Shown here: one piece after another, positions 1 to 64,000 of the stretch | Layout: each line of letters opens with the position of its first letter | How positions within the stretch are numbered: the stretch's first letter is position 1 | Virus record (IMG/VR): IMGVR_UViG_3300010149_000001 | Coordinates: 17,677-81,676 of that record | DNA from: a virus | Reading direction: 5' to 3' (one strand) | DNA: 64,000 nucleotides | Translations under genes and position numbers: made by a program | The notes under the pieces: model-generated | The model's input: the letters and a program-made list of their open reading frames with translations, nothing else | What the model was told of the DNA's origin: nothing | The model's database searches: none

Positions 1-2
1 TC

Positions 3-2477
3 TGGGAGATTCGTGTTGACCTGCCATCTCAGATTCGTGAGGTTCGTGAGTTCTTCTATCCACATTATTGTTCAGATGTTTCATGGCCGAATCTGGTCAG
101 ATGGATTGCTGGTTGGGGTGCGGTTATCGAGGTCAATACGGACAAACTGAAATCCACAGCAGAAATCCTCCGCCCCGTTCACATCAAAAAATCAAATCAC
201 GATTTGTCAGAGTTCAAACTGAACGCTCTGTATTATGACATTGAAACAGCAGATTCTCTGGACATGGAGGGAACTCCAGAACCGATTGTCTCCATAGCCA
301 TCTATGACGAGGCCACAGACACTCACGAATGTGCAACAATACGCCACACCAGCGAGCGTCAAGTCAGACGATTCATGTCCAGCCAGAAGGCTCTGGAGTC
401 CGTTGTTGAGCATAAGAATCCAATCCCACCGCTGGTGGCTGAAAGAGTCCATGTGCATAACATGGAGGGCGAGGATGATATTGAGCGAGAGGCGGCACTT
501 CTTCATTGGTTCAAGCGAATGCTGGACAAGTATGACCCAGATGTCATCGCTGGTCAAAACATTCTGGGCTATGACAACCCGTATGTCAAGAACCGATGTC
601 GCAACCAACGCAGAGCGATGGAGAGGGAACACAGAGGTGCAGTTCCTGTCTGGGCAACCTATCCCAAACTGTTCACCAAACACAAAGGGCTGATGCCCTC
701 GTTTGATACCAAGAAGGTCTATGCAGAGCAGGTTCAAGGTGCGGCGGCTACAACAGGGTCAGCCAGCCTTGCATGGATGGGAGAGTCCACTCTGGGCTAT
801 GGCAAAGTGCCACGCACATCAATCAAAGAGATGATGAAAAACGACCCGATGATGTTGGCTGTGTATAACATCTGGGACAATGTGGTGGCGGCTCGCTGTA
901 TGCAGAAACTTGACCTGCTGGCGTTTTATCAGATGAAGGTCGGATTCCATAACTCAACAATCCATGCGGCTCACAGCAACATGATGCTGGTCGAGGACAT
1001 GATGGGACACTTGCTCTGGGACAGGGATTCTGTCATGCCATCGCTTGATGTTGCTCGCTCTCAATTGAAGTCTGGAGGAATCAGTCAAGGTGGATTCGTC
1101 ATGGGCGCACCATCTGGCATCTGGAGGAACGCATTTGAATTGGATAACTCAATGGAATACCCATCTGTGATTATCACATGCAACGCTGACATCAGCACCA
1201 AAGTCAACCCAGAGGATTATCCAGACGGTTATCCATTCCCTGTGGCAACAACACCGCTGGGAACGGTCTATCGCCAAGACATTGAGGGATTGATGCCCAA
1301 TATCCTCAGAGGTCTGGCTGGCGAGCGTGAGCGTGTCAGAGGCGAGATGCGGGTTGCATTTGAATCTGGGAATGATGAACTTGGCAAGCGACTCGACCAA
1401 CGACAGCGGGTCATGAAAGAGAACATGAACTCGTGGTATGGAGTTCTTGGTTCTGGTGCGACAGAAAAAACTGCGGGCAGACCGTTCAGAATGGTTGATG
1501 GAGATATTGGCTCTGATATAACAGACATCGCCAGACGACACAACGATTGGAACAAGCACCTCATCAATCGCATCACACTTCTATTCAGCAAGGATGGCAT
1601 CTATCCAGACCCAGAAGCATTGAGACATCAAAACATTGATAGACTCCCATCTCATGGCGAAGGTGATGCGGAGGTCGTGCGACTCCGTTTTGAGACCATC
1701 TATCAAGACACAGATTCATGCAAGACAGCCATCGTCAATCACGATGAGGCTGAGGCCAAAATCAGACCGTTCACTCCAGAGGACATCATGTCATGTGCAA
1801 ACATCATGACCAAAATCCTCAACGATTCCTATGATGAGTTTGTTCAGACAACGATTGGAGTTCCTAAGAATGAGTTTTTCAAAGTGAAGCCAGATGCCTA
1901 TTATGCCAGATACTTTCAATGGGGAGTGAAGAAGCGATACGCCTATGTTGACTTCGATGGCAAACATGGTTATCGTGGTGTTGAGATGCGACGGTCATCC
2001 TCACCGCAGGTTGTCAAGTCATGTCAAGAGCGATTGTTCAATGCAATTTTGAATGGCGATTCCAGAACTGAACTCAACGGACTCATCAGAGATATTGAAT
2101 CCGATATGTTGGATGAGACCTTGACTTCTGCTGGAGACTTTGGACAACCGATGGGAATGAAGAAAGAAGGAACTCAAGCATACAAGGCGGCGATGTGGTC
2201 AAACAAAAATCTGGGAACTCAGTTTAATCTGGGAGACAAACCCGTCATGTATCTGTCATCTAAGACCAAGAACGGACTCCCAGCCAACAGGCTGGTGGCA
2301 ATCGAATGGGGCGACTCTCCAGAGGACTACGGCATAGTCGTGGACAGAGCCAAAGCGATTGAGAAGTTCTTTGTTGACTCCAATTCATTCACTCAGATTC
2401 TGGGTGCTGTGGGAACATCATGGAAATCCGCCAGAGCAGGGATGAGTCAGTCCAGCATGAGCGAGTGGTTTCGATGA
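3..2477 (+). CDS. polB: Family B DNA polymerase (5' end lies outside the window)
   Basis: Frame is open from position 3. Exo I YYDIET, Exo II NILGYDNPY, Exo III YNIWD, motif A DNSMEYPS, motif B KENMNSWYG, motif C YQDTDS, and KKRY. Confidence 0.96.
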   Translation, partial: WEIRVDLPSQIREVREFFYPHYCSDVSWPNLVRWIAGWGAVIEVNTDKLKSTAEILRPVHIKKSNHDLSEFKLNALYYDIETADSLDMEGTPEPIVSIAIYDEATDTHECATIRHTSERQVRRFMSSQKALESVVEHKNPIPPLVAERVHVHNMEGEDDIEREAALLHWFKRMLDKYDPDVIAGQNILGYDNPYVKNRCRNQRRAMEREHRGAVPVWATYPKLFTKHKGLMPSFDTKKVYAEQVQGAAATTGSASLAWMGESTLGYGKVPRTSIKEMMKNDPMMLAVYNIWDNVVAARCMQKLDLLAFYQMKVGFHNSTIHAAHSNMMLVEDMMGHLLWDRDSVMPSLDVARSQLKSGGISQGGFVMGAPSGIWRNAFELDNSMEYPSVIITCNADISTKVNPEDYPDGYPFPVATTPLGTVYRQDIEGLMPNILRGLAGERERVRGEMRVAFESGNDELGKRLDQRQRVMKENMNSWYGVLGSGATEKTAGRPFRMVDGDIGSDITDIARRHNDWNKHLINRITLLFSKDGIYPDPEALRHQNIDRLPSHGEGDAEVVRLRFETIYQDTDSCKTAIVNHDEAEAKIRPFTPEDIMSCANIMTKILNDSYDEFVQTTIGVPKNEFFKVKPDAYYARYFQWGVKKRYAYVDFDGKHGYRGVEMRRSSSPQVVKSCQERLFNAILNGDSRTELNGLIRDIESDMLDETLTSAGDFGQPMGMKKEGTQAYKAAMWSNKNLGTQFNLGDKPVMYLSSKTKNGLPANRLVAIEWGDSPEDYGIVVDRAKAIEKFFVDSNSFTQILGAVGTSWKSARAGMSQSSMSEWFR

Positions 2478-2932
2478 CCGCTAAGAGCCAATGGCGTGAA
2501 GCCTATGGCCTTCTTCACACTAAATGCCACTTGACCCACCACGAGATTCGTGCGATATTCCAAGAGCATCTGGGAGGGCTGTCATATCACAGGAACATGC
2601 TACATTCAGAATACAAGAAGGACAAAGACCGCTGGCAGAGCGAGGCCAATACAATGGCGTTGCTGGTGAACAATCCAGATGTGGATGCGTTTCTGTCTGC
2701 GATGAACTCAGTCATTTATGATGGTGGGCAAGCGACTGTTCCTTATACACTTGTCAAGGAGGTCAGCAAACTCGTGAGGTCATGGAATGAATGGGGTGAA
2801 TCTGAACGGCAGAGAATCAACATTCAGACCAAGAGAGTCCTCGCTCGTGAGCGAACTTCTGGATTGAAAGCGTGGACTGAACGGCACTTGCTGACATATT
2901 TGCGTATCAACGGGATAAGGATAGAAGTCTGA
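2474..2932 (+). CDS. Hypothetical protein
   Basis: ATGA overlap with the polB stop; 152-aa ORF. Confidence 0.7.
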   Translation: MTAKSQWREAYGLLHTKCHLTHHEIRAIFQEHLGGLSYHRNMLHSEYKKDKDRWQSEANTMALLVNNPDVDAFLSAMNSVIYDGGQATVPYTLVKEVSKLVRSWNEWGESERQRINIQTKRVLARERTSGLKAWTERHLLTYLRINGIRIEV

Positions 2933-3044
2933 CTTCTTTAGTTCCCTAAGTGGATATGCTTATATGGGAGGCTGTCGTGGGACAGGATAAGTCGGCCACG
3001 AGACAAACGCCGATGACAACCAAAAACAAGGAGACACAGATAAT

Positions 3045-4214
3045 ATGGGACTAATTGAAAACATGAGAGATGCCGTTGAGTTCAACGGTGGCAAACTGAC
3101 AGAAGAACAATACTTGGAAAAAGTGCTGGAGATAATCGAAAGCGAAGGTGGCTCAACCTCCATCGCTTCTCTGAAATCCAACGCATTCAATTCTGCTCGT
3201 ATGGAGAAGGCTGGAATCACCAGACTGACCATCGGCAAAGACAAGTTCGTTTGGACAACCGCTATGGTTGAAGGAATGCTTTCTGGCAACGCTACACCAA
3301 TGCCAACAACAACAATGGTCAACAATGTCAATGCACCAGAAGCAACAGACGATGGCTACTTCTATGGAATCCGCCGACGCTCTCCAGATGAATACCCAGA
3401 ACACATGCAAGCATACATCATCCCTCGTGGTTCACTCAAGTTTGTTGAATCAGAAAAGGGCGAGATGCGCTTGCTTGCTGTCGCATTCAAGAACGGCTGG
3501 TATGTTTCCAGCAACGGACCCAAAGGCTGTGGCAAGACAATGGCTATGATGATGTTCGCTTCTGAGGTCGGTATTCCATTCATGCGAATTAACTGCTCAG
3601 AAGGTTTCACAGAAGAGTCCTTCATTGGCTACAACACACTCATTGACGGTGAAATCACTTGGATTGACGGAGTTCTCCCAGAGAGCCTCCGATACGGTGC
3701 TTTCCTTTGCTTCGATGAGTTCCGCCACGCTCGCCCAGAGATTATGACCGCATGGAATCCTGTTGGCGACTCTGGCACTCTTGTATTGCCTCAGAACAAC
3801 AACGAGGTCATCAAGGCTCACGCTGACTTCCGCACCTTCGCAACCATGAACCCAATCGAAGGCTACTCTGGTGGACAAGATGTCAACCAAGCAACATCTG
3901 ACCGATTCGCTATGTCTCTTGAGGCTACATACCTCCCAGCAGACTCTGAAATCCGTGTCATCTGTGAACAGTCTGGTGTTTCAAACCCAGCCATCGCTCG
4001 TCAATTCGTGCAATTGGCAAACGACCTTCGCAACCTCAAGGCTCAACATGACCTTGAGTCTGACACATCAACCCGTATGCTCATCAGCATGATGCAAGCA
4101 ACAACAGATTTGTCTGTTGCTGAAATCGTTGAGTATATCATGATTGGTCGCTATCAACCACACGAAGCCGAACTCATCAAGACAACGGCTCGTGCAAGGT
4201 TGTCTGACTACTGA
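3045..4214 (+). CDS. MoxR-family AAA+ ATPase (CbbQ/NirQ/CobS-like)
   Basis: Walker A GPKGCGKT, Walker B CFDEF, FRTFATMNP..GY.G and DRF motifs; AGGAG SD upstream. Confidence 0.9.
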   Translation: MGLIENMRDAVEFNGGKLTEEQYLEKVLEIIESEGGSTSIASLKSNAFNSARMEKAGITRLTIGKDKFVWTTAMVEGMLSGNATPMPTTTMVNNVNAPEATDDGYFYGIRRRSPDEYPEHMQAYIIPRGSLKFVESEKGEMRLLAVAFKNGWYVSSNGPKGCGKTMAMMMFASEVGIPFMRINCSEGFTEESFIGYNTLIDGEITWIDGVLPESLRYGAFLCFDEFRHARPEIMTAWNPVGDSGTLVLPQNNNEVIKAHADFRTFATMNPIEGYSGGQDVNQATSDRFAMSLEATYLPADSEIRVICEQSGVSNPAIARQFVQLANDLRNLKAQHDLESDTSTRMLISMMQATTDLSVAEIVEYIMIGRYQPHEAELIKTTARARLSDY

Positions 4215-4240
4215 ATACAATTCTCTGGTCTCGTGCAAAC

Positions 4241-4290
4241 GGGCTGGGGGGTATTGCACGAGGCTATCTGTGTCTCAAACCCCCAGCCCA
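4241..4290 (+). terminator. GC-rich inverted repeat after the AAA gene (terminator-like or 3' stabilising hairpin)
   Basis: GGGCTGGGGG...CCCCCAGCCC, a perfect 10-bp stem. Confidence 0.5.
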
Positions 4291-4328
4291 CCTTGCATTT
4301 GATAAGGGTGGGTTCAGAACCCCAGAGC

Positions 4329-4484
4329 ATGACCAAAGAACTTGAACTCAGAGTCGCAGAACTTGAACAACGAATCGCCACGCTTGAAAGAATGATTGAT
4401 GGGATGGCAGATTCAATTCGACCACGCTCAATGCCACACGGCCAAGTCCGTCTGGACAGATTCGATGGCGAGCGTCATGGATGA
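4329..4484 (+). CDS. Small coiled-coil protein
   Basis: MTKELELRVAELEQRIATLE heptad pattern; TTGATAAG box about 29 nt upstream. Confidence 0.65.
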   Translation: MTKELELRVAELEQRIATLERMIDGMADSIRPRSMPHGQVRLDRFDGERHG

Positions 4485-5358
4485 ACTCTCAGTCTCTGAA
4501 CTGATTGGTGCGAAGCGACACTTTGCCCCTGTGCAATCATGGTTTGATTCTTGGGGCTATGGAACGCCCTCTGTCTATCCTTTGATTCTGGTGGGTGATT
4601 CTGGCGTTGGCAAGTCAACAGTCGCCAGAGCCTATGCTCAGAAGGCTGGATATGACATTCTTGAATCCCACGCTGATTCCAAGCGTGATGCAAAGACATT
4701 CAACAAGACATTCAGCGAGGCCAGAAACAGAACCTTCTTTGGTCAGAATCGTTGTTTGATTATCGAGGATGCTGGTGCAATCTCAACCTCAGCATGGAAA
4801 ACATTTGATGATGTCATCAAGGCGAAAGCATTCCCAATGATAATCATCGCTCAACATGAATCAGAAGTCGGATGGCGTTATCGCAAATCTGGATTGGTTC
4901 ACGAGATTCCAGAACCAACCGCATCTGACAAGACTCAGTTATTGAACTCAATATGCCCAGACCACACTCCAGAACAAATCTCGTGGATTGCAGAAAACTC
5001 ATCCTCATGGCGAAGTGCCAAACATCTGGCGATGACTACTCCATCGAACTTCATTGACACACAGATTGAACCTCCAGAGCGAACTCGATTTGGACAGGAT
5101 GAAGTCTCTGGGATTCTGTCTGGTCAGTATCAGAGCAAGGAACTTTCATCCCATCCTCTGGCATTCATCCAGACCGCAGAATGGAACGCTGGCAATCCAG
5201 AACATATCTGCGAGGCCATGAGACTTCACTCTCTGGCATGGGTCGTGGAGGGGTTGTCAAAGGTCTCTATGGCATACACGGCAACGCTCAGAACCGACAC
5301 TCAACACAAGCCACCATTCAGAAAACGGACATTGAAAGGCTCTGCGAGGGTCTGGTGA
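4477..5358 (+). CDS. Clamp-loader (RFC large subunit-like) AAA+ ATPase
   Basis: Walker A GDSGVGKST; GYDILESHADSKR resembles the RFC E.NASD.R box; degenerate Walker B LIIEDAG. Start could also be 4465. Confidence 0.75.
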   Translation: MDELSVSELIGAKRHFAPVQSWFDSWGYGTPSVYPLILVGDSGVGKSTVARAYAQKAGYDILESHADSKRDAKTFNKTFSEARNRTFFGQNRCLIIEDAGAISTSAWKTFDDVIKAKAFPMIIIAQHESEVGWRYRKSGLVHEIPEPTASDKTQLLNSICPDHTPEQISWIAENSSSWRSAKHLAMTTPSNFIDTQIEPPERTRFGQDEVSGILSGQYQSKELSSHPLAFIQTAEWNAGNPEHICEAMRLHSLAWVVEGLSKVSMAYTATLRTDTQHKPPFRKRTLKGSARVW

Positions 5359-5535
5359 AAAACGATAGACTGAGTTCCATTTCTAAGCAAATCAATTTTA
5401 GGTATCAACATACCACCCCACCTCTTCAAACAGAGATAGGGCATGTTTTGGGGGTATTTCTCAATGGATTGAGAATCATACTTGTTCAAGCCGATAAGTG
5501 GGAACGCTTATATGGGTGGCTGTGCTGGGAAGGGT

Positions 5536-7794
5536 ATGAGCCACTCACCGAATGCGGGAATTGAAGTCAAGAACCCACAGCGAAAGTTCCAGATGAAAAG
5601 CCGTGTGCGAACCCTAAACCGTGTCGCAACCGTCATGTCTGGTGAACTTATCAATGTTGGAACACCTGTCAAGAAAGTCGTCGTTGACCCAAGAGGTCGT
5701 GCGGCTACTGACGGCGAGACTGTCTGGATTCCTCTGAAAGTTCACGAGGATGAGCGTGTCAACCGTATGGCTCAAGAAGCAATCCTCGCTCACGAAGTCG
5801 CTGGTCATCTCCGATACACAGACTTTGGTGCTTGGAAAAAGATTGGCGATGAAATCAAGCGTGGCAACGCTGACCGTATGCTTCACGACTTCACCAACAT
5901 TCTTGAGGATGCTCGTGTCAACCACCTGCTCTCCCAAGACTTTGGTGGCTCTGGCAAGCGTCTGCTTGCTACTCAGCGCATCTTCATGCAACGCCACCGT
6001 GATTCATGGGCTGGCAAGACTGTTGATGAAATCAACCCACGCCAAGCGGCAATCATCGCTATGATGACAGAAGCAATCGCTCACGAACCACACTTCTTTG
6101 AACATGTCCCAGAAGTCGTTGCATACATGGATGAAGTTCGCACTATCTGTGCAACAGCAATCAGCCAACCAAACACGGCTCAAGTCATCAAGCAAGCAAA
6201 GAGAATGCTCAAAGTCTATCGCACCCACTTCCCAGAGGATGCTTCTGACGACCAAGACACATTCGGTATGCCAAACGGTGCAGATGCAGAAGGCATCATG
6301 ACCGACGACATGTCTCCAGAAGAGATTGAGAAGATGGCTCAGAAGCAAGCAAGCAAGAATGCAAAGCCAGAAGAAGTCAGCCGTCAGAGATTCCAAGACC
6401 TCAAGAAGAAAATCGAGGAACTCAAAGAAGCCGCTGAGAAGGCCGCTAAAGCGCAAGAAGAGTCTGATGCTACTCCAGAGGCTGGAGATGCAAACGAAGG
6501 CTCTGAGGGCGAAGGAGAGGGCGACTCTGAGGAATCTGGTGCTGGTGCTGGCGAGTCTGATGAAGAAGCAGACGGCGAAGGTGCTGGCGAGGGCGATTCT
6601 GGCGAAGGTGCTGGAGATGGCTCTGAGGGCGATTCTGAGGGCGAAGGCGACTCTGGTGCATCTGGCGAAGGCGAGGGCGAAGGAGAGGCTGACAGCGCAT
6701 CAGAAACAGGCGAATCCACAGAAGGAACAACCTCTGACGACTTGGGCGACATTGACTCTGGCTCAGACGAGATGAACGCTGGTGGTGCAAAGGGCGCAGA
6801 CCTATCCGACATTGACATGGATGAGATGTGGGCTGAACTCCAAGCAGAGATGGATGCAGAACGCCAAGACGCTTTCGACATGCAGAAGGACTTCTCTGAT
6901 GAAGTGGATGCAAGCCAAGACTCCAACGACAACATTGACGCTGAGTTCGACACTTCTCTTGAAGGCGATGAAAGCGGCCACCAATGCCACATCACTCACA
7001 CCACTCAAGAGTTCATTGACAGAGGCGACATTGATACAGACTCTCTGGCTCAAGGCTTCTTGGACATCGTTGCTGAGAACAAGTCCTCAATCACCACTAT
7101 GGTCAACGAGATGAAGAGACTCTTGAAGGGCAACAACAACAAGCATGTGCGTGGTCTAAAGCGTGGAATGCTTGACTCCAAGCGCATCGCTTTTCACAAG
7201 ACCAATGACCGCTTGTTCATGCGAAAGAATGAGCCAAAGCGAGCAGAAGCAAATGTCATGATTCTCATTGACTCCAGCGGCTCAATGGGCGGCTCTCGTG
7301 CAGAATCAGCGGCTCGTGCGGCGGTTGTATTCGCAGAAGTCATGGACAAACTTGGCTGGGGCTGTGAGGTCGTTGACTTCTCATCCAGCCGACACACAGC
7401 AATCAGAGTTCGCAAGCAAATGCAAGCACCTTTGAACAACATCACTCGTGCGGCTATCCGCCAACCAACCGCTGGTGGATGCAACGGTGATGGCTATGCT
7501 GTCGAGTGGTGCTTAGACCGCTTGTCCAAGTTCTCTGGCAACCGCATGTTGTTCGTCTTGTCTGACGGTCAACCATCCGGACCCGCACCTTCTCACATGG
7601 ACAACGACACCCACTTGAAGTTCGTTGTTGACAACGCACCAAAGGACATTGGATTGTTCTCAGTCGGCATTGACGGCATGGACACAGGCGCATACTACTC
7701 CAACGCTGTCATCAACCGCAACAACGCTGACTTGGTGAAGGACTGTATGCCTGTTATCCGCAAGATGGTTCGCACAGTCAAGAACAAAGCATGA
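5536..7794 (+). CDS. vWA-domain protein with N-terminal HExxH metallopeptidase-like domain (CobT-like; likely MoxR partner)
   Basis: LAHEVAGH, NILEDARVN, long acidic G/E/D/S linker, MIDAS DSSGS and LSDGQP. Confidence 0.88.
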   Translation: MSHSPNAGIEVKNPQRKFQMKSRVRTLNRVATVMSGELINVGTPVKKVVVDPRGRAATDGETVWIPLKVHEDERVNRMAQEAILAHEVAGHLRYTDFGAWKKIGDEIKRGNADRMLHDFTNILEDARVNHLLSQDFGGSGKRLLATQRIFMQRHRDSWAGKTVDEINPRQAAIIAMMTEAIAHEPHFFEHVPEVVAYMDEVRTICATAISQPNTAQVIKQAKRMLKVYRTHFPEDASDDQDTFGMPNGADAEGIMTDDMSPEEIEKMAQKQASKNAKPEEVSRQRFQDLKKKIEELKEAAEKAAKAQEESDATPEAGDANEGSEGEGEGDSEESGAGAGESDEEADGEGAGEGDSGEGAGDGSEGDSEGEGDSGASGEGEGEGEADSASETGESTEGTTSDDLGDIDSGSDEMNAGGAKGADLSDIDMDEMWAELQAEMDAERQDAFDMQKDFSDEVDASQDSNDNIDAEFDTSLEGDESGHQCHITHTTQEFIDRGDIDTDSLAQGFLDIVAENKSSITTMVNEMKRLLKGNNNKHVRGLKRGMLDSKRIAFHKTNDRLFMRKNEPKRAEANVMILIDSSGSMGGSRAESAARAAVVFAEVMDKLGWGCEVVDFSSSRHTAIRVRKQMQAPLNNITRAAIRQPTAGGCNGDGYAVEWCLDRLSKFSGNRMLFVLSDGQPSGPAPSHMDNDTHLKFVVDNAPKDIGLFSVGIDGMDTGAYYSNAVINRNNADLVKDCMPVIRKMVRTVKNKA

Positions 7795-7913
7795 GGAATT
7801 GACATGACAAAGAAGCCCAATTATCCCAGAGGAATCTGGCCGAATATCAAGCAAAACAAACGCAACCCACGAAGGAGTCCCAAGACGACTTTGACATTCA
7901 AGAAGGTGGTCAA

Positions 7914-9215
7914 GTGAACGAGATTGCAGAACAGACTTCACCATCATACACGATGGTTGGTGAGCATATACCAGAGGTTCAAGCGTTATTCCTCACGCCG
8001 ATGACAGGCAGAGGCGAGATGCCCAAAGGTCAGCATCCAGAGGTCAGAGCAAAGGCGAATCAATTCATTTACAACATGGATGCCTTCACCTATGATGGCG
8101 ACAGAATCTGGGTTGACCAATGTGCAAATCCAGCGACTCCAGAATGGTTGCAGGGATTTGATTGGGAACATCATGCTTCCACTCCAAACGGCATCTCGTT
8201 TGAACAAGAGTTTGAAATCAATAGCCACATTGAATATCAATCATCAAATCACGAATATCTGTCATCTGCCAACAGTTTGGCTCTGCTCATGCTGGGCTGT
8301 TCTGAGATGGCTCTGAGGCAACAACACATGGACAATGGCTATGACCCAGCCAGACATTGGTATTCGCTCTTAAACCCTGTTTGGCAGACCATATTCGACA
8401 AGGCTGAGTATGATGCCAGAGAATGGACTTTTGGAACGGAGAGGACACTCAAACTGACGGTTGTTCAAGTGATGGGTTTTGATGATGACACCAACACCGT
8501 TTATGCTCGGATATTCCAGCCAGATGGTGCATCTGACCAAGACGGTCTTTGTCGTGAAGGAATCGCTCAGAAAGCACTCCTATCATTCCCATTCAACAAT
8601 GTGGATGGCGTTGAAAGAGGCGACATCATGATTGTCTGGACAGACCGATGGATAAGTGCAGACTCACGAGTCTTTGATGCTGTGAATCTCACCGACCATC
8701 CATCACCATCTCACATCTCTGCCAGAGCAAGAGATTGGTTGACTCACGATACTGACACCCCGATTGTCAACCTCTCCAATCCAGATGCAATCAAACCTCC
8801 ACGATACTATGGAACAGGCATGGCTTTGGAGGTTGGAGACATCACGCCGACTCACATGATTCATACATCTCGCAACAACGCATTCGGATTCTGGATGGCG
8901 AGCAAATTGTATTCTGAACTCTGCCAATCTGGAGACATCACATCTGGCGATGTATCGGACTCGATACCCGATTTGTTCATCCCAGCATTCAGAGACAAAC
9001 GAGGCCAGAAAGTCATTGACTTGGCGAGTCCATTCTTCCCACATTATCATGATGAAATCAGATGTTCAACATGCAACGGCAGAGTTCTAATCAAGGCCAG
9101 ACCAGACAACAAACAGACCAAAGCAACCTGTCCACATTGTTCAACAAAGGACACGATTCTATTCCCACACCTTACACCAACCAACACGGTTAAAGCGGTG
9201 GGACACGACGAATGA
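7914..9215 (+). CDS. Hypothetical protein with C-terminal Zn ribbon
   Basis: 433-aa ORF with CSTC...CPHC near the C-terminus; GGTGG upstream of the GTG start. Confidence 0.7.
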   Translation: MNEIAEQTSPSYTMVGEHIPEVQALFLTPMTGRGEMPKGQHPEVRAKANQFIYNMDAFTYDGDRIWVDQCANPATPEWLQGFDWEHHASTPNGISFEQEFEINSHIEYQSSNHEYLSSANSLALLMLGCSEMALRQQHMDNGYDPARHWYSLLNPVWQTIFDKAEYDAREWTFGTERTLKLTVVQVMGFDDDTNTVYARIFQPDGASDQDGLCREGIAQKALLSFPFNNVDGVERGDIMIVWTDRWISADSRVFDAVNLTDHPSPSHISARARDWLTHDTDTPIVNLSNPDAIKPPRYYGTGMALEVGDITPTHMIHTSRNNAFGFWMASKLYSELCQSGDITSGDVSDSIPDLFIPAFRDKRGQKVIDLASPFFPHYHDEIRCSTCNGRVLIKARPDNKQTKATCPHCSTKDTILFPHLTPTNTVKAVGHDE

Positions 9216-9228
9216 GATGTGATGAGAC

Positions 9229-9702
9229 ATGGCAAAAAGGATTCCAAAACAATTGAAGCGAGCAATACTGACCAATCTGGCGAAAGCCAACGGGGAGACC
9301 CTCAATTCTGCTCAATTAGCAGAGCGTGTCAATGCTGACCCAGAACTCCCAGAGAACTATCGAAAGACGGCCAAACAATTGAACTTCGTGATGAAGCAGA
9401 TTGGTCAAGAGTTCGATGATGTGAACCAAGTGATTCTGAGTCGCAACGGTGTCAGCCATCATGGAACTGCCAGATTCAGAATGGGCTTTCAAACCAACAT
9501 GACATTGGCTGAGGCTGAGAACGCTGTGGGAGTCGTCAAGAAGCCCAAGAGCAACCTCAAGCAAATCACCGTCAATCTGCCAGAGGACTGTGTTGAATAC
9601 ATCAAAGCATGGCGAGCAAACGGCGTTGCCGCTGGTCGTGCTGTTGAAGCACTCATCAGAGCAGACATTGAAATCAATGGGTTGCCAGATAATGACGAAT
9701 AG
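9229..9702 (+). CDS. Putative transcription regulator (wHTH-like N-terminus, ribbon-helix-helix C-terminus)
   Basis: KQITVNLPEDCVEYIKAW...AVEALIR fits the CopG/RHH pattern. Confidence 0.55.
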   Translation: MAKRIPKQLKRAILTNLAKANGETLNSAQLAERVNADPELPENYRKTAKQLNFVMKQIGQEFDDVNQVILSRNGVSHHGTARFRMGFQTNMTLAEAENAVGVVKKPKSNLKQITVNLPEDCVEYIKAWRANGVAAGRAVEALIRADIEINGLPDNDE

Positions 9703-10780
9703 AATCAGCGTCAATAAAGGCTCTTGGCTGGGCTTCTTTGACCCAGATGGTCTTGAGACCCACCAGAAGCGTTTGTTCGTCAATAAGAAGGTCTGGAGAG
9801 CGTTTAACGAGCAACAGATGATTCAGTATGAACAGGACTTGTTCAATCATTTCAGAAAGTATGGATTCCCACATTGGGACATGACCAAAGTTCAGAGGCA
9901 ACGAGTCATCAAGAACATGCTCAAGTTCGACACTACTGAACTGCTGGTTGAGGACTCAATACTCAGACAGTTCATGCTTGGGTTGGATTATGCCAATTCA
10001 TTCATGCCTCACATCTGGGACACCAAATGCAAGAACTACAAGACTCCAATGGAGTGCTTCAATGACGATGAAATGCTCAAGAAGGCCATCAAGAAGCGGC
10101 TCAAGTATGGAGACAACATGAGCGAGGCTGGGATGCGTAAAGCACTCTCTTGGACATCTGGAACTCATCGAGTATCGAACTTCAAACCGACGATTGCCAA
10201 ATACATCTATGACAATTATTCTGGCGATGGCAAAGTTCTGGATTCTTCATCTGGATATGGAGGCAGATTGTTTGGGGCGGTTGCATCCAAGTCGGTCAAG
10301 TCCTATGTTGGAACTGACCCATGCGAAAAAACATTCAACGCTCTGGAGGACATGAAAGCCCACTTATTGAAGTCAATATCGAAAGACATCACTCTCCACC
10401 AGAAGCCGTTTGAGATTCTGGAACTTGAAGAGAACTCATTCGACTTGTCATTCACCTCGCCACCATATTTTGACACAGAGGAATATGCCTATGATGAGAA
10501 TCAATCGTTTGTCAAGTTCAACACCAAAGCCAAGTGGCGGGATGGATTCTTGAAGCCGATGATTCAGAGGAACTATCGCTGGGTCAAAGAGGGTGGATAT
10601 TTCATCATCAATGTAGCCAATGTCAAGACCTATCCAGACCTTGAGAATGATGTCGTTGCCCTATGCAAAGAGGCTGGGTTTGAGTATGTCAAGACCTATC
10701 AGATGACGCTCTCTGGATTGCTCACAGGCAAGAAAAAGTTTGAACCGATATTCGTGTTTCAGAAGCCTCAATCCCATTGA
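9692..10780 (+). CDS. DNA amino-methyltransferase (N4-C or N6-A)
   Basis: SAM-binding motif VLDSSSGYGG followed by catalytic FTSPPY. Confidence 0.88.
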   Translation: MTNRISVNKGSWLGFFDPDGLETHQKRLFVNKKVWRAFNEQQMIQYEQDLFNHFRKYGFPHWDMTKVQRQRVIKNMLKFDTTELLVEDSILRQFMLGLDYANSFMPHIWDTKCKNYKTPMECFNDDEMLKKAIKKRLKYGDNMSEAGMRKALSWTSGTHRVSNFKPTIAKYIYDNYSGDGKVLDSSSGYGGRLFGAVASKSVKSYVGTDPCEKTFNALEDMKAHLLKSISKDITLHQKPFEILELEENSFDLSFTSPPYFDTEEYAYDENQSFVKFNTKAKWRDGFLKPMIQRNYRWVKEGGYFIINVANVKTYPDLENDVVALCKEAGFEYVKTYQMTLSGLLTGKKKFEPIFVFQKPQSH

Positions 10781-11137
10781 TGTGGATTCCACTTGGGCTT
10801 TGGTTGGTTGCGCTTTCGCCACCATCTTATGACATATTTGCCGACCAGAAGCCACCAGAGAATCTCAGCGATGACCAATAAGGTCAATGAGAATCCCGTC
10901 AATCCAAACATATTATTCTCATCTGAAAAGGCGGGTATTCAATCTGGTGAACAAGTGGGTATTGAAGCATCTGGTGAAACGCATCTGGTTCAATCCAGAG
11001 TTCAAGACCGTCGCAGTATGCGTATTGAGACCAATACCGAATCCGAATGACATGTCTCAAAATCCCACATCTGGAAACAAGAACAAAACGAGTCAGATTG
11101 CAGAAGCATTGATATACCCCCACCACTACGGCAAGAC

Positions 11138-11500
11138 ATGGACAACCGAACCCCATCCCAGAAAAAGACCGCCGCACGAAAGCACCACCTCGCAGGTTTG
11201 TATCACAACGCATTCTTGACGACCAGCCAACCCGTATTGGGCGTTGACATTGACGCTCATGATGCAAACAAACTTGTTCGCAACGGCTGGGCTATGATTC
11301 ATGTGTTTGGAACAAAAGTCGTGCTTGGACAAACCAAGACAGGCTCAAAGAACTACGACAGCAATTGCACTCTCAGAGTCAACGGCTACATCTCACAGAT
11401 TGCTCGCTACTCCAAAGACCCAAGCACTCGTGTTGACATGTCCTCTCTGATGAACATGGCTTCACTACTCTCCAGCCACTACTTGACTCGCTGGTATTGA
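11138..11500 (+). CDS. Hypothetical protein (early-type promoter cassette)
   Basis: GCATTGATATA box 29 nt upstream of the ATG. Confidence 0.75.
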   Translation: MDNRTPSQKKTAARKHHLAGLYHNAFLTTSQPVLGVDIDAHDANKLVRNGWAMIHVFGTKVVLGQTKTGSKNYDSNCTLRVNGYISQIARYSKDPSTRVDMSSLMNMASLLSSHYLTRWY

Positions 11501-11558
11501 AGCCCACCATCTGGCAATCCCCGCCCTTTGATAAGGGTGGGATGCCCCCTCTGGGGCT

Positions 11559-11756
11559 ATGACAAGAATGTTCAGAGTCCGTGTGGACATGGGTGCAGAC
11601 GGCTGTATAGATTTGACGAGCGAAGGCAACATTGGCGAGGCTCTCAGAGCCGCTTATGATGAATGCAAGAAGCGCAAGGCCAACCCGATTGCTATCAATG
11701 TTCAACAGGTGGTTGAGCAGGGAAAATGGACAGCCGTGATTCCCTCACGCTCGTGA
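11559..11756 (+). CDS. Hypothetical protein
   Basis: TTGATAAG box upstream; short ORF. Confidence 0.6.
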   Translation: MTRMFRVRVDMGADGCIDLTSEGNIGEALRAAYDECKKRKANPIAINVQQVVEQGKWTAVIPSRS

Positions 11757-11986
11757 GTGTGGGTCAAAGCGGCAATACAGGCAGAATGCACATCATGGCT
11801 GGTGTCAGCCCTAAGACGCTCTGTGGGCGTTCCACAGACAATGCAATCGTGCATGACGGCGAGTGGGTTGATGAAGTCCTATCTCTGATTCAGAACCAGA
11901 CCAACGGAGGCGTTGGAACATCGGTCTGCGCCAGATGCAGAGCCAAACTCAATCCATCAGAAACTGTGAATACCCCCAACGCATAG
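11753..11986 (+). CDS. Small Zn-binding hypothetical protein
   Basis: GTGA overlap with the previous stop; H...TLCG...CARC pattern. Confidence 0.55.
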   Translation: MSVGQSGNTGRMHIMAGVSPKTLCGRSTDNAIVHDGEWVDEVLSLIQNQTNGGVGTSVCARCRAKLNPSETVNTPNA

Positions 11987-11996
11987 TGGGATTATC

Positions 11997-12377
11997 ATGG
12001 GGGATGAAATCGAGATTCAAGTGCCTGTTCTTTATTGGATAGTCGCTGGCAAAAAAGGGATGGAATTATGGGGCTATGAAAGGGAGAGCGACCAGAAGGA
12101 TTGGTCTCCAAGCAAGAAGCCAGATGTGAAGGTGAAAATCCATCCACTCCATTGGGACTTTGAGATTAACCAACACGATGGCTCTGGCAGGGTCAGAATC
12201 GGTGCTGGATGCCAATACAATCCACTCCAGATGATTGAGGCCATGTGGATTCATCTGGCTGAAAAAGACCCAGCAGATGTCGTCGTTGAGATTGATATTG
12301 ACTTTGCCAATGCAGAGATTGAATGGAACAAAAGCGACACTCCATTTGGAGAGAACTTCTCATCAGATTGGGAGTGA
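11997..12377 (+). CDS. Hypothetical protein
   Basis: 126-aa ORF in a co-oriented cluster. Confidence 0.65.
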   Translation: MGDEIEIQVPVLYWIVAGKKGMELWGYERESDQKDWSPSKKPDVKVKIHPLHWDFEINQHDGSGRVRIGAGCQYNPLQMIEAMWIHLAEKDPADVVVEIDIDFANAEIEWNKSDTPFGENFSSDWE

Positions 12378-12382
12378 TTGAG

Positions 12383-12670
12383 ATGATTGTCTGGGTCAAC
12401 AAAACCGAATCTGGTCAAACAGAATTGAAGGGCTACAACAAGTCAATGCAGGTGATAACCAGCATGGTTGAGTCTGGCGATGATTGGACAATCACCAGCA
12501 GGTCTGGTGAGCAATATCAGATGAAAGGCGCAGGTTGTCCAGACCCAATCGAGTTCATATTCAAACTAATATCTCCACGCAAGAAAATGGAGATTGACGA
12601 TTCAGTTCCTTATCTCCGATTCCAGAGCAACACCACAGGTGAACTCTGGGAGGTCTGGGGAGTCCGATGA
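12383..12670 (+). CDS. Hypothetical protein
   Basis: GGAGTGA SD-like site; ORF abuts the previous gene. Confidence 0.6.
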   Translation: MIVWVNKTESGQTELKGYNKSMQVITSMVESGDDWTITSRSGEQYQMKGAGCPDPIEFIFKLISPRKKMEIDDSVPYLRFQSNTTGELWEVWGVR

Positions 12671-12766
12671 CCCAGCGCAGACAGCATTGAAGTATATCAA
12701 TGTATATGTTCCATCAATGTTTATGTTCCTTAATTGACTTAAACCTCAAAGCACCCCATAATCGGC

Positions 12767-15508
12767 ATGGGCAAGCGTGAGGATGACATCAAAGCATACA
12801 TCAAAACCAATTTTCCAGAGTCTGCCAACAAGATTCGCCAGAGCATGAACTTTGCTCAATTGACCAGATTGGTGCAAGACTTGTCTGGCGGTATTCCAAA
12901 AGTTCTGGGCGATGTTCCAGATGAATTGAAGGACACTCGGATATTCGGCTCAATACAACCAACAACGATAACGACGACAACCACGACTTCTTCTGATTCT
13001 GGTTCTGGTTCTGATTTGACAATCGGGACAGTTTCAACAACAGCGGCTGGTGGACAAGCGGCGGCATCAATCACAGACAACAAACTGAATCTGGTTCTGC
13101 CCAGAGGTTCAGCGGGTTCAACAGGTTCAGCAGGTGCTGATGGAACATCGGCCACAGTCGCTATTGGGACAACCTCGACGCTGGCGGCGGGTGCATCTGC
13201 GACGGTTGCCAACACAGGGTCAGCATCAGCGTCTGTGCTTGACTTTGGCATTCCACAGGGCGCACAGGGCATTCAAGGGATTCAAGGAATACAGGGCATT
13301 CAAGGAACGGCAGGGACAGATGGAACTGATGGAACTGATGGGACAGACGGCACAGATGGGACAGACGGTTCAGCGGCAACAATCGCTGTCGGCTCAGTCT
13401 CCACAGGGGCGGCAGGGACACCAGCGACGGTGGCAAATGTTGGAACATCATCAGCGGCAGTTCTGAACTTTGGAATCCCTCAAGGGGCGCAGGGGATTCA
13501 AGGCATTCAAGGGATTCAAGGCAACGATGGTGCTGACGGCACAGACGGCACAGACGGGACTGATGGGACAAACGGGACTAATGGTCAAGGAGTGCCAACA
13601 GGCGGGTCAGCAGGGCAGGTTCTGAGCAAAATAGATGGGACAGACTACAACACTCAATGGTCAGCGGCAGGTGCTGGCTACACAGATGCAGAAGCGGTTG
13701 CGGCGGTTGAAGCAGAACCGACTCTGGTTCTGACAGGTGAGACATCACTTGGTCAAGTTCCAGAGGACTTGGTGGCAGTTCCAACGACATTCACCAGCGG
13801 GTCGAATCAAGTTTCAGTTCCAGACGGTTCATTCTTCAATCTGGGCGATAAAATCTCCACGACTGTTGACCCGATTGTTGATTCTGGCGGGTCAGCGGCA
13901 CAGCCAAACAAGGGCATTATCATAACAGCAATCAGCGGCAACACTCTGACAATCAGCAAGACAATCGGGACATCAATAACCACCAACACAGTATTCAAGC
14001 GGCCAAGAGGTGTGCCATCAATTCTGCCAGAAGCACCGTATCTGTATTCAAATCCAACGAACTCAGCAGAGGTGCAATTGAGTGCTGACAGGGCTGGTGG
14101 GAATGATGCAATTCTGAGAATAAACACGGAGTCTGGTTATCTGAGACTTGGCGCACAGAACGGTTCATTCTGCCACTTCTATACAGACAGGGCATACTTC
14201 TATTTCAACAGGCCAATACAAATGGATGGTGGGGCGTTTTACGCATACAACGATGACCTTGAAATCAAGACTGATGACTCTGGTGCTGACCAGCCCACGA
14301 GGATATTCATTGACGCACAGGTTGACCCTTGCAGGGTCGGCATTGGGAATGGATTCACAGCATCATCGTTGCCAACAAACACACTCCATGTCAAGACAAG
14401 TCAATACCAAGCGGGTGGGGGTTCTTCTGGAACTTATGACAACATTGGAGATGGTGCTTATGCGGCCAGATTCCAGACAAACAATGGGAATGTTGGAATC
14501 TCAAAGTATGGTGGAATCCATCTGGACAATGACAACACAGCCCCTCTTGATGGCGCAGATTGGTCAACCCAGAGATGGCAGATTGGTCAGCGAGATGGAG
14601 AACAATTGGACATCTCGTTTGGAACTCCACTCGACACGAATGTTGCGGCTTCTGACACCAAACTGAGACTCAAAACAGACGGCAAGGTTGGGATTCTGAA
14701 AGGGGCGACTGACCCAGCCCAAGCACTTGATGTGAATGGGACAATCCGTCAGTCAAATGCCACCAATGCCATCATCCATGCAAATGCGAATGGCGACTTG
14801 GGCGCATTGACTGTTGGGTCTGGATTGTCATTATCTGGTTCAACCCTCACAGCCACAGGTGGTGGAGGTGGCGGTGGCTCTGGAGACTTCATTGGCTTGA
14901 CAGACACTCCAGCATCATATTCTGGAATGGCTGGCAGAGTTCCAGCCGTGAACTTCACGGAGGATGCTTTGCAGTTTGTTGACATTTATGGTGCGCTGGG
15001 AATGTTCATCGGTGATGCCAACGGACAGGTCGGCAACAGCAACAAAACAAAACTGATATTCGATGCCTCTTTTTCTGTTGCAGATGTATCATCCAACACA
15101 GCGGTTGTCAGCGTTGCTGGAGGCGGTGGCGGAGGCGGTGGAGGCGGTCAATTGAAACCCCCAACATCTGGGACAATCATAGGTGGCGGGACAATTCCAG
15201 CAGGGATGAATCGTGCCATTCTGATTGACGGTGGCGACTTTGAAAATCCAATCACTTTGACTCCACCAACCACGACAACCCACGACTTGACAATCACCAT
15301 GTATTCAAATGACAGGGCGATTATAGACGCTGGGAATGATATGTTCTCCTATATGGATGAAGAGACAGGAGAATCAGAGACTCAAGCAATTCAGATATTC
15401 AGCGGAAAGTCAGTTCAATGCACATACATGACTGACCCATTGGGTGATGGTGTAAATCGCTGGTTCATCATTGGCAACATTAACAGGGCTTTCAGATTCT
15501 TGCTCTGA
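12767..15508 (+). CDS. Collagen-like fibre/decoration protein
   Basis: GIQ and GTD triplet repeats, a duplicated ATVA.G..ST...ATVAN.G...A.L.FGIPQG module, poly-Gly hinges and tail-fibre-like GKVGI...P...LDVNG repeats. Confidence 0.8.
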   Translation: MGKREDDIKAYIKTNFPESANKIRQSMNFAQLTRLVQDLSGGIPKVLGDVPDELKDTRIFGSIQPTTITTTTTTSSDSGSGSDLTIGTVSTTAAGGQAAASITDNKLNLVLPRGSAGSTGSAGADGTSATVAIGTTSTLAAGASATVANTGSASASVLDFGIPQGAQGIQGIQGIQGIQGTAGTDGTDGTDGTDGTDGTDGSAATIAVGSVSTGAAGTPATVANVGTSSAAVLNFGIPQGAQGIQGIQGIQGNDGADGTDGTDGTDGTNGTNGQGVPTGGSAGQVLSKIDGTDYNTQWSAAGAGYTDAEAVAAVEAEPTLVLTGETSLGQVPEDLVAVPTTFTSGSNQVSVPDGSFFNLGDKISTTVDPIVDSGGSAAQPNKGIIITAISGNTLTISKTIGTSITTNTVFKRPRGVPSILPEAPYLYSNPTNSAEVQLSADRAGGNDAILRINTESGYLRLGAQNGSFCHFYTDRAYFYFNRPIQMDGGAFYAYNDDLEIKTDDSGADQPTRIFIDAQVDPCRVGIGNGFTASSLPTNTLHVKTSQYQAGGGSSGTYDNIGDGAYAARFQTNNGNVGISKYGGIHLDNDNTAPLDGADWSTQRWQIGQRDGEQLDISFGTPLDTNVAASDTKLRLKTDGKVGILKGATDPAQALDVNGTIRQSNATNAIIHANANGDLGALTVGSGLSLSGSTLTATGGGGGGGSGDFIGLTDTPASYSGMAGRVPAVNFTEDALQFVDIYGALGMFIGDANGQVGNSNKTKLIFDASFSVADVSSNTAVVSVAGGGGGGGGGGQLKPPTSGTIIGGGTIPAGMNRAILIDGGDFENPITLTPPTTTTHDLTITMYSNDRAIIDAGNDMFSYMDEETGESETQAIQIFSGKSVQCTYMTDPLGDGVNRWFIIGNINRAFRFLL

Positions 15509-15558
15509 TATTGAGTTCAATAAAGGTTCAAATAAGTGTGGCTGTGGTTTCAAAATCC

Positions 15559-15741
15559 ATGACGACTCACGACCCTCCAGATGAGAATACCGAATATCAT
15601 CCAGATACAGGAATCCGTCTGTGTAAGGTGTGCAGGTTGGAGATAACTCTGATGAACTCCAGAATGCTTTATGCCAAAGTCTGCGGCAATTGCTATCTGA
15701 AACATAAGGCAGATGAAAGAAAGCGAAAAGGACTCAAATAG
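15559..15741 (+). CDS. Small Zn-finger protein
   Basis: CKVC...CGNC. Confidence 0.55.
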   Translation: MTTHDPPDENTEYHPDTGIRLCKVCRLEITLMNSRMLYAKVCGNCYLKHKADERKRKGLK

Positions 15742-15763
15742 GTGGAACTGTCGCAGAGCAAAT

Positions 15764-16006
15764 ATGGCAGAGATGCACGAATCAGAGACCTTCGCATACA
15801 ATCGCTCATGGGATGAGATTGAACAGATGCTGGACAAGGCAGAAGCCAAACTACACATTCACGAGATGGGAGTCCAGAAGCATAAGCATCGAATGAAGTC
15901 GAGAGAGTTCATGTATCACGCAAGGAACTTCAAGGCGTTGCAGGGCGTTGTCAAGACTCTCCGCTGGACTCTGGGTGCAAGAGGCGTGGACAATCCACTT
16001 TCATGA
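15764..16006 (+). CDS. Hypothetical protein
   Basis: 80-aa helical ORF (LQGVVKTLRWTLG). Confidence 0.6.
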   Translation: MAEMHESETFAYNRSWDEIEQMLDKAEAKLHIHEMGVQKHKHRMKSREFMYHARNFKALQGVVKTLRWTLGARGVDNPLS

Positions 16007-16037
16007 CTTCAAATAGGTGGGCGTTGACTGTCCTTCT

Positions 16038-16391
16038 ATGATAACCGACGACCCAGCAGAGTATGAACTCTGGCAACAGGAACAAGCCCACATGGAACAT
16101 CTCGTTGAGGAATATCATCAAGAGCAATTGGACAAGGCTGAGATGGAGATGGTTGAGATTCTTGGCTGTCTGGCATCATCGCCAGAGTATGGAGATAACC
16201 TTCACGCCAACGCTCAGACTGAGATGGATATTGCTGGGAGTTATCTGGCTCAAATCAAAACGATTCTGGATGGTGCATCCAAGCCAATCATCGCTTCAAT
16301 TCTTCAACCTCTGAGGTCTGCTTTGATTGATTCAGAGTTCATGATTGAAGGAGGGTATCGAGTGCTTGATTCAAGAGATGACAATGTATGA
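16038..16391 (+). CDS. Hypothetical protein
   Basis: Acidic ORF. Confidence 0.6.
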   Translation: MITDDPAEYELWQQEQAHMEHLVEEYHQEQLDKAEMEMVEILGCLASSPEYGDNLHANAQTEMDIAGSYLAQIKTILDGASKPIIASILQPLRSALIDSEFMIEGGYRVLDSRDDNV

Positions 16392-16645
16392 CTCGCAACC
16401 TTGAATGCCGACGACAGATTCACGAGGTTCTCTGTGGATATGAGGTTGGGCATCAGTTCATTCTGGAGAAGTTTCTGACCGATATGCAAGAGCGACATTG
16501 GCCTAAGAGGAACAGAACAAAGCGTCAGCCAATTGGTCGTGTCTCCAACATTCTGGGCGAGTATGTGAGGGCTAAATCTCTGAGCAGAACCACTCATTCA
16601 TCCACAGGATTAAGCACATTCAAAGTGGTCAAACAGGTCGTCTGA
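16388..16645 (+). CDS. Hypothetical basic protein
   Basis: ATGA overlap with the previous gene. Confidence 0.55.
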   Translation: MTRNLECRRQIHEVLCGYEVGHQFILEKFLTDMQERHWPKRNRTKRQPIGRVSNILGEYVRAKSLSRTTHSSTGLSTFKVVKQVV

Positions 16646-16700
16646 TTCGGCATCTCAATACTCCGAAAGTGTGAATAACCACATAGAGAAAGAACCAGAT

Positions 16701-17303
16701 ATGTCCGACGATGAGATTGAGAGTGTTGACGATATTGACAAACTGTTGCCAAGCAAGTATGATGAGGCTCTGGTCAGATTCGTTGCAGGTCTGTTGACTC
16801 GTGGATATTCAGAGAAAGAAGTCCAGATGAAATTGGTTGAGAATAGCCTGTTTAACTCTCGTGCCTCGCCCTCTGAGTGGCGGTCTCTTATTCGACAGGC
16901 CAGCATCGTTGCTGAGGACATTCGATACATGGTTGTCGCTAAGGCTGAGATGGATGACATTGAACATCAGAGATTGGATTCATACTCCAGAAGGCGGCGA
17001 GCGATGAGCAGGTTGGAGGCCGTGATTGAATCGGCACATCAACAGGCTGACTCTGTGAGCAAACTCAATTCAGTCTCATTCATGGTTGGTGGACTAATCA
17101 AAGCACAGGAATCGCTGGATAAGTTCACAGGGGCGCAAGAAGCCGCACCTCAAGTCGTGGTCAATGTCGGCTATGACCCGATGGAACAATTCAGAAGTGT
17201 GATTCAAGACGAGATGAGGACTCTGGATATTGAAGCCGATACCCAACCTTCTGCTCAGTCAGACGATTCTGAACCAGATGAAGAACAAAAAGAATCAGAT
17301 TGA
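16701..17303 (+). CDS. Putative terminase small subunit
   Basis: N-terminal HTH-like region, central helical hairpin, C-terminal beta segment (LIKAQESLDKFTG...VVVNVG). Architecture only, no diagnostic motif. Confidence 0.45.
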   Translation: MSDDEIESVDDIDKLLPSKYDEALVRFVAGLLTRGYSEKEVQMKLVENSLFNSRASPSEWRSLIRQASIVAEDIRYMVVAKAEMDDIEHQRLDSYSRRRRAMSRLEAVIESAHQQADSVSKLNSVSFMVGGLIKAQESLDKFTGAQEAAPQVVVNVGYDPMEQFRSVIQDEMRTLDIEADTQPSAQSDDSEPDEEQKESD

Positions 17304-17355
17304 AAGGTATTGATAGAACCGACGCATTGATATAGGACACCACTAATGGAGAGGC

Positions 17356-17940
17356 ATGACCCAAGATACAGTCAGCCCAGAAGCCCGCACCGTGAACACC
17401 CTTGTCCTTGACACAGAGACAGGAACTCTTAACCCAGCCGCTGGGTTTGAGGGAGTCCCATTGGCGAACATCGTCAACAGCCTTGTCAAAGGAAACAAGA
17501 CAACCAAGACACCTGCTCTTATCCCAGAAGCAGACCCAAGTGTAGTTCGCAAGACCAACGGAGAGAACTCAGTCAACGGCTGGGACATCACCATCACCAA
17601 CAACCTCACAGGTGCTACTGTTGACTCAACAGGAATCACAGAGATTGGTGAAACAACCATGCAACCTCAACACTCTGGTGTCTCATGGACAAACCTTGTC
17701 AAGCAAATTGGTGCTATGCGTGGATGCCCTCAGAACGGTGCTTTCATTGAAACCTTCATTCAAGGACTTCAAATGACAGCCGCTGGTGCTGACGCAGAAG
17801 CAATCGCTGACCACTACACCAACAACGGTGTCAAGTGGAGTCCTCAGTCTGGTGCTAATGCAAAGGCATTCATGGATGAGATTCGCCACACCACCACCAA
17901 AGCAACCGCTGGCAAAATCATCATCACTCGTGATGTTTGA
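17356..17940 (+). CDS. Hypothetical protein (early-type promoter cassette)
   Basis: Tandem TATTGATAG/CATTGATATA boxes upstream; hairpins follow the stop codon. Confidence 0.75.
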   Translation: MTQDTVSPEARTVNTLVLDTETGTLNPAAGFEGVPLANIVNSLVKGNKTTKTPALIPEADPSVVRKTNGENSVNGWDITITNNLTGATVDSTGITEIGETTMQPQHSGVSWTNLVKQIGAMRGCPQNGAFIETFIQGLQMTAAGADAEAIADHYTNNGVKWSPQSGANAKAFMDEIRHTTTKATAGKIIITRDV

Positions 17941-18492
17941 GTCTGACCAGACAGGTCGGAGTTCCAGAGGCTCTGCCCCCCATGCGGGGGTGGAGTCTCG
18001 ATGTTGATGAGGCGGGATGACCGCCCACCAGATGCCCAGCCCAGATGCTGGAGATGCTGATGATTGATGCTCGGCTTAGGCTGGGTATGGATTGCTCGCT
18101 CAGAGTTCTGGGCAGGTCTCGATGCAAGTGTCTGAGAGTCATCCAGAATTGATGGCCGACATGACGGGCGGGGGTCAAGCCTTGCTTCTCTCAGATGACG
18201 GCGTGGGTGTGTCCAGAGCCAGAGAATTATTCCAGACGATAGTGAACAGGGCAGGGGGGATGAACATCTCATTCCAGCACCCAGAGCAAAGGAACTGCCC
18301 AGAGCAGACCAGACCCCTCCCCCTATTCAGCCCAATACCATCTATTTTCTGAATCTCGTTGCACTATGGCCTCAAAAATTATGGTGGAAAATCACTATGT
18401 TTTTCTGAATATCAATAGTCCCGTTCCATCTCTCCACGAAGTTCACACACTTAAACCCTTTCAATATCATACTACTTATGTTCTTAACAAAT

Positions 18493-18634
18493 AATTAAAC
18501 AAACAAAGGAGGGGTATGGGACACACACATGTTAGAATACAGAAAAGACATACTGCGTATATTGGGGTATGTGTCCTCTGGATAGGGGGTTCGTTTGATT
18601 CATTTCACTATCCCCCTTTAGGGGGATAACTCCA
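18493..18634. repeat. Palindromic element copy 1 (candidate origin or packaging site)
   Basis: TATCCCCC-TTTA-GGGGGATA palindrome plus GATAGGGGGTTCGTTTGATTCATT; both motifs recur at 61747-61856. Confidence 0.6.
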
Positions 18635-18821
18635 GCAACCCGTTTCTGAGCGTCTAAACACCCCCAGAATCAATTCGTTTCTTTTCTGGGTGCAATTCCA
18701 GCACCTCTCAATTCCCTGCTCAATTCTTTGATACATCAATACTGTCTGCCCCATCGAAAAACCCATTGAAATCCACAGGTGGGAGATTAGGTTCTTAACT
18801 GTGGGAACATCGCCAGAACTC

Positions 18822-18992
18822 ATGGACAATCCACCGACAACCCGTCAGAATCTGGTCAGAGGCAACGACGACCTCTGGGACATTGTTATGCGACATGTGA
18901 AAGCAAACCGCAGATTGAGGACAATTCTGTATTGCTCATTCGCATTCAATCTCTGGATGGCGAGCCACATATTCTTGGGCTGGACACCATAA
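18822..18992 (+). CDS. Small membrane protein
   Basis: Hydrophobic C-terminus. Confidence 0.5.
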   Translation: MDNPPTTRQNLVRGNDDLWDIVMRHVKANRRLRTILYCSFAFNLWMASHIFLGWTP

Positions 18993-19025
18993 CTTTCTTG
19001 TATTCGACATTCTTGAGTCGAGGAT

Positions 19026-19211
19026 ATGCGCTCAGATTGCCAACACCCAGATTGCCTCAAGCAAGACCTCAAAGACGGATTCAGATACTGTGATGGTGAG
19101 CATCGAATGTGGGCTGAGAAGCGCACTCTGGATGGTCTCGCTCAGTCTAAAACACAGCAAGAGGCTGTCGCTGTTTTGACCAAGTTTGCATTGAAGTGGC
19201 AACGCATCTGA
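19026..19211 (+). CDS. Small Cys/His-rich protein
   Basis: CQHPDC...YC...H. Confidence 0.5.
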   Translation: MRSDCQHPDCLKQDLKDGFRYCDGEHRMWAEKRTLDGLAQSKTQQEAVAVLTKFALKWQRI

Positions 19212-19253
19212 GCAACCAACACCGATATAACCCCCGAATCGCAACGATGTTGT

Positions 19254-19547
19254 ATGAGTCAGATAACTCACGCCTCTGGAACAGGAACAACAAGTCTGGT
19301 GATAGCACCGACACTTGCTATGCTCAACGGATTCATCATCGCTGGTGGATTGACACAGGTTGAGATTCATGACTGTGCTGAGGTTGCTGACATCGCATCA
19401 TCGAATCTCGTGTATAAATTGGTGGCCGCATTTGGTCAACCAATCCAGCAAACATTTGAAGGAGTCATGTTCATGAAAGGACTGACAATTGTTTTCACCG
19501 CCGCTGATGGAACTGAAACATTCACCGCCAACATCGAGTGGGAGTGA
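19254..19547 (+). CDS. Hypothetical beta-rich protein, possibly virion-associated
   Basis: Late-type ATATAACCCCC box upstream. Confidence 0.65.
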   Translation: MSQITHASGTGTTSLVIAPTLAMLNGFIIAGGLTQVEIHDCAEVADIASSNLVYKLVAAFGQPIQQTFEGVMFMKGLTIVFTAADGTETFTANIEWE

Positions 19548-19555
19548 TTTGGAGA

Positions 19556-19954
19556 ATGACATTCAAGACTGACCAGATATTGGACTCGATAATTGTCATC
19601 TGCCAATCTGGAGACAAAATCGTTTCTGTCAATTATCAATCTGGAACACTTCTGGCTGAGATGGATGGAGATTTGACTCAAGCCCAAGTCGCTGTTGTTG
19701 AAGCGATTCTGGATTTGCATCGTGGGAACTGCAACATTGAAACTCAAGGAGTTCTGGTTCTGAATCCAGACGAACCGATTGACAAGTGGATTTATGACCA
19801 CGACCCAGATGAACCTGTCAATGCAATATCTCTGACGGTGATGTCCTATGAGGGCAAGCGATTCAAGTGCAAGACACCACTCAAGTGCCGACCAGCGATG
19901 GAGGGTGTGTTATTCTGCAAGCGATGTCATGCGCTATCTCAAGAAGAAGAATGA
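19556..19954 (+). CDS. Hypothetical protein with C-terminal Cys cluster
   Basis: ORF with CKTPLKC...FCKRC. Confidence 0.6.
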   Translation: MTFKTDQILDSIIVICQSGDKIVSVNYQSGTLLAEMDGDLTQAQVAVVEAILDLHRGNCNIETQGVLVLNPDEPIDKWIYDHDPDEPVNAISLTVMSYEGKRFKCKTPLKCRPAMEGVLFCKRCHALSQEEE

Positions 19955-20002
19955 CATTGAGAGAACCTATCCATTGATATACTTGCACATCGTGGCAAGA
20001 AC

Positions 20003-20785
20003 ATGACCGACATTGAATATATCCGAATGCCCCATCTCGACCAGCGGATTGAGGTCGTCATGAATGCGGCTCGTCTGATTCAACAATCCATATTCCCAGA
20101 CTGTTGTTATCAGATGTCAGAGGCGATGGCTGGTGCGCTTGAGATTCTGGGAGTTCCAGCATACGCTCAAGCATGTGATGTGTATGGATGGAATCACGAC
20201 TTCTTGAGATACAAGAAAGGCGACCACATCAGAATCGAAAATCATAACGACAACCTCAAGAAAAAGAAGAAAAACACACGCCATCCACAGCGAAAGTCCA
20301 GCAAAGGCAAACCAATCAAGCAGATTGACCCATACACTCTGGCAATATACCACGAGCAAGAGGTTCAAGGCACAGGTTATGACGGCCATGTCATCTGTAT
20401 CGCAGACGGATGGATTCTGGATGCAACCGCTGGGCAATTCCACAGGCCACATAAGAGCCTCAATTCACACGCTCTCAACGCCATCCCACTCATGGCATTC
20501 CAAGAATATCCAGAAGAGTTCAAGCAAGCGTGGTGCGAAACCAAGTTCATGGTCGAGACAAGTTTCAATCAAGGGTTGATGGCAATCAGCAAAGAATCCA
20601 AAACCGATGGACAATTTGCATATTGCCTCAGACCAGATATTGAACCCGATAATTGGTTGGACTTCACTCCGACAGCACGAACAAACATTCCCATCTGTCA
20701 GAATTGGATTCTGGAGATTGCTCAGAGAACTCTGGATGGAGATGTGTCCTTTGACATTAACGAACTCCACGAAAAGTTTGGTTGA
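20003..20785 (+). CDS. Hypothetical protein with a possible transglutaminase-like Cys-His-Asp triad
   Basis: CC...GHV...WILDATAGQF; early-type CATTGAGA/CATTGATATA boxes upstream. Confidence 0.6.
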   Translation: MTDIEYIRMPHLDQRIEVVMNAARLIQQSIFPDCCYQMSEAMAGALEILGVPAYAQACDVYGWNHDFLRYKKGDHIRIENHNDNLKKKKKNTRHPQRKSSKGKPIKQIDPYTLAIYHEQEVQGTGYDGHVICIADGWILDATAGQFHRPHKSLNSHALNAIPLMAFQEYPEEFKQAWCETKFMVETSFNQGLMAISKESKTDGQFAYCLRPDIEPDNWLDFTPTARTNIPICQNWILEIAQRTLDGDVSFDINELHEKFG

Positions 20786-20816
20786 TTTGATAACGGTGGG
20801 ACTGATAGGGCAAACC

Positions 20817-21041
20817 ATGTCAGAAGATGAAACTCCTGTGGATGAAACAGAAAAAGTCATGCAAATCAATGGTCGAAACCAGAAAATGTGGGAACTCCCA
20901 GCGAGTTCATCACCATCTGCGGTTGGAGACAAACTCATGATTCTCATGATGGCAAATCCCCAACAGATATTCAGAGTTTTCAGAGCAGACGAGATGATAT
21001 TCATCGCCGCCATCGAGGGTGAGGAATGGTCAAAAGTCTGA
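20817..21041 (+). CDS. Hypothetical protein
   Basis: TTGATAAC box about 29 nt upstream. Confidence 0.55.
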   Translation: MSEDETPVDETEKVMQINGRNQKMWELPASSSPSAVGDKLMILMMANPQQIFRVFRADEMIFIAAIEGEEWSKV

Positions 21042-21595
21042 CCAATCCATTGAGCGTTGAGCATTTACTTCTTGCCAGACAGTTCTATCGTGAACTCAGA
21101 GCAGAGCGACCAGATACTCTGGGAGGATTGCCCTCTGGAACTTCTTGGCTTCGCTGGAGGTATCTCAGAGATGGCACAGTCAGAACTCTGGCACAGGTCA
21201 GATTCACAGACGATGACTTCACCATCAGCATCAACCGTTATGCCTTCGACTACTATGACGAGGGCTATGCCATTCTGCTCAAGGGACTCATCCATCACGA
21301 ACTCTTGCACATCGTCTTGGGTTCAGAAGAAGGTCATGGGCAGATGTTCACATCTCTGGAGGAATCGTGGGAGGAATATCCAGAATACAAGTATCACAGA
21401 GCCAAGTTCGTGCGGCAGATTGAACGCATCGAGCGTGGCAAAGGTCGGCTCTGGCAGTATGAATGCCCCAATTGTAGCAAGGTCATATTCAGAACCAGAA
21501 AAATCGCCCCAGAGTCGTCATGTATGGTGTGCTGTAAAGCATTGAACAACGGAGTTTGGTCAGAATCCTATGTATTGAGGGAACGCAAAGAGTGA
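21026..21595 (+). CDS. SprT-like zinc metalloprotease
   Basis: HELLH, downstream HG..F, C-terminal YECPNC...CMVC Zn ribbon. Confidence 0.8.
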   Translation: MVKSLTNPLSVEHLLLARQFYRELRAERPDTLGGLPSGTSWLRWRYLRDGTVRTLAQVRFTDDDFTISINRYAFDYYDEGYAILLKGLIHHELLHIVLGSEEGHGQMFTSLEESWEEYPEYKYHRAKFVRQIERIERGKGRLWQYECPNCSKVIFRTRKIAPESSCMVCCKALNNGVWSESYVLRERKE

Positions 21596-21622
21596 TATAT
21601 GAGATTGATACTCGCTTGACAC

Positions 21623-22117
21623 ATGCCCAGAAAGCGACCTGCCATTGGCAAAAGAGAATTGAAGAGAATGACCAGAGACCGAATCCAGAAGGAATTGGAG
21701 GCTCATGGTCTTGAATGCGAAGATATGACAGCGGGGTCAATCAAATACACCGTTGCCAGATTCATGAATGAACCAAACCAGATTGTAGCCGCTATCTATG
21801 GCTCAATCAAAGACTGTGCATCCATTTGGGTGAAAGAGTCTGCATTCCAAGAACTGAAACCAGAACTGATGGCTTCTCATCCAGATGCAACCGTCGAAGA
21901 TGTCTCCCTGTTTCGCAGAGGATTCCAATGGTCAGTTCACATCAAGTCTCCAGATGACCCTCTGATTCTGAAAGTCGTTGACAAAGCAGTTCTTCATGGA
22001 CAAGCACGACTCAACAAGACCGTCAAGCGTCGAGCAGAGGACATACGCAGAGAACAAGCACGAGCAGAGCGTGAAGCGGCTATGGCTGAACGCAAGCGTG
22101 ATTGGAAATCTGAGTGA
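21623..22117 (+). CDS. Hypothetical protein
   Basis: 164-aa ORF with a TGATATA box upstream. Confidence 0.65.
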   Translation: MPRKRPAIGKRELKRMTRDRIQKELEAHGLECEDMTAGSIKYTVARFMNEPNQIVAAIYGSIKDCASIWVKESAFQELKPELMASHPDATVEDVSLFRRGFQWSVHIKSPDDPLILKVVDKAVLHGQARLNKTVKRRAEDIRREQARAEREAAMAERKRDWKSE

Positions 22118-22149
22118 TTCTTCATATACTGTCGGCCAATCAATCTCTT

Positions 22150-22254
22150 GGAGGTTGGTGTCTGGTAAAGAGATGCGTTGTTGCTACTCTTTTGCCCTAT
22201 CACTTCCATTCGGCTCAACATCGAATCGGGTATTTTCAGCCAGACACCGCCTTC
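22150..22254 (+). ncRNA. Candidate ~105-nt structured small RNA
   Basis: TTCATATA box 29 nt upstream; GGTGTCTGG/CCAGACACC closing stem extended by G-U pairs; internal hairpins. Confidence 0.5.
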
Positions 22255-22322
22255 ATCCTAATCAGATTCTGCAACATTGATACACCGATGTATTGATATA
22301 TGGAGACTTGCTGGCAGATAAC

Positions 22323-23477
22323 ATGGCGAGAGATACAGACCAGACAGAATTGATAGAAAAACTGACCGAAGTGAAGGACACAGCGTCTGCACGAGACAAA
22401 AAGTTCGTGGGCGACCTATGTTCAAAAGGTGCAAAGTGGGATTTATCCACACCCCAGATGAAGTGGGTTCGCATCTTTGTTGACCGATATTGCACAGACA
22501 CCAGCACCACAGGTGTCAAAGCAGAAGGCAAATCATTCACCACAGTTTCAGACACCAGCACTTCATCCTCATCTGTGAGTGAAGCAGAAGTCGTTGAGAT
22601 GAATAACCTTCGCAAATACCTGCCAGCACGAGACCAGAACTTTGTTCAGTCCCTGTGCCGATTCCACCAGAAGCGTGGATTCTTGACAGGTGGTCAGATG
22701 CCTCACTTCAAGCGACTTCTTGCTGAGGCTCGTGATTTGAAGTCCACTCACGCTGACCGCATGGCGGCTCGTGATGCGGCTCGTGTTGCTCGTGAAGCAG
22801 AAGCAGAACGCCTTCGCATCCTCCACACTCCTGTTGACGATGCTGATGCAATCACAGGCTTTGAGGCTGTCATTGAAATGTTCGATGCGGCTGGCGAGAC
22901 TCTGACCCAGACCAAAGTTCACCTTCTGGCTGACGATGGCACAGAAGTCGTTGTCCGTTCCAACCGTCGCAAGGCTGAGACCAACGATGTTCTCTATGTC
23001 CACGATGCTGACATGACAGGACTGTCCAAGAGCGACCTTCGCCGTGTTGGTCGTCAATACTCCTTTGGACACATCACCAAAGCCACAAACGCTTGGAATC
23101 ACACTCCAGCGGTATCTGCTGAGGTCAAGACCATGATGGATGAGTTCAAGGCTAATCCAATCAAGGTTGTCTCAGAGATGGGTGCTAAACTTGGCCGATG
23201 TTGCTACTGCCGCAAGGAACTCTCAACCTATGAGTCCACCGCACACGGCTACGGCAAAATCTGTGCTGGACACTACAAACTCCCATACAGCACAGCAACC
23301 GCTGACATCATCAACGATAAAATCTCAGCCAAGACTCTTGAGGTTCTTATCGCTATGGATGACGAAGGAAACTATGCTGTCAAGGACAGAGCGTCTGGAG
23401 AGGTCATCTGCACCTTCAAGAGCCGTCAAGCGGCAAACGACTACGCTGACCAATTCAGCATCGTCGAGGCTATCTGA
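22323..23477 (+). CDS. Protein with DUF6011-like Zn finger (early-type cassette)
   Basis: CCYCRKELSTYESTAHGYGKICA; two FV.SL/DL...LS/LT..Q repeats; tandem CATTGATA boxes upstream. Confidence 0.75.
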   Translation: MARDTDQTELIEKLTEVKDTASARDKKFVGDLCSKGAKWDLSTPQMKWVRIFVDRYCTDTSTTGVKAEGKSFTTVSDTSTSSSSVSEAEVVEMNNLRKYLPARDQNFVQSLCRFHQKRGFLTGGQMPHFKRLLAEARDLKSTHADRMAARDAARVAREAEAERLRILHTPVDDADAITGFEAVIEMFDAAGETLTQTKVHLLADDGTEVVVRSNRRKAETNDVLYVHDADMTGLSKSDLRRVGRQYSFGHITKATNAWNHTPAVSAEVKTMMDEFKANPIKVVSEMGAKLGRCCYCRKELSTYESTAHGYGKICAGHYKLPYSTATADIINDKISAKTLEVLIAMDDEGNYAVKDRASGEVICTFKSRQAANDYADQFSIVEAI

Positions 23478-23517
23478 GACCGCCAGATTCAAGCATTAGG
23501 GGCGACTCCCTCTGTCC

Positions 23518-25059
23518 ATGTCGGATGGAGGGGGTCAAGCACTCACCAGAGAACAGGCCAGAGAGATTGCTCTCTATCCAGACCGCTGGGCGCAGTATTT
23601 CAGAACCATCGAAGGCAAGCCATTCTTGCTTCACCAGAGGCCATATCTGACTGAGGTTTATCGGCACTTTGGGGCTTTACAGAAAAACGATACAACCAAA
23701 ATTATCGTGCTGAAATGCTCACGCAAGGTCGAAAAGACTGAGACCATCTGCAACCTCCTTCTGTATGGCTTGCTGAACATTCCATACTTCAATGCCGTCT
23801 ATACCGCCCCCAGACAGCCACAGGTGTCCAGATTCGTTGAGGAACGGTTCAATGGGGCGATGATGTCATCCGTCAACAATGGATGCCTTCTAAAGCAACG
23901 AATCAAGACATCTGTGAGTCATCAGACATTCGATGTCGGTGCTAAATCTCTGAACCACTTCTATGCTTACTCAAATTGGGGAGATGCACATGGATTGCTG
24001 GGTATTGCCGCCGATATGTGTTGCATTGATGAATATCAAGACTCAGACCCAGATGTTCTGCCGATGTTGATTGAGATGCTCACTCAATCTGACTACAAGG
24101 TCGTGCTGGTTTCTGGAACTGCTCGTGAGCAAGGTTCTGAGTTCTGGAGGCTCTGGGAGTCCAGCACCAAAGGCGAGTGGGACATGGAGGGTGAACAATG
24201 GATTCATCAGTCTGGACACGCTACACAGGTTCAGAACATCATTGGGTATCACATCACCCAAGTCATGCACCCAGATGTCTCAGCAGACGACATAATCCAG
24301 AAGCGAGGAACATACACTCCACGCAGATTCCAGAATGAAGTGATGGGCGAGTTCTTTGCTGGTTCAGCGAAACCACTCACACTCGATGTTGCTCTGGCCT
24401 GTATTGATGCCGATATGTCTCCAACCACATCTCTGGCGATTCCAGAATCCTCCGTCATGGGAATTGATTGGGGAATGACAACGACAATCGTGATTCTCAG
24501 TTCTGATGGCAAGACGATATTGAATGCGATACGGGTTGAGTCCAGAGGCGACGATGACATGGATGAAGTCGGCATCATCAAGGATTTGATTCTGAGATAC
24601 AATTCAACAAAGGTCGTCTGTGATATTGGATATGGTGCGAGACAGGTCAAGGAACTGATGCGTGAGTTTGGCGACAGGATTGCTTCTTGCTACTATTCCA
24701 GCCGCCCTATGACACCGTATGAGTTCAAGCGCAGGGACAACAACAGGAACATCATCAACATGGCTGTGGTGGACAGGACAACCTATGTCGAAAAGACTCT
24801 GGAGGCCATCAAGAACAAAGAGTTCAAACTGCCGTTCAAGGGCAGGGAATTGGAGTGGGTTTTGCACGAGTGGTGCGCTCTGAACAGTTCTGTCGAGGAT
24901 GACATGAAGTCTGGCCGTCAACGACGCTCACAGGCTCTGACCAAGTATGGCAGAGATGGTGATGACCACGCATTCCACGCCTTGCTATACGCTACGCTCG
25001 CACTCGACATGCACGACGAGGGTGGCGGTCTGCCAACCATGCGAACCTTTGGTGCTTGA
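23518..25059 (+). CDS. terL: Terminase large subunit
   Basis: Walker A variant SRKVEKTE, Walker B CIDEYQD, motif III SGTA, RNase H-like GIDWG and DDHAFHA. Confidence 0.9.
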   Translation: MSDGGGQALTREQAREIALYPDRWAQYFRTIEGKPFLLHQRPYLTEVYRHFGALQKNDTTKIIVLKCSRKVEKTETICNLLLYGLLNIPYFNAVYTAPRQPQVSRFVEERFNGAMMSSVNNGCLLKQRIKTSVSHQTFDVGAKSLNHFYAYSNWGDAHGLLGIAADMCCIDEYQDSDPDVLPMLIEMLTQSDYKVVLVSGTAREQGSEFWRLWESSTKGEWDMEGEQWIHQSGHATQVQNIIGYHITQVMHPDVSADDIIQKRGTYTPRRFQNEVMGEFFAGSAKPLTLDVALACIDADMSPTTSLAIPESSVMGIDWGMTTTIVILSSDGKTILNAIRVESRGDDDMDEVGIIKDLILRYNSTKVVCDIGYGARQVKELMREFGDRIASCYYSSRPMTPYEFKRRDNNRNIINMAVVDRTTYVEKTLEAIKNKEFKLPFKGRELEWVLHEWCALNSSVEDDMKSGRQRRSQALTKYGRDGDDHAFHALLYATLALDMHDEGGGLPTMRTFGA

Positions 25060-25060
25060 A

Positions 25061-25324
25061 TCAGAACTCGTGTGAGAAGTCATCAGATGCGCCAACAGAT
25101 GCGGCCATTGAGTATGTTCCAAAGGGCATGAAGTATTCCTCTGTGGTGTGTCCACAGGTGAATGACTTAACGCTTCTGCGAACTTCAACACCGTCAATAA
25201 CTGTCCAGATGCTGGAGGCAGTTCTGCGTGTGATAGTGAAATACCAATGGCATTCTGAATCACAGATGGAGGTCGCTTTGTATGTGCATCCTTCGTTGAA
25301 GGTGAATGTTCCGTGTCGGCTCAT
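25061..25324 (-). CDS. Small hypothetical protein (early-type cassette, antisense to neighbours)
   Basis: Full promoter element on the minus strand at 25343-25384; MSRHGTF...SICDSEC. Confidence 0.75.
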   Translation of the reverse strand: MSRHGTFTFNEGCTYKATSICDSECHWYFTITRRTASSIWTVIDGVEVRRSVKSFTCGHTTEEYFMPFGTYSMAASVGASDDFSHEF

Positions 25325-25426
25325 ATCCTTCCGTGTGCATCCACCCTTATCAATGTATCTCAATCTCAATGCTTTTGTTCCCAATTCCAACACCGATTTA
25401 ACCCGCCGACATATTGAAGTCAATAC

Positions 25427-26371
25427 ATGGGCGACAGCGATGTGGATTTAGCAGAACTCAGCGAGAAGGCAGAACTTCTGGCAGAAGCGACGGGGCGAGA
25501 TAAATCAGATGTGATGGCAGACCTTCTGGATGATGGAATGTTGAATGAATCGAACAAACAAACGATGGGCATTCTGGACAAGGCCAATGAACAGGCTGTG
25601 AAGGCCAAAGCACTCTTGATGACAGTCTTGCCCATCATAGCCATTCTCTTGGGCGGAGGGGGTGCTGAGATGCTTGGAATCACCGACTTCATGGGCGACG
25701 ACTCTGACGAGGATGATGACGACTATTATGACCCATCGTGGGATATTGTTTGGGGATGCACCGCTTCTGATGCTGACAATTATGACCCATACGCCACAGA
25801 TGATGATGACTCGTGCTATTGGTCTCCAGAACCAATCTATGGTTGCACCAATCCAGCGGCCATGAACTATGATTCAGAGGCCACAGATGACGATGGTTCT
25901 TGCGAGCCTCGACACGAAGGTTGCACAGACCCAGATGCTGAGAACTATGACGACGAGGCCAACGAGGATGACGGTTCGTGTGAATATCCACCAGAAGAAC
26001 CAGAAGAACCAGAGTGCAACGGGACAGCGACATTCTATGATGTTCAGACTGAATGGATTCTGGAGAACAACAACACCACCGCCAAATTGGAGATGAAGTG
26101 GGATGCAGATTGGTCGTGTGATGAAATCAAATATATCGAGGTGGATATGGTCATCACAAACGAATCTGGAAACATCTCTTGGTCGAAAATCGCCGCATAT
26201 AATATCACATTCAATGAAGGCGCATACATCACCATCTATTGGGACACAGATGTGAGCATGACTGATAACTACACTCTAAGGCTCTCTCTGTGGCATGAAA
26301 CTGAGTCTGATGGGTGGCAGAACCCAGATAACAAAACAATCGCTCTGGGGCGACCAGAGGATGAAATCTGA
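25427..26371 (+). CDS. Membrane-anchored acidic protein with GCT.P.A.NYD..A..DDGSC repeats
   Basis: One TM helix and three Cys-containing repeats. Confidence 0.8.
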   Translation: MGDSDVDLAELSEKAELLAEATGRDKSDVMADLLDDGMLNESNKQTMGILDKANEQAVKAKALLMTVLPIIAILLGGGGAEMLGITDFMGDDSDEDDDDYYDPSWDIVWGCTASDADNYDPYATDDDDSCYWSPEPIYGCTNPAAMNYDSEATDDDGSCEPRHEGCTDPDAENYDDEANEDDGSCEYPPEEPEEPECNGTATFYDVQTEWILENNNTTAKLEMKWDADWSCDEIKYIEVDMVITNESGNISWSKIAAYNITFNEGAYITIYWDTDVSMTDNYTLRLSLWHETESDGWQNPDNKTIALGRPEDEI

Positions 26372-26410
26372 GCGATTCTGTGATAAACCCCCAAGTTCAC
26401 CAGCAGGGTT

Positions 26411-26605
26411 ATGGAGACAGAAACGCTGATTGCAGTTTTGACACTTGTTGCTATTCCCACCGCACTTTGGCTCAGAGAGCGATACGCCAGAATCATGGCT
26501 GACGGCAAGATAACCTTTGAAGAAGTCGTTGATGAAATCAAAGGAATCGCTGACAAAGCAGAAGAAGTCAAAGCAGATGTTGAACAAATCCTTGAAGAAG
26601 AGTGA
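26411..26605 (+). CDS. Small membrane protein
   Basis: N-terminal TM helix; late-type GATAAACCCCC box upstream. Confidence 0.7.
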   Translation: METETLIAVLTLVAIPTALWLRERYARIMADGKITFEEVVDEIKGIADKAEEVKADVEQILEEE

Positions 26606-26610
26606 TTGAG

Positions 26611-27012
26611 ATGGGAAAGAATGACAAGTCTGTCAATGACAGAATGATGATGCTGGTCGGAGTGCCTGTTGTTCTTGCATGGATGGCATTTGCTTGTCTG
26701 GTCATCTGGTCTGGTCTCCAAGACGATAAGGTCATGAACAACATTGACGGCTATACAACGCTCATCGCTATCATCGGCGGACCCGCCCTTCTGATTCTGA
26801 CATCTATTCTGGAACTCTGGAAGTCTGAGCAGAATCAAGAGATAACTTCGATGCCAGAACATTGGGCTGGTCAAGCGACGGCGGCTGAAAATGAAGCAGT
26901 TCATCTCAGAAGTCTGGCTGACCGCCAAGCAATTCACATTCAGAAACTTGAGGCAGAAGCCCAGAAGGTTGCACTTGGTCTTATTGAGACCGATACACAT
27001 TCAGAAGAGTGA
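26611..27012 (+). CDS. Two-TM membrane protein (holin-like?)
   Basis: Two hydrophobic helices. Confidence 0.6.
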   Translation: MGKNDKSVNDRMMMLVGVPVVLAWMAFACLVIWSGLQDDKVMNNIDGYTTLIAIIGGPALLILTSILELWKSEQNQEITSMPEHWAGQATAAENEAVHLRSLADRQAIHIQKLEAEAQKVALGLIETDTHSEE

Positions 27013-27017
27013 TTCAA

Positions 27018-27290
27018 ATGGCAAATCAAGACGATGTTCACTTTCAATGGACTCAAGCAATTCATCGGGATTTAGCAAATCTCAGAGACAACCACCTCGC
27101 TCACATCGCTGATGACTTGACCAATCTCAAACGAGATGTGGATGCACTCAAGTCAGATGTTGATGAACTCAAAGGCATCAAGGATGAAGCCCTTAGCATC
27201 CTTCGCAGATACTCTGGCAGAATAGTCGTGGGCATCCTCGTCGGTATCGGTGCGGCCACAGGCACACCCGTATTGATGGAGATGGTGTGA
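27018..27290 (+). CDS. Coiled-coil protein with C-terminal TM helix
   Basis: NHLAHI followed by heptads and a hydrophobic tail. Confidence 0.65.
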   Translation: MANQDDVHFQWTQAIHRDLANLRDNHLAHIADDLTNLKRDVDALKSDVDELKGIKDEALSILRRYSGRIVVGILVGIGAATGTPVLMEMV

Positions 27291-27448
27291 GTGGCGACTC
27301 ATGTTGACACCAGCAAAGACATCAGACAACCAAAGTGTGATATTGAACAAATCGGATATGCTTGTTTGAGAAATCCAGACATAAGACTGTCTCAGTCCTG
27401 TTGGGTTTGCCTCGTGTATCAAGCGAAACAATGGGGGAGGCCATACTA

Positions 27449-27598
27449 ATGCCACTCATGCTGGTCGCCTGTCAAGAGTGCAATCGCACCAAATGGTCAA
27501 GGTCTCCCAGACCCAAGTGCAACGCTGTGGATTGCTCAAGACGCTATGGCAACATGAAGGCAGTTCAGCCCCAGCCAGAGCCACCAGAATGGGCTTAA
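27449..27598 (+). CDS. Small Zn-ribbon protein
   Basis: CQEC...CNAVDC; GGGAGG SD upstream. Confidence 0.55.
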   Translation: MPLMLVACQECNRTKWSRSPRPKCNAVDCSRRYGNMKAVQPQPEPPEWA

Positions 27599-28038
27599 GC
27601 CCACTCTTGCATCATGACCTTAACGAATCGGTTGAATCGCTTGCGGCCTGTCTCGTTTTTCTTGTCTGCTGGTTTCCAATTGAATCCCAGACTGAACTGA
27701 GCAGATGTGCCACGAGTGCCATCAGAACTGACCCATTGGCCTTCTGAGATTCGGACAAACTTTGGGAACTGTGCAACAAACGCTTTGGTGTCAGCATCGT
27801 TATCAAAGTGAAAACTCAAGTTCATGCTGAAACTTGGGGGAACTTGCCAATTGTCCCAATCTCCTTCTTCTGCTTGGACAAAGGTTTCTGCTTCTAATTC
27901 AGCGGCGTTGAATCTTGCTTCTGCATCATCAAGGCATTCTGCGATAGTCTTGAACTGTGCGGCTTCGTGTTTGATTCCACAGCCTCCATAATAAGTTCCT
28001 TTCGATAGTGTGTTCCAATGCTCTCCTGTTGTCTGCAT
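27595..28038 (-). CDS. Hypothetical protein (early-type cassette)
   Basis: GCATTGATAAGGG box on the minus strand about 30 nt upstream. Confidence 0.7.
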   Translation of the reverse strand: MQTTGEHWNTLSKGTYYGGCGIKHEAAQFKTIAECLDDAEARFNAAELEAETFVQAEEGDWDNWQVPPSFSMNLSFHFDNDADTKAFVAQFPKFVRISEGQWVSSDGTRGTSAQFSLGFNWKPADKKNETGRKRFNRFVKVMMQEWA

Positions 28039-28140
28039 GTGTTGAACCAATGGGTCTCCCCTTATCAATGCTTCGATATTCCAATACTTTGATGTCTGAA
28101 TAGGAATGTTCTTATACTACTACACCCACCCATCAAATAC

Positions 28141-28256
28141 CCCGCCAGACGGGTGATACCCCAAGACAAGCCCCCAGAAGTGCGATTGACGAATCCTGTC
28201 TCCGCTTCTGGACACGGCCTCTGGAATACGAGGGGAATGTCTGGCACTCATATTCC
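28141..28256 (+). ncRNA. Candidate small RNA A
   Basis: TTATAC box 29 nt upstream; GCCAGAC/GTCTGGC closing stem; 3' tail GGCACTCATATTCC identical to RNA B. Confidence 0.55.
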
Positions 28257-28295
28257 TCCCAAAGCAATTAAACCACAGATGCCCGTCATCACGCT

Positions 28296-31200
28296 ATGGC
28301 AGAGCGTAAGCGCACCTTCGCAGACCGATTGCTGGGGCGCAACAGGTCAGCATCCCCAGCCGATGTGCAACGCTTAACCAAACTCATCAACGACCAACAC
28401 CAACCAGAGATGGATTGGGATGGCAAGGCTCTGGCTTCAATGTCCAAAATCGGACAGGCCACCTCCGCATCGAAGGGCAAAACAGGTTCTGGCGGAACTC
28501 AAACTCAAGTATCATACAATCTGCTCAGAGACATCTCGCTCAAGTCTGAGGTTGTCAACGCTATCCTCAGACGATGTGTTGACGACATTCTGGGCAACGG
28601 ATATTCATTCATTCTGGCAGAAGGCAAAGAGAGTGGAGACACGGCTCAATTGCAGAAACTCAAGGACTTCTTCAAGAATCCAAATCCAGATGACAACGGC
28701 AACGAGTGGATGGAATCACTCATCTATGACCTGTGCCTGTTTGGAGATGCGTATCTGGAACTCGATGGTTCAGATGACACCAACACAGATGGCAAAGGAC
28801 AGTCGTGGACATACGGCGGCGAACTCGCAAGTGTCTGGCCTATCCCAGCAGAGCAGATGACTTTGCTCGCTGGCAACCGCAGACCAGAGCCACCAGAGAT
28901 GGCATACATGCAGAAACTCAACGGCGAGACCAGAAAGTTCAGCAAGGACAAGGTGATTCATATCTCCAAGTTCAAGCATGGTCGTGCATACGGGACTTCA
29001 CCTCTGATTCCTCTGCTCAATGTGATTGCTGGACACCTCAACCTGTCGAACTATCTGAATGAACTCTATACAGGAACTCTGCCCAAGACCATTCTCAATG
29101 TGGGCGACATCAGCAACGCTGAGATGAAAGCCATGCTCGCACTTCTGGAACAGCAATTGACAGGTGGCAAATCGCCATTCGGTCTGGTCGCTGTGAACGG
29201 TGGAACAGGATTCAATATGCACAGGATTCTGGACTCGACCAGAGAAGGCGCACAGTTAGACCTGCTATACTACTATCGTGAAGAGATATGCGCTGTCTTT
29301 GGCATCCCACCGATGAAACTTGGCTGGGTTCAGACAGGCAAAATGTCCAACCCAGAATCTCAATTAGAGGCTTGGTATGATGTCATTGAATCATATCATA
29401 AGCGTGTTGAGGCAGTTCTCAACAACCGACTTCTGCCACTCTTTGAAATCACCGATTGGGAGTTCAAGTTCACCACCATCCGACCCAGCAGGGACAAGGA
29501 GATTGCAGAGACTCGCAAGGCAGAAGCCAACGCTATCTCCAACCTCCGTCAAGAAGGTGTCATATCAATCAACGAGGCCAGAAGTATGCTTGGCTTTGAG
29601 CGTCTGTCTGAGCCAGAGGCAGATGACCCGATGTTCCTATCACCCAAACTCGCCATCAACAAGGGCAAAGTGGAATCTGGTGTTGAGACTGAAATGTCAA
29701 TTCCATCTCTTGCAGATTTGTTCCCATCTCCAGAATCACCATCTGATGAAGGCAAAGGTGCTGGTGAGCATCCAGATTGGCTCGATGAAATCCCGTTGGT
29801 TGAACTATCTGATGATATTCGCACCGATATGCTTCAAACCAGAATGAAGAACTCAGACGAGTTTGAAGAAATTATCGCAGAATCAGAGGCAGTTCTGAAA
29901 GCAGTTTTTGAAGAAGGACAGGAATCATTCGCATCTGCTGTCATCAAGGAACTCAACGAGATGTTCTCTGCTGGAGATGAAGCGGTTGAGATTCCAGATA
30001 TTGACCTTGATATTCCTGTCAAGTCCTATGTCAGAAAGGCAACAATCAGTCTGGATGATATTGAATTGGCCGTTGGTGCTGTTGATGCAAACATCGGTCT
30101 GGCGATTGAATCTCAAGTGGCATCTGCTGAACTCACATTGGTCGGTGCGTATGAAGCATCACTCGCAACCACACTTGCACCCACAGGAATCTCTGCGGCT
30201 CTGATGTCTGACGATATTGCCGCCATAGCCTTCTGGCGAAGTCGCTGGGTTCTGCCAGCCCTCAGAAGGACTCTTGGCTCTCACAGAGCGAACATCATTG
30301 ACACCTTTGAGCGAATGGTGTCTGATGGCGAATCGTGGCGATGGGCGAGAGCAGAGATGCGTTCTCTGATTGACCCAAGTGGCAAGCGTTATCCAGCATA
30401 CTACTATGACCGAATCGCACGAACTGAAACCAGACGAGTCGTTGAAAACTCTCACATCTCTGGAATGAGAAGGGCTGGATTCCAACATGTTCAGAGGCTG
30501 GTCGTTGTTGACGACACGACTGACAGAGACTTATGCGCCCCGTATGAGGATGCAGTTTATCCGATTGCAGAATCCAAATCTGTGATTCCAGCACACCCGA
30601 ATTGCCGATGCACATTTGTTGCGTATGAGGGAACTCCAGAAACCGTTGTTCCATCTGACCAGATTCTGACACCCGTTATTGAGTTCAATATGAATGTAGT
30701 GAACAAGGCTGTGAGTTCTGCGGTGCGAGATGGGCTGGCAACCAAAGCCAAAGAGCATAATGAAAAAGTCAAAAATGCCAAGACCAAAAAGACCAGCACC
30801 AGAACTCTGATTGCTGTGTTTGAAAGAGGCGTTGGTGCATACAATACAAATCCATCATCGGTCAGACCAAGCGTCAGTTCACCAGAACAATGGGCGTATG
30901 CTCGTGTCAATTCATTCCTCTATTGTCTAAGAAACGGCAGGTATCGAAGCGGCAAGCACGATACTGATTTACTGCCCAAAGGACACCCACAGTCAACCAA
31001 GTCAGTCTCTAAGCGAGCATTGACCAGAAAGGATTTGACTCCACCAGCAGGGGTCAAGAAAGCATGTGCAACAGGAATCAAACTCTTTGAGGATGGATAT
31101 GGAGGCTCTGGACTTGAGGCCACGACCATCCGTGAGGCCAGAAGCATTGTCAGAGGAACTCCAATCACAGTCGCCAAAGCCAGAAAAATGATTCGCTGGT

Positions 31201-31331
31201 GGGGTCGCAACGAGAGATTCCTCACCTTCGACAAGGACACACCAGCATGGACAGCCGCCATGCTCTGGGGAGGTCGTGCTGGACTATCGTGGTCAAACAA
31301 ACTCCAGAGAGCGTTGGAGGCAGACGAATGA
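28296..31331 (+). CDS. Portal protein fused to a Mu gpF/SPP1 gp7-like head morphogenesis domain and extra C-terminal domains
   Basis: HK97-like portal motifs (LCLFGDAY, YGTSPL, ICAVFGIPPMKLG, GVISINEAR); RIARTET and PAHPNCRC. Confidence 0.9.
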   Translation: MAERKRTFADRLLGRNRSASPADVQRLTKLINDQHQPEMDWDGKALASMSKIGQATSASKGKTGSGGTQTQVSYNLLRDISLKSEVVNAILRRCVDDILGNGYSFILAEGKESGDTAQLQKLKDFFKNPNPDDNGNEWMESLIYDLCLFGDAYLELDGSDDTNTDGKGQSWTYGGELASVWPIPAEQMTLLAGNRRPEPPEMAYMQKLNGETRKFSKDKVIHISKFKHGRAYGTSPLIPLLNVIAGHLNLSNYLNELYTGTLPKTILNVGDISNAEMKAMLALLEQQLTGGKSPFGLVAVNGGTGFNMHRILDSTREGAQLDLLYYYREEICAVFGIPPMKLGWVQTGKMSNPESQLEAWYDVIESYHKRVEAVLNNRLLPLFEITDWEFKFTTIRPSRDKEIAETRKAEANAISNLRQEGVISINEARSMLGFERLSEPEADDPMFLSPKLAINKGKVESGVETEMSIPSLADLFPSPESPSDEGKGAGEHPDWLDEIPLVELSDDIRTDMLQTRMKNSDEFEEIIAESEAVLKAVFEEGQESFASAVIKELNEMFSAGDEAVEIPDIDLDIPVKSYVRKATISLDDIELAVGAVDANIGLAIESQVASAELTLVGAYEASLATTLAPTGISAALMSDDIAAIAFWRSRWVLPALRRTLGSHRANIIDTFERMVSDGESWRWARAEMRSLIDPSGKRYPAYYYDRIARTETRRVVENSHISGMRRAGFQHVQRLVVVDDTTDRDLCAPYEDAVYPIAESKSVIPAHPNCRCTFVAYEGTPETVVPSDQILTPVIEFNMNVVNKAVSSAVRDGLATKAKEHNEKVKNAKTKKTSTRTLIAVFERGVGAYNTNPSSVRPSVSSPEQWAYARVNSFLYCLRNGRYRSGKHDTDLLPKGHPQSTKSVSKRALTRKDLTPPAGVKKACATGIKLFEDGYGGSGLEATTIREARSIVRGTPITVAKARKMIRWWGRNERFLTFDKDTPAWTAAMLWGGRAGLSWSNKLQRALEADE

Positions 31332-31738
31332 GCATGACCAACAACAACGCTCAGACTCGTGCCAATCTCATCAAGGCCAGAGCCGCATTCACACTCATGA
31401 AGAATGAAATGGTGCATACAACGACACCAAAGAACTTGGACACCATCGCTCAGAGAATCCTCACAGATGCCAAGAGGAATGCACCCGTCAGAACAGGTGC
31501 GCTCAGAGCGTCTGGCCGTGTGAAGCGAGTTAATCAGTTCAGACGCAGAGTTCAATTCGGCGGTGCTGGAACAGGTGTTGACTATGCACAGGCTGTTGAG
31601 TTTGGAACAATCAACACCAGACCCAGACCATACCTTGAACCAGCGGTGATTAAGAATATCAAAAAGACTCCAGCAATTGTCAGACCATCCATTAGAAAGT
31701 GGTTGACTAAACTTGTTCTGCTGGGTTCATCGGATTGA
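31328..31738 (+). CDS. HK97 gp10-like head-tail/neck protein
   Basis: AKRNAPVRTGALRAS, YAQAVEFGT, RPYLEPA. Confidence 0.85.
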   Translation: MSMTNNNAQTRANLIKARAAFTLMKNEMVHTTTPKNLDTIAQRILTDAKRNAPVRTGALRASGRVKRVNQFRRRVQFGGAGTGVDYAQAVEFGTINTRPRPYLEPAVIKNIKKTPAIVRPSIRKWLTKLVLLGSSD

Positions 31739-31743
31739 TGAAT

Positions 31744-31929
31744 GGAATATGAGTGCCGACTATGGGATTGACCCTCGCCACCGACCTCTCGATGGTGAGT
31801 CATTAACTGTCTGGGGGCAAGAACCCCATAGTCGGACAGGTTGCACAGTTTTCTCCTTCTGCTCGATTGCCCGACCCGCCCTTTTGGGGCGAAGGGTTCT
31901 TCCAGAGTATGCTCGACTGTGCGGCGGGC
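31744..31929 (-). ncRNA. Candidate small RNA B (~185 nt)
   Basis: Early-type promoter on the minus strand (31951-31990) with no ATG at +29; 7-bp and 11-bp perfect stems; G-U pairs favour the minus strand. Confidence 0.6.
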
Positions 31930-32032
31930 AAACCAGACGAGTCGCTACCCATATATCAATGTATCGTCAATATCAATGCTTTTTGCCCTCATATCACCAA
32001 TGTTAAAACCCGCCAAAGTCAACCAGATGGAT

Positions 32033-33565
32033 ATGCGAGCCGTATTGGTTGATGGAGATGACTACACTCAACGCTCTGGTGAGAGCAAAGAAGTCCAAAT
32101 CAAACTTGAGGCTCAGATGCCATTCATCTTGGACAAATCATTCCAGAAGGATGCAGAGTCAGACTATGAATATGAGATTGGCGACGATGATGTTGTCATT
32201 CGTGGACCCGTCTATGTTGGGAACTCAGATATGCTTGACCGACATAACGAACTCGTTGCGCCAGATGCGCTCATCAAATCATGGGGAGACTATCAGAAGA
32301 ATCCCGTCATCCTATACAACCACTCTAAGACATACGGTGTCATCGGCAGAATGCTCGATGTCGAGATGGGAACTTGGGATGGCATCAAAGGTGAAGTTCC
32401 AATCGGCAGAGCCGTGATTGACGGTGGCGAAAAGGATATTGTCAGAAAAATACGCAAGGGATTCCTCAGAGCATTCAGTATTGGTTTCATCGCTAAGGCG
32501 GCAATCAAGGAATGCAAAGACGATGAGACATGCTACATGACCTTCACAGAGGTTGATTGGCTTGAGACCAGCGTGGTTGATGTGCCAGCATCGCCCAACG
32601 CACTATTCAATGTTCAGAAGCATGTGCTTGGATATGAGGACATGGGTGAATCAATCGCTATCCTCTTTGAGAAGATGCCAATGGAATCACCATCAGAAGA
32701 ACCCCCTGCTGGTGGAGATATGGAATCGCCTGTTGAAGAATCGGCGGATTCTGGCTGTGGATGCAAATCACATATCGAGTCCGATACTCCAGAAACTGTT
32801 AGCGGCTTCGATTCTGAAATTGACTCGTTGAAGGCTCAAATTGCTGAGATGAAAGAACTACTGCTCGCAAGTCTGACACCTTCTGAGTCCCAAAAGTCCG
32901 AATCTGAAAATACCGATTCACTTAATACCCCCATTGACAAAGGCATTGGACAACAGGTGAACCAAATGACAGACGATACACTCATTGACACTCCAGAAGA
33001 AGAGGTCATCGTTGCCTCAGAGGAACTTGAAGTTCCCACAGAAGAACTATCCATTAAGACAGAGGCTGTTGAAGAAGCAGAAGAAGTCGTTGAAGAAGCC
33101 GCAGAAGAAGTGGCAGAAGAAGAACTCCCAGAAGAAGTCGTTGAAGAAGTCGCAGAAGCAACAGAAGAAGAATCTGCTGGCGAACCAACAACCACAGAAG
33201 TCATGATTGAAGTCGTTAAGGCATTAGCAAATGTCGAAGCACGACTTTCAACCATTGAAGGACACATTAAATCAAGTGAGGACATTGACACACTCAAGTC
33301 TGAACTTGCATCCATGAAGGCTGAGAAGGAAGCCGCAGAAGCAGAAGCAAGCATTGAGGCAGAAGTCGCCAAGCGTGTTGCAGACCTTGTTGGGACAACC
33401 CCAGAGGTCAAGACTGTTGAAGCATCTCCAAAGAGCCTCGCATCCACAGGAACAGAAGTTAAGAAAGCAAACCACACCCGCCACGACCCAACACCAACGG
33501 TCAGCAACGGTATGAATGGTCTGGCTGGATGGCTTGAAGTTCAAATCGCCAAGCGAGGTGCTTGA
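32033..33565 (+). CDS. Prohead protease (HK97-type) fused to an acidic scaffold domain
   Basis: NPVILYNH, AFSIGF, ETSVVDVPASP; Glu-rich coiled-coil C-terminal half; TTAAAACCC box 30 nt upstream. Confidence 0.9.
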   Translation: MRAVLVDGDDYTQRSGESKEVQIKLEAQMPFILDKSFQKDAESDYEYEIGDDDVVIRGPVYVGNSDMLDRHNELVAPDALIKSWGDYQKNPVILYNHSKTYGVIGRMLDVEMGTWDGIKGEVPIGRAVIDGGEKDIVRKIRKGFLRAFSIGFIAKAAIKECKDDETCYMTFTEVDWLETSVVDVPASPNALFNVQKHVLGYEDMGESIAILFEKMPMESPSEEPPAGGDMESPVEESADSGCGCKSHIESDTPETVSGFDSEIDSLKAQIAEMKELLLASLTPSESQKSESENTDSLNTPIDKGIGQQVNQMTDDTLIDTPEEEVIVASEELEVPTEELSIKTEAVEEAEEVVEEAAEEVAEEELPEEVVEEVAEATEEESAGEPTTTEVMIEVVKALANVEARLSTIEGHIKSSEDIDTLKSELASMKAEKEAAEAEASIEAEVAKRVADLVGTTPEVKTVEASPKSLASTGTEVKKANHTRHDPTPTVSNGMNGLAGWLEVQIAKRGA

Positions 33566-33618
33566 GCGAATCTATCAGATTCCCAAAAGGAAAAAACAAA
33601 AAAACAAAGGTGAGATAA

Positions 33619-34695
33619 ATGAGTGAAGAAATCCAATTTAACGACATGGTTCAACGAGTGAAAGACGCATTAGCAGGGCAAACCGATGGTGGCTCTCAAA
33701 TGTTCCCAACAGAGACTTCTGATGAAATTATTCAGATTGTCTATGAGAGGAACTTCATGCGTTCTTTGTTCTCTGCTTTGCCAATGGCGACCAGAACTAT
33801 CAAAGTGCCAAAACTTTCAACATCTGTCGGATTCCACCGTCAGACTCTTGCTTCAACACAGGCTGGAACTGCGGCTGATGAATCCACTCAAGGAACAGCA
33901 GAGATTGACTTGACCTTGACCACCATGATTGCCAACATTCCAATCGGAAACTATCTGATTGCATACGGTGTCGAAGGATTGCTGACTGTGCTTCGTGATG
34001 ACATCGCTTCTCGCTTGGCCTTCAATGAAGAATCACTCTTCATCAACGGAGACAAGCAAGCCACTCTTGCTGACAACATCAACGGTGCGTATGCAAACCC
34101 AGCAAACTTGTCTGGAATCAACGCAACCGCAGGTGCATCTCAGAACGACTACTTGCTATCTCAGAACGGACTTCGCAAACTTGCTGGAACATCTGTCTCT
34201 GTCTCTGGAACTTTTGCTCTGAGCCACCTTCGCTCGGCAATCAACCAATTGGGAGTTCACGCTGACAACCGTGATGAACTATCATTGATTGTTCCTCGCA
34301 ACCTTGAAGTTCAATTGATGGGCTTCACAGAACTTCAAACTGTTGACAAATACGGTGCTGGTGCAACCATCCTCTCTGGAGAACTTGGTCGTATCTATGG
34401 AATCCGTGTCTTTGCCACAGGAACAATCCCAACCAACCTAAATTGGACAGGACTTTACGAACTTGGCAAGACTGTCAACGGCTCTGCGGCAATCGCTGAC
34501 AAGACCGTTGCTCTTTTGGTCAACAACCGTTCACCTCTGATTGGCAACCCAACAGATGCTGACCGCAGATTCAACATGGGCTTCCTTGATGAGCCAACCA
34601 AAGACCGTTTCGTCTTAATCCCTCGTCAAGACATCGCTTTCAATGTGCGATACACAGAGGCTGTTTGTCTGCTTCACGGTATCGCAACCGTCTGA
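33619..34695 (+). CDS. Major capsid protein (HK97 fold)
   Basis: Follows protease/scaffold; EESLFINGD, GRIYGIRV; AGGTGA SD. Confidence 0.9.
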   Translation: MSEEIQFNDMVQRVKDALAGQTDGGSQMFPTETSDEIIQIVYERNFMRSLFSALPMATRTIKVPKLSTSVGFHRQTLASTQAGTAADESTQGTAEIDLTLTTMIANIPIGNYLIAYGVEGLLTVLRDDIASRLAFNEESLFINGDKQATLADNINGAYANPANLSGINATAGASQNDYLLSQNGLRKLAGTSVSVSGTFALSHLRSAINQLGVHADNRDELSLIVPRNLEVQLMGFTELQTVDKYGAGATILSGELGRIYGIRVFATGTIPTNLNWTGLYELGKTVNGSAAIADKTVALLVNNRSPLIGNPTDADRRFNMGFLDEPTKDRFVLIPRQDIAFNVRYTEAVCLLHGIATV

Positions 34696-34705
34696 GACTG
34701 ATTGA

Positions 34706-34757
34706 AGTCGCCTTGACCGATACGGCATAGCGTGAGCCATCCCTAATCGGGGCGACT
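34706..34757 (+). terminator. Stem-loop after MCP
   Basis: AGTCGCCTTGA/TCGGGGCGACT, 11-bp stem with G-U pairs. Confidence 0.5.
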
Positions 34758-34789
34758 CCGTGATAAACCGTCGAGGATAAGGTGAATGT

Positions 34790-35443
34790 ATGACAGCAAC
34801 AGACTATTGCACTCTGGCTGAGGTTGAGGCTTATGCTGGCGTTGACTTTTCTGATGGAATGGGTCCGACGGACACTCAAATCGGGACAATGATAACGACA
34901 GCATCCAGACTCATGGATGCTTATGCTGGAGTTCAATTCGCTGGGACTGAGAGTCATACAGAATACTTTGACACAGCATTCGGTCTGGCTTTCCTCACCC
35001 TTAGTCGGCGGCCTGTCGTGTCAATCTCAAGTGTTCATTCAGTCTCGCCCAGCGGGGTTGAAACCCTCTTGTCTGATGGCCGTGTCGCCAACGATGACGA
35101 CTATTATCTCCACGACCCAGATGCAGGGATTATTCGATTCCACTATGCCTTTCAAGAGGCACAGGGGTCAAGACTCAAGGTTGTCTATTCCTATGGGGCA
35201 TCTGAGCCTCCAGCAGATGTGAAGATGGCTACAATCCTCCATGTCGTGAGGTCAGCCGCACGAGCCGCCATGAATGATGAGAATTGCATGGATAGGGTCA
35301 AAGAGTTCTGGAAAAGTCTCATGTCTGATTCCAAACAAGAATATGAGGACTTGCTTGTTCAAGTCAAGTCCCATAAACTCGTGGCTGTTGCTTCTTGGGG
35401 TCAATACAAAATGCCATCCTCATTCTATTATCGGGGGTATTGA
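34790..35443 (+). CDS. Head-tail adaptor/connector
   Basis: YCTLAEV, ASRLMDAYAG, VVYSYG...PADVKMA; position after MCP. Confidence 0.8.
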   Translation: MTATDYCTLAEVEAYAGVDFSDGMGPTDTQIGTMITTASRLMDAYAGVQFAGTESHTEYFDTAFGLAFLTLSRRPVVSISSVHSVSPSGVETLLSDGRVANDDDYYLHDPDAGIIRFHYAFQEAQGSRLKVVYSYGASEPPADVKMATILHVVRSAARAAMNDENCMDRVKEFWKSLMSDSKQEYEDLLVQVKSHKLVAVASWGQYKMPSSFYYRGY

Positions 35444-35445
35444 AC

Positions 35446-35958
35446 TTGGCAATCTCTGACAGGGGAACTCCAACAATTGACCCTCACACCACAATCAAGA
35501 ACTTTATCGAGACCAATATGGATTCACCAGATGGAATCTGGAATCCTGTCGTCAACGCAGAATGGCTTGAGTTCAAGAAACAAAAGACATATCAGATTTG
35601 CATCACGCCCGTCTATGGCGAATCAGACGAAGCAGAACTGAATGGAATCTCTGGTCAAACTCAAATCAAGAGAATCAACACCCTGTATTTGAAAATCACA
35701 CTTTTCGCCCCAACACGGTTAAAACTGTGGGGTATGGTGCAGAAGTTCATGCTTGTTATGAACAACGGGACTCTATGCTATCCCTCAGCGGGTTTGGAGG
35801 CATCCACAGGCAACGGCTATCAATATGTCAGACTCGCAAGGTCTGATGAGACCAAAGAGGTCAAGGGCTATGAGCCAGAATGCGGACCCGAAGGTTCTGC
35901 TGACAAATGCGTTGGATTCAGAAACGACTATACAATTGAAGTGAGGTTTGACGAATGA
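35446..35958 (+). CDS. Putative tail terminator/neck protein
   Basis: Position and size only; TTG start inferred. Confidence 0.5.
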   Translation: MAISDRGTPTIDPHTTIKNFIETNMDSPDGIWNPVVNAEWLEFKKQKTYQICITPVYGESDEAELNGISGQTQIKRINTLYLKITLFAPTRLKLWGMVQKFMLVMNNGTLCYPSAGLEASTGNGYQYVRLARSDETKEVKGYEPECGPEGSADKCVGFRNDYTIEVRFDE

Positions 35959-36143
35959 CATCGGTATGTGGCAGAGATGCTGGAGTGAAGAAAAGAAAGA
36001 CCTGCGAGTTTGATGGATGCAAGGCTCAATTGACAGACCCAACCAAACACCTCTGCTCGATTCATGCCAGACCAGAATCCACATCTCGTCAATTCAACGA
36101 GTGGTTGGACATGCTCTCAAAAGAGAACAAAGAAACATTGTGA
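35955..36143 (+). CDS. Small Cys-rich protein
   Basis: CEFDGC...LCSIH; ATGA overlap. Confidence 0.55.
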   Translation: MTSVCGRDAGVKKRKTCEFDGCKAQLTDPTKHLCSIHARPESTSRQFNEWLDMLSKENKETL

Positions 36144-36184
36144 TTGTGAAAACATTGATAAGGGCAAACCTCTTGGCTCTGGAT

Positions 36185-36424
36185 ATGCGACCAGAAACAG
36201 CACAACGCCGACTGACGAAAAGAGCCAACGACTTCTTGGGAATATCCTTTGAAGCATATCTCGCTGACTTCACCCATCTGAAAGAATTGCCAAATGGCGA
36301 ACAATACCTCTGGTTGAATGACAACGCTACTATGCAAAAGACATTCGCTGTCTGGCTCGCCCAGAAAAACAACGAAGCATCATTGACCGCTTGGCATATT
36401 GGGTTTGCGCCCTTGAAAAAGTGA
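36185..36424 (+). CDS. Hypothetical protein (early-type cassette)
   Basis: ACATTGATAAGGG box upstream. Confidence 0.65.
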   Translation: MRPETAQRRLTKRANDFLGISFEAYLADFTHLKELPNGEQYLWLNDNATMQKTFAVWLAQKNNEASLTAWHIGFAPLKK

Positions 36425-36500
36425 TTCAAATGGATTGGAATGTGGATTGGGATTCATCCCAAACTCAACCAGATTGGGTTGATGAAGTGGAGTGGTCAGA

Positions 36501-36752
36501 ATGAACATGGCATCTGTGAAGAAAGGGCTTGAAGCGAAGGGAATCAGAGATGAAGTTTTCACGCTGGAATCTGGCGGCACAGCCATCGTTTATTCGGTGT
36601 ATGGATTGCTTGAAAAACTCCATGCTGAGTCAGATGCAGAGCATTTTTCTGTTCTGGGCGAGACCATATCTCATCCAGACATCGAACCCAAGCATGTCCG
36701 AGCGATATTCATTGACATAGCCAAAGCATTGGCAGACTTCGACCAGAACTGA
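36501..36752 (+). CDS. Hypothetical protein
   Basis: GGAGTGG upstream; short ORF. Confidence 0.55.
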   Translation: MNMASVKKGLEAKGIRDEVFTLESGGTAIVYSVYGLLEKLHAESDAEHFSVLGETISHPDIEPKHVRAIFIDIAKALADFDQN

Positions 36753-36782
36753 CATAAAGCGGCTGGGCGTTGATTCTGTTCA

Positions 36783-37481
36783 ATGCCTTACAAAGACCCT
36801 GTAAAGCGCAAGCAATACAACAGCGACTATCATAAGAAGTGGTATCACAGGAACAAGTCTCAGAGGGTCGCACAGGTCAAGCAACGCAAGAAGCAGATTC
36901 GTGAGTGGATGCGCCAGATGAAAGAAGGCATGGCATGTTCCAAGTGTGGCTTGTCTGGCATGGAGAATGCTTGGGCTTTAGAGTTCCATCATAAGAACCA
37001 CGAGGACAAGGACACCATCGTGTCGAGTCTGGTCTCTGCTGGCTCAAGCAAGAAGCGCATCCTTGAAGAGATTGCCAAGTGCGAAGTCATCTGCTCAAAC
37101 TGCCATCGCAAGGAACATTATCTGGAACATCGCAAGGCACTTGAGACAGGCCAAGATTCCATCTGGATTGCCGCTGGCAAGGCTGGTGCAGACAACCAGA
37201 TGTTTGCCAATGACTTGATGACATCATCCAAGCGAAGGCGGCGCAAGAGGCGCAAGCAACGAAGCCAGAATCAGAAGTCGGGTCCAGATATGCAGGTTCA
37301 TGATGACCTCGACACATTCACCAGAAAATTGGAACAAGGCGCAACGCTGACCAGCAAAGAAGTCAAGAGAATGAAAGGTTTGATTCTGAGGCTCAGAAAA
37401 GGTGAGCAGATGGAGGGTGAGATTGAAGAGTTCATGGATATTGAACCCGATACCGACATAAACCCAGAATCAGAATCGTGA
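36783..37481 (+). CDS. HNH endonuclease-like protein
   Basis: CSKCG...LEFHH...KCEVICSNCHRKEH. Confidence 0.85.
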   Translation: MPYKDPVKRKQYNSDYHKKWYHRNKSQRVAQVKQRKKQIREWMRQMKEGMACSKCGLSGMENAWALEFHHKNHEDKDTIVSSLVSAGSSKKRILEEIAKCEVICSNCHRKEHYLEHRKALETGQDSIWIAAGKAGADNQMFANDLMTSSKRRRRKRRKQRSQNQKSGPDMQVHDDLDTFTRKLEQGATLTSKEVKRMKGLILRLRKGEQMEGEIEEFMDIEPDTDINPESES

Positions 37482-37484
37482 GAC

Positions 37485-38681
37485 ATGGGCAGAATATCTG
37501 GTGCGAACTCTCTGATGAGATTTGCCAGAACCATTCCCCAATGGCAGAATGCAACCAGACGAGTCTGGAATCCAGCATCAATATCGTGGAAACCACTCGC
37601 AACCACAGGTTCTGATTCGTTTCTAATGGGTCAAAGCGGCGTTGATGTAGTATTCCCAAATGTGTCATCTGGCATCGAATACACCATCTCATTCTGGATT
37701 AAGCCCAGAGCAATCACAGGTGCAAAAGGACTGATGCAATTAGAAAATGCCGCTGGAGTTCCTCAAGTATCTCTGACCATGAACGGTTCTGGAATTGACA
37801 TGATGTGGGACAACGACCCAGCGACAGTCGTGAGTTCAACGGGTCTTATTAGCCTCAATACATGGAATCACATTCTGTTCCAGAACTATGACAACGGATG
37901 GAACATCATGGTCAACGGCACAGACCAATCTGGGTTTCTGACCGCTGGCTGTCCAGACTTCTCTCTGATAACTCAATGGAGAGTCGGCAGAGGAACTGAT
38001 GGAACTCTCGCAACCGAATCCTTTGATGGATTGATGTCAGACATCATGGTTGCTCAAGCATATCCAAATTATACCCATAGAACGGTGCTATACAACGACG
38101 GTGCGGCCTTCAACATGGCTCAGACGGCCACAGCCCCTGTCAACCCTCTAAACGGCTCTATGACCTTCTTATGCGATGGAACAGACACAGGAACTCCATC
38201 ATATCTGGGAATGTCCAGAATGGCATCTGTCAACCTCAGTCCACAGATTCAGACAGCGGCGTTTTTCGCTTGGACAGGAAACCTTCTCAACACTCCAGAT
38301 TTAGATACAGCGAGCAGACCAGCGGCATCTGGAACAACATACAGTCGTCTGGCACAGATGGCTCAAGGATGGTGCAATAACCTGCCCAGAGACACCATAC
38401 AAGGCACGACATTCGCCCCAATGCCCACAGGTGAGACAATCCCAAGAGATGCCCCTGCGCTTGGCGCATGGCCGTTTTCTGGATATGGAGTCAAGACGGG
38501 TGCTTCATCATTCGTGGGTCTGGTGGATGCACCAGACGCAACACCCGAATTAACGGTGCAGGGAGACCTCTCAGAGCCAGCAACGGTATTGAACCCTGTG
38601 GTGGGTGCTGGAACTCTCCAACACGCTCTGGACACACGCAGAGTGCGATTCCTCAGACCGACCTTTGCCAAGAAGGTCTGA
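37485..38681 (+). CDS. LamG/concanavalin A-like domain protein (virion decoration or adhesion)
   Basis: YTISFWIKP, NTWNHI, FDGLMSDI, LYN motifs. Confidence 0.8.
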   Translation: MGRISGANSLMRFARTIPQWQNATRRVWNPASISWKPLATTGSDSFLMGQSGVDVVFPNVSSGIEYTISFWIKPRAITGAKGLMQLENAAGVPQVSLTMNGSGIDMMWDNDPATVVSSTGLISLNTWNHILFQNYDNGWNIMVNGTDQSGFLTAGCPDFSLITQWRVGRGTDGTLATESFDGLMSDIMVAQAYPNYTHRTVLYNDGAAFNMAQTATAPVNPLNGSMTFLCDGTDTGTPSYLGMSRMASVNLSPQIQTAAFFAWTGNLLNTPDLDTASRPAASGTTYSRLAQMAQGWCNNLPRDTIQGTTFAPMPTGETIPRDAPALGAWPFSGYGVKTGASSFVGLVDAPDATPELTVQGDLSEPATVLNPVVGAGTLQHALDTRRVRFLRPTFAKKV

Positions 38682-38683
38682 AC

Positions 38684-38944
38684 TCACTCTTGATGCCAAG
38701 AAGTCTCTTCGCCTTCATACTCAAGGCCGAATCCATATCCAGCCCATGTTGCGACTTCTGAGTGTCCAGACAGATAACTCCAATGAGTGTAAATGTCAGA
38801 CTCGCTGTGCATAGTCATTGTTGCTCGCTCATAGATGCGGTTGTCGTTTTCATCTCTGTCTCCATAGTATCTATGATAGACAAATGTGATGTCCTCGCCT
38901 TCTGTGTAGTTCCATTCTGCTGGTATAAATGTCATTCTTTTCAT
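38684..38944 (-). CDS. Hypothetical protein
   Basis: AAGGAG SD; second gene of a minus-strand cassette. Confidence 0.7.
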   Translation of the reverse strand: MKRMTFIPAEWNYTEGEDITFVYHRYYGDRDENDNRIYERATMTMHSESDIYTHWSYLSGHSEVATWAGYGFGLEYEGEETSWHQE

Positions 38945-38974
38945 CTCCTTATTCGTTTGTTTTTCCTGTTGGAA

Positions 38975-39301
38975 TCAGTTAATTTTGTTGCCATCCATGT
39001 CAAAGACATCACGGCCACCTTCGCCACCACGCATTCGGATAACGGTGAATCGGTCATCGCCAGAGATTGAAACCCAAGCGAATGTGCGAGGTTCTGTGAT
39101 TAAGTATTCTGAACCTGTGCATCCTGTGATAACTTCTTTGACTTGAGTTTCAACGACTGTCATCTCCATGCTGATTGCTTTGGATTCCTCGATGCAGATA
39201 AACATCTCAGCGGTGCTTGCATCCGTAGCGGTGTTGTGAAAATACACTTCATGGATTTTGTCAGTCTCAGTCTCTTTGACTTGGTATGGGTATTGGCTCA
39301 T
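38975..39301 (-). CDS. Hypothetical protein (early-type cassette)
   Basis: Full promoter element at 39324-39362 on the minus strand. Confidence 0.7.
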   Translation of the reverse strand: MSQYPYQVKETETDKIHEVYFHNTATDASTAEMFICIEESKAISMEMTVVETQVKEVITGCTGSEYLITEPRTFAWVSISGDDRFTVIRMRGGEGGRDVFDMDGNKIN

Positions 39302-39393
39302 ATCCCTGCGTGTGCATACCACTATATCAATGCGTCGGCCATATCAATGGTTTTGTTCTTAAAATGAGCAAGTTTTGGTTCGCCAGAAAGGGT

Positions 39394-39490
39394 GGGACAT
39401 GGTGGTTATGGCGGCATATACAAACCGACTGACAGCCCACCATGCCCCGATGTTGGATGCCCAATCCAACAAGGAGGTTTAGCCGTCAGC
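39394..39490 (-). ncRNA. Candidate ~100-nt pseudoknotted small RNA
   Basis: TGATAAACC box 29 nt upstream; crossing 9-bp and 12-bp helices; 8-bp hairpin; G-U pairs on the minus strand only. Confidence 0.55.
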
Positions 39491-39568
39491 AATTATCAGA
39501 CTCCAGAGTCGGTTTATCAGCGTATTCACGCCAATACCGTTAAAACCCCTCACGGATGACCAAGACCC

Positions 39569-39949
39569 ATGAGCGACCTCTTGAAACTCACCAAAACCAA
39601 ACTGCTGAAACTTGTTGAAGAAGCAGGTCTGACCGCAGATGCAGAAGCAACCAAAGCAGATTTGGTCGCACTCCTTGAAGCAGTTCCAGAAGAAGCACCA
39701 GCAGAAGTGGTTGAAGAAGTGGTTGCAGAGACTCCAAAAAAAGCAAAGAAGCCTTCTGGTTCTAAGGTCGCACTCGACATGGAACTTCAAGGTGGCGAGT
39801 TCGTTAAGGCGGCTTATCTGGCTATTCTAAAGCGTGAAGCAGACCCAATGGGTCTTGCGAACTACACAGGCGCATTGGCTATGGGTGGCATGACCAAAGA
39901 AGGTCTTGTCGAGGACTTGAAAGCCTCTGGCGAATACGCCGCACTTTGA
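39569..39949 (+). CDS. HeH/Rho-N-like plus DUF4214-like domain protein
   Basis: LTKTKLLKL...TKADLVALL; FVKAAYLAILKREADPMGLANY...SGEY. Confidence 0.7.
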   Translation: MSDLLKLTKTKLLKLVEEAGLTADAEATKADLVALLEAVPEEAPAEVVEEVVAETPKKAKKPSGSKVALDMELQGGEFVKAAYLAILKREADPMGLANYTGALAMGGMTKEGLVEDLKASGEYAAL

Positions 39950-39951
39950 GT

Positions 39952-40341
39952 TCACTCAAACTTGCACATGAATGAACTGCCACAGTCGGTTTGATTCCAA
40001 TCCCAGCGGTATGCTGACATGATTATTGCCATAGCCTCAAAGACTCTTTCACGGTCAGACTGAGTTCCTTCTCCACTCCACATGACGAATCCTTCATATT
40101 TCCAAGCATCTTCTGTGAACCAATCTTCTCCACGATTTGCTTGACGGATTTTGAAAGTGCAAGGTGAATCACCGTTGGTGAATATAATTTCACAGTCCTC
40201 ACGGATAGCAATCTGTTGTTCTGTTATGTCCATCTTGACCCATTCACCAGATGTGAATGTGTTTTCTGGTCGGTTTGGAATAGTGAAAACTCCAATCGCT
40301 TCTGTGGTTGTCATTGTCTGTTGCATGTTGGTTCTGCTCAT
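39952..40341 (-). CDS. Hypothetical protein (early-type cassette)
   Basis: Full promoter element at 40362-40402 on the minus strand. Confidence 0.7.
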   Translation of the reverse strand: MSRTNMQQTMTTTEAIGVFTIPNRPENTFTSGEWVKMDITEQQIAIREDCEIIFTNGDSPCTFKIRQANRGEDWFTEDAWKYEGFVMWSGEGTQSDRERVFEAMAIIMSAYRWDWNQTDCGSSFMCKFE

Positions 40342-40495
40342 ACCCCTGCGTGGGAGTTCCCCCTTATAATATCTTCTCAATCTCAATGGTTTTGTTCCTA
40401 ATTCCCACCTTATTGAAGTCAATACACACCATATTGGTCAGAATAATTGAGATTCCTCCGAAGCCTTGAAGTCCTATCGTGGTTCACACCCCAAC

Positions 40496-41812
40496 ATGGC
40501 AAAGATACTATGGGCGAGCGAACAACCAACCAGACCGACAGGATATGCAATTGTCAGTCGTGAAATAATCAAGCGTCTGGTCAAAATGGGACACGAAGTT
40601 AAAGTCATGGGCTGGGACTACAATGGAGAGAACATCAACCACGAAGAGGGTTGGACAATGGTTCACACAGGTCTGGGCAAGTTTGGTGCAGACAAAATGT
40701 CAGAGGGCGACCCAAACTCTCCATCAGTTCTTGACCTCCATCTGGACAGTTTTCAGCCAGATGTTTTCATCTCTTTGATTGACACTTGGTTCACAGGCCA
40801 CATGGTTCTGTCATGCAACAACAGAGGCATTCCTCACATCGCATACACTCCAATTGATGGAGTTCCAATCTCACACCAATGGAGTCGCATTCTTGGACAC
40901 ACTCACACCAATCTCTGGATGAGCCACTTTGGAAAGCAGACATGGCTCGACTTCGTTGATGAGTTCAAGAGCGACGGCTCTGGACACCCAGAGATGAAGT
41001 TCCCAGACCTTGACCGATACGGATTGAACCCAGAACTTGAGAATCCTGTCATCTGGCATGGAGTGGACACGAAGGTATTCAAGCCAATGTCTCTGTCAGA
41101 CAAAGACATACTCAAAAAGAATCTGGGATTGAACTTCAAGACAATGTTCTCATCGGTTGGTCGCAACACCAATCGCAAGCAGATTCCTCGCTTGCTGGAG
41201 GCTCTCAAACTCGCTCTGGACAAGTGCGGAGACCCACAGGCTCTGGGCTTGGTTTTGCATTGTGGAGACCCAACAGACATGGCAAATATGGGTGGCTGGA
41301 AACTGCCAGACCTCATCAAGCAAATGGGACTCCATGACAATGTTGTATTCTCAGATATGGCATCCAATCCACTACACGGAGTCAGCCGTGAGGACATGGC
41401 AAACATCTTTGGATGCACAGACGCTCATGTTCTGGCGACAGGCGGTGAAGGATTTGGAATCCCATCAGCAGAAGCGATGTCGTGTGGAGTTCCAATCATT
41501 CTGCCAGATAACTCGACAGGTCGTGAACTCGTTGGAGATGACAGAGGCTGGCTTGTTCCATGCTCAGACAGCATCATCGGACCCCGATGGGGTGTCAGAA
41601 TGGGACTTGTTGACATTGAAGAACTCTCAGAGGCTATGTTGCAGGTTCATAACAATCCAAAAGAAGCCAAGAAGCGTGGCAAAGCCGCCAGACAATTTGC
41701 TCTTGAGCATCTGGATTGGGACAACATCACCAAGCAATTTGACGAATTGATTGAATCCAGAATCGGCATGGCTCATCCAATGCAAGCACTATTCCAAGAC
41801 GGTGGCGAATAA
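40496..41812 (+). CDS. GT-B glycosyltransferase, family 4
   Basis: VGRNTNRK and EGFGIPSAEAMSCGVPII. Confidence 0.92.
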   Translation: MAKILWASEQPTRPTGYAIVSREIIKRLVKMGHEVKVMGWDYNGENINHEEGWTMVHTGLGKFGADKMSEGDPNSPSVLDLHLDSFQPDVFISLIDTWFTGHMVLSCNNRGIPHIAYTPIDGVPISHQWSRILGHTHTNLWMSHFGKQTWLDFVDEFKSDGSGHPEMKFPDLDRYGLNPELENPVIWHGVDTKVFKPMSLSDKDILKKNLGLNFKTMFSSVGRNTNRKQIPRLLEALKLALDKCGDPQALGLVLHCGDPTDMANMGGWKLPDLIKQMGLHDNVVFSDMASNPLHGVSREDMANIFGCTDAHVLATGGEGFGIPSAEAMSCGVPIILPDNSTGRELVGDDRGWLVPCSDSIIGPRWGVRMGLVDIEELSEAMLQVHNNPKEAKKRGKAARQFALEHLDWDNITKQFDELIESRIGMAHPMQALFQDGGE

Positions 41813-42228
41813 TGAGCAATAGACACCCCCAGAGGAAGCGAAAACCATCCAAGAGGGATAAGACCCCCAAGACCAAGAAAGAACGCCCTGTGAAGCCTCT
41901 CAAGAAGCCTCTGACCTGTGGCAAGAAACACAGGACAGTCTGTGAGAAGCATGGTCGCCCATGTGTCATCGAAGTCGAGTGGCCTAAAGGCGACTCTCGC
42001 AACCGATACAAGAAGGAATTGATGAAACTTGGCGCACCAGAACACACGAAGGATTCTGAACACCGATGTGAACTCTGTTTCAAAGAGCGATTTGAAAACA
42101 GCCCGTATCAAGACTTGACTGTCGAGGGTCTGGAGGAACTCACAGTCGCACGAATGAGGCGAGGGCAGAACCAGATAACAAACTCTGGCGAGCCAACACC
42201 GTTAAAACCCCCAAACGACACCGAATGA
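41812..42228 (+). CDS. Basic Cys/His-rich hypothetical protein
   Basis: TAATG overlap with the GT4 stop. Confidence 0.6.
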   Translation: MSNRHPQRKRKPSKRDKTPKTKKERPVKPLKKPLTCGKKHRTVCEKHGRPCVIEVEWPKGDSRNRYKKELMKLGAPEHTKDSEHRCELCFKERFENSPYQDLTVEGLEELTVARMRRGQNQITNSGEPTPLKPPNDTE

Positions 42229-42242
42229 GTTAAGGGATTCTC

Positions 42243-42641
42243 ATGGCTATACACTCATTCACAGGTCTTTCTGGAAAAATAACCGCTGGTGGAACTATCG
42301 TTGGATTCGTTTCTGGCGATTTCACTATGGCTCAAGCGACAGGCAAATACATCGAACTTGGTTCAACAACAGGATTCAATCTCAGCCACACTCGTGGTGT
42401 CAAGACTGTCTCTGGAACTTTGAAGAAGGCTTGGGGTATCTCCGACTCCGACCTCTGGACTTGGTTCAGCACCAACGCTGAAAAGACAATCGAGTTTGAC
42501 GCTGATGAACTTGGAACTAATACATACATTATCTCTGGCTGTGTCTTGACTGACCTTGCTATCGAAGGACTTGAGGCTGGTGCTGAGGGTGCTTTGATGG
42601 TGAATGCTTCGTTTGAAGGATTGTCCTTTAACAGAGATTGA
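42243..42641 (+). CDS. Major tail tube protein
   Basis: Beta-rich 132-aa ORF directly before chaperone and tape-measure genes. Confidence 0.7.
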   Translation: MAIHSFTGLSGKITAGGTIVGFVSGDFTMAQATGKYIELGSTTGFNLSHTRGVKTVSGTLKKAWGISDSDLWTWFSTNAEKTIEFDADELGTNTYIISGCVLTDLAIEGLEAGAEGALMVNASFEGLSFNRD

Positions 42642-42652
42642 GGTGATTTAGA

Positions 42653-43018
42653 TTGGCATCGTGGTTGGACTCAACATTGGAAGCGGCTTCTGCCGACATA
42701 GAAGTGGACATGACAGGCGTGGGATTGATGGGCGCAGATGGCAAAGAAGTGCCGTCAATCATGTGCCGACCAATCTCAGCGGCAGAGTATCAGATTCTCA
42801 AATCAGACCCAGAACTCAAAGGTCTGACAGACTCAGACAAGCAAGAACTTCTTGGTCTCAAAATGACATACGAGATGCTCAAGAAGTGCGACGATTCTCT
42901 GACTTGGGGCAAGTTCAAGACTCTGCCTCTCATTCTCATAGGCGAGATTGCTCAACGAGTAGTCAAAGCGGCTGGTTCACCTTCACCAGACGGTGGTGGT
43001 GTTTTGGGGGAATTGTAA
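42653..43018 (+). CDS. Tail assembly chaperone (gpG-like)
   Basis: Position; GAGGTGA SD; ends in slippery TTTTGGGGGAA. Confidence 0.75.
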   Translation: MASWLDSTLEAASADIEVDMTGVGLMGADGKEVPSIMCRPISAAEYQILKSDPELKGLTDSDKQELLGLKMTYEMLKKCDDSLTWGKFKTLPLILIGEIAQRVVKAAGSPSPDGGGVLGEL

Positions 43019-43200
43019 GGTATTCCCACACCTTAGAAGGCCAATTCTATTTTCAATTATTGAAAGAGTTCAGCATGACTCCACAGGAGTGGCGTGAACT
43101 CGACCCTCGTGATGCGGCATTCTTAGCCAATGCCTTTGGTTATTCCAACAAGGTTCAGCGTCAGCATTATCAACAAGCAAAGAGGAAAATGAAGAGGTGA
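43009..43200 (+). CDS. -1 frameshift extension of the tail chaperone (gpGT-like)
   Basis: Open -1 frame running to the tape-measure start; MTPQEWREL segment. Confidence 0.7.
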   Translation, partial: GIVRYSHTLEGQFYFQLLKEFSMTPQEWRELDPRDAAFLANAFGYSNKVQRQHYQQAKRKMKR

Positions 43201-43204
43201 ACTC

Positions 43205-45502
43205 ATGGCTATCAAAGAAGAGTTCAAACTGTCAATGTTGGTCGAGGCCAATACTGACAGATTCAAGAAAGGAATGTCAGAAGTCAATCAAGGTCTGGCG
43301 GCTTCTGGTGGCAAAATGGGCAAGATGGCTCGCATGGGCAAATTGGGTTTTGCCGCTATCGCCACAGCCGCTGTTGCCGCAGGTGCGGCCATTGGAATTG
43401 CTTTCATAATGAAGTCAATACAGAAGTTCGTTGAGTTTGAGGAAACTCTGTTCAGAATCGCCGCCATCTCTGGTGAAACAGGTCTGGCTGGAATTGACCC
43501 ACTCAAGAACAAAATCATGGAACTTGGTGCGGCCACCAAGTCAACCACGACTCAAGTGGCTGAGGCGGCAGAGATTCTGACTCTTGCTGGCTTCTCAATG
43601 GAGGAAATGATTGGAGATGAGTCATCTGGAACGCAAGGTGCGCTTGAGGCTCTGAACAATTTTGCGATAGCGGCTGGAACAGATTTGCCAAACGCCGCTG
43701 GAATCGCCATCGCCACGATGAAAGGTATGGGCAAAGAAGCATCTGAACTCAGAAACATCACAGATATTCTGCTCAATACGCAAGCAAAGACATTCACCAC
43801 AGTCAACGACTTGGGCGAATCCATGAAGTTCCTCGCACCAACGGCGAGAGCATCTGGAATTGCACTTGAAGAAGCGGCGGCGGCGGCAGGTATTCTGGGA
43901 GATGCAGGTCTGAAAGGTTCAATGGCTGGAACAGCCTTGCGTATGGCAATCACGAAACTGCTCAAGCCTTCTGACGATGCCAGAAAATTGATGGAGGATT
44001 TGGGACTTGACTTCTTCACATTGACTCCAGCAGGTCAAGCGGCAAAGAGCGCACTCAGAGAAGTCAGTCGTGGCTTAGAAGCCAGCAAACTTGCGGCTGA
44101 ATCCACCAATGCTCAATTGAAAATACTGAACTCAGAACTCAACGAGATGAGCATTGAGCAACAGACAAACAGTCTGGCGATAATGAAAATCAAGCGCAGA
44201 GCAGAGAAGGAGGGCAGGGAACTCAACAAGAGAGAACTTGACCAAATAAGCCGTCTGGAGGGTGCTAATGCAGACCTCAACATCACGATGGCTGAGAAGC
44301 GCATAACACAGCAACAAGTCAACACAGAGGCTTCTAAGAACAACGAACTCGTGTCTGAACAATCAGCACTATTCTCAGACCTCAACAAACAGGTTGCTGG
44401 TCAGACAACAGGTATCACTTCTCTATCCGATGTATTCCAACAATTGGGTGCGGCTGGTGCAACGACCAACCAGATGCTGGAGATATTCGGCATTCGTGGT
44501 GGAACAGCGGCGATGGCTATGTTGGCAAATGCCGATGCTCTGGATGAATTAACGGCTTCAAACTTTGCCGCACAGGATGGAATGGGGCGAACCTCAGAAC
44601 AAATTGCTGTGATGGAACAATCTGGTGCATTCGCTCTGGCATCTCTGAACTCAAAGTTTGAATCATTCATGCTCATGGTCGGTGAGGTATTCACCCCGAT
44701 ATTGGTTGACAAGGTTATCCCAGCACTCATCAAGTTCATTGACGAGGCTCTGATTCCAATGTTGCCAGCATTCCAAGCACTTGCTGAACAGATGGGAGAT
44801 GTGTTGCCAGATTTGCTGGAGGCTCTTGTTCCATTATTCCTTGTTCTGGCTGAGGTGATTATCGCTCTCGCACCAATTCTGAAACTCACAGCGATGACAG
44901 TTCAATTGCTGATGTTTGTTCTCAAACCGTTCCTTGATTTGCTGGGCGGTATTGCAGAGATGCTGACCGCCATATTTGACCAAGATGCAGAGGCATTCGG
45001 TGAAGGTATGAAGCGAGCATTCGGTGGCCTTCTCAGAATCCTGTTCCCTGTCCTTCACGCTCTGGAGGGCATATTCGGATTCCTTGACAGCACAGGCAAC
45101 AGCGTTGACGAAGCAACAGGCATGAACATCAGCGGTGCGGCCAAAGGTGCGGCTGTGGGTGCTGTGGTCGGCGGACCCGTTGGTGCGCTGGTTGGTGCTG
45201 GAATTGGAATGGCCTTCTTTGCAGAGGGTGGAATCGTCAACAGCCCAACATTGGGAATGGTCGGAGAAGCAGGTTCAGAAGCAATCATGCCGATTGACAA
45301 AATTGACGGCATCATGGCATCTGCTCTCCAACGAGCAGAAACGGGTGGAACAGGTGGCAACAAGACGACTCTCAACATATCGGGTGGAATATCCATTGGT
45401 GAGGGCAATAACCTCAATAAGCGAGATGTCCGTGATGCAGTTAGACAAGCGTTGTCAGATGTGGCTGGCATGAAGTCGAGTGGTGCGAGAGGCGTGATTT
45501 GA
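43205..45502 (+). CDS. Tail tape measure protein (TP901-like core)
   Basis: LGESMKFLAP.A...G..LEE...GILGDAGLKGSMAGTALR; C-terminal FAEGGIV..PT...GEAG.EAI.P. Confidence 0.93.
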   Translation: MAIKEEFKLSMLVEANTDRFKKGMSEVNQGLAASGGKMGKMARMGKLGFAAIATAAVAAGAAIGIAFIMKSIQKFVEFEETLFRIAAISGETGLAGIDPLKNKIMELGAATKSTTTQVAEAAEILTLAGFSMEEMIGDESSGTQGALEALNNFAIAAGTDLPNAAGIAIATMKGMGKEASELRNITDILLNTQAKTFTTVNDLGESMKFLAPTARASGIALEEAAAAAGILGDAGLKGSMAGTALRMAITKLLKPSDDARKLMEDLGLDFFTLTPAGQAAKSALREVSRGLEASKLAAESTNAQLKILNSELNEMSIEQQTNSLAIMKIKRRAEKEGRELNKRELDQISRLEGANADLNITMAEKRITQQQVNTEASKNNELVSEQSALFSDLNKQVAGQTTGITSLSDVFQQLGAAGATTNQMLEIFGIRGGTAAMAMLANADALDELTASNFAAQDGMGRTSEQIAVMEQSGAFALASLNSKFESFMLMVGEVFTPILVDKVIPALIKFIDEALIPMLPAFQALAEQMGDVLPDLLEALVPLFLVLAEVIIALAPILKLTAMTVQLLMFVLKPFLDLLGGIAEMLTAIFDQDAEAFGEGMKRAFGGLLRILFPVLHALEGIFGFLDSTGNSVDEATGMNISGAAKGAAVGAVVGGPVGALVGAGIGMAFFAEGGIVNSPTLGMVGEAGSEAIMPIDKIDGIMASALQRAETGGTGGNKTTLNISGGISIGEGNNLNKRDVRDAVRQALSDVAGMKSSGARGVI

Positions 45503-45503
45503 T

Positions 45504-48500
45504 ATGGCAACATTCAAGCAAGACATCATCGCACCATTCTCACGCAGATTGAATGGTCTGTGCGAGATTCAGAAGTGGTTTCCAGCGTATATCAAGAATG
45601 ATGGTGTCTATGGAATATCGGTTGACCCTGTTCTATTCTCAACCACTTTCAATCCAAACCTCAAGGCTCTGACAGGCGACGGTCTTGATGACGAATCCAG
45701 AACTGCTGGAATCAGAGTCGAGATGATAAATCACGATGGCTCAACACCATCTGGGACTCCAACCATCCAGATTCTTGGCTCTGGAACTCTCGACGCTCGA
45801 TGTGTCATCACTTGGGAGGACAACAGCAAGACTGAGTTCAGATTCGTCGCACCCAGCGGAGATGTCAAATTGGCAAATGTGTATGGGATGCAGAACCACG
45901 CTGGGGCTGGCGGTATGGAACAAGGGATTGACACCAGCCCAGACACTCCAACGATGAACTATTCAGCGGGCCCATATCCCGTTTTCATCACACTCCAAGA
46001 GTTCGCTTCGTGGCTCGATGGCAACATCAACAGATTCGACAAAGCGTTTGTTGATGCGGCTGGACTTATTTTTTCTGACCAATCAACAAAGGATGCTTGG
46101 TTGCCATTTGGTTTAATCACACCAACCACATCGTCAAATCCAGAGGCTCACCTCGACCCCCGTATTGACTCCAATAACAACGACCCAATTCCTTACCAGA
46201 GCAAAATGTGTGCCACACTCTGGATGCCGATGTTGTATGACAACAATCAGATGGAAAAAACGCAAGGCTCTGGGACAAGCAACGACATCGTGCAAGGTGC
46301 TTGGGATGGTTCTGCGGCTGAGGATGGGTCGAACAACACCAACACATACAGGAACATGTATGATGAGGGAATGACCAGATACAGCCAGCAACCAGAGGAT
46401 GGTGCTGAATACAAATGGATAAACGACGCTGGCGACTTGAGAACAGGCGAGTATGCAAACATTCCAAGAAACGACCCGATTATGAATCCAGCAAATCAGT
46501 TTGACTACATCAACAACGACATCACTCCAGCGGCATCAGCGAGTGCCAATCCAAGTTTCAGAATGAGAAGCGCATTGGCTTGCTTCTTGGCAGATGGAAC
46601 ATACAATCTCATCGGTGGTTCAATCATCCCGTATGTGTATGATGATACAAGAAAAATTGGCGGCAGAGATGGGACAACCGTGTATTCAGTTTGGAACGGT
46701 CAAGGAGGCAAGGACTTGACCAACACCGAACTCTTGAATGTTGACACAGACAAAATGTCGTCTGCTCAGATTCACCCTCTCTATGACTTCATTCAGGGCC
46801 CGCTTTGTCCACCAGCACAAGGCTGGAATTGGGACAACGATTTGAACTATAATTGGCTTGAATGGCTGAATATGACAACGGCTCTCAGAAGCAACAGGAT
46901 TGAGTATGATGCTGGCGATTGGGACAACGCTGTCCAGAATGCAACGACCAGAGTTCAACCCAGAAGTGGAGTGTGCAGACCCAATCCAATTCGTGCAAAA
47001 ATCTATGCGGCTCAACAAGTCAGTTCTGCTGGAACAAATACAATCACGACCTCTGGTTCAGCCGTGATGGTCATGGAGGTTTTTGTTGAAGCCCATCCCA
47101 ATGCGGCCAAAGAAAATGTCTGGAAGGTTGGAATGCCAATTCACATGAAGTTTGCCTCTGGCATATTCGCAGAAAAGGTGGACAGCAACGATAATCCACT
47201 CATCAGAAACATCAAAGGAACAGCAGGTTTCATGACATTGGACACAGGGCTTGCTGGTGTCAATCCTCTGCCAAACTTTTCAATGACTCGATACCCAAGC
47301 ACCACCAGCGAGATTGGAGGCGCAAACACTACAAGCACAGGAGATAACTTCTGGTCTGGCAGAAACGGTTGGTGGATAATCAATCAGATAACAACACTCA
47401 CCAACGAGCCAAAGAGCGACATCGTTTCTGGTGCAACAGGGTCATTCACAGGAGTCAAACTTTCATTCGTCGTCAACGCAACCAATGACACAGGCAATCC
47501 CACGAACATGAGGATGGGAGTCGAGACACCATCATCATACATCAGTCAAGGCATCATGGGAGGCTCTGAGATGGTCTATGGAGGCAAGTGGGAGTATGGT
47601 GGCACTCCAATCACACACGATGGCTGGAAACAAACCAATCTGAACCAGAATGGAATCACGCCATACGGACAACCTGCTCTCTCCCCTGCTGGCACAGCAC
47701 CTCGACTTGGAAGCCGCAGACAGATGGGAATGAACAAGTATTGTATCGTTCCTGTTGGATATAATTCAGAAGGCGCAAGGATGGAGGGTCTTGGCACAGG
47801 AGTGGGCTTTGATGGAGGGATTGCTGGCGCATCCAATGTTCCAGCGTATGCCAATCAACAATGGCGATTCCCCAATGCAGTTTGCCTCGACCCAGCATCA
47901 TTGTATCTGGGTTCATTGGATGGATATAACGAGACATTCCCTCAACCATCTCCAAGAAGCACTTTGCTCACATCTGGAGATAGCGACGGATTGGTCAATA
48001 TCCCAACAGCGAACTCATATTCTGGCAACATTCTCAGACTCTCCGCACCTCAAACATTTGGTCATGCCAACATGTATTATTCAGTCTCTCAGCCAGAGGA
48101 TTTGTCGTTTGGAACTTTCTATATCGCAGGGGATTTCCCTCTTCTGGGCGCACCCGTCAATGACGATGCGTTTGGTGATAATTGGGAGGCGTGGAAACAT
48201 ACCAACCCAGAAGGATATGACGATACTCAGTATCAAACTTATCAAGGTTCAAAGTTTGGAAACTCACCTCGCTGGATGAACAAATCTCTGACTCTGTTGT
48301 TGATGAGCAAGTTCGACCAAGCCACAGGCAGACACGCACACGACTACATCAAACCCTCGATGCCGAGCAACGGCAGAAACATGGTCTGGCCTATCCATGA
48401 GCGTGTTGGAACTAAGAAAGGGTATGGCAATTTTCAAACCATCCAATCATGGGGTGCTGAAAACAAAGACAAGACAATCGTTGGGAACAGAACAATTGGC

Positions 48501-50615
48501 GAGACAACAAAAACCAGCACCACAGAAGTCGGCTGTTCGCCAATCTGGTTGGACTTTGAGATGAACGCTTGGATTCCTGTCCAGAAGGAACGCTACACCA
48601 TTATTGAGTTCGATACAGGTGTCCCACATGCTCTCGACGGCAAGCACACTCACAACACTCACTCTTGGGAGAGGTTTGGCAGAGGTGGATTCCAATACAC
48701 TCAGAGTCCAACCGCCGATTCATCATTATGGCAAGGATGGGGGAATGTTGGCAAGCCAAATGTCGGTAATCAGAATCACCAATGGAACACAGAAGTTTGG
48801 TTCTTTGGAGGCTCAGACATTATGGCAAACACAGCCTTTGATGCCCCAACCAATGGAGGATTCGCTAATTGGGGCGCATGGCCGTTTGCAGGGGCTGGGA
48901 ACTCTGGATTTGGACAGATGGGCAATCAGATAGGCACAGGTGGCTCAACGAGCATACAAGAGGGCTATCACTCTATGAGAGCCGTGTTTGCTGAGGATGG
49001 AATGTCATTCGTTCTTGATGGCACGACTGTTGGCAAAGACTTGAACAGCAACAACCCCGTCTGGGGCTTGTCAATTATCACAGGAAACCTCCACATGAGA
49101 GGTGTCAACGGTGGCAACAATCCAATCATTGATGAGCGACAACGCCAGATGTGGTGGAGTGGCGAAGCGGTCAACAAGACCGACGCTGACTTGATGATTG
49201 ACAGCATAAGTCTCAGACACATTCCAACACCAGCGATGTTGCCATTCACGGTTGACACGGTGAATCAACAAATTGCAGGTGTCAGCAAATACACAGCGTT
49301 GACTGTCGAGGCAGAGAATGTCAAGCCAAGCAAGAACATGAACATAACAGTCTCGATATGTCCCGTTGTCAACAATGTTCCAACAGTAGCAGGTATCAAT
49401 CTCAGACAGGTTGAAGGTGGCACTCCATACACGAACTTTGACAACCTCAGTCTGGACTTTGTTGGAGGATATGGGAGTGTTGATTTGGAGAGTCTGCCAG
49501 CAGATGCAATCACCAATGGATTCGTTATTCGGTTCAATTTCACAGTTCCATCATCAGCAGATGCAGACTTGCATCCTGTGGATTGGTCAACGACTCCAAT
49601 CATTCGCTCTTGGTCTCTGGAACACGACATCGCACCAACGACCACTCTGAGCGTGATAGGCAACACATTCAACGGCGATGCAACACCTCCAATTGACACA
49701 AAAGTGGGACACATTATCTCATTCAATGCGGCTGGACAAACAACAGACGAGGACAGAGTTCTGACGGCATTCAAGTTTGACTTTGGCGATGGTGTCATCA
49801 CAGAATATCTGGATTTGTCAGACCAAACTCAACAGTTCAATACCATGAACACGGCTCACTCATATCTGACGGCTGGAACATACAACGCAAGCGTGTATGT
49901 CAAGGATGATAACGGCAACGAATCTCAATCTGCCACAGTTCAAATCATCGTAGCAAATGCACCTCCTGTTGCCGTATTGAAGTCAATACCTTCTCTGACT
50001 CGCTCTGGAACTGCGATAACTTTGGATGCAACCGATTCCTTTGACATCAATGCTGGAGGAACAATCTCGACATACACATTCACATTTGGCGACGGGTCAA
50101 CCGCTGTCAGCAACGCATCTGGAGTGGTTCAACACACTTATGCGGTGGCTGGTGAGTATCAAGCCACACTCGTTTGCACAGACAGCGACGGTGCTACATC
50201 TCAGACAGCAAGTGCGGTCATCAAGGTCTTGCCAGCGACTCTCGTGATTCCTCTGACATTCAACATCAGACCAACAGCATTCCAACGCACCAGAGCCGCC
50301 TCAATGAACCAGACAGCGGTTCTTGATGCAACATACCCAGAGATGACAGACACAGGCCAGAGAAGCGACGAGATGAGCCTTTCTGGAATGTTCCTTCACA
50401 GCACAGCCAATTCTGACATTCTATTCGTTGAGGACTTGATGTTGGCTGGCTCTTTGGTTGAGTTCCTGTATGAAGATGTTGACTATTCTGGCAACCCATC
50501 TGGCAAGACATTCGTTGGCAGAATCACCACATTCGATTATGAGCGTGAGGGCGGCAATCAAGGTCAGACTCCATACACCATCACGATGGTTCGTGAAGCA
50601 GGTCTTGGTGTCTGA
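45504..50615 (+). CDS. Giant tail-tip protein with two PKD domains and a C-terminal Dit/gpU-like domain
   Basis: FDFGDG...HSY..AGTY and FTFGDG...HTY..AGEY; located right after the tape measure gene. Confidence 0.75.
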   Translation: MATFKQDIIAPFSRRLNGLCEIQKWFPAYIKNDGVYGISVDPVLFSTTFNPNLKALTGDGLDDESRTAGIRVEMINHDGSTPSGTPTIQILGSGTLDARCVITWEDNSKTEFRFVAPSGDVKLANVYGMQNHAGAGGMEQGIDTSPDTPTMNYSAGPYPVFITLQEFASWLDGNINRFDKAFVDAAGLIFSDQSTKDAWLPFGLITPTTSSNPEAHLDPRIDSNNNDPIPYQSKMCATLWMPMLYDNNQMEKTQGSGTSNDIVQGAWDGSAAEDGSNNTNTYRNMYDEGMTRYSQQPEDGAEYKWINDAGDLRTGEYANIPRNDPIMNPANQFDYINNDITPAASASANPSFRMRSALACFLADGTYNLIGGSIIPYVYDDTRKIGGRDGTTVYSVWNGQGGKDLTNTELLNVDTDKMSSAQIHPLYDFIQGPLCPPAQGWNWDNDLNYNWLEWLNMTTALRSNRIEYDAGDWDNAVQNATTRVQPRSGVCRPNPIRAKIYAAQQVSSAGTNTITTSGSAVMVMEVFVEAHPNAAKENVWKVGMPIHMKFASGIFAEKVDSNDNPLIRNIKGTAGFMTLDTGLAGVNPLPNFSMTRYPSTTSEIGGANTTSTGDNFWSGRNGWWIINQITTLTNEPKSDIVSGATGSFTGVKLSFVVNATNDTGNPTNMRMGVETPSSYISQGIMGGSEMVYGGKWEYGGTPITHDGWKQTNLNQNGITPYGQPALSPAGTAPRLGSRRQMGMNKYCIVPVGYNSEGARMEGLGTGVGFDGGIAGASNVPAYANQQWRFPNAVCLDPASLYLGSLDGYNETFPQPSPRSTLLTSGDSDGLVNIPTANSYSGNILRLSAPQTFGHANMYYSVSQPEDLSFGTFYIAGDFPLLGAPVNDDAFGDNWEAWKHTNPEGYDDTQYQTYQGSKFGNSPRWMNKSLTLLLMSKFDQATGRHAHDYIKPSMPSNGRNMVWPIHERVGTKKGYGNFQTIQSWGAENKDKTIVGNRTIGETTKTSTTEVGCSPIWLDFEMNAWIPVQKERYTIIEFDTGVPHALDGKHTHNTHSWERFGRGGFQYTQSPTADSSLWQGWGNVGKPNVGNQNHQWNTEVWFFGGSDIMANTAFDAPTNGGFANWGAWPFAGAGNSGFGQMGNQIGTGGSTSIQEGYHSMRAVFAEDGMSFVLDGTTVGKDLNSNNPVWGLSIITGNLHMRGVNGGNNPIIDERQRQMWWSGEAVNKTDADLMIDSISLRHIPTPAMLPFTVDTVNQQIAGVSKYTALTVEAENVKPSKNMNITVSICPVVNNVPTVAGINLRQVEGGTPYTNFDNLSLDFVGGYGSVDLESLPADAITNGFVIRFNFTVPSSADADLHPVDWSTTPIIRSWSLEHDIAPTTTLSVIGNTFNGDATPPIDTKVGHIISFNAAGQTTDEDRVLTAFKFDFGDGVITEYLDLSDQTQQFNTMNTAHSYLTAGTYNASVYVKDDNGNESQSATVQIIVANAPPVAVLKSIPSLTRSGTAITLDATDSFDINAGGTISTYTFTFGDGSTAVSNASGVVQHTYAVAGEYQATLVCTDSDGATSQTASAVIKVLPATLVIPLTFNIRPTAFQRTRAASMNQTAVLDATYPEMTDTGQRSDEMSLSGMFLHSTANSDILFVEDLMLAGSLVEFLYEDVDYSGNPSGKTFVGRITTFDYEREGGNQGQTPYTITMVREAGLGV

Positions 50616-50748
50616 TATTCAGCCCGATACATCTGGAACTCAATGGTTTTGTCCACAGTATATGAAGGATTGACCGATTCTGGATTTAGGAACAAATCCA
50701 TTGAGATTCGGCAAAGCATTGATATACTGAAAGCGTCTGGTTGACAAC

Positions 50749-50991
50749 ATGGACACCGCACCAAACACCGACAACCGCACACCGAACCACCTCGCAAATT
50801 GGGGAACAGGCCAAGACAGAGTTCACCTCGCAAGTGTCCACACAGGATGCTGTGTTGGATGCAAAAAGAAAGTCTATGTCTGGTCGAGCAACGACCACGA
50901 AGCAAACATGACTGTTGATGAAGTCAAAGCAACCGACTTTGGACTTTGCTCTTTCGTCAGCAATTTTTGGCTTGACCGAATGACAAACTGA
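50749..50991 (+). CDS. Small hypothetical protein (early-type cassette)
   Basis: Full promoter element at 50687-50726. Confidence 0.7.
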   Translation: MDTAPNTDNRTPNHLANWGTGQDRVHLASVHTGCCVGCKKKVYVWSSNDHEANMTVDEVKATDFGLCSFVSNFWLDRMTN

Positions 50992-51059
50992 GCCGATTTT
51001 TAGGAACATAAGCATTGATATTTGGAAGGTATTATAAGGGGCAACCCCCAGCATTGACC

Positions 51060-51278
51060 ATGAGCGCAAAGACGAACCCCGCTGAAATGAAGTCCCTTGA
51101 GGAAGCCGCTGAATACCTAAAGACCCGAATCGCAGAAATCATCGCAGATGAAACTCCAGAATGTGAAGTGGGAACTGAAAACTGCAAAGGAACAGAAGCA
51201 GACCTTGTAGTATTCCACCACGACATTGGCGACACTCATTATTCATGCAAGTGCTGTGGCATTGGTTATTGGTATTGA
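51060..51278 (+). CDS. Small Cys-rich protein (early-type cassette)
   Basis: Full promoter element at 51000-51039. Confidence 0.7.
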   Translation: MSAKTNPAEMKSLEEAAEYLKTRIAEIIADETPECEVGTENCKGTEADLVVFHHDIGDTHYSCKCCGIGYWY

Positions 51279-51317
51279 ATCCCAACCGTGATAAGCCACG
51301 AGGGTTGACCTCAAGGC

Positions 51318-53150
51318 ATGGATGAGAACTCTCTGGAGAGGTTTCACCGACTCATCAGAGGCGGCTCAGATGGTGTCGTTGTCAATATGCCTCAAGGCAT
51401 TCTGGATGAGATTGAGAGGATGGGTTCAGACCCACGCAGACCCAAGACAGCAATCGCTCGCTGGGCATCTCAGACATGGTTGGAACATCAGCACGAAGCA
51501 ATCAGAAACGGCGAGAGCGTTGCTCTGGATGCGAGCCATGTTGAGAAGGAACTGATGGAACGCCCACAGCACTATCCAACGACTTGGGGCTTGGACATGA
51601 TTCCATTCCCAGATGACATTGGAGGTTGGGCTTTAGACAAGACGAATACGCTCTGCTACACATCTCTGAATACACCACGCCCATTTGACCCACATCTGTT
51701 CGATATGTCTAAGGCCATATCTGGTTCGCCAGATGGCAAATTGGGATTCGGTTATCATTATCAACACAAGTCTGGGATGGGAGAATTGTATGACATCACG
51801 ACCAGAAGAGGTGGCGGCGCAAGAGGTGGATTCGCATTCACGACGGGTCCGACTGAGGGCGCATATTCGTCAGCAGTTCTGCCACAGCCACAGTTCAATC
51901 TGGGTCGTCTGGGCTTCTCTAATGGCGGCTGGAATCCAGAAGGTCTCCAATGGACAAACAGACCCAAGAGAATGAAACTCAGCGGTCTGAGGAACGGCTG
52001 GGCGCATCGTGTGATATTCGCTCGCTCTCGTCAAGTCATGTTCAGAAACTTGTATGGCGACATGGATATTGTTGAAGCAGTTCCAAAAGCACCGACTGTT
52101 GTTCTGAATGGACTGACAGATGTTCACGGAGTTATTGGGGTCAATATGAAGAAAACTTTCAACGCACCGACTGAACTTGAAATAACAATCAACAATCCAA
52201 ACGGCAGAAGGACAGGAATGTTCAATCGAGGCGACACGATTCAGATATTTGCCGCACCAAGAACTTGGGCGAGTCCTCCTTTGGTTTTCACAGGATTCGT
52301 GTCAGAGATTGAAGAGTCAACCGATGAAATCAATCTGTTCTGTTTGGATTCTCTGGGGCTTCTGGGGCTTGAAATTATCAAGACCGACCAGAATTATTTC
52401 AAGGCAGATGCTCTGACTATCGCCAAAGACTTGATTGCCAATTCGGTCTATGCACCTCCGATTGGCAGAATCAAAAACGAGTCCAGAATAACTCTGCCTC
52501 AAGGTCTCAAGTTCAAAGGACAGAACCGCTTATCTGCGATTCAGACGATACTGAACATCATCAACAGCACACCAAACAAGTTCCAGATTTATGCAACATC
52601 AGACGGCTACATCACAGTCAGAAAACTGAAAGAGGTTTATGACACGAATACAACCCCCTATACGGCTGGAACTGTCCCAAGAACGGCTGACCCACAGGAC
52701 TTCTATCCAACGGCCATACAGAGGCTCTCTGGGGATAAAACAGGGTTCAATGTCGTCGTGGTTGAGAACAGCGATTTGAACATCAGCATCACCGTTCCAA
52801 AAGTCGGCTCTGACAGATTCCCTGCGATTCCTGTTGAGCGTGTTGTCCAAGACGGGTCAATCGTTGATGAGCAACAGGCCAGAATGGTTGGTGAATACTT
52901 CTTGAATACTCAAGGCTCAGACAACACCAGATGGATTGTTGAAGGAATCCCAGAACGGTTTGACATCGAGGTTGGAGATGTGATGGAGTTTGCATCGTCA
53001 GAGGGCAACCTGTCTGGTCGCCAACGCATCTTTGACATCTCGTGGGAATTGGGCGTTGGAACAAGCAACATGACGATGAATGTTGGCCGTCAAGCACCCG
53101 ATGTCATATCCACTCTCCAATACGCTCTGGGAATCTCGCAAGGTCGCTGA
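51318..53150 (+). CDS. Baseplate hub/Tal-like protein
   Basis: C-terminal half fits a hub fold (ITINNPNG, VFTGFV, IEVGDV); position in the tail module. Confidence 0.7.
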   Translation: MDENSLERFHRLIRGGSDGVVVNMPQGILDEIERMGSDPRRPKTAIARWASQTWLEHQHEAIRNGESVALDASHVEKELMERPQHYPTTWGLDMIPFPDDIGGWALDKTNTLCYTSLNTPRPFDPHLFDMSKAISGSPDGKLGFGYHYQHKSGMGELYDITTRRGGGARGGFAFTTGPTEGAYSSAVLPQPQFNLGRLGFSNGGWNPEGLQWTNRPKRMKLSGLRNGWAHRVIFARSRQVMFRNLYGDMDIVEAVPKAPTVVLNGLTDVHGVIGVNMKKTFNAPTELEITINNPNGRRTGMFNRGDTIQIFAAPRTWASPPLVFTGFVSEIEESTDEINLFCLDSLGLLGLEIIKTDQNYFKADALTIAKDLIANSVYAPPIGRIKNESRITLPQGLKFKGQNRLSAIQTILNIINSTPNKFQIYATSDGYITVRKLKEVYDTNTTPYTAGTVPRTADPQDFYPTAIQRLSGDKTGFNVVVVENSDLNISITVPKVGSDRFPAIPVERVVQDGSIVDEQQARMVGEYFLNTQGSDNTRWIVEGIPERFDIEVGDVMEFASSEGNLSGRQRIFDISWELGVGTSNMTMNVGRQAPDVISTLQYALGISQGR

Positions 53151-53151
53151 T

Positions 53152-53190
53152 TTAGGAACATAAGCATTGAGATGCCGATGTATTGATATA
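53152..53190 (+). promoter_or_regulatory. Early-type conserved promoter element driving the large ncRNA
   Basis: TTAGGAACATAAGCATTGAGAT...TATTGATATA; the first 19 nt are identical to 51000-51018. Confidence 0.75.
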
Positions 53191-53212
53191 GTAGTGGTTG
53201 TTCACATAGATT

Positions 53213-53967
53213 GTTGGGGGCGCAAACCCCCAGCCGAAGTGATACCTCCCGATGCGAGTCGGGGGGTGAATTGAAAGGCCAGACCAGCGAGATTTAACAC
53301 TCCCTGTGCGATACCCTAATGCGAAAGTTCTCATCATGCACTCCCTCCAGATACAGTCCCTCCATCATACTCTCTTATCCGCTTGGTCTGGCCGATGACA
53401 CTCAGAGGCTAAACTCCGAGTCCCGATTCAGCACCCCTCGTGGGATAAGTCTGCTACAACCTTTGCTGGGGGACAACGAGGGGGGCGAACCCTCCCTAAG
53501 CCGTGAAGAGGGTCGTTGCCTAAGAGGTCAAGGGCGTGAAGTCGGAACTTAGATTCCTTCACGATTCCTAATCTCACCGATACGGTTCTGGAAAAACCAG
53601 AAACGGGTTGCGACTGAAAGAAGCGTTAAACTGAGTTCTGGGATTTGTTCGCCCCAGATGAGTGTCTGCCCTCAGAGGGGGTCGTGGTAAGGGTGGCATA
53701 CCCACGACTTTCCAGATGAGGTCAATTCACGAAGCAGAGAACCCGCATCCAACATGGGGCGGCTCGTGGGTGGCTTAAAAATGAGAAAGACAAATCCAAG
53801 TCCTATCGGCCACTTTAGAGAGAGTTCTATGGTTGAGGCTGGGAACAGCCCCAATGGAACGGAGTCTTAGGCAGGGATGCCTCTGATAGACTCGCATGTA
53901 TAAGCGCAACCACTCAGATAATATCTGTGCTGGGTTGTGTCGCAACCTGCTTCTATCCTTCAATTCA
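53213..53967 (+). ncRNA. Candidate large (~755 nt) highly structured RNA
   Basis: No credible ORF; promoter at the right distance; more than 12 helices including several perfect 8-10-bp long-range pairings; GNRA tetraloops. Confidence 0.75.
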
Positions 53968-54009
53968 GACATCAACACTCACATAAACCCCCCAGAGCAA
54001 CGCATCAGT

Positions 54010-57000
54010 ATGACAGCACCCGCTATCACTCCAGCAACGGGTGTGCCAAAGTCAGCGGCTGACGCAGTTCCACCAATTGGCTCTCGTGGTTTGCCGTTCA
54101 CATGGGCTTTGGCAGATTGGCCGAGCGACACAGCACCCGTCGCTCTCCAATTCGCTTTGAATGAAATCCCCATTCAGAAAACGACAGACAGATTGGCTCT
54201 CTTCGATGAAACCATCTGGGCTGAAAAACAGATGAATCCAATTGGCGTGAGTGGAACATCAATTCAGTTTGAGCCAATTGCACCAACCGCATCATACATT
54301 GAAAGCACTTATGCAATCAATCAATTGGCAAATGTCAACCCAAGAACATTCCCACCAAGAGTCGCTGGTGCTGGAATCAATCAATCTCCACCATCTCTGA
54401 ATCACGGCAGAGGTTCTCTGGTATTTTCCTCCACTATCAACGGAGTATCGAAGTCAATATATGACCCAGCAAAAGTCAGAGGCTCTGCTCAATATCAAGG
54501 ATTATCATTCTCAAACTGCGGCAGATTTGTTGACCATCCAGAAGAGAACTACGCATCTGCTCGCCCAGCAAACCACTCGTGGGTCAAGGCGCAAGAAGGA
54601 TTCCAACCACATCTGCCAGCGTCATCGCTCGACTTTGGAACAGGAACAGTTCTCAAGGGCAACAACATCGAAACCGACCACGCCATTGGTGGTGTCGGAG
54701 ATGGTCAGCCCAATTGTTTGGACACCCAATATGTGGGCTTTCAGACGATAACATCAACCGTTGTCAAATCGGTCTCAGCGATACCGTCAAATGGACTTGG
54801 CAGTATCTATGGAGACTCACATAATTCAGTTCACTACACCAACCTCATTTGCTCAAATCTGGCGAATGATTTGGGTTATCCTGTGGAGATGGCGAATGGA
54901 GGAATACACCCCGTTCAATCCTATGAATACACTCGTCAGACTCATTGGTGCATCAATCTGGGAACTGCTCAGACAGCGTTGCGAGATGGCGTTGAAGCGT
55001 CATCTCCAGACGGCTTGACAAAAGCCAGCGGCTGGGTTGCACCTGCTGGGTTTGGGGTTGGCGCATACGACACCAATTCAGCATCTGCTGAGATGTCTCA
55101 AGCAAACCCAGCGGCTGGACTGTCGAGCAAGACTGAGACCATTCAACAGATAGTTCTCAACGACACATTCAGCGACGGTGCTTCTGGGCAAGTCCCAACC
55201 CCATCATCAACGCTGGGAGACATCACTCTGGGTGCAAGTGTTGTCCACGACACGGCTGGTCTGATTGGCTTTGAAGGGACAATCACAGCATCTGCTTTCT
55301 ATGCACCCACTAAGGACACAGACCCAACAGGAGTTCAAGGTGCAATCGCTCACGCATCTGGCAAAGGATATGCTGGATTGAATGTTCAAGTTCACTCTGG
55401 ATTCGGCATCAGAAGGAACAAAGGAGGCATGGGTCGTCTGGGCAACCCATACAGATACGGTTCTGATGGAACGCCTGTCAGAGTGATGACAGATGCCATG
55501 AAAACACACGCTATGAGAGGCGATGGCACAGAAGGAACTGCTGATGCAAACTGCAATCAGACTTGGTTCAGAACAGGGACAGTCGGAGTGAATAATTCAG
55601 CCGTTCCATCATCAGACCCAGATGGAATCCCAGCCATCGGAGACCCGCAACCCAAGCCAGCACCAGATTCCGTATTCCAACATTTCATGATTGGCGAAAC
55701 TCCAGAAAATGTCGGTGGAACTGATGGAAGAAAAATTATCGGGGCTAATATGCCAGCAAGCGGCATGTGCAACGAGATTCATAATTCCTATTCAACAGGC
55801 AAATGGATTGCCAATGGAGTGCCGACAAAAGTGCAAATTATACCTGTCATAACAGGGTATGAAGATATTCCTGTTTCAGTCGGTGCGGCCAAACTTGGTT
55901 TGTTCCCATCGGCACAGATTCAGATGTTCAGAAAGCCTCTGGTGGATTATCACATATTGGTCTCAATAACCGACAGCCCAGAGACCAGAGCAAACACAGA
56001 CCCAACAAATCCGTTTGATGGAGACCCAACCCAGAGGAATGTGCCAGACCCTCAGAGATTGAGTGCGAATGCTGACTATTCCAAGCAGGGCTGTGTCATC
56101 TATCATGGCATATTCAGAATTGACCCACAGACTCTGGAACAGATATTCATTGACATGAATGAACAGTCTGGAATGGTGTTTAACATGGATGCTGACGGCG
56201 GTGCGGTCTGCCCATCATCTGTGATTCCTCGCCACGACTATGGCAAGGTTGGAACTGTGCAACAGGGATGGGGATTGCATCAAGCAACACCATTCAGACC
56301 TATTGCTCTGACAGACAAATTGGGCAAAGTTCCTCGTCTGGGCGGTGCTATCGAGGGCGGTGGATTTTATCAGCGTGGAGGCATCTCTCACCTCTGGGAT
56401 GGGTGTGAATATGGTGGTGAGATATTCGTCGGTGCTGACTGTATCAAACCACACGAACTCCAGACATCAGCGGCCAATGGAACAAACGAGTTTGGTCAGC
56501 CAACATTCGGCATATTTGGCAACGGACAAATCTGGGCTGATGGCACAGGTGCGCCCAAGAGACCAACAGGAATGGAACTTTTCGTCTGGAGATATTCACC
56601 ACAGGATGACCCATTATACCCATCTGTTTCTGATGGCTACATGGCTATGAACAGCCTCACAGATGGTGCGAACAAGCATGGCATCCCATACACGCCAGCG
56701 ATGGACAACATCACTCCACAGCCAGCGTCATGGCATAAGCCCAGAACAGGCAATCTGGAGGGCGCAGTTTGGGCAATCCACGATTGGGTTATGCCACAGG
56801 TCGAACTGATGCGCTATCTGGGCAGAGAAGAAAAGACAGAGGCTGAACATTATGAAGTATCTGGCTCTCACACTTATCATCCAAGTCTGCATTGTTCCTC
56901 GCTCAGAGCGATGGATGACGGGCGATTCATGATGGCGGCTGTTCATGTTGACTACATCAAGACAGAAGCAGACTATCCAACGAATGAAATTAGTTATCCT

Positions 57001-60000
57001 CTCAATCCAGACCTTGATGTGGCATCGTGTCCCGCTGGCTACTACTATTCGGGCGGCAAGTGCATACCGTTGGTTGGCTCTGGAGATTCACCCAGCGGCA
57101 CAACACCAGACCCTCAATCTGGAGACAATGTTCCATCCACCAATCAAGAGCAACCAGCACCCGTCAATGGGACAGGTGGCTCAACACCAAACAAACAGGA
57201 TAACTTCTCACTCCATCCAACATGGTCAAAGATGAAAGCGAACACACAGGCTCGCTCGTTGATTATGATGTTCTCTGATGTCAAGTCTGACGACGCAACA
57301 GGACTTGCGGCGAGAGGAAAAGCACTATTCGATATTGAGTGGGATAGAGTCGCCATAGGCACACGAGAGACACAGACTCTCGCCACTCAGAATTGGAGAT
57401 ACGGAGATACATGGTGGAGTGGCTCACGCATCTCATATTGGTATCAAGAATCTGGTCAGAGAGCCATCCCAATCACCTATGGTTCATATCCAGATTGCCG
57501 AATGTCCTATGCAAACTTGCCTCGCTCTTTGCCGTTTTTAGTCAATGAGTTTCCAGATTCCTCTGGGGATTTGTCATCAAAAGCCAGAATCGCTTCTGGA
57601 TTCCCAATGCTTCAACCAGCATTTATCGCACTCAATATGCAAGCACCATTCCCTTCCGTGTTTGAAAACAACAATCGTCAAGCCAAGTCTGAAAGAACTT
57701 GGACTCTCCAGCGTGAAAAACATCTGAAACTGACACGCTTTGTTCCAACAACAATCGGCTTCGCTGACTTTGGTGCTGGTGCAAATCCACATCAAGAATA
57801 TGGCTGGTCTGGCTGGTCATTCCCTCGTGGTCTGTATGACCCGATGGGCTATGGAGACAACACATCATTCTTCTCAGACTCTCCAGAAGCAGACCTTGTT
57901 CCATTTGGAACAGTCGTCGCACCGACTGAACAAGCGATATTCAGAGGCATGGGTCAGTCTGGAACAGACGATGACGACCCAGCGGCGGCGGCGAGCAATC
58001 CACTCAGTCCAGACTTTGGATATTCTCTGGACTTGTCAGCGGTCTCATTCCCTGTTGTTCTTGAGTCAGTTTTCATATACAAAACAGGAACATCACAAGA
58101 AAAAATGATTGTTCCAACGACTTGCGGCTCAATCCCAGAGATTGTTTCTGTCATGCTAACTCCAGCGTTATGTGGCTATGTGGGAATTGATACTGAGTAT
58201 GTCAACACAGGTCTCCCACCTCTTTCAGTTTCAACGCTATACACAGGGATTGAAAGAACATTCGACCTTTCAAATCTGCCACCGAATGAGCAGTTTGGAA
58301 TCATGAACTTTGAGTTCATTCAATTGGATGGAGTCAAGTATTATTTCAAGCGCAACGGTTCGTCTGGCGCACGATTGTTGAGAGGCGGCGTTGGCGGCTG
58401 GTCTCATCACGGTGCGTTGCACTATGGAATCTCAACCAAACTGCATCCATATCGTGTGGACAGAGTGATGAAGCAGGTTCACGGTGGAGTCGGATATGAC
58501 TTGCCTCTGCACCTTCTGAAACCACCAAAGGCGCATGTCAGAGCCAGAGCAGGGGCGACGAACTCCATTGAACTTGAACTTGAAACTCCGTTCCACAGGA
58601 CTGACAACATTCACCTTATGGGGGCAACGAACTTCAACGAAGGTTTCAATCTGGGCGGCGAGAGTCCACCGAATGCGCCAAGACCTGTGATGGGTCAGTA
58701 TTATCTCAGAACCAACCTGTGGGACAAGCCTCTGTATGGCGAGGGTGGAACACACGCACCTCTTGTTGCACCTCTGGCTGAACTCAATTCACGAGTTCAC
58801 GGGCCCATAATCTCTGGCTCACAGGCTCTGGAGGCATTCTGGTCAGACCATCCAACCGACCACTTTCACGCATCAGCGATGCCGATTCTGCCCAATTCAG
58901 ATTATGATTTGGAGATGATTGAACATCTGAATTATTCACCGATGATGTTGGCTCTCGACACCAACGACCTTGATGTTCTGGCACTTGGAGAGCAATTGGA
59001 ATCCTCCGTTGATGTGCATGTCAGCAAGACAGCCAAGCCATATTGGGACTCTGGTGCGATTGTATCAGCACAGGGAGAAGGCTATCGTGGGAACAAAGCA
59101 AATCACATGATTGAGACATCAGCGATGATGAATGGATTGGACATCAACAATGGAGGCTCAAACGCTTCTCAGTATGCGTTTGGCTCACAGGAGATGAGCA
59201 TGGGAATGGGTCAGAGAAGTCTGCGAACTCCAGATGGAACTCTGCATCAATTCCACATCAGACGGTCTGCTCAAGCAGGTTCAAACAATCTGCCTCAATG
59301 GACTCACTACAAGAAGCCACTCTATGGAGATGTTTTCTGGAACAGCAAGGCGATGAAGCCAGACCCAGCATCTGCAATTCACGCAGGTCATGATGAAATT
59401 GCACCCTTATTGAACTCGATAGGGGCAAACGGAGATGGAACAGCAGAATCTCTCGGCAAAGTCATGGGTGCGGCTTTCTGTTCAGATTCAAATGGAACAA
59501 TTCATGCTGTGGTTGAGATTCACGCCAGCAGTTCTGCTGGACATAAAGCACATCGGCTGTATTATCACCGATGCGAGCGCAAGACAATCACATACAACCC
59601 AGAGCCTGTGTATGATTGGGATTGGACTGTCAATGCGCCTGTTCTGATTCAGAATGTTGCTGTTGAAACTCATCTGGCTGGGACAATGTTTGACTTGAGA
59701 CAACCATCAATCGCATGTGATTCATCAGACAGAATCCATCTGGCGTGTGTCCAGATAAACCAAGACATGACAGTTCCAAGAACCAGAATCCTATACACAT
59801 GCAAACTCGCTGGTGAGTCGTCATTCCCAGAGTTCTTGCCAACCAACACAGGACAAGAAGGATTGCCAGAGGACAGGCGTTGGCAATTGGTTCAGAATGC
59901 CATCGTGGATGCCAGCCAAACCTCACTCAATTCTGAGACCTCATCATTCCACTACACCACCTTCAATCAAGAGCCAAAGGTCGTGCTGAGGGGAGACAAT

Positions 60001-61125
60001 GTGCCTGTGATTTTCTATCGTGGCAAGCCTCTGCAATCATTCGCCACAGCCGACAGAGTGCATGATGCAATATACTGCAACATCGGCAAATCGCCATCGA
60101 GTGCCAATGACCCATCTGGTGCATTCGTGTTTGACCCAACCACGCCTTGTCATGTTGTTGGACTCAGACCAGACAGCAAGAATCCAATCGAGGACTTCAA
60201 TGTTCAATACTATGACGCTATCATTGACGAGAGAGATATTGCTTATGTCGTGTCAACCAAGAATGACTATGACCACTCTGATGCTCACGCACCCAGACAG
60301 ACGCTGATGACCTTCTTTGACACCAACAAGACATTCGCTCAACAATACACCACGACAGACGGTCTGGGAACTCATCTGACCATCTGGCAGGGCAAGGAAT
60401 ACACAACCGCTGGAGATGCTAAGGTTGACAACAATTATCGTGATTTGACATTGACAACAAACGGCAAAGGCGAGATTCATTTGATAATGACATTCTGCAT
60501 GATTGGAGACAACCCAGACAGATTCGGGGAGACATTCAGAGATGCGGCGAGACCACAGGTGAGGCAATCTGCGCTCGCACCACTTCAATGGGCGGCGACT
60601 CCAGCACCAAGCAGAAATGTTTCACCACAGGAACAGTATGTTGGAGGATTCATCAAGCCATTGGTATCACCAAATTGGACAGGACAGGTTGTCCCACCAA
60701 TGCCTCCATACAAAGCAAGCAATCCAAACCGCAGAGAGCATAATCACATCATGCACATCTGGATTCCAAGCGTTGAGTTTGATGAAAACAATCATGTTCT
60801 TCGCTCGATGAATATCCGCTGGCTGTCAGTTCCATCTATTCGATTCGATACGGCATCTCAGTCTTGGACTCCTGTTGGTTCTGCTCAGACAATGGCTGGT
60901 GAAGAGGACTTCCCACATCACAGTCCTCAGATTCGGTATCAGCGATTCTGGGGATTCGATGCAAGTGAACTTGACTTGCGCTGGCACACCAACGAACTGT
61001 CTTGGTATCGCACCAACACACGAGGTTCTGATGTCTATTATCCATCTGCTGGTGGAGTTCAGATGCAATTAGGCACAGGACAAGAATCGGGGCAGGGAGT
61101 GGCTGGATTCCCTAATGGACTTTAG
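54010..61125 (+). CDS. Giant (~2370 aa) tail fibre/receptor-binding protein
   Basis: Late-type ATAAACCCCCC box upstream; G/T/P/N-rich; C-terminal propeller-like DS.G.IH repeats. Confidence 0.7.
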   Translation: MTAPAITPATGVPKSAADAVPPIGSRGLPFTWALADWPSDTAPVALQFALNEIPIQKTTDRLALFDETIWAEKQMNPIGVSGTSIQFEPIAPTASYIESTYAINQLANVNPRTFPPRVAGAGINQSPPSLNHGRGSLVFSSTINGVSKSIYDPAKVRGSAQYQGLSFSNCGRFVDHPEENYASARPANHSWVKAQEGFQPHLPASSLDFGTGTVLKGNNIETDHAIGGVGDGQPNCLDTQYVGFQTITSTVVKSVSAIPSNGLGSIYGDSHNSVHYTNLICSNLANDLGYPVEMANGGIHPVQSYEYTRQTHWCINLGTAQTALRDGVEASSPDGLTKASGWVAPAGFGVGAYDTNSASAEMSQANPAAGLSSKTETIQQIVLNDTFSDGASGQVPTPSSTLGDITLGASVVHDTAGLIGFEGTITASAFYAPTKDTDPTGVQGAIAHASGKGYAGLNVQVHSGFGIRRNKGGMGRLGNPYRYGSDGTPVRVMTDAMKTHAMRGDGTEGTADANCNQTWFRTGTVGVNNSAVPSSDPDGIPAIGDPQPKPAPDSVFQHFMIGETPENVGGTDGRKIIGANMPASGMCNEIHNSYSTGKWIANGVPTKVQIIPVITGYEDIPVSVGAAKLGLFPSAQIQMFRKPLVDYHILVSITDSPETRANTDPTNPFDGDPTQRNVPDPQRLSANADYSKQGCVIYHGIFRIDPQTLEQIFIDMNEQSGMVFNMDADGGAVCPSSVIPRHDYGKVGTVQQGWGLHQATPFRPIALTDKLGKVPRLGGAIEGGGFYQRGGISHLWDGCEYGGEIFVGADCIKPHELQTSAANGTNEFGQPTFGIFGNGQIWADGTGAPKRPTGMELFVWRYSPQDDPLYPSVSDGYMAMNSLTDGANKHGIPYTPAMDNITPQPASWHKPRTGNLEGAVWAIHDWVMPQVELMRYLGREEKTEAEHYEVSGSHTYHPSLHCSSLRAMDDGRFMMAAVHVDYIKTEADYPTNEISYPLNPDLDVASCPAGYYYSGGKCIPLVGSGDSPSGTTPDPQSGDNVPSTNQEQPAPVNGTGGSTPNKQDNFSLHPTWSKMKANTQARSLIMMFSDVKSDDATGLAARGKALFDIEWDRVAIGTRETQTLATQNWRYGDTWWSGSRISYWYQESGQRAIPITYGSYPDCRMSYANLPRSLPFLVNEFPDSSGDLSSKARIASGFPMLQPAFIALNMQAPFPSVFENNNRQAKSERTWTLQREKHLKLTRFVPTTIGFADFGAGANPHQEYGWSGWSFPRGLYDPMGYGDNTSFFSDSPEADLVPFGTVVAPTEQAIFRGMGQSGTDDDDPAAAASNPLSPDFGYSLDLSAVSFPVVLESVFIYKTGTSQEKMIVPTTCGSIPEIVSVMLTPALCGYVGIDTEYVNTGLPPLSVSTLYTGIERTFDLSNLPPNEQFGIMNFEFIQLDGVKYYFKRNGSSGARLLRGGVGGWSHHGALHYGISTKLHPYRVDRVMKQVHGGVGYDLPLHLLKPPKAHVRARAGATNSIELELETPFHRTDNIHLMGATNFNEGFNLGGESPPNAPRPVMGQYYLRTNLWDKPLYGEGGTHAPLVAPLAELNSRVHGPIISGSQALEAFWSDHPTDHFHASAMPILPNSDYDLEMIEHLNYSPMMLALDTNDLDVLALGEQLESSVDVHVSKTAKPYWDSGAIVSAQGEGYRGNKANHMIETSAMMNGLDINNGGSNASQYAFGSQEMSMGMGQRSLRTPDGTLHQFHIRRSAQAGSNNLPQWTHYKKPLYGDVFWNSKAMKPDPASAIHAGHDEIAPLLNSIGANGDGTAESLGKVMGAAFCSDSNGTIHAVVEIHASSSAGHKAHRLYYHRCERKTITYNPEPVYDWDWTVNAPVLIQNVAVETHLAGTMFDLRQPSIACDSSDRIHLACVQINQDMTVPRTRILYTCKLAGESSFPEFLPTNTGQEGLPEDRRWQLVQNAIVDASQTSLNSETSSFHYTTFNQEPKVVLRGDNVPVIFYRGKPLQSFATADRVHDAIYCNIGKSPSSANDPSGAFVFDPTTPCHVVGLRPDSKNPIEDFNVQYYDAIIDERDIAYVVSTKNDYDHSDAHAPRQTLMTFFDTNKTFAQQYTTTDGLGTHLTIWQGKEYTTAGDAKVDNNYRDLTLTTNGKGEIHLIMTFCMIGDNPDRFGETFRDAARPQVRQSALAPLQWAATPAPSRNVSPQEQYVGGFIKPLVSPNWTGQVVPPMPPYKASNPNRREHNHIMHIWIPSVEFDENNHVLRSMNIRWLSVPSIRFDTASQSWTPVGSAQTMAGEEDFPHHSPQIRYQRFWGFDASELDLRWHTNELSWYRTNTRGSDVYYPSAGGVQMQLGTGQESGQGVAGFPNGL

Positions 61126-61287
61126 AGCGTTTTTTGTTTGATTTGCGTGATTTTCAAGTCAGACAGGGCTGTCTTGAAAATAGACAAATCTGTATTGAAC
61201 TCAATATGCAAGCGATACTGCGAGACTTAGGAACAAAACCATTGAGATTCCGATACTTTCTTATAGTTCGACCTTTTGGCTTGACAC

Positions 61288-61683
61288 ATGACCTATACCG
61301 TCAAGATGATTAACAACCAGCCAGATTATGAGACCGAATACCCACACACCATTGAAGGTGGCATAATGCACTATCGTGGGTTCAGCACATTCCCAGACCA
61401 CTCGACGGCATGGGGCGGTGAGATTGATGGCATAACCACATTCGTGTGCCGCACCGTTGAACTAAATGCCGCTAAAGCAGAGTCAAAGAATTGGTCGGTC
61501 ATGGGATGCCAACACCCAATGCAAGGCGATGAGAAGGGCTACAAGCAACGCCCATACTTCTTTGTTCCACAGACTGACCAATTCATCGCTCAAGCAGAAC
61601 AGAACCTCGCTGATTCAGACCTTTCTGATGATGAAAAAGATGAGGTTCGTGCGCTCTGGGAATCATACGGATGGTATGCTTGA
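61288..61683 (+). CDS. Hypothetical protein (early-type cassette)
   Basis: TTAGGAACAAAACCATTGAGAT...CTTATA upstream. Confidence 0.72.
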   Translation: MTYTVKMINNQPDYETEYPHTIEGGIMHYRGFSTFPDHSTAWGGEIDGITTFVCRTVELNAAKAESKNWSVMGCQHPMQGDEKGYKQRPYFFVPQTDQFIAQAEQNLADSDLSDDEKDEVRALWESYGWYA

Positions 61684-61746
61684 ATTGAGATTCTGATTTG
61701 AGAGTCCAGAAGTATTGATGCTGGGTCTGGAATCAGTTCCCATCAT

Positions 61747-61856
61747 TAGCCCCCTAAAGGGGGCTACTCCAATTAACCAATCCAATGGGGGAGTTAAGAC
61801 ACATATACATTGAACAAAGTGTGTATGTATGGAGATAGGGGTTTGTTTGATTCATT
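61747..61856. repeat. Palindromic element copy 2
   Basis: TAGCCCCC-TAAA-GGGGGCTA and GATAGGGGTTTGTTTGATTCATT. Confidence 0.6.
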
Positions 61857-61880
61857 AAGGTGGGAGTGTCTGCTGAGGGT

Positions 61881-63620
61881 ATGTCAGTCGTGAGAATAGA
61901 CATTCCTTCACGAGCCGAACTCCCAGACATGTGGGATGAGATTCGCCCAGATTTTCCAATGCCATCACCTCGCAAGTATCAAGACGATGCTCTCTCTGTG
62001 ATTTATTGGGCGTTGGCAAACGATAACTTTGACAACATCGTTGTTGAAGCACCGACAGGAATAGGCAAATCCGCCATCGCTATGACTGTCCAGAACAGAT
62101 TCCAATCCGCATACCTTCTGAGTCCGACGCTTGGCCTCACAGAGCAATACAGGCGTGATTATGGGCATGTCGTGAAAGAAGTCAAGGGCAGGTCAAACTT
62201 TCCATGCTGGGTTGAAACCAAGACCGCTGACAAAGCACCTTGCTATGTTGGCAAGAACAGATGCCCTCACACCCAAGAGATTGACCCTTGCCCATACTAT
62301 GACCAGAAGTTCCAAGCGAGGGATGCCAGAATCACTCTGACGAATCCAGCATATCTGTTCAGAGTCGTGAAGTCTCCAGACGGTTCATTTGGTCAGCGTG
62401 ATTTTGCTATCATAGACGAGGCTCACGGCCTTGAATCATTCTTCATGGGGCTACTTGAGGTCAAAGTCAATCAAGCCGATTTTAACGCTGTATTCGGGGC
62501 AAAGACGGCATTCCCCATGCACTATCACCCAGCCGATTGGAAACCAGACATTCAGCGTCTGTATGACGGGGCAAAGAAAACGATGGAACACGCAGAAGAG
62601 GATGAGAACAAAGACCTGTCTGACAAAATGCGAGCCATAGTCAGCAAGTGTGCGACATTCTTGGAACTGCTTGAGGACTCAAACAACCTCGTCATCGAAT
62701 CCAATTCTGACAGGCAGGGCAGATTCATTCTGGCAAAACCCGTCAGAGTCAATCACCTCGCACCAGATTTATTGGACTCAATATCTCGCCAGAGGATTTT
62801 TCTGAGCGCAACAATTCTCGACATCGAAACATTCCTGTCTGGTCTTGGACTGTCCGACCAGAAAACTCTGTATGTCAGAATCGTGAACTCGCCATTCCCA
62901 AAGGAGAACTTCAATGTGTATTATTCGCCATGCGGGTCAATGGCATACTCAAAACGAGAGAAGTCCATCCCCAAGCAGGTCAAGGCCATCGCAGGGATAA
63001 TGAGTCGCTTCAAGGACAAGAGAGGGGTCATTCTGCCACATACTCATGCAATACGCAAGGCTCTGGTTGAGGGACTCACGGAGGCTGGGTTTGGAGACAG
63101 GATAATCAGCCACGACTCCAACGGTCTGGCTCGTCAGAAGGCACTCGACACATTCTTTGAATCCAAGCGAGATGACTTGGTTCTCATCTCAACCTATGTC
63201 GGTGAAGGATTTGACTTCAAGGGCAAATTGGCTGAGTGGCTGGTTCTCTGCAAAGTGCCTTATGGATTCATTCAAGACCCACAGGTCAAGACCAGAATGG
63301 AACAGGATGAACACGAGTGGAGGCGTGAACACGAAGGCTCTCCATCGTGTCCGTATGAACCTCCCAACAAATACTCCAACGGCCTGTGTAGTTCATTCTC
63401 ATGCCATAAGCCATGTCAAGGCTGGTTCAATCTCCAGACGACTTTGAAGATGGTTCAAGGGGCTGGCAGAATCAACAGAACTCCAGACGATGTTGGACAT
63501 TTGTTCATCCTCGACCAATCGTGGGACAGATACTATCGGCTCAACGGCCACCTTCTGCCGTCATGGTTTAGAGATGGAATCAAACCGCCACCAGCGTGGC
63601 TTAAACGGCATCTGGTGTGA
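61881..63620 (+). CDS. DinG/XPD/YoaA-like SF2 helicase with Fe-S cluster
   Basis: Q motif PRKYQ, EAPTGIGKS, KGRSNFPC...CPYY, DEAH, SAT, EGFDF, QGAGR. Confidence 0.92.
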   Translation: MSVVRIDIPSRAELPDMWDEIRPDFPMPSPRKYQDDALSVIYWALANDNFDNIVVEAPTGIGKSAIAMTVQNRFQSAYLLSPTLGLTEQYRRDYGHVVKEVKGRSNFPCWVETKTADKAPCYVGKNRCPHTQEIDPCPYYDQKFQARDARITLTNPAYLFRVVKSPDGSFGQRDFAIIDEAHGLESFFMGLLEVKVNQADFNAVFGAKTAFPMHYHPADWKPDIQRLYDGAKKTMEHAEEDENKDLSDKMRAIVSKCATFLELLEDSNNLVIESNSDRQGRFILAKPVRVNHLAPDLLDSISRQRIFLSATILDIETFLSGLGLSDQKTLYVRIVNSPFPKENFNVYYSPCGSMAYSKREKSIPKQVKAIAGIMSRFKDKRGVILPHTHAIRKALVEGLTEAGFGDRIISHDSNGLARQKALDTFFESKRDDLVLISTYVGEGFDFKGKLAEWLVLCKVPYGFIQDPQVKTRMEQDEHEWRREHEGSPSCPYEPPNKYSNGLCSSFSCHKPCQGWFNLQTTLKMVQGAGRINRTPDDVGHLFILDQSWDRYYRLNGHLLPSWFRDGIKPPPAWLKRHLV

Positions 63621-63694
63621 ACAAGTCTGAAAGGTTTGGTGTGCTAAGTGGAGAACAGAACAATTGATATAGATGAACTTCTTGGGGTATCAAC

Positions 63695-64000
63695 ATGAGC
63701 ATCAGAGGTATCAGCCCACACCGCCAGATTGACATGAAGAATGTCGAGATTGAATACACCGCAGATGGTGAACCGTATTATCAAACATTGAACCATTGGA
63801 ACAATGAAGAATGGTTCGGTCTTGTTTGCATTGTATCTGGGAATGGAAAATACCGATTCAACCAGATTGGTTCAACGGGATTTGCACATTGGCAACACCG
63901 CTTCAATTCCAAAGACGACGCTATCGCATTCCTTTGTCGTTGTCCTCATCAATTGATTCAAGTGAAAGAAGGCGACGGACAATATGAAGTTCGCACCACA
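63695..64000 (+). CDS. Hypothetical protein, partial (early-type cassette)
   Basis: GAACAATTGATATA box upstream; frame open to the window end. Confidence 0.65.
   Translation, partial: MSIRGISPHRQIDMKNVEIEYTADGEPYYQTLNHWNNEEWFGLVCIVSGNGKYRFNQIGSTGFAHWQHRFNSKDDAIAFLCRCPHQLIQVKEGDGQYEVRTT

Follow-up and report, generated by a model that had tools for sequence, protein, structure and literature searches.

Gene content and promoters around the portal gene

The analyzed stretch of DNA (64,000 nt, in the following referred to as the window) is part of the 81,676-bp (81.7 kb) genome of an uncultured marine virus. Its family B DNA polymerase has its best matches in haloarchaeal tailed viruses. Further gene products include an RFC-like clamp loader, an ERCC4/XPF nuclease with HhH, and a PrimPol-like protein; this marine tailed virus is magrovirus-like and probably has an archaeal host. 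The locus is centered on a gene coding for a portal protein fused to a Mu-F-like domain (28296–31331, plus strand; Pfam PF04860, 2.8e-39, and PF04233; PHROG 12) and on an HK97 gp10-like head-tail connector gene (31328–31738, plus strand; PF04883, 1.6e-07; PHROG 5), which likely starts at ATG 31328 behind a GGAGG. A prohead protease/scaffold gene follows (32033–33565, plus strand; PF04586, PHROG 80), with the same gene start in the related genome L124. On the other side of the portal gene lies a divergent gene of 147 aa (27595–28038, minus strand, from ATG 28038), which has a TATA box TTGATAAG at 28068–28061 and is without family assignment.

Throughout the genome, TATA-like hexamers are enriched 27–30 nt ahead of ATG (measured from the hexamer start), and of the 64 ATGs preceded by such a box, 41 start an ORF of at least 60 aa, as compared to 28% of all ATGs. 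The box of the portal gene, AATTAAAC (28266–28273, plus strand), is located 22 nt before ATG 28296; the portal mRNA would be leaderless. The block TTCCTCCCAAAGCAATTAAACC is conserved in the relatives L001, L002, and L119.

Two ORF-less elements behind TATA-like boxes

The portal and gp10-like genes are bordered by two candidate RNAs. Candidate RNA A (28141–28256, plus strand; 116 nt) is a structured body of the A-type that lacks an ORF and runs into a closing helix and the tail. Candidate RNA B (31744–31929, minus strand; 186 nt) is made up of two domains, the first with the stem GCACAGU/ACUGUGC and the second with the stem CCGACUAUGGGG../..CCCAUAGUCGG, behind which the tail is found. The promoter strands of A and B contain no ORFs. 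According to the initial annotation, both RNAs begin with CCCGCC behind a TATA-like box, which is correct, and the gap is 22 nt in both: box CTTATACT of A (28111–28118, plus strand) ends 22 nt from base 28141, where CCCGCC begins, and on the minus strand base 31929, directly ahead of the CCCGCC that begins at 31928, lies 22 nt from box TTGATATA (31959–31952). Both boxes have the usual box-to-ATG distance of this genome, yet no ATG is present there.

RNA B is preceded by an early-type promoter repeat (AAGCATTGATATTGACGATACATTGATATA; 31952–31990, minus strand), the same as that of small leaderless accessory genes in this genome, which stands back to back with the protease/scaffold box GTTAAAAC (32002–32009). 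The repeat is kept in relatives (26 of 29 positions in L124, and also in L141), and at this place X4 and X10 contigs share only 31952–31985 with the window. On the promoter side of A, the block 28059–28117 is conserved in L119 and L002, and L142 has TTGATATAC at the same register as the A box, ahead of an L002A-type body. Neither tail is followed by a T-run or another recognizable terminator.

The shared 14-mer and its chance expectation

The 14-mer GGCACTCATATTCC, noted initially as an identical tail of both RNAs, indeed occurs without mismatch in exactly two, inverted copies in the window as well as in the whole record. The first copy (28243–28256, plus strand) covers the final bases of the closing helix plus a G-free tail, whose TTCC is also flank; between the end of the second (31744–31757, minus strand) and the gp10-like stop codon lie 5 nt. 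When extended, the match holds at 17 of 18 positions (GTC(T)GGCACTCATATTCC) and yields a local alignment score of 29 between the intergenic stretches (shuffles: mean 17.0, sd 2.1, maximum 26). The further strings reported as common to both loci are present too, namely GCCCCCAGA (28170–28178 and 31818–31810), CTCTGGAA (28219–28226 and 31907–31900), and CGAGGG..AAT (28229–28238 and 31777–31767), but carry little weight because they contain TCTGG/CCAGA, a word about five-fold over-represented in the genome (5.1 per kb per strand vs. 0.98 expected). Exact repeats of at least 14 nt are likewise numerous owing to a strongly skewed word usage: 182 were found in the window compared to 8–18 in 10 mononucleotide shuffles, and a fifth-order Markov model reproduces most of the repeated 14-mers (177 on the plus strand only, vs. 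78–129 under the model). Scaling the 182 pairs arithmetically to the two regions gives an expectation of approximately 0.006. Exact 14-mers and TCTGG-containing motifs hence are far commoner in this genome than uniform statistics imply, and the identity of the 14-mer by itself is weak evidence; the case rests on the relatives. A similar tail had also been proposed for the large RNA of this genome. The string in question, CACTCACAT, was found at 53976–53984, but it overlaps the TATA-like CATAAACC, 20 nt ahead of ATG 54010, and the resemblance is therefore treated as unproven.

Presence, absence, and exchange among relatives

In L001 and L124 the window segment 27594–28252 is entirely absent, so that position 27593/27598 is joined to 28253/28257 and the A cassette is cleanly missing, including both RNA A and the 147-aa gene. 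L002 has 28102–28246 replaced by approximately 700 nt of other sequence. In L119, the A site is occupied, in the orientation of A and behind the same promoter block, by a body homologous to domain 1 of B (79% identical across 92 columns), and a different gene of 140 aa takes the position of the 147-aa gene. The cassette at the A site is paired with a small divergent gene. Conversely, the B site of L124 holds, likewise on the minus strand, an A-type body homologous to that of window A (z 4.1; reverse-complement control, z 0.4). Additional bodies were found at the gp10/protease junction of L141, L142/143, and L144 in either orientation; L002, L141, L142/143, and L144 all carry other bodies at the two sites. 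Both L119 and L141 retain B domain 1, and pairs of its closing stem covary.

The combination of a promoter repeat, an ORF-less helix-closed body, and a G-free AUUC(C) tail is complete in A and B of the window, L119A, L002A, L142/143, and L144; the tail is only loose in L124B and missing in L141, even though the flanks of the latter are 94% identical. The claim of a paralogous small RNA family is partly supported, insofar as there is one set of ORF-less structured elements with promoters, but the bodies of A and B are different types and paralogy is confined to the last 17–18 nt. AUUC closes seven and AUUCC six of the eight distinct elements, beside three unrelated flanks. TATTCC is not over-represented in the genome (0.29 per kb vs. 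0.24 expected) and not enriched after protein genes (2 observed vs. 0.9 expected). At the A site the last four tail bases (TTCC) are flank, present even in the cassette-free L001, and in L142 and L144 TATTCC may likewise be shared flank. What had been described as a conserved single-stranded tail recurs as a short G-free 3′ end-piece, and the full tail is not universal. The 14-mer can be read as a common 3′ boundary module of the cassettes.

The relatives also bear on the proposal that the portal/gp10 block can flip as an invertible or recombining segment, with the two 14-mers as its arms. This idea draws on the exact inverted copies being 3,487 nt apart and flanking both genes. However, L001, L002, L119, L124, and L141, which span one or both sites, all share the gene order and orientation of the window. 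Both copies are also bridged by X4 contigs that have the reference orientation, and the contigs of four runs show no joint with a change of strand, a check on contigs only by which rare forms could be missed. An inversion would, moreover, leave the portal gene facing away from its promoter, and no recombinase family was detected among 32 distinct proteins scanned, including those around the locus. The invertible-segment alternative is not supported by these data and is barely credible.

Predicted folds and compensatory changes

The minimum-free-energy folds of A (plus strand; −41.9 kcal/mol, z −2.58) and B (minus strand; −69.7 kcal/mol, z −3.05) both place the tail behind a closing helix, as initially described, and leave it unpaired; the opposite strands fold less well (z −1.24 and −1.96, respectively). 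Single-sequence z-scores of other elements are unremarkable (L119A, 0.07; L002A, −0.71; L124B, −1.45; L144, 0.09). Out of 25 predicted pairs compared between B and L119, three are changed on both sides, three are changed on one side to G-U, and none is broken; one loop changes from CAAAA to UUCG. In slid controls, 36–48% of cells pair and double changes do not occur, and the observed values were reached in 60 of 500 shuffles. When L141 is added, all seven closing-stem pairs hold in all three sequences and two pairs covary, a covariation signal that is thin with only two to three sequences per body type. Rfam 15 gave no match at gathering score for the whole window, and at E ≤ 10 the two loci yielded only 10–15-bit hits against gathering thresholds of 45–70 bits.

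The same comparisons can be used to judge whether the opposite strands code for small proteins instead. Read in reverse, the 14-mer is GGAAT ATG AGT GCC, and ORFs starting with Met-Ser-Ala exist at both loci, with 43 aa at A (28251–28120, minus strand; GGAGG 5 nt ahead of the ATG) and 85 aa at B (31749–32006, plus strand), the latter filling the gap between two plus-strand genes. Three of the four differences between GTG AGT GCA GAT TAC in L119 and ATG AGT GCC GAC TAT in the window are at third codon positions. Over all 20 substitutions between window and L119, however, the distribution over codon positions (4/7/9) is not significantly uneven, and the alignment needs three 1-nt indels. In L002 a stop ends the frame after two codons and in L124 after 18; L142 and L144 lack an ATG at this place, and the relative frames of two conserved A-type blocks differ between window and L124. 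Openness says little, as B domain 1 can be read through in two of its three frames; the opposite-strand ORFs also have no promoter box at the usual distance. Small proteins encoded on the opposite strand are regarded as highly improbable.

A less remote alternative, still judged unlikely, is that the 14-mer is a mere DNA-level footprint, the recombination joint of cassette exchange, and that the bodies are decayed or neutral filler. Homology breakpoints of L001 and L002 lie in or at the 14-mer, the TTCC of the A site belongs to the flank, and L119 retains ..AATCC behind its tail, like the B-site flank of the window; an X12 contig carries 109 extra letters exactly between 28246 and 28252, and short exact repeats are plentiful in this genome. 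Neutral filler, on the other hand, is at odds with the absence of broken pairs between B and L119 at 79% identity, with G-U pairs that suit one strand only, with an L141 closing stem restored across the recombination breakpoint, and with at least five different bodies that are all ORF-less and all behind intact promoters.

It is also conceivable, but rather doubtful, that the elements act in cis through transcription itself, with promoter occlusion and collision delaying or damping the late portal operon: early transcription from the A promoter would cross the portal promoter, that from the B promoter would enter the gp10-like and portal genes in antisense direction, and folded body and tail would be incidental or serve RNA stability. 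Consistent with such interference are the missing T-runs behind the tails, the B promoter repeat common to small accessory genes, and the placement of the elements, five of which (window A, L002A, L119A, L142/143, and L144) end 15–30 nt upstream of a same-direction late-type promoter, while the remaining three of the eight point antisense into the gp10-like gene. Interference alone needs no helices, however, and these are kept by compensatory changes and hairpin-for-hairpin swaps. In addition, L001 and L124 manage without any A cassette, and the timing classes of the promoters are deduced from sequence only.

Pairing potential of the tail

The suggestion that the tail pairs with AUGAGU starts was assessed on viral gene starts using 300 shuffled tails that keep CAU. 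Pairing of the tail with GGRUAUGAG reaches −11 kcal/mol or better at 5 of the 44 gene starts that are led by a box. The mean of the top five (−13.2 vs. −10.3 kcal/mol for shuffled tails) was reached by 3.7% of the shuffled tails (p ~0.04), but the overall mean was reached by 26% (p 0.26), which leaves this suggestion marginal.

Similarity to known systems

Phage morons are self-contained insertions with their own promoter that are present in some relatives and absent in others. The cassettes resemble morons of tailed phages in having their own TATA-like box, in being located between essential virion genes, and in being present, absent, or replaced among close relatives. They differ in that the cargo is an ORF-less folded sequence instead of a protein gene, with no recognizable terminator, and in promoters that are TATA-type and follow a leaderless logic. 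PeSL cassettes of T4-type phages combine an early promoter with stem-loop repeats that mediate modular shuffling. Here, too, units that are shuffled between sites and genomes are delimited by a repeated promoter of the early type on one side and, on the other, by a helix carrying a short conserved motif; PeSL, however, bracket small ORFs, whereas the bracketed unit here is the structured sequence itself, and the host type differs.

Like GOLLD, ROOL, and the 750-nt large RNA of this genome, which has the same promoter repeat and has GUGAUACC in common with A, the two elements are virus-borne, promoter-driven, and highly structured candidates, but A and B, unlike the large ornate phage-associated RNAs, measure 116 and 186 nt, and no sequence homology of A or B to GOLLD or ROOL was found. 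Short length, structure, and an unpaired conserved stretch are features of trans-acting base-pairing small RNAs, from which A and B would differ by having the seed at the extreme 3′ end; the enrichment of predicted tail pairing over shuffled tails is marginal. Archaeal box C/D small RNAs have a C box (RUGAUGA) near the 5′ end and a D box (CUGA) near the 3′ end. On reading the sequences, A was found to contain GUGAUAC and CUGG, and L124B GCGAUAC, which do not match this consensus, and Rfam snoRNA models applied to the two loci gave nothing above 10.3 bits.

Exchangeable structured-RNA cassettes as the preferred explanation

On balance, the evidence leans towards A and B being cassettes for structured RNAs that lack ORFs and bring their own promoters (“RNA morons”), in a magrovirus-like marine virus whose host is probably archaeal, with the 14-mer as their shared end-piece. 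Each cassette would consist of a TATA-type promoter like those of small leaderless accessory genes elsewhere in the genome, a variable, modular folded body, and a 3′ boundary module in which the G-free tail (CACUCAUAUUCC or an AUUC(C)-ending variant) is joined to the closing helix’s 3′ strand. The cassettes would occupy hot spots around the portal/gp10-like block, adjacent to late promoters or to the ends of genes, where they appear to be lost, replaced, or moved across hot spots between strains, always keeping the order promoter-body-tail. The 14-mer is therefore best understood as the end-piece of two different cassettes and not as invertible arms. The RNAs may be early transcripts whose bodies act in trans, with the tail marking or stabilizing the RNA 3′ end, and tail and promoter repeat could supply the short homology for body exchange.

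A bolder version, which at present appears distinctly unlikely, would see in these elements a new class of structured RNAs that are mobile, have their own promoters, and belong to archaeal (magrovirus-like) viruses; in this class the tail is a working seed that reprograms translation during infection and the bodies are arms-race cargo swapped between hot spots. The tail would then pair with the 5′ ends of the virus’s own leaderless early mRNAs (GGAUAUGAG...), and the UCACCUCA variants of L002 and L141 would mimic the anti-Shine-Dalgarno end of 16S rRNA.

To our knowledge, almost all that is known of the viruses of abundant uncultured marine archaea concerns protein genes, and a word search of two magrovirus papers returned no mention of promoters or non-coding RNA. 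If the cassettes are real RNA genes, such viruses would have, in addition to accessory proteins, a repertoire of structured RNAs that is shuffled. The elements would then offer short targets (116–300 nt) for metatranscriptome mapping and structure probing, and would represent a natural case of RNA modules being exchanged among fixed genomic hot spots.

Genomic context and promoters of the RNA candidates

Sequence comparisons suggest that the virus is probably archaeal. Its family B DNA polymerase has its best matches in the phage collection among haloarchaeal tailed viruses, and an RFC-like clamp loader, an ERCC4/XPF nuclease with HhH motifs, and a PrimPol-like protein are also encoded in the genome. 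Terminally redundant genomes of approximately 100 kb with such replication genes are described for magroviruses in the available text of PMC5434244; the 81,676-bp IMG/VR record, of which the window covers bases 17677–81676, has direct terminal repeats. The related contigs are marine, and so are all 24 runs in which the stretch was found, each of them a DNA-type metagenome. TATA-like hexamers are enriched with their start 27–30 nt before ATG, and 41 of 64 such ATGs open long ORFs (vs. 28% of all ATGs). As read from the sequence, such spacing is typical of archaeal promoters whose mRNAs are leaderless, and it fits the promoters of the portal gene (AATTAAAC, 22 nt, ATG), the protease gene (GTTAAAAC, 23 nt, ATG), and a 147-aa gene on the minus strand (TTGATAAG, 22 nt, ATG).

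RNA A (28141–28256, plus strand), located just upstream of the portal gene (A site), and the two-domain RNA B (31744–31929, minus strand) at the gp10-like/protease junction (B site) have a box at the standard distance and carry a helix-forming CCCGCC at the place taken by ATG in other copies; neither contains a plausible ORF in the direction of its promoter. B is preceded by a complete copy of the promoter repeat that also drives small accessory genes and the 750-nt RNA of the genome. The A box and the promoter of the divergent 147-aa gene stand back to back. By eye, the A promoter could also be read as bacterial sigma-70 type (TTGATG-18-TATACT), but a TATA-type promoter is preferred given the polymerase matches, the box-to-ATG spacing, and the archaeal-type replication genes.

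The 14-mer GGCACTCATATTCC occurs at 28243–56 (plus) and 31744–57 (minus) and nowhere else in the whole record, and in local alignment the match between both loci extends to 17 of 18 bases. The two copies enclose a portal/Mu-F fusion gene (28296–31331) and an HK97 gp10-like gene (31328–31738), with the terminase gene upstream and the prohead protease/scaffold gene (from ATG 32033) and the major capsid gene downstream. The features on which the initial annotation had based a kinship of A and B, namely the boxes, the CCCGCC starts, GCCCCCAGA, CTCTGGAA, and CGAGGG..AAT, were all found where it had placed them, and a closing helix precedes each tail in the predicted folds. Within the portal protein, 100 residues of region 801–902 (approximately 28801–29000; DUF5824 region) match Roseobacter phage CRP records annotated as major capsid protein with 69–75% identity, and the same region also explains many Salinibacter phage matches.

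The promoter repeat of RNA B also precedes a large ORF-less RNA candidate (53213–53967), which has GUGAUACC in common with RNA A. For the 2409-aa ORF called from 53896, ATG 54010, located 20 nt behind the box CATAAACC in the region 53976–54012, is the more likely start; the sequence CACTCACAT behind the large RNA, previously likened to the tail, overlaps this box and was therefore not counted as a tail relative. A further ORF-less element at 39380–39492 (minus) lies behind a late-type box, CTGATAAACC. Downstream of the element comes CUUGCUCAUUUUAAG, and no other candidate here is followed by a U-run.

Apparent exchange of elements between two sites in related viruses

The contents of the A and B sites in related contigs provide the main evidence that the candidates may be cassettes, consisting of a TATA-type promoter, an ORF-less folded body, and a 3′ tail. 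At the A site, the region 27594–28252 with the 147-aa gene and A is wholly absent from relatives L001 (portal identity 80%) and L124 (81%), while L002 and L120 (97%) have kept the 147-aa gene and carry an added second gene and an unrelated body of approximately 310 nt in place of A. In L119 (95%) this site holds another gene, of 140 aa, together with a homolog of B domain 1 in the orientation of A, preceded by the same promoter block and followed by CACTCACATTCC. In one contig of sequencing run X12, A is diverged, its middle hairpin is rewritten, and 109 additional letters directly precede the flank, an arrangement that fits the modular pattern. The divergent partner gene also varies among close relatives (147 aa in the window; 140 aa in L119, 1984–2406, minus; an extra 104-aa Cys-rich product in L002, 3082–3396, minus), and none of these three cassette proteins received a Pfam, PHROG, or PADLOC assignment at threshold.

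The B site of L124 is occupied, on the minus strand, by a homolog of the A body (local alignment z of 4.1 vs. 0.4 for the reverse-complement control), in which the blocks GATACCCCAAGACAAGCC..CCCAG and GGCCTCTGGAA.A.GA.GGG.ATG are conserved and the middle hairpin of A is swapped for another hairpin. In L141 (94%) a B-type domain 1 is joined to a different domain 2. L142 and L143, with a body of the type found at the L002 A site, and L144, with a further body (all 66%), have their elements in plus orientation directly upstream of the protease promoter, and more distant relatives show apparent protein-coding inserts (by reading only). Since bodies are found across both sites in relatives, the A and B sites appear to be hot spots between which bodies move, and the order of promoter, body, and tail seems always to be kept among the moved bodies. 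The gp10/protease gap of L142 and L143 spans approximately 1.9 kb and includes, at 876–1064, a homolog of window positions 25091–25285, which in the present genome adjoin the terminase gene; protein cassettes thus also appear to move between hot spots.

The initial annotation had alternatively regarded the inverted 14-mers as a possible inversion site. The relatives are all colinear, contigs of run X4 extend across both repeats with the orientation of the reference, and no strand-changing joint is listed among the contigs of four runs, all of which argues against inversion. An integron-like reading (hairpin plus core site) was rejected because no integrase was found among the proteins scanned. 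Pattern scans with the A promoter, the B-type, A-type, and L002A-type blocks, and the L142 flank returned only known loci or unrelated coding sequence, and a portal search of the genome contigs collection yielded no relative.

Predicted structure of the bodies

Only two to three sequences per body type could be compared. Among 25 predicted pairs in B and its L119 homolog, three differ on both sides and still pair, three differ on one side and become G-U, and none is broken; in controls with the partner slid by 1–3 columns, 36–48% of cells pair and double changes do not occur, and a shuffle control of this pairing was weak, reaching the observed values in 60 of 500 shuffles. The 7-bp closing stem is intact in B, L119, and L141, with two of its pairs covarying in these three sequences, and holds in L141 although its 3′ strand lies beyond the homology breakpoint. 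One loop changes from CAAAA to UUCG. The predicted A-type consensus fold pairs GCCCCCAGA with CUCUGGAA as CCAGA:UCUGG, both being motifs of the initial annotation. Folding energies are better on the proposed strands of A and B, and several single-sequence folds are no better than shuffles. Rfam searches gave nothing at gathering score and only chance-level matches up to an E-value of 10, and a tRNA/tmRNA scan found none.

The shared 3′ tail

The window contains 182 maximal exact repeats of at least 14 nt (vs. 8–18 in mononucleotide shuffles) and, on the plus strand only, 177 repeated 14-mers (vs. 78–129 under a fifth-order Markov model, which accounts for most of their excess). The 81.7 kb contain 836 copies of TCTGG/CCAGA, or 5.1 per kb and strand instead of the expected 0.98 (approximately five-fold over), and across the whole genome CTCTGG and CTCTGGA are 6–7-fold over-represented (CTCTGGA seven-fold). 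This word skew raises the count of exact short repeats in the window, and the additional motifs shared by A and B consequently add little. By our own arithmetic, scaling the 182 repeats to the two short intergenic stretches gives an expectation of approximately 0.006. The identity of the 14-mers is thus suggestive, but less surprising than it looks and alone not decisive. In IMG/VR the 14-mer matched 111 stretches, of which 80 were listed; among the loci compared, blastn detected no similarity to the window (E 1e-8), and the occurrences there are at chance level.

The 3′ ends read CACUCAUAUUCC in A and B, CACUCACAUUCC at the L119 A site, CACCUCAUAUUCC at the L002 A site, CAUCAGUAUUCC in L142/L143, CAACCUAUUCC in L144, and ACUCACCACUAUUC at the L124 B site, whereas L141 ends in CACCUCA with the gp10 stop codon directly after. 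AUUC is present in seven of eight distinct elements and AUUCC in six. The neighboring sequence is of three unrelated kinds: portal promoter, gp10 end, and, in another lineage, protease promoter. No G follows the helix for 16–27 nt in A, B, and the L119 A-site and L124 B-site elements (by eye). TATTCC is neither over-represented in the genome nor enriched after protein genes, and no further copy of the tail-plus-stem module was found elsewhere in the genome. A role of the tail as a general terminator was rejected, as the 40 nt that follow 80 crude gene calls show no enrichment of TATTCC, ATTCC, CTCAY, or T-runs. We conclude from these alignments that the 14-mer probably represents a shared 3′ boundary module. 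Three observations speak against a role purely at the RNA level: the TTCC at the A site is flank, as seen in L001, the breakpoints of L001 and L002 fall within the 14-mer, and one close relative (L141) is tailless; the 14-mer may work mainly in RNA (end formation, stability, or seed) or in DNA as an exchange joint.

Opposite-strand ORFs, both opening with ATG AGT GCC at the 14-mer, would offer a coding explanation, but they are not conserved in relatives, their substitutions (4/7/9 over the three codon positions) show no codon bias, and their alignment requires 1-nt indels.

Possible functions

The earlier suggestion that the tail pairs with gene starts has marginal support: GGRUAUGAG is pairable at 5 of 44 box-led starts, but the average for shuffled tails is nearly as good. 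The best non-self viral duplex (−15.3 kcal/mol) involves the minus-strand start at 39301, and overall enrichment is marginal. A 98-aa gene at genome position 17179 (window −497), between the RFC-like and polymerase genes, starts with AAUAUGAGUG behind AAGGAG; these 10 nt of the gene start are perfectly complementary to the tail and span the start codon. The start region ..CACGCARGGRT ATG AGC C is common to several box-led genes (window 5536, 25324 minus, 39301 minus, and 40341 minus; genome 9838 and 10408) and is similar to the 14-mer read in reverse complement (GGAAT ATG AGT GCC). The tail variants of L002 and L141 read UCACCUCA, which presumably resembles the 16S rRNA 3′ end; likening these tails to it is a bold reading.

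As a committed guess, A and B would be early, trans-acting RNAs whose activity would be carried by the bodies; cis-acting transcriptional interference is a live alternative or may be an added role. Promoters or non-coding RNA are not mentioned for magroviruses in the available text of PMC5434244 and PMC11706807, whose supplements could hold annotations. Judged from sequence, the candidate small RNAs, their apparent movement from site to site, and the 3′ end-piece common to them would be additions to the large RNA candidate of this genome.

What the first reader, a model, noticed from the sequence alone, without database searches (positions are those of the whole stretch)
39394..39519. Compact pseudoknotted ~100-nt RNA on the minus strand
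Seen: TGATAAACC box at 39519, with +29 falling on GCTGACGGC (39490). P1 GCUGACGGC/GCUGUCAGU (9 bp) crosses P2 GGGGCAUGGUGG/CCACCAUGUCCC (12 bp). An 8-bp hairpin (39451-71) lies in loop 1 and a small CGGU/GCCG hairpin in loop 3. The P1/P2/P4-like order recalls HDV-like ribozymes, but the P3/L3 core is absent. Inference: a nuclease-resistant RNA, decoy or novel ribozyme-like fold.
Basis: partly seen in the sequence, partly recalled or inferred. Interest (0 to 1): 0.7.

Follow-up and report, generated by a model that had tools for sequence, protein, structure and literature searches.

The report
Conserved pseudoknot RNA of marine viruses
A roughly 100-base stretch between two genes of an uncultured marine virus, probably one that infects archaea, encodes a small knotted RNA that is kept in shape across diverged relatives and belongs to no described RNA family.

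Summary
All four helices exist at the stated coordinates on the minus strand, and P1 crosses P2.

The fold alone is not significant across the 64-kb window: crossing helix pairs of -40 or better occur in 20 of 20 whole-window shuffles. Relatives settle it. I found the same architecture in four diverged lineages (five distinct sequences):
- P1 and P2 abut with no spacer.
- All 104 helix pairs are canonical, although helix nucleotides are only 38-57% identical.
- Both-sided changes occur at 8 of 9 P1 positions and 9 of 13 P2 positions.

A TATA-like box lies exactly 29 nt before the first P1 base in every lineage. In this virus that spacing marks the start of leaderless genes.

The two small hairpins are optional insertions. 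Loop 1 always carries CCUCC, mostly ACCUCCU, which I recall as matching the 3' end of 16S rRNA.

The constant neighbour is a divergently transcribed SAP-plus-DUF4214 gene, not the downstream gene. There is no Rfam match, and the HDV-like helix order is not met.

Function is untested. My best guess is a trans-acting RNA that mimics the anti-Shine-Dalgarno tail. The scan had noted this same stretch from another window of the same genome, but not on other DNA.

The parts
39511..39519 (-). TATA-like promoter box TGATAAACC of the RNA
   Evidence: There are three exact copies in the window. The two on the plus strand (26381, 34761) and the variant TGATAAGCC (51289) are followed by an ORF-opening ATG at +30, +29 and +29. 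A 9-nt box sits at the same 29-nt distance before P1 in L006, L010, L121 and L122. The box is unchanged in L006.
39491..39510 (-). 20-nt spacer between the box and the inferred start
   Evidence: It holds 3 of the 8 substitutions against L006. It is unrelated in sequence between lineages.
39385..39490 (-). The RNA. The 5' end is inferred at G39490 (plus or minus 1-2 nt). The 3' end is not determined; it lies somewhere after 39394 in the tail ACCCUUUCU, or at the T4 run near 39362-39366.
   Evidence: Promoter rule, fold and conservation. No transcript data were available.
39482..39490 (-). P1, 5' strand (GCUGACGGC)
   Evidence: It pairs with 39428-39436. G39483-C39435 becomes A-U in L006. Across lineages, 8 of 9 positions show both-sided changes.
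39473..39477 (-). CCUCC in loop 1 (ACCUCCU with its flanks); resembles an anti-Shine-Dalgarno sequence
   Evidence: CCUCC is present in loop 1 of all 5 sequences. Its predicted unpaired probability within the pseudoknot frame is 0.85-1.00.
39451..39471 (-). 8-bp hairpin in loop 1 (optional module)
   Evidence: G39470-C39452 becomes G.U in L006. A hairpin of different sequence sits at this place in L121 and L122, and none in L010.
39437..39448 (-). P2, 5' strand (GGGGCAUGGUGG)
   Evidence: It pairs with 39394-39405. Across lineages, 9 of 13 positions show both-sided changes.
39428..39436 (-). P1, 3' strand (GCUGUCAGU), directly abutting P2
   Evidence: The gap between the P2 5' strand and the P1 3' strand is zero in all five sequences.
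39412..39427 (-). 4-bp hairpin in loop 3 (optional module)
   Evidence: Hairpins of different sequence occur at this place in L121 (CCAG/CUGG) and L122 (GGGU/GCCC), and none in L010.
39394..39405 (-). P2, 3' strand (CCACCAUGUCCC)
39569..39949 (+). Divergently transcribed partner gene p126: SAP/HeH domain, disordered acidic-basic linker, DUF4214. Its own box GTTAAAACC lies at 39539-39547, with the ATG at +30.
   Evidence: Pfam DUF4214. SAP-domain and phycobilisome-linker matches in the PDB. Model with two helical domains. It lies next to the RNA in all lineages that carry the RNA.
39321..39363 (-). Separate promoter repeat ('class E') that serves the downstream minus-strand gene 38975-39301. 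It is not part of the RNA.
   Evidence: Repeat family. ATG at +29.

Best explanation
What it is: a small virus-encoded non-coding RNA with its own promoter.

- Start. A TATA-like box (39519-39511, minus strand) places the start at G39490, which is the first base of helix P1.
- Fold. The transcript forms an H-type pseudoknot. P1 (9 bp) and P2 (12 bp) abut and can stack coaxially. One optional hairpin sits in each loop.
- Loop 1. It presents a single-stranded CCUCC/ACCUCCU, which matches the 3' tail of 16S rRNA (recalled).
- Proposed mechanism (inferred). The knot makes a stable scaffold with a buried 5' end. The exposed loop acts in trans as a mimic of the anti-Shine-Dalgarno tail. It would pair with GGAGG-type ribosome-binding sites and shift translation away from such mRNAs. 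Most genes of this virus appear leaderless, or use GGUGA(U)-type sites, and would escape.
- Partner. The RNA and the divergent SAP-domain gene p126 form one inherited module, and p126 may bind the RNA.

My odds by step:
- real, selected pseudoknot on this strand: about 0.9
- independent transcript starting at P1: about 0.7
- anti-Shine-Dalgarno mimicry as the function: about 0.25-0.3
For: Shown:
- The helices exist.
- Against the 95%-identical relative L006, 5 of 8 substitutions fall in helices. They make 2 both-sided compensations and 1 G-C to G.U, with none broken. Random placement gives at least 2 compensations with none broken at 6e-5.
- Read on the plus strand, 2 of those changes break pairs, and 4 pairs are already mismatched in the window.
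- The same architecture is found in L010/L009, L121 and L122/L148, with 104 of 104 pairs canonical at 38-57% helix identity.
- Local shuffles reach the real score in 0-1 of 2000 for each of the 5 sequences.
- 29 p126-upstream regions without the RNA score -21.8 to -35.0. The three new regions with the RNA (L121, L122, L148) score -48.1 and -53.1.
- The box lies 29 nt before P1 in all lineages.
- The same spacing leads to ORF-opening ATGs for 3 boxes of this type and 8 'class E' boxes.
- CCUCC is in loop 1 of all 5 sequences and is predicted unpaired.
- L122 carries two tandem copies that resemble the 16S tail.
- Shine-Dalgarno pairing is used by a subset of the virus's genes: 17 of 74 have a 5-mer of AGGAGGTGAT at -18..-4, against 2 of 74 in each control. 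These are mostly GGTGA/GTGAT words and rarely GGAGG.

Inferred:
- The archaeal host, from the box-to-ATG spacing and from PolB, RFC-like, XPF/ERCC4-HhH and Prim-Pol genes.
Against: - There are no transcript data of any kind. The start, the end and even expression are inferred.
- The tail has only short U runs (CUUUCU), so read-through into the next gene is possible.
- CCUCC is only 5 nt long. It could be a tertiary contact, a protein site, or a competitor of the C-rich P2 3' strand for the G-rich P2 5' strand.
- No extended target for loop 1 exists in the viral genome: nothing within 2 mismatches of its 13-nt complement except the locus's own opposite strand.
- AGGAGG in this virus is not placed before start codons.
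- A one-to-one RNA decoy would have to be very abundant to affect translation.
- The host's use of Shine-Dalgarno sites was not examined.
- The RNA is restricted to one sub-clade, so it is accessory.
Confidence: 0.3

Rival explanations
1. The RNA is the RNA subunit or ligand of a ribonucleoprotein with the divergently transcribed SAP-domain protein p126. It could act as a tether or assembly cofactor in the virion module, loosely like the packaging RNA of phi29.
For: - The RNA and p126 share a back-to-back promoter region. They stayed together while the module changed place and orientation between lineages.
- p126 has an N-terminal SAP domain. SAP domains of Tho1, Hcc-1 and ERI1 match it in the PDB search. 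That these domains bind nucleic acid is recalled.
- The module lies among head and tail genes.
Against: - p126 homologues are far more widespread than the RNA. They occur in 46 of 79 related records, but only 3 of 32 upstream regions examined carry the RNA. So p126 works without it.
- Shared promoters alone can explain the co-inheritance.
- No binding test was possible.
Confidence: 0.2
2. The RNA is a cis-acting 5' leader. Transcription from the box reads through into the next gene on the same strand, and the knot controls that gene's stability or translation.
For: - The tail lacks a strong oligo-U terminator.
- In L010, L121 and L122 the next start codon (an HNH endonuclease) is only about 40-50 nt after P2.
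- In the window the next gene starts 93 nt after P2.
Against: - The downstream gene differs between lineages: HNH endonuclease in three, an unrelated 108-aa gene in the window and L006.
- Each downstream gene has its own box at the leaderless distance.
- The window's own HNH gene (36783) does without the RNA.
- A more distant homologue of the 108-aa gene has no such element upstream.
Confidence: 0.15
3. The RNA is a stable structural decoy whose point is the fold itself, for example blocking a 5'-to-3' exoribonuclease or titrating a host RNA-binding or defence protein. The CCUCC loop would be incidental.
For: - The 5' end is buried in P1 from the first base in every lineage.
- The compact 21-bp stacked knot is strongly conserved.
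Against: - The fold shows no similarity to known exonuclease-resistant RNAs.
- This reading does not explain the conserved loop motif.
- It is untested.
Confidence: 0.1
4. The RNA is a self-cleaving ribozyme, HDV-like or of a new class, that processes a longer minus-strand transcript at the base of P1.
For: - P1 starts with a G.U pair in the window, L006 and L122.
- A minus-strand transcript from the promoter at about 40400 could in principle reach the element.
Against: - The helix order differs from HDV-like ribozymes.
- In L010 and L121 the first pair is G-C.
- No Rfam ribozyme family matches at E up to 10.
- A promoter box at the right distance makes cleavage unnecessary.
Confidence: 0.03
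5. There is no RNA function. The inverted repeats are a DNA-level feature (a protein site or recombination signal) or a chance structure.
For: - Whole-window shuffles reach similar crossing-helix energies.
- No expression data exist.
Against: - G.U pairs and G-C to G.U changes fit only the minus-strand reading.
- Covariation holds across four lineages with 104 of 104 canonical pairs.
- Controls without the RNA score far lower.
Confidence: 0.04

Closest known systems
H-type pseudoknot riboswitch aptamers (SAM-II, SAM-V, preQ1-II, fluoride); names and features recalled
   Same: Two crossing helices that stack, a size of several tens of nucleotides, and occurrence in marine microbes and their viruses.
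   Different: - No match to any Rfam model at E up to 10.
- It does not sit before a constant gene.
- It has long loops with optional hairpins.
- It has its own promoter, with the start at the first helix base.
HDV-like self-cleaving ribozymes; topology recalled
   Same: A knot whose P1 begins at the RNA's first base, in some lineages with a G.U pair, and an outer P2 that encloses a small hairpin.
   Different: - The hairpin and the P2 5' strand are in the opposite order.
- There is no P3/L3/P1.1 core.
- The hairpins are dispensable, since L010 has none.
- No Rfam match.
Ribosome-targeting small RNAs of archaea, such as the valine tRNA fragment (PMC11009984; I read only the passages found)
   Same: A small non-coding RNA proposed to interfere with translation initiation around the anti-Shine-Dalgarno region.
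   Different: That RNA binds the small subunit itself. Here the RNA would imitate the 16S tail and bind mRNAs. This RNA is virus-encoded, knotted and untested.
phi29 packaging RNA (recalled)
   Same: A small structured RNA encoded by a tailed virus among virion genes.
   Different: No sequence or structure similarity, no complementary loops seen for ring formation, and no evidence of a packaging role.
Other candidate structured RNAs of this same virus (notes e1-6135116, e1-6135119, e1-6135121)
   Same: Promoter boxes of the virus that point into folded sequence instead of an ATG (one search shows boxes without an ATG at 53183 and 31959).
   Different: There is no shared sequence. The self-comparison found only the promoter repeat. 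This RNA is the smallest and is a simple knot.

Membership tests
HDV-like ribozyme | Helix order P1, P2, P3 hairpin, P1', P4 hairpin, P2' (nested double pseudoknot; recalled) | tested here: not met
   The order here is P1, hairpin, P2, P1', hairpin, P2'. L010 has neither hairpin.
HDV-like ribozyme | Match to a curated covariance model | tested here: not met
   Rfam 15 gave 0 matches at gathering score across the window. At E up to 10 the window locus gave only a CRISPR-repeat chance hit. The L010 locus gave four weak unrelated hits.
HDV-like ribozyme | Self-cleavage 5' of P1 | not testable with these tools
   This needs an in-vitro transcription and cleavage assay.
Pseudoknot riboswitch (SAM-II/V, preQ1-II, fluoride) | Match to a curated covariance model | tested here: not met
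Pseudoknot riboswitch (SAM-II/V, preQ1-II, fluoride) | Sits in the 5' leader of a recurring gene class | tested here: not met
   The downstream gene is an HNH endonuclease in L010, L121 and L122, and an unrelated 108-aa gene in the window and L006. Each has its own box.
Trans-acting small RNA with an anti-Shine-Dalgarno seed | Own promoter and defined 5' end | tested here: inconclusive
   The box lies 29 nt before P1 in all lineages, and the spacing rule holds on 11 genes. No transcript data exist.
Trans-acting small RNA with an anti-Shine-Dalgarno seed | Conserved, accessible seed | tested here: met
   CCUCC is in loop 1 of 5 of 5 sequences, with unpaired probability 0.85-1.00.
Trans-acting small RNA with an anti-Shine-Dalgarno seed | Identified targets | tested here: inconclusive
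   No extended target exists in the virus genome. Host genomes were not examined.
phi29-type packaging RNA | Match to the curated model, or complementary loops for multimer formation | tested here: not met
   No Rfam match. No loop-loop complementarity was noticed; this was not searched systematically.

The most novel reading that the evidence does not exclude
A virus of marine archaea makes a knotted mimic of the 3' tail of 16S rRNA. The mimic soaks up GGAGG-type ribosome-binding sites. This tilts translation towards the virus's own leaderless or GGUGA-type messages. It would be a new way for a virus to take over translation.
Probability: 0.25. Interest if true: 0.85.

Novelty: new variant of a known kind. 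Interest (0 to 1): 0.6.

Why it matters
I found no structured non-coding RNA described for these abundant, uncultured marine viruses. Three magrovirus papers contain none of the words non-coding, ncRNA, promoter or TATA. I searched PMC11706807 and PMC10160649 for all four. I searched PMC5434244 for promoter, TATA and RNA only. Two further full-text searches found nothing relevant.

What this locus offers:
- An RNA that is small enough to synthesise.
- A fold well supported by covariation.
- A 5' end predicted to the base.
- A conserved loop motif that suggests a testable link to translation initiation.
- A readable promoter grammar for the virus: a box, then 29 nt, then the start.

Tried and rejected
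Readings I rejected or could not use:
- Bacterial sigma-70 reading. The scan found CTGATA-17-GATAAT, but its second hexamer is GACATT in L006. The box-to-ATG rule fits the whole genome better.
- An 11-bp helix between the box region (39517-39507) and 39430-39420 gave the best crossing pair in the window scan. Its 5' arm lies upstream of the inferred start and has no counterpart in L010, so I set it aside.
- Terminator reading: no terminator-like site lies at the locus.
- Coding reading: the window has a stop in all three RNA-strand frames, and L122 in all three opposite frames.
- Duplex predictions between this RNA and the other candidate RNAs or the neighbouring 5' ends had z-scores from -1.79 to 0.07 and were uninformative.

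Searches that found little or nothing:
- Covariance model R1 (hairpins plus P2) found nothing in the complete relative G001, although a homologue is there. The model was too specific.
- MAFFT alignments A6 and A7 were structurally wrong, so I counted pairs across lineages with my own scripts. The registers of helices of unequal length are my choice. The 104 of 104 count does not depend on them.
- With only two rows, the shuffle control of the count of structure pairs is uninformative: 126 of 500.
- Pattern scans of viral contigs returned only the known lineages plus chance hits: 14 of 17, and L040 inside a gene. One search found only the L006 contig.
- Genome contigs gave no p126 relative and 6 hits in bacterial MAGs. 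That is near my rough chance estimate, and I did not inspect them.
- The metagenome scan with the 108-aa family found only the L006 contig and one distant homologue without the RNA.
- No RNA holder was listed by the look-up of sequencing runs.
- The 'phages' collection had no DNA match and only weak capsid matches.
- The capsid protein search returned no taxon names, so 'magrovirus-like' is an inference.

Rows I dropped:
- In some searches I examined the 32 full-length p126 matches.
- I left out 16 partial or second matches: L123, L138-L147 and L164-L168.

Limits:
- Supplementary files of the magrovirus papers were not seen. They may list features that I call undescribed.

Full report
**Setting.** The window is bases 17677-81676 of an 81.7-kb virus record with direct terminal repeats. 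The virus has a tailed-virus virion module:
- HK97-type capsid, terminase and tape measure;
- family-B DNA polymerase, an RFC-like clamp-loader ATPase, an XPF/ERCC4-HhH nuclease, a Prim-Pol-like protein, and a MoxR-type ATPase with a vWA protein.

This gene set resembles what the magrovirus paper lists for viruses of Marine Group II archaea (PMC5434244, passages). I did no phylogeny, and the capsid search returned no names. The host assignment is therefore an inference.

**Promoter grammar.** A note of this scan (e1-6135109) suggested TATA-like boxes at a fixed distance before leaderless genes. I tested that.
- I took the 16 places in the genome within one mismatch of ATTGATATAG. In 8 of them an ATG that opens an ORF of 80-384 aa lies 29-31 nt after the first T.
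- The boxes TGATAAACC (26381, 34761) and TGATAAGCC (51289) have such an ATG at +30, +29 and +29.
- The partner gene p126 has GTTAAAACC with its ATG at +30.
- Leaderless messages are the majority in some archaea: 72% of protein-coding transcripts in Haloferax volcanii (PMC4983044, passages).
- This changed my first reading, which had been bacterial -35/-10 promoters.

**The observation.** On the minus strand:
- TGATAAACC lies at 39519-39511, and +29 falls on G39490.
- P1 is 39490-82 with 39436-28, P2 is 39448-37 with 39405-394, the 8-bp hairpin is 39471-64 with 39458-51, and the 4-bp hairpin is 39427-24 with 39415-12. All are as described, and P1 crosses P2.
- The nested minimum-energy fold is unremarkable: -38.6 kcal/mol with z -1.95 on the minus strand, and -34.9 with z -1.22 on the plus strand.
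- A scan of the whole window for crossing helices ranks the locus second on its strand.
- Twenty shuffles of the window all contain crossing pairs of -40 or better, and one reaches -45.6. Energy alone would not have justified the finding.
- Local shuffles of the about 106-nt stretch reach the real value in 1 of 2000.

**Close relative.** L006 is a 5.5-kb contig that is 93% identical over the intergenic region.
- It differs from the window at 8 substitutions and 2 indels in the 141 nt around the element.
- Three substitutions fall in the 20-nt spacer between box and start.
- The other five are all in helices. G39483-C39435 becomes A-U in P1. G39437-C39405 becomes U.G in P2. G39470-C39452 becomes G.U in the hairpin.
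- Placing 8 substitutions at random gives two or more both-sided compensations with no broken pair in 6e-5 of 200,000 trials.
- On the plus-strand reading, two of these changes break pairs, and four pairs are already mismatched. The selected strand is the minus strand.

**Distant relatives.**
- A covariance model built from the window and L006 found nothing in the complete relative G001.
- While comparing the p126 promoter in L010, I saw the same TGATAAACC box on the strand opposite to the p126 homologue. Exactly 29 nt later come an 8-bp P1 and a 13-bp P2 in the same crossing order with no spacer between them. The loops are shorter and there are no hairpins. L009 is identical there.
- I then collected 80 related contigs through the capsid protein and searched them for p126 homologues. 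These were present in 25 of 30 and in 21 of 49 records.
- I ran my crossing-helix finder on the 330 nt upstream of the 32 full-length matches.
- Three regions showed the knot with zero spacer: L121 at -48.1, and L122 and its identical copy L148 at -53.1. The other 29 scored between -21.8 and -35.0 and serve as negative controls.

**Covariation.** The family has five distinct sequences from four lineages.
- All 104 helix pairs are canonical, while helix nucleotides are only 38-57% identical between lineages.
- With helices anchored at the P1/P2 junction, 8 of 9 P1 positions and 9 of 13 P2 positions show changes on both sides.
- The window against L010 alone gives 3-4 both-sided changes in P1 and 3 in P2, with none broken.
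- Local shuffles reach the real score in 0 or 1 of 2000 for every member.

**What is conserved, and what is not**.
- Constant features:
  - a 9-nt box 29 nt before P1 (TGATAAACC, TGATAAAGG or TTAATAAGG);
  - a pyrimidine at -1 and GC at +1 and +2;
  - no spacer between the P2 5' strand and the P1 3' strand;
  - three G-C pairs at the outer end of P2;
  - a pyrimidine-rich tail with a short U run (CUUUC or CUUC);
  - CCUCC in loop 1 (ACCUCCU in four of five sequences; L122 has two tandem copies that resemble the 16S tail).
- Variable features: the loop-1 hairpin (three different sequences, absent in L010) and the loop-3 hairpin (three different sequences, absent in L010).
- Within the knot frame, CCUCC is predicted unpaired at 0.85-1.00.

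**Context.**
- In L010, L121 and L122 the RNA is followed after about 40-50 nt by an HNH endonuclease gene that has its own box.
- In the window and L006 the module is inverted and lies about 2 kb further on. There it is followed by a 'class E' promoter and an unrelated 108-aa gene.
- That 108-aa gene belongs to a small family with an invariant GCTGSEYLITE motif. A distant member of the family has no RNA upstream.
- The only constant neighbour is p126. It has a SAP/HeH domain, a disordered acidic-basic linker, and a DUF4214 domain related to phycobilisome linker repeats.
- In L125 and L126 the RNA is missing, and a 'class E' cassette follows the remnant of the box.

**Function.**
- Nothing here shows what the RNA does.
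- A cis-leader role is weakened by the change of downstream gene.
- A ribozyme role is weakened by the promoter at the right distance, the wrong helix order and the lack of any Rfam match.
- A DNA-level role is weakened by the G.U evidence.
- The conserved exposed CCUCC points to pairing with GGAGG.
- A subset of the virus's genes does use Shine-Dalgarno pairing (17 of 74, against 2 of 74 in controls), mostly with GGTGA/GTGAT words rather than GGAGG. Many other genes look leaderless.
- I therefore put forward anti-Shine-Dalgarno mimicry as the leading idea at about 0.25-0.3. A ribonucleoprotein with p126 comes next at about 0.2.
- Arguments against the mimic idea:
  - there is no extended target in the viral genome;
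  - AGGAGG is not placed before start codons in this virus;
  - a decoy would need to be very abundant;
  - the host's ribosome-binding sites are unknown.

**Novelty.**
- No Rfam family matches.
- The three magrovirus papers I searched mention no non-coding RNA or promoter.
- Two wider full-text searches found nothing relevant.
- As a kind of thing, a virus-encoded small structured RNA with an H-type knot, it has precedents. As a family, and in this group of viruses, it appears to be new.

Noticed in passing
window 53183 (+), 31959 (-), 12700 (-): Copies of the 'class E' promoter box with no ATG at +29..31. The first two point into stretches that other notes of this scan call structured RNAs.
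   Followed up: no
window 39507-39517 with 39420-39430 (minus strand): An 11-bp helix between the box region and the P1 3' strand region. It competes with P1 for 3 nt and gives the best crossing pair at the locus. It could form only in transcripts that start upstream of the box.
   Followed up: partly
window 39515-39536: A 9-bp palindrome (GGUAUUGGC/GCGUGAAUACGC region) between the two back-to-back boxes. The stretch 39505-39569 has 1 change in 65 nt against L006, and GTATYGG recurs in L010, L121 and L125. It may be a regulator site.
   Followed up: no
window 4189-4293 (both strands), 55031-55114 (+), 51289-51398 (-): Other top-scoring crossing-helix loci in the window scan. The one at 4189-4293 scores better than this finding.
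   Followed up: no
window 38975-39301 (-): A 108-aa gene of a small family with an invariant V-I-x-GCTGSEYLITE-x-R block and no Pfam or PHROG match.
   Followed up: partly
window 39569-39949 (+) and relatives: p126 homologues (SAP domain plus DUF4214, which resembles a phycobilisome linker repeat) occur in 46 of 79 related virus records. This looks like a widespread gene of the group with unknown function.
   Followed up: partly
window 39952-40400 (-) and 38975-39363 (-): Two minus-strand cassettes share the promoter, the sequence CACGCAGGG-N-TATGAGC and the first two codons. The stop of the 40341-39952 gene lies 2 nt from the stop of p126.
   Followed up: no
whole genome (G000): Words of AGGAGGTGAT at -18..-4 occur in 17 of 74 plus-strand ORFs, against 2 of 74 in each control. 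They are mostly GTGAT, GGTGA and AGGTG. The virus therefore mixes leaderless genes and genes led by a ribosome-binding site.
   Followed up: partly
L125 and L126, upstream of the p126 homologue: This lineage keeps GTATCGG and a degenerate box (TCGATAAGG), but a 'class E' promoter and a gene follow in place of the RNA. It looks like loss or replacement of the RNA.
   Followed up: no

Follow-up and report, generated by a model that had tools for sequence, protein, structure and literature searches.

Only a few structured noncoding RNAs longer than 400 nt with no assigned function are on record, and new biology has followed from every class found to date. GOLLD and ROOL, ornate large RNAs that bacteria and their phages carry and that have no assigned function, are several hundred nucleotides long, multibranched, ORF free, and virus borne, and they are frequently found near tRNA genes. 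The pRNA of phi29, which is essential and ~170 nt long, is a virus-encoded structured RNA that has its own promoter and acts in trans. Other described systems join a conserved structured platform to a variable part, as do the omega RNAs (HEARO) of IscB/TnpB, or place a hairpin with a repeat-like tail in an early accessory cassette, as do solitary CRISPR repeats and RNA anti-CRISPRs. RNA-only homo-oligomers have been reported for GOLLD, ROOL, and OLE (PMC12286853).

In the viral DNA analyzed here (a stretch of 64 kb, hereafter the window, to which all positions refer), positions 53213 to ~53967 of the plus strand quite probably form a separate gene for a structured noncoding RNA of ~750 nt, transcribed from a copy of a cassette promoter that elsewhere drives leaderless protein genes. 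The RNA shares with GOLLD and ROOL the features of size, branching, ORF content, viral carriage, and absence of an assigned function, and its excess of crossing self-complementarity recalls RNA-only homo-oligomers, but its family has an archaeal-type promoter and a 5′ platform common to otherwise unrelated bodies, and the tRNA neighborhood is not shared, as ARAGORN detects no tRNA or tmRNA genes in the window. RNAs of this family reach ~930 nt, are accessory, and have no Rfam match, in all of which they differ from phi29 pRNA. Unlike omega RNAs, they have tail or portal genes rather than a nuclease gene as neighbors and no Rfam match, and their variable part is a large conserved fold rather than a short guide; unlike solitary CRISPR repeats and RNA anti-CRISPRs, no matching array was found for them, their tail is unconserved, and a large structured body follows the hairpin. 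For a diversity-generating retroelement template or a retron RNA, a near-identical second copy of part of the RNA in a target gene, alongside a reverse transcriptase gene, would be expected, whereas only the promoter part of this locus recurs in the genome.

No Rfam 15 model (the set included GOLLD, ROOL, OLE, HEARO, group I/II introns, RNase P, phage pRNA, and small ribozymes) matched the 64-kb window at the gathering threshold, and none matched in 11 related loci (60.7 kb). At an E value of ≤10, positions 53100 to 54100 gave only two chance-level matches, SNORD67 (15.8 bits) and Prion_pknot (15.7 bits), in keeping with an earlier sequence-only reading of this DNA that had recognized no known family. 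Two magrovirus papers (PMC5434244 and PMC11706807) make no mention of promoter, intergenic, or noncoding, and two 2026 preprints on noncoding elements make none of archaeal virus, Poseidoniales, magrovirus, or marine. Within Rfam and the literature searched, the RNA family is apparently undescribed.

Results

Intergenic stretch and promoter

The intergenic stretch at 53151 to 54009 (~860 bases) runs from the stop of a 610-aa gene (53150) to the next ATG (54010), has tail genes on either side, and contains no credible ORF. Two proteins from ENA, P0002 and P0003, share 82% and 81% identity, respectively, with the product of the 610-aa gene. Its longest frame, of 77 aa (53319 to 53552), has no counterpart in the relatives L103, L104, and L007, leaving no conserved ORF. 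An ATG at 53896 was rejected as the start of the giant gene downstream, as its frame reaches a stop in L103. The gap has no DNA match among named phages. Among relatives the site is hypervariable: the gap measures 219 to 1,167 nt in 58 of 68 loci (those in which the next frame was found), its content is mostly unrelated, and in at least six other relatives it carries leaderless protein cassettes. Nine cassette proteins from this site in relatives match no Pfam family.

The octamer of the promoter preceding the RNA (Table 1) occurs 11 times in the window, versus 0.72 expected, and the upstream box matches three other sites in the genome. At 6 of the 12 TTNATATA[GC] sites, an ATG begins 21 to 23 nt past the octamer, and such spacing from the octamer at 53183 reaches position 53213, at which the first hairpin takes the place of the leaderless ATG found behind sister promoters. 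From this spacing we infer an RNA 5′ end at 53212 to 53213; the 3′ end lies at or after about 53950. The sequence-only reading had described an ORF-free gap, a full copy of the viral promoter in front of it, and a cassette-type spacing that lands on the first hairpin, and all three descriptions hold. In relatives, too, the module is preceded by this promoter layout, as seen in a promoter alignment. The viruses of this lineage are marine and tailed, measure ~80 kb, have archaeal-type promoters, and appear to infect uncultured marine archaea; we infer the archaeal host from promoter geometry only, and for the capsid protein the sole relatives with names come from bacterial phages (24 to 25% identity).

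Table 1. Positions of the promoter, the RNA, its structural elements, and the downstream boundary in the window
Feature	Positions	Strand	Evidence or remark
Cassette-type promoter: upstream box (53155-53172) and TATA-like octamer TTGATATA (53183-53190)	53155..53190	+	
RNA as a whole, ~750 nt	53213..53967	+	Promoter spacing; RNA-library contigs at 53222-53953
Hairpin 1, 8 bp, starting right at the inferred 5′ end	53213..53234	+	94% of cells paired in 14 sequences
Single-stranded linker CCGAAG	53234..53239	+	Invariant in 14/14 module sequences
Hairpin 2, 9-10 bp, loop UGCGAG nearly invariant	53244..53267	+	4 pairs changed on both sides
Closing helix P3, 5′ strand	53268..53274	+	Pairs with 53722-53728 in RNAalifold
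Helix P4, 5′ strand (GGCCAGACCA of the sequence-only reading)	53277..53287	+	Pairs with 53383-53393
C-rich stretch, mostly unpaired	53298..53367	+	Motifs CUCCCUG and UCCCUCCA, the latter twice
Helix P4, 3′ strand	53383..53393	+	RNAalifold pairing
Helix P5, 5′ strand (GACACTCA of the sequence-only reading)	53397..53404	+	Pairs with 53659-53666
Conserved multibranched core, model R2, 175 positions, 46 bp	53498..53668	+	
Helix P5, 3′ strand	53659..53666	+	RNAalifold pairing
Closing helix P3, 3′ strand	53722..53728	+	RNAalifold pairing with 53268-53274
3′ domain, less conserved, local hairpins	53731..53967	+	Seven 8- to 9-nt segments complementary to the 5′ domain
Boundary: TATA-like box CACATAAACC and leaderless-type ATG (54010) of the 2,371-aa gene	53980..54012	+	Box conserved in L007 and L103

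Conserved 5′ platform

The first ~67 nt of the RNA, two hairpins linked by CCGAAG, recur in 14 distinct sequence contexts among homologues drawn from IMG/VR and JGI metagenomes. Across the 14 sequences, 88.5% of platform cells are paired, compared to 40 to 58% when the partners are slid, and six pairs are changed on both sides, two of them in hairpin 1; the observed values were reached by 0 to 1 of 500 shuffles. An octamer ~22 nt before hairpin 1, the CCGAAG linker, hairpin 2, and pairing kept through substitutions are all present. A covariance model of the two hairpins (R1) scores 77.8 bits at 53213 to 53282, its only hit in the window, and cmsearch with this model yields strong hits in 16 of 50 sources. 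The tail that follows hairpin 2 varies among the 14 module sequences, reading GAAUUGGAAAC, AUUCAAGG, or ACAAAGG in other members.

Covarying fold of the body

Partial or full relatives of the window RNA are found in L001, L103, L104, and L007, and together with the window these four back a multibranched fold over 53213 to 53730. The RNAalifold consensus has 123 pairs, 94.1% of which are paired across the five sequences, versus 40 to 49% with slid partners. The sequence-only reading had looked to covariation among homologues, and 23 consensus pairs are changed on both sides, versus 2 to 6 with slid partners. The window's own minimum-free-energy (MFE) fold, which is independent of the alignment, gives similar contrasts (87.9% paired versus 37 to 46% slid; 32 pairs changed on both sides versus 6 to 11), all of these counts coming from five related sequences, two of them partial, and hence not representing independent events. 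No fewer than six pairs of the consensus remain G-U or U-G throughout the five sequences, which favors the plus strand, in line with the plus-strand G-U bias noted in the sequence-only reading.

Two of the helices proposed from sequence, 53277-86/53384-93 and 53397-404/53659-66, are in the consensus fold as P4 and P5 and bear compensatory changes, with 5 of 11 and 2 of 8 pairs, respectively, changed on both sides. The proposed closure of the domain by a partner at 53959-67 gives way to 53268-74/53722-28 (P3), which fits better: P3 shows one A-U to G-C change in L007, and a partner forming 8 to 9 of 9 pairs exists in the window, L103, L104, L007, and L094, though none was found in L088 or the L062 type. 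Of the motifs in the C-rich stretch, CUCCCUG has eight copies in 6 of 13 representatives (background, 0.03/kb/strand) and UCCCUCCA has five copies in 4 of 13 (background, 0.016/kb/strand), in both cases in unrelated body types; the motifs are absent from L007, L061, L063, L010, and L030. Among 52 sources, the core model R2 matches only the window, L103, L104, and L007, and the idea of a core common to other bodies was rejected, as R2 finds none outside the window type. The 3′ domain of L103 shows 95% identity to that of the window, whereas L104 has part of it replaced and L007 cannot be aligned there; its structure rests on the window, L103, and part of L104; the pairs of its local hairpins are kept through changes in L104.

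Long-range complementarity and folding energy

The eight complementary segment pairs listed in the sequence-only reading are all present at the positions given there, and the one given there with a G-U pair is also seen as a perfect 9-mer (53606-14/53939-47). Between 53213 and 53967 there are 15 perfect Watson-Crick pairings of at least 8 nt, versus 3.86 ± 1.97 in dinucleotide shuffles (0 of 300 reach 15), 7 of at least 9 nt versus 0.94 (0 of 300), and 1 of at least 10 nt versus 0.17 (45 of 300). The description of the RNA as pseudoknot rich is not supported. In L103, three of the four testable crossing pairings between the 5′ and 3′ domains break, losing two pairs each (53389-96/53805-12, 53402-09/53879-86, and 53606-14/53939-47, read from the alignment), and the fourth loses one. 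The proposed pairing 53252-60/53889-97 fares no better: of the 12 RNAs examined, just 2, those of the window and L103, contain a complement of the hairpin 2 loop, and a kissing interaction at this site was rejected as a feature of the family.

Folding energy does not set the RNA apart from coding DNA. The 781-nt plus strand has a z-score of −3.47 and the minus strand −1.86 (20 shuffles), and the 5′ and 3′ domains give −2.25 and −1.6, compared to −1.67 and −2.55 for two coding controls (40 shuffles each). Folding energy is not used here as evidence for the window RNA. The bodies of L062, L094, and L030 have z-scores of −4 to −5, with the same values on the minus strand in L094 and L030.

Sequence conservation and RNA libraries

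The module and the core are 87% and 79% identical, respectively, to those of L007, while the adjacent 610-aa gene is 63% identical overall and 43% at third codon positions; across L007, L103, and L104, core identity is 79 to 87% and that of the neighbor's third codon positions 43 to 61%. L001 equals the window except for one replaced patch in the core. These identities show, at the level of sequence, purifying selection on the module and core that is stronger than on the adjacent tail gene.

Contigs of 237 to 726 nt from four of four metatranscriptome runs lie on 53222 to 53953, as assembled sequences that carry neither strand nor level and may include DNA carryover. Contigs of X15, X21, and X22 start at 53222/3 with no loose end. 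No RNA contig falls on 51300 to 53183 or 53969 to 56000, an absence that carries no weight. The runs were picked by the gap's own words; L007-like flanks (63%) are too diverged to align at likeness 85, and runs with word shares of 0.15 to 0.21 are uninformative on habitat. The three contigs that start at 53222/3 fit a transcription start at either 53213 or ~53219.

Distribution and body types

Members of the family have the promoter and the 5′ platform in common, and several types also share the body-closing helix; within this frame, recombination shuffles the body, which varies from lineage to lineage. The one conserved platform carries at least five body types that are unrelated, with visible recombination between them. 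Bodies range from ~300 to 930 nt, that of the window being the largest type seen in this set, and occur on either strand, in at least two genomic slots, and in one copy per genome, including the window's own. The RNA is accessory in distribution: the module is present in three of five complete relatives (in one of them weakly) and in 8 of 24 further records, and it is lacking in several complete relatives.

The module points toward the giant gene in the window, L103, and L007; has minus-strand orientation and runs toward the 610-aa gene from the opposite side in the L062, L034, L025, and L030 types; precedes the portal gene in L088 and L094; and occupies another site in L125. In L125, a hairpin and then six consecutive T's close the RNA, and RNAs of the L062 type end at a run of four to five T's. 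L105 resembles a recombinant in which the body is of the L062 type and the promoter and platform are the window's. Through hairpin 2 it shares 99.96% identity with the window, and beyond that it is 98.95% identical to L101, inverted and running into the 610-aa gene antisense; because it is probably an assembly chimera formed across a shared 23-nt stretch, it was set aside and is not counted as evidence. An inverted repeat around the L062-type promoter, of 8 nt and absent from the window, was likewise dropped.

Discussion

Alternative explanations

Covariation, conservation above that of the flanking gene, the lack of a conserved ORF, and the confined RNA contigs together argue for a large noncoding RNA with its own promoter, as had been proposed from the sequence. 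The region could instead be a structured 5′ leader or cis-regulatory region of the 2,371-aa tail gene, with transcription from 53183 reading into 54010 and the fold controlling that gene; the gap does lack a terminator-like site and any run of at least five T's, and in three loci the RNA is directed at the giant gene. That gene, however, has its own conserved TATA-like box (53980-89), 20 to 21 nt upstream of its ATG, and the T-run ends of the L125 and L062-type RNAs also speak against a leader. Because the module has the opposite orientation, with no downstream gene, in four body types, while others have it upstream of the portal gene or at another site, we regard a leader as very improbable. 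We give even less credence to the proposal that the site has no RNA-level function and is a recombination hot spot or decayed cassette, with a conserved part that is a DNA-level promoter, operator, or crossover. The hypervariable gap with its mostly unrelated content, the replaced core patch in L001, and MFE z-scores like those of coding DNA would suit it, but compensatory changes preserve the helices, the G-U asymmetry suits one strand only, the module and core are conserved above the neighbor's third codon positions, and RNA-library contigs are present.

Two further alternatives concern the 5′ end. A bacterial host with a sigma-70-like promoter (TTGATA, 18 nt, TAGATT) would start transcription at ~53219, inside hairpin 1, which would make the hairpin a DNA feature or only partly transcribed. 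A consensus scan finds 9 of 12 matches at 53183 to 53212, relatives retain TAG(A/T)TT upstream of the module, and the named relatives of the capsid protein favor such a host; yet six sister promoters of ATG-started genes have no −10-like hexamer there, and hairpin 1 remains paired even where both sides have changed, something for which a DNA-only site would have no need. We consider this arrangement improbable. Scarcely likely at all is that hairpin 2 plus UGAAUUGAAAG mimics a CRISPR repeat, as a solitary unit, mini-array, or RNA anti-CRISPR bound or cut by host Cas. Behind the stable hairpin comes a tail of 11 nt with AUUGAAAG at its end, which we take to resemble the repeat ends of type I-C and archaeal type I/III systems, and the early cassette-type promoter and accessory distribution would be in keeping with it. 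Yet a scan of 185,579 species genomes (GTDB) with a degenerate hairpin 2 pattern, which required an exact match to that pattern and would let a diverged host repeat escape, returned four single hits, all in G+C-rich bacterial MAGs, and no array. With the variable tail and the single module copy per genome, the mimic is unsupported.

Possible roles of the RNA

For the noncoding RNA gene that we favor, we tentatively propose a trans-acting product that serves the early phase of infection as a decoy or scaffold of accessory nature. The platform would protect the 5′ end and bind a conserved protein partner, and the fast-changing body, with its exposed C-rich motifs, would engage a target that varies between hosts or competing viruses, either a protein or a purine-rich RNA such as Shine-Dalgarno-like sequences. 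A simple anti-Shine-Dalgarno sponge was rejected and such sequences are kept only as an option for the target, since the coding strand of the virus itself has many copies of GGAGG (74 occurrences, versus 32 of CCTCC). More speculatively, the family might constitute a class of early-expressed RNAs with a platform plus a hypervariable body that serve as decoys of defense or translation factors, via CUCCCUG and UCCCUCCA, or as RNA-only multimers. In a multimer, the crossing 8- to 9-nt complementarities between the 5′ and 3′ domains would be contacts between molecules, not pseudoknots; used as a weapon, the body would act RNA-only in virus-host or virus-virus conflict. If true, viruses with archaeal-type promoters would thereby gain their first class of large ornate RNAs.

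The body types, their common platform, and the recombination visible among them provide a ready comparative data set, with signs of expression in the sea, from a lineage whose apparent hosts, uncultured marine archaea, are little known in gene regulation and host takeover. These genomes contain several stretches that are promoter driven yet free of ORFs and that are probably RNA genes, and protein-only annotation would therefore miss part of the accessory repertoire. With its covariance model, the 67-nt platform is ready for searches of metagenomes and metatranscriptomes. CCUCC-type motifs are at or below chance in L007, L062, L034, L025, L030, L050, L061, L063, and L010 and are modestly enriched in the window, L103, L104, L088, L094, and L100.

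A probable structured RNA gene at a variable tail-module junction

The ORF-poor gap between two tail genes of the window holds a conserved, noncoding fold, formed on the plus strand (53213 to about 53967) behind a cassette promoter, that is single-copy, accessory, and modular. The window itself spans bases 17677 to 81676 of an IMG/VR virus record that is 81,676 bp long and bears direct terminal repeats. Among its gene products are a DNA polymerase of family B, a MoxR-type ATPase, and a vWA protein. The terminase is encoded as well, as are a prohead protease, a capsid protein of the HK97 type, and a portal to which an F-like domain is fused. None of the named phages is close: the best capsid protein matches among them, to two bacterial phages, are 24 to 25% identical, and the gap is without a DNA match.

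Relatives of the 610-aa protein that precedes the gap number 87 in the protein collection, many of them on contigs of 76 to 84 kb, and an alignment of 34 such relatives was used to collect 79 IMG/VR loci. The distance from the 610-aa gene to the next long frame is 219 to 1,167 nt in the 58 of 68 loci that yielded such a frame, and for the most part the intervening sequence bears no relation to the gap in the window. Open frames of 100 to 181 aa, on either strand, occupy about half of 43 distinct gaps; in at least six loci these frames are cassettes with a TATA-like octamer 21 to 23 nt before the ATG, and nine cassette proteins from this junction matched no Pfam family. The gap content thus varies, with small leaderless-type protein cassettes in some viruses and RNAs sharing a 5′ platform in others, which makes the junction after the 610-aa gene an accessory-cassette hot spot; the window's cassette is an RNA.

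Features of the tail module and of the RNA fold in the window
Feature	Coordinates	Location or basis
Tape measure protein	43205-45502	Tail module
1703-aa PKD protein		Tail module, between tape measure protein and 610-aa protein
610-aa protein	51318-53150	Tail module, just before the gap
Gap	53151-54009	Between the 610-aa and 2371-aa genes
2371-aa (giant) protein	from 54010	Tail module, after the gap
Closing helix	53268-74 with 53722-28	RNAalifold consensus
Multi-branched core	53498-53668	RNAalifold consensus

Promoter and gene boundaries

The longest ORF in the gap is 77 aa, in keeping with the sequence-only reading that nothing there is credibly coding, and no ORF is common to the window and its relatives. 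There are 11 copies of the octamer TTGATATA in the window (0.72 expected), and the one at 53183 comes with an upstream box also present at other places in the genome, as expected of the full promoter copy that had been placed before the RNA. An ATG follows 21 to 23 nt after the octamer at 6 of 12 TTNATATA[GC] sites, four of these ATGs (11138, 17356, 20003, and 63695) starting ORFs of at least 90 aa; an archaeal TATA box serving leaderless mRNAs has just this geometry. Applied at 53183, the cassette spacing does reach the predicted landing point, G53213, with which an 8-bp hairpin begins.

The giant gene has its own TATA-like box 20 to 21 nt before the ATG at 54010. A mechanical ORF of 2409 aa begins at 53896, inside the RNA, and its frame is interrupted by a stop in the related locus L103; comparison of the sequences thus makes 54010 the likely true start, rather than 53896. 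Separately, positions 53183 to 53212 can also be read as a sigma-70-like site (TTGATA, 18 nt, TAGATT; 9 of 12 consensus matches), and TAG(A/T)TT ahead of hairpin 1 is kept across the family and absent from the sister promoters that drive proteins.

Conservation of the platform and body folds

The window and its distant relatives share the promoter and the first ~67 nt of the RNA, a platform made up of hairpin 1, an invariant CCGAAG linker, and hairpin 2, the loop of which is nearly invariant. Across 14 distinct sequences, 88.5% of platform cells are paired versus 40 to 58% when the 3′ partners are slid, and six pairs have changed on both sides (e.g., G-C to C-G in hairpin 1 of L094 and C-G to U-A in hairpin 2 of L007); the observed pairing values are reached by 0 to 1 of 500 shuffles.

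For the remainder of the RNA (the body), a pattern scan of JGI metagenomes gave L103 (full length) and L104 (first 688 nt), which were aligned with the window, L007, and a partial L001. RNAalifold predicts 123 pairs over 53213 to 53730 from these five sequences, among them those of the platform and two helices drawn from the sequence alone (53277-87 with 53383-93 and 53397-404 with 53659-66); for the closing helix that had been drawn to 53959-67 there is a better-supported rival partner (table). Covariation is evident in the consensus fold, with 94.1% of cells paired versus 40 to 49% slid and 23 pairs changed on both sides versus 2 to 6 slid; no shuffle of 500 reaches the observed value for four of the five measures, and 9 of 500 do so for the fifth. 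Because the RNAalifold fold derives from the same alignment, the count was repeated with the window's own MFE fold, which gives 87.9% paired versus 37 to 46% slid and 32 both-side-changed pairs versus 6 to 11. A number of base pairs are G-U throughout the five sequences and fit the plus strand only, the strand preference noted earlier. Folding energy, proposed as a further discriminator, does not set the window's RNA apart from coding DNA.

The window and L007 are 87% identical in the platform and 79% in the core, with the adjacent gene reaching 63% over its whole length and 43% when third codon positions are taken alone; the corresponding values for L104 are 97%, 87%, 78%, and 61%. Entire hairpins are inserted, shortened, or exchanged among the five aligned variants, which resembles the behavior of RNA genes.

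All eight complementary pairs listed in the sequence-only reading exist, and 53213 to 53967 holds 15 perfect complementary pairs of at least 8 nt (3.86 ± 1.97 in shuffles) and 7 of at least 9 nt (0.94 in shuffles), numbers that 0 of 300 shuffles reach; the observation is therefore confirmed and exceeds chance. The 3′ domain has seven segments of 8 to 9 nt that could pair perfectly with sites dispersed over the 5′ domain, complementarities that connect the two domains as proposed for the crossing pairs; their retention fares less well, three of the four testable in L103 losing two pairs each and one losing one, in a test that is weak either way given a 3′ domain 95% identical to the window, an identity that probably arose through recent exchange. 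A complement to the hairpin-2 loop proved to be confined to the window and L103. The excess of complementarity may stem from alternative folding, from intermolecular contacts, or from the duplication of patches in inverted form.

Distribution and mosaic evolution

A covariance model of the platform (R1) matches the window once (53213-53282, 77.8 bits), which is the one copy in the whole genome of its virus, and gives strong matches in 16 of 50 sources. Copies occur in three of five complete relatives (one weak, at 19 bits) and in 8 of 24 further records, 23 of which are fragments; the only complete record among those 24 has none. In the L062, L034, L025, and L030 types the platform occupies the minus strand and converges on the 610-aa gene; in L088 (5363-5787) and L094 (392-736) the platform RNA immediately precedes the portal gene, and in L125 it is found at yet another site. 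The window's homolog of the portal-side slot of L088 and L094 (28141-28256) is an ORF-free stretch behind a TATA-like box, with no sequence likeness to the bodies of those two loci.

Bodies differ: of 52 sources searched with a covariance model of the window's core (R2), the window, L103, L104, and L007 alone gave matches, and all-against-all comparison reveals a mosaic in which insertions alternate with blocks held in common. L001 and the window have the same 610-aa protein and, outside the core, the same RNA; in the core L001 has an L103-like replacement patch (L001:4405-4567, 83% identical), which suggests patch-wise exchange between cocirculating variants. Four L062-type sequences yield a consensus fold of their own, in which 13 pairs have changed on both sides. 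After the first RNA of this type come a second TATA-like box, two tandem ~50-nt hairpin elements with a CUCCCUG motif, and a run of T, probably constituting a second small RNA gene (L062:1449-1650, on the minus strand; likewise in L101, L108, and L099).

CUCCCUG (8 copies in 6 of 13 representatives; background, 0.03 per kb per strand) and UCCCUCCA (5 copies in 4 of 13; background, 0.016 per kb per strand) recur across unrelated bodies, the window's copies lying in the mostly unpaired 53298-53367. Both C-rich motifs are present in a further body type with a diverged hairpin 2 (L125:1501-2160, ~640 nt), located in part of a 55.5-kb record without translated similarity to the window. The L125 body ends, ~640 nt after its start, in a clear hairpin and a run of six T, an end signal of which the window's RNA has no counterpart.

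Expression

Six of the 24 listed runs holding part of the stretch are metatranscriptomes, and contigs from four such runs, from four studies, were compared with window positions 51300 to 56000. RNA-library contigs of 237 to 726 nt, all of them L103-like or L007-like variants, locate to 53222-53953, and in three runs they begin, with no loose end, at 53222 or 53223, 9 to 10 nt after the inferred start. They are a weak hint of expression, in that contigs show neither strand nor level and may stem from DNA carry-over.

Possible roles and relation to known RNAs

The RNA precedes the giant gene in the window and might be read as its leader; since the position and strand of the platform vary among relatives, we set this reading aside as very improbable. 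The cassette promoter, hot-spot location, patchy distribution, and mosaic evolution lead us to favor, tentatively, an accessory role as a decoy or scaffold that would serve host takeover or counterdefense. Such an RNA gene would be expressed together with the other cassette genes, its flush 5′ hairpin and invariant linker and loop would act as a stabilizing, protein-binding platform, and its variable body and C-rich motifs would engage a target differing between lineages. One version of the decoy or scaffold is an anti-Shine-Dalgarno sponge, against which it counts that the C-rich motifs are missing from several members and that the coding strand of the virus itself commonly contains GGAGG. 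Mimicry of a CRISPR repeat was also weighed and is not supported.

Neither the window nor any of 11 related loci matches one of 4,227 Rfam families, bearing out the earlier impression that no known family is involved; there are no tRNA genes near the RNA, and the literature searched makes no mention of such a platform RNA. It belongs with the large virus-borne structured RNAs of unknown function, or may represent a categorically new class. In size and complexity the window's RNA is comparable to GOLLD, ROOL, and OLE, but it differs from them in combining one platform with interchangeable large bodies and in its archaeal-type promoter.

The locus L105, which is 99.96% identical to the window through hairpin 2 and then continues as L101 in inverted orientation, was rejected as a true recombinant. 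It is probably an assembly chimera across a shared 23-nt platform stretch, and repeats of this kind may cause misassemblies in these viruses.
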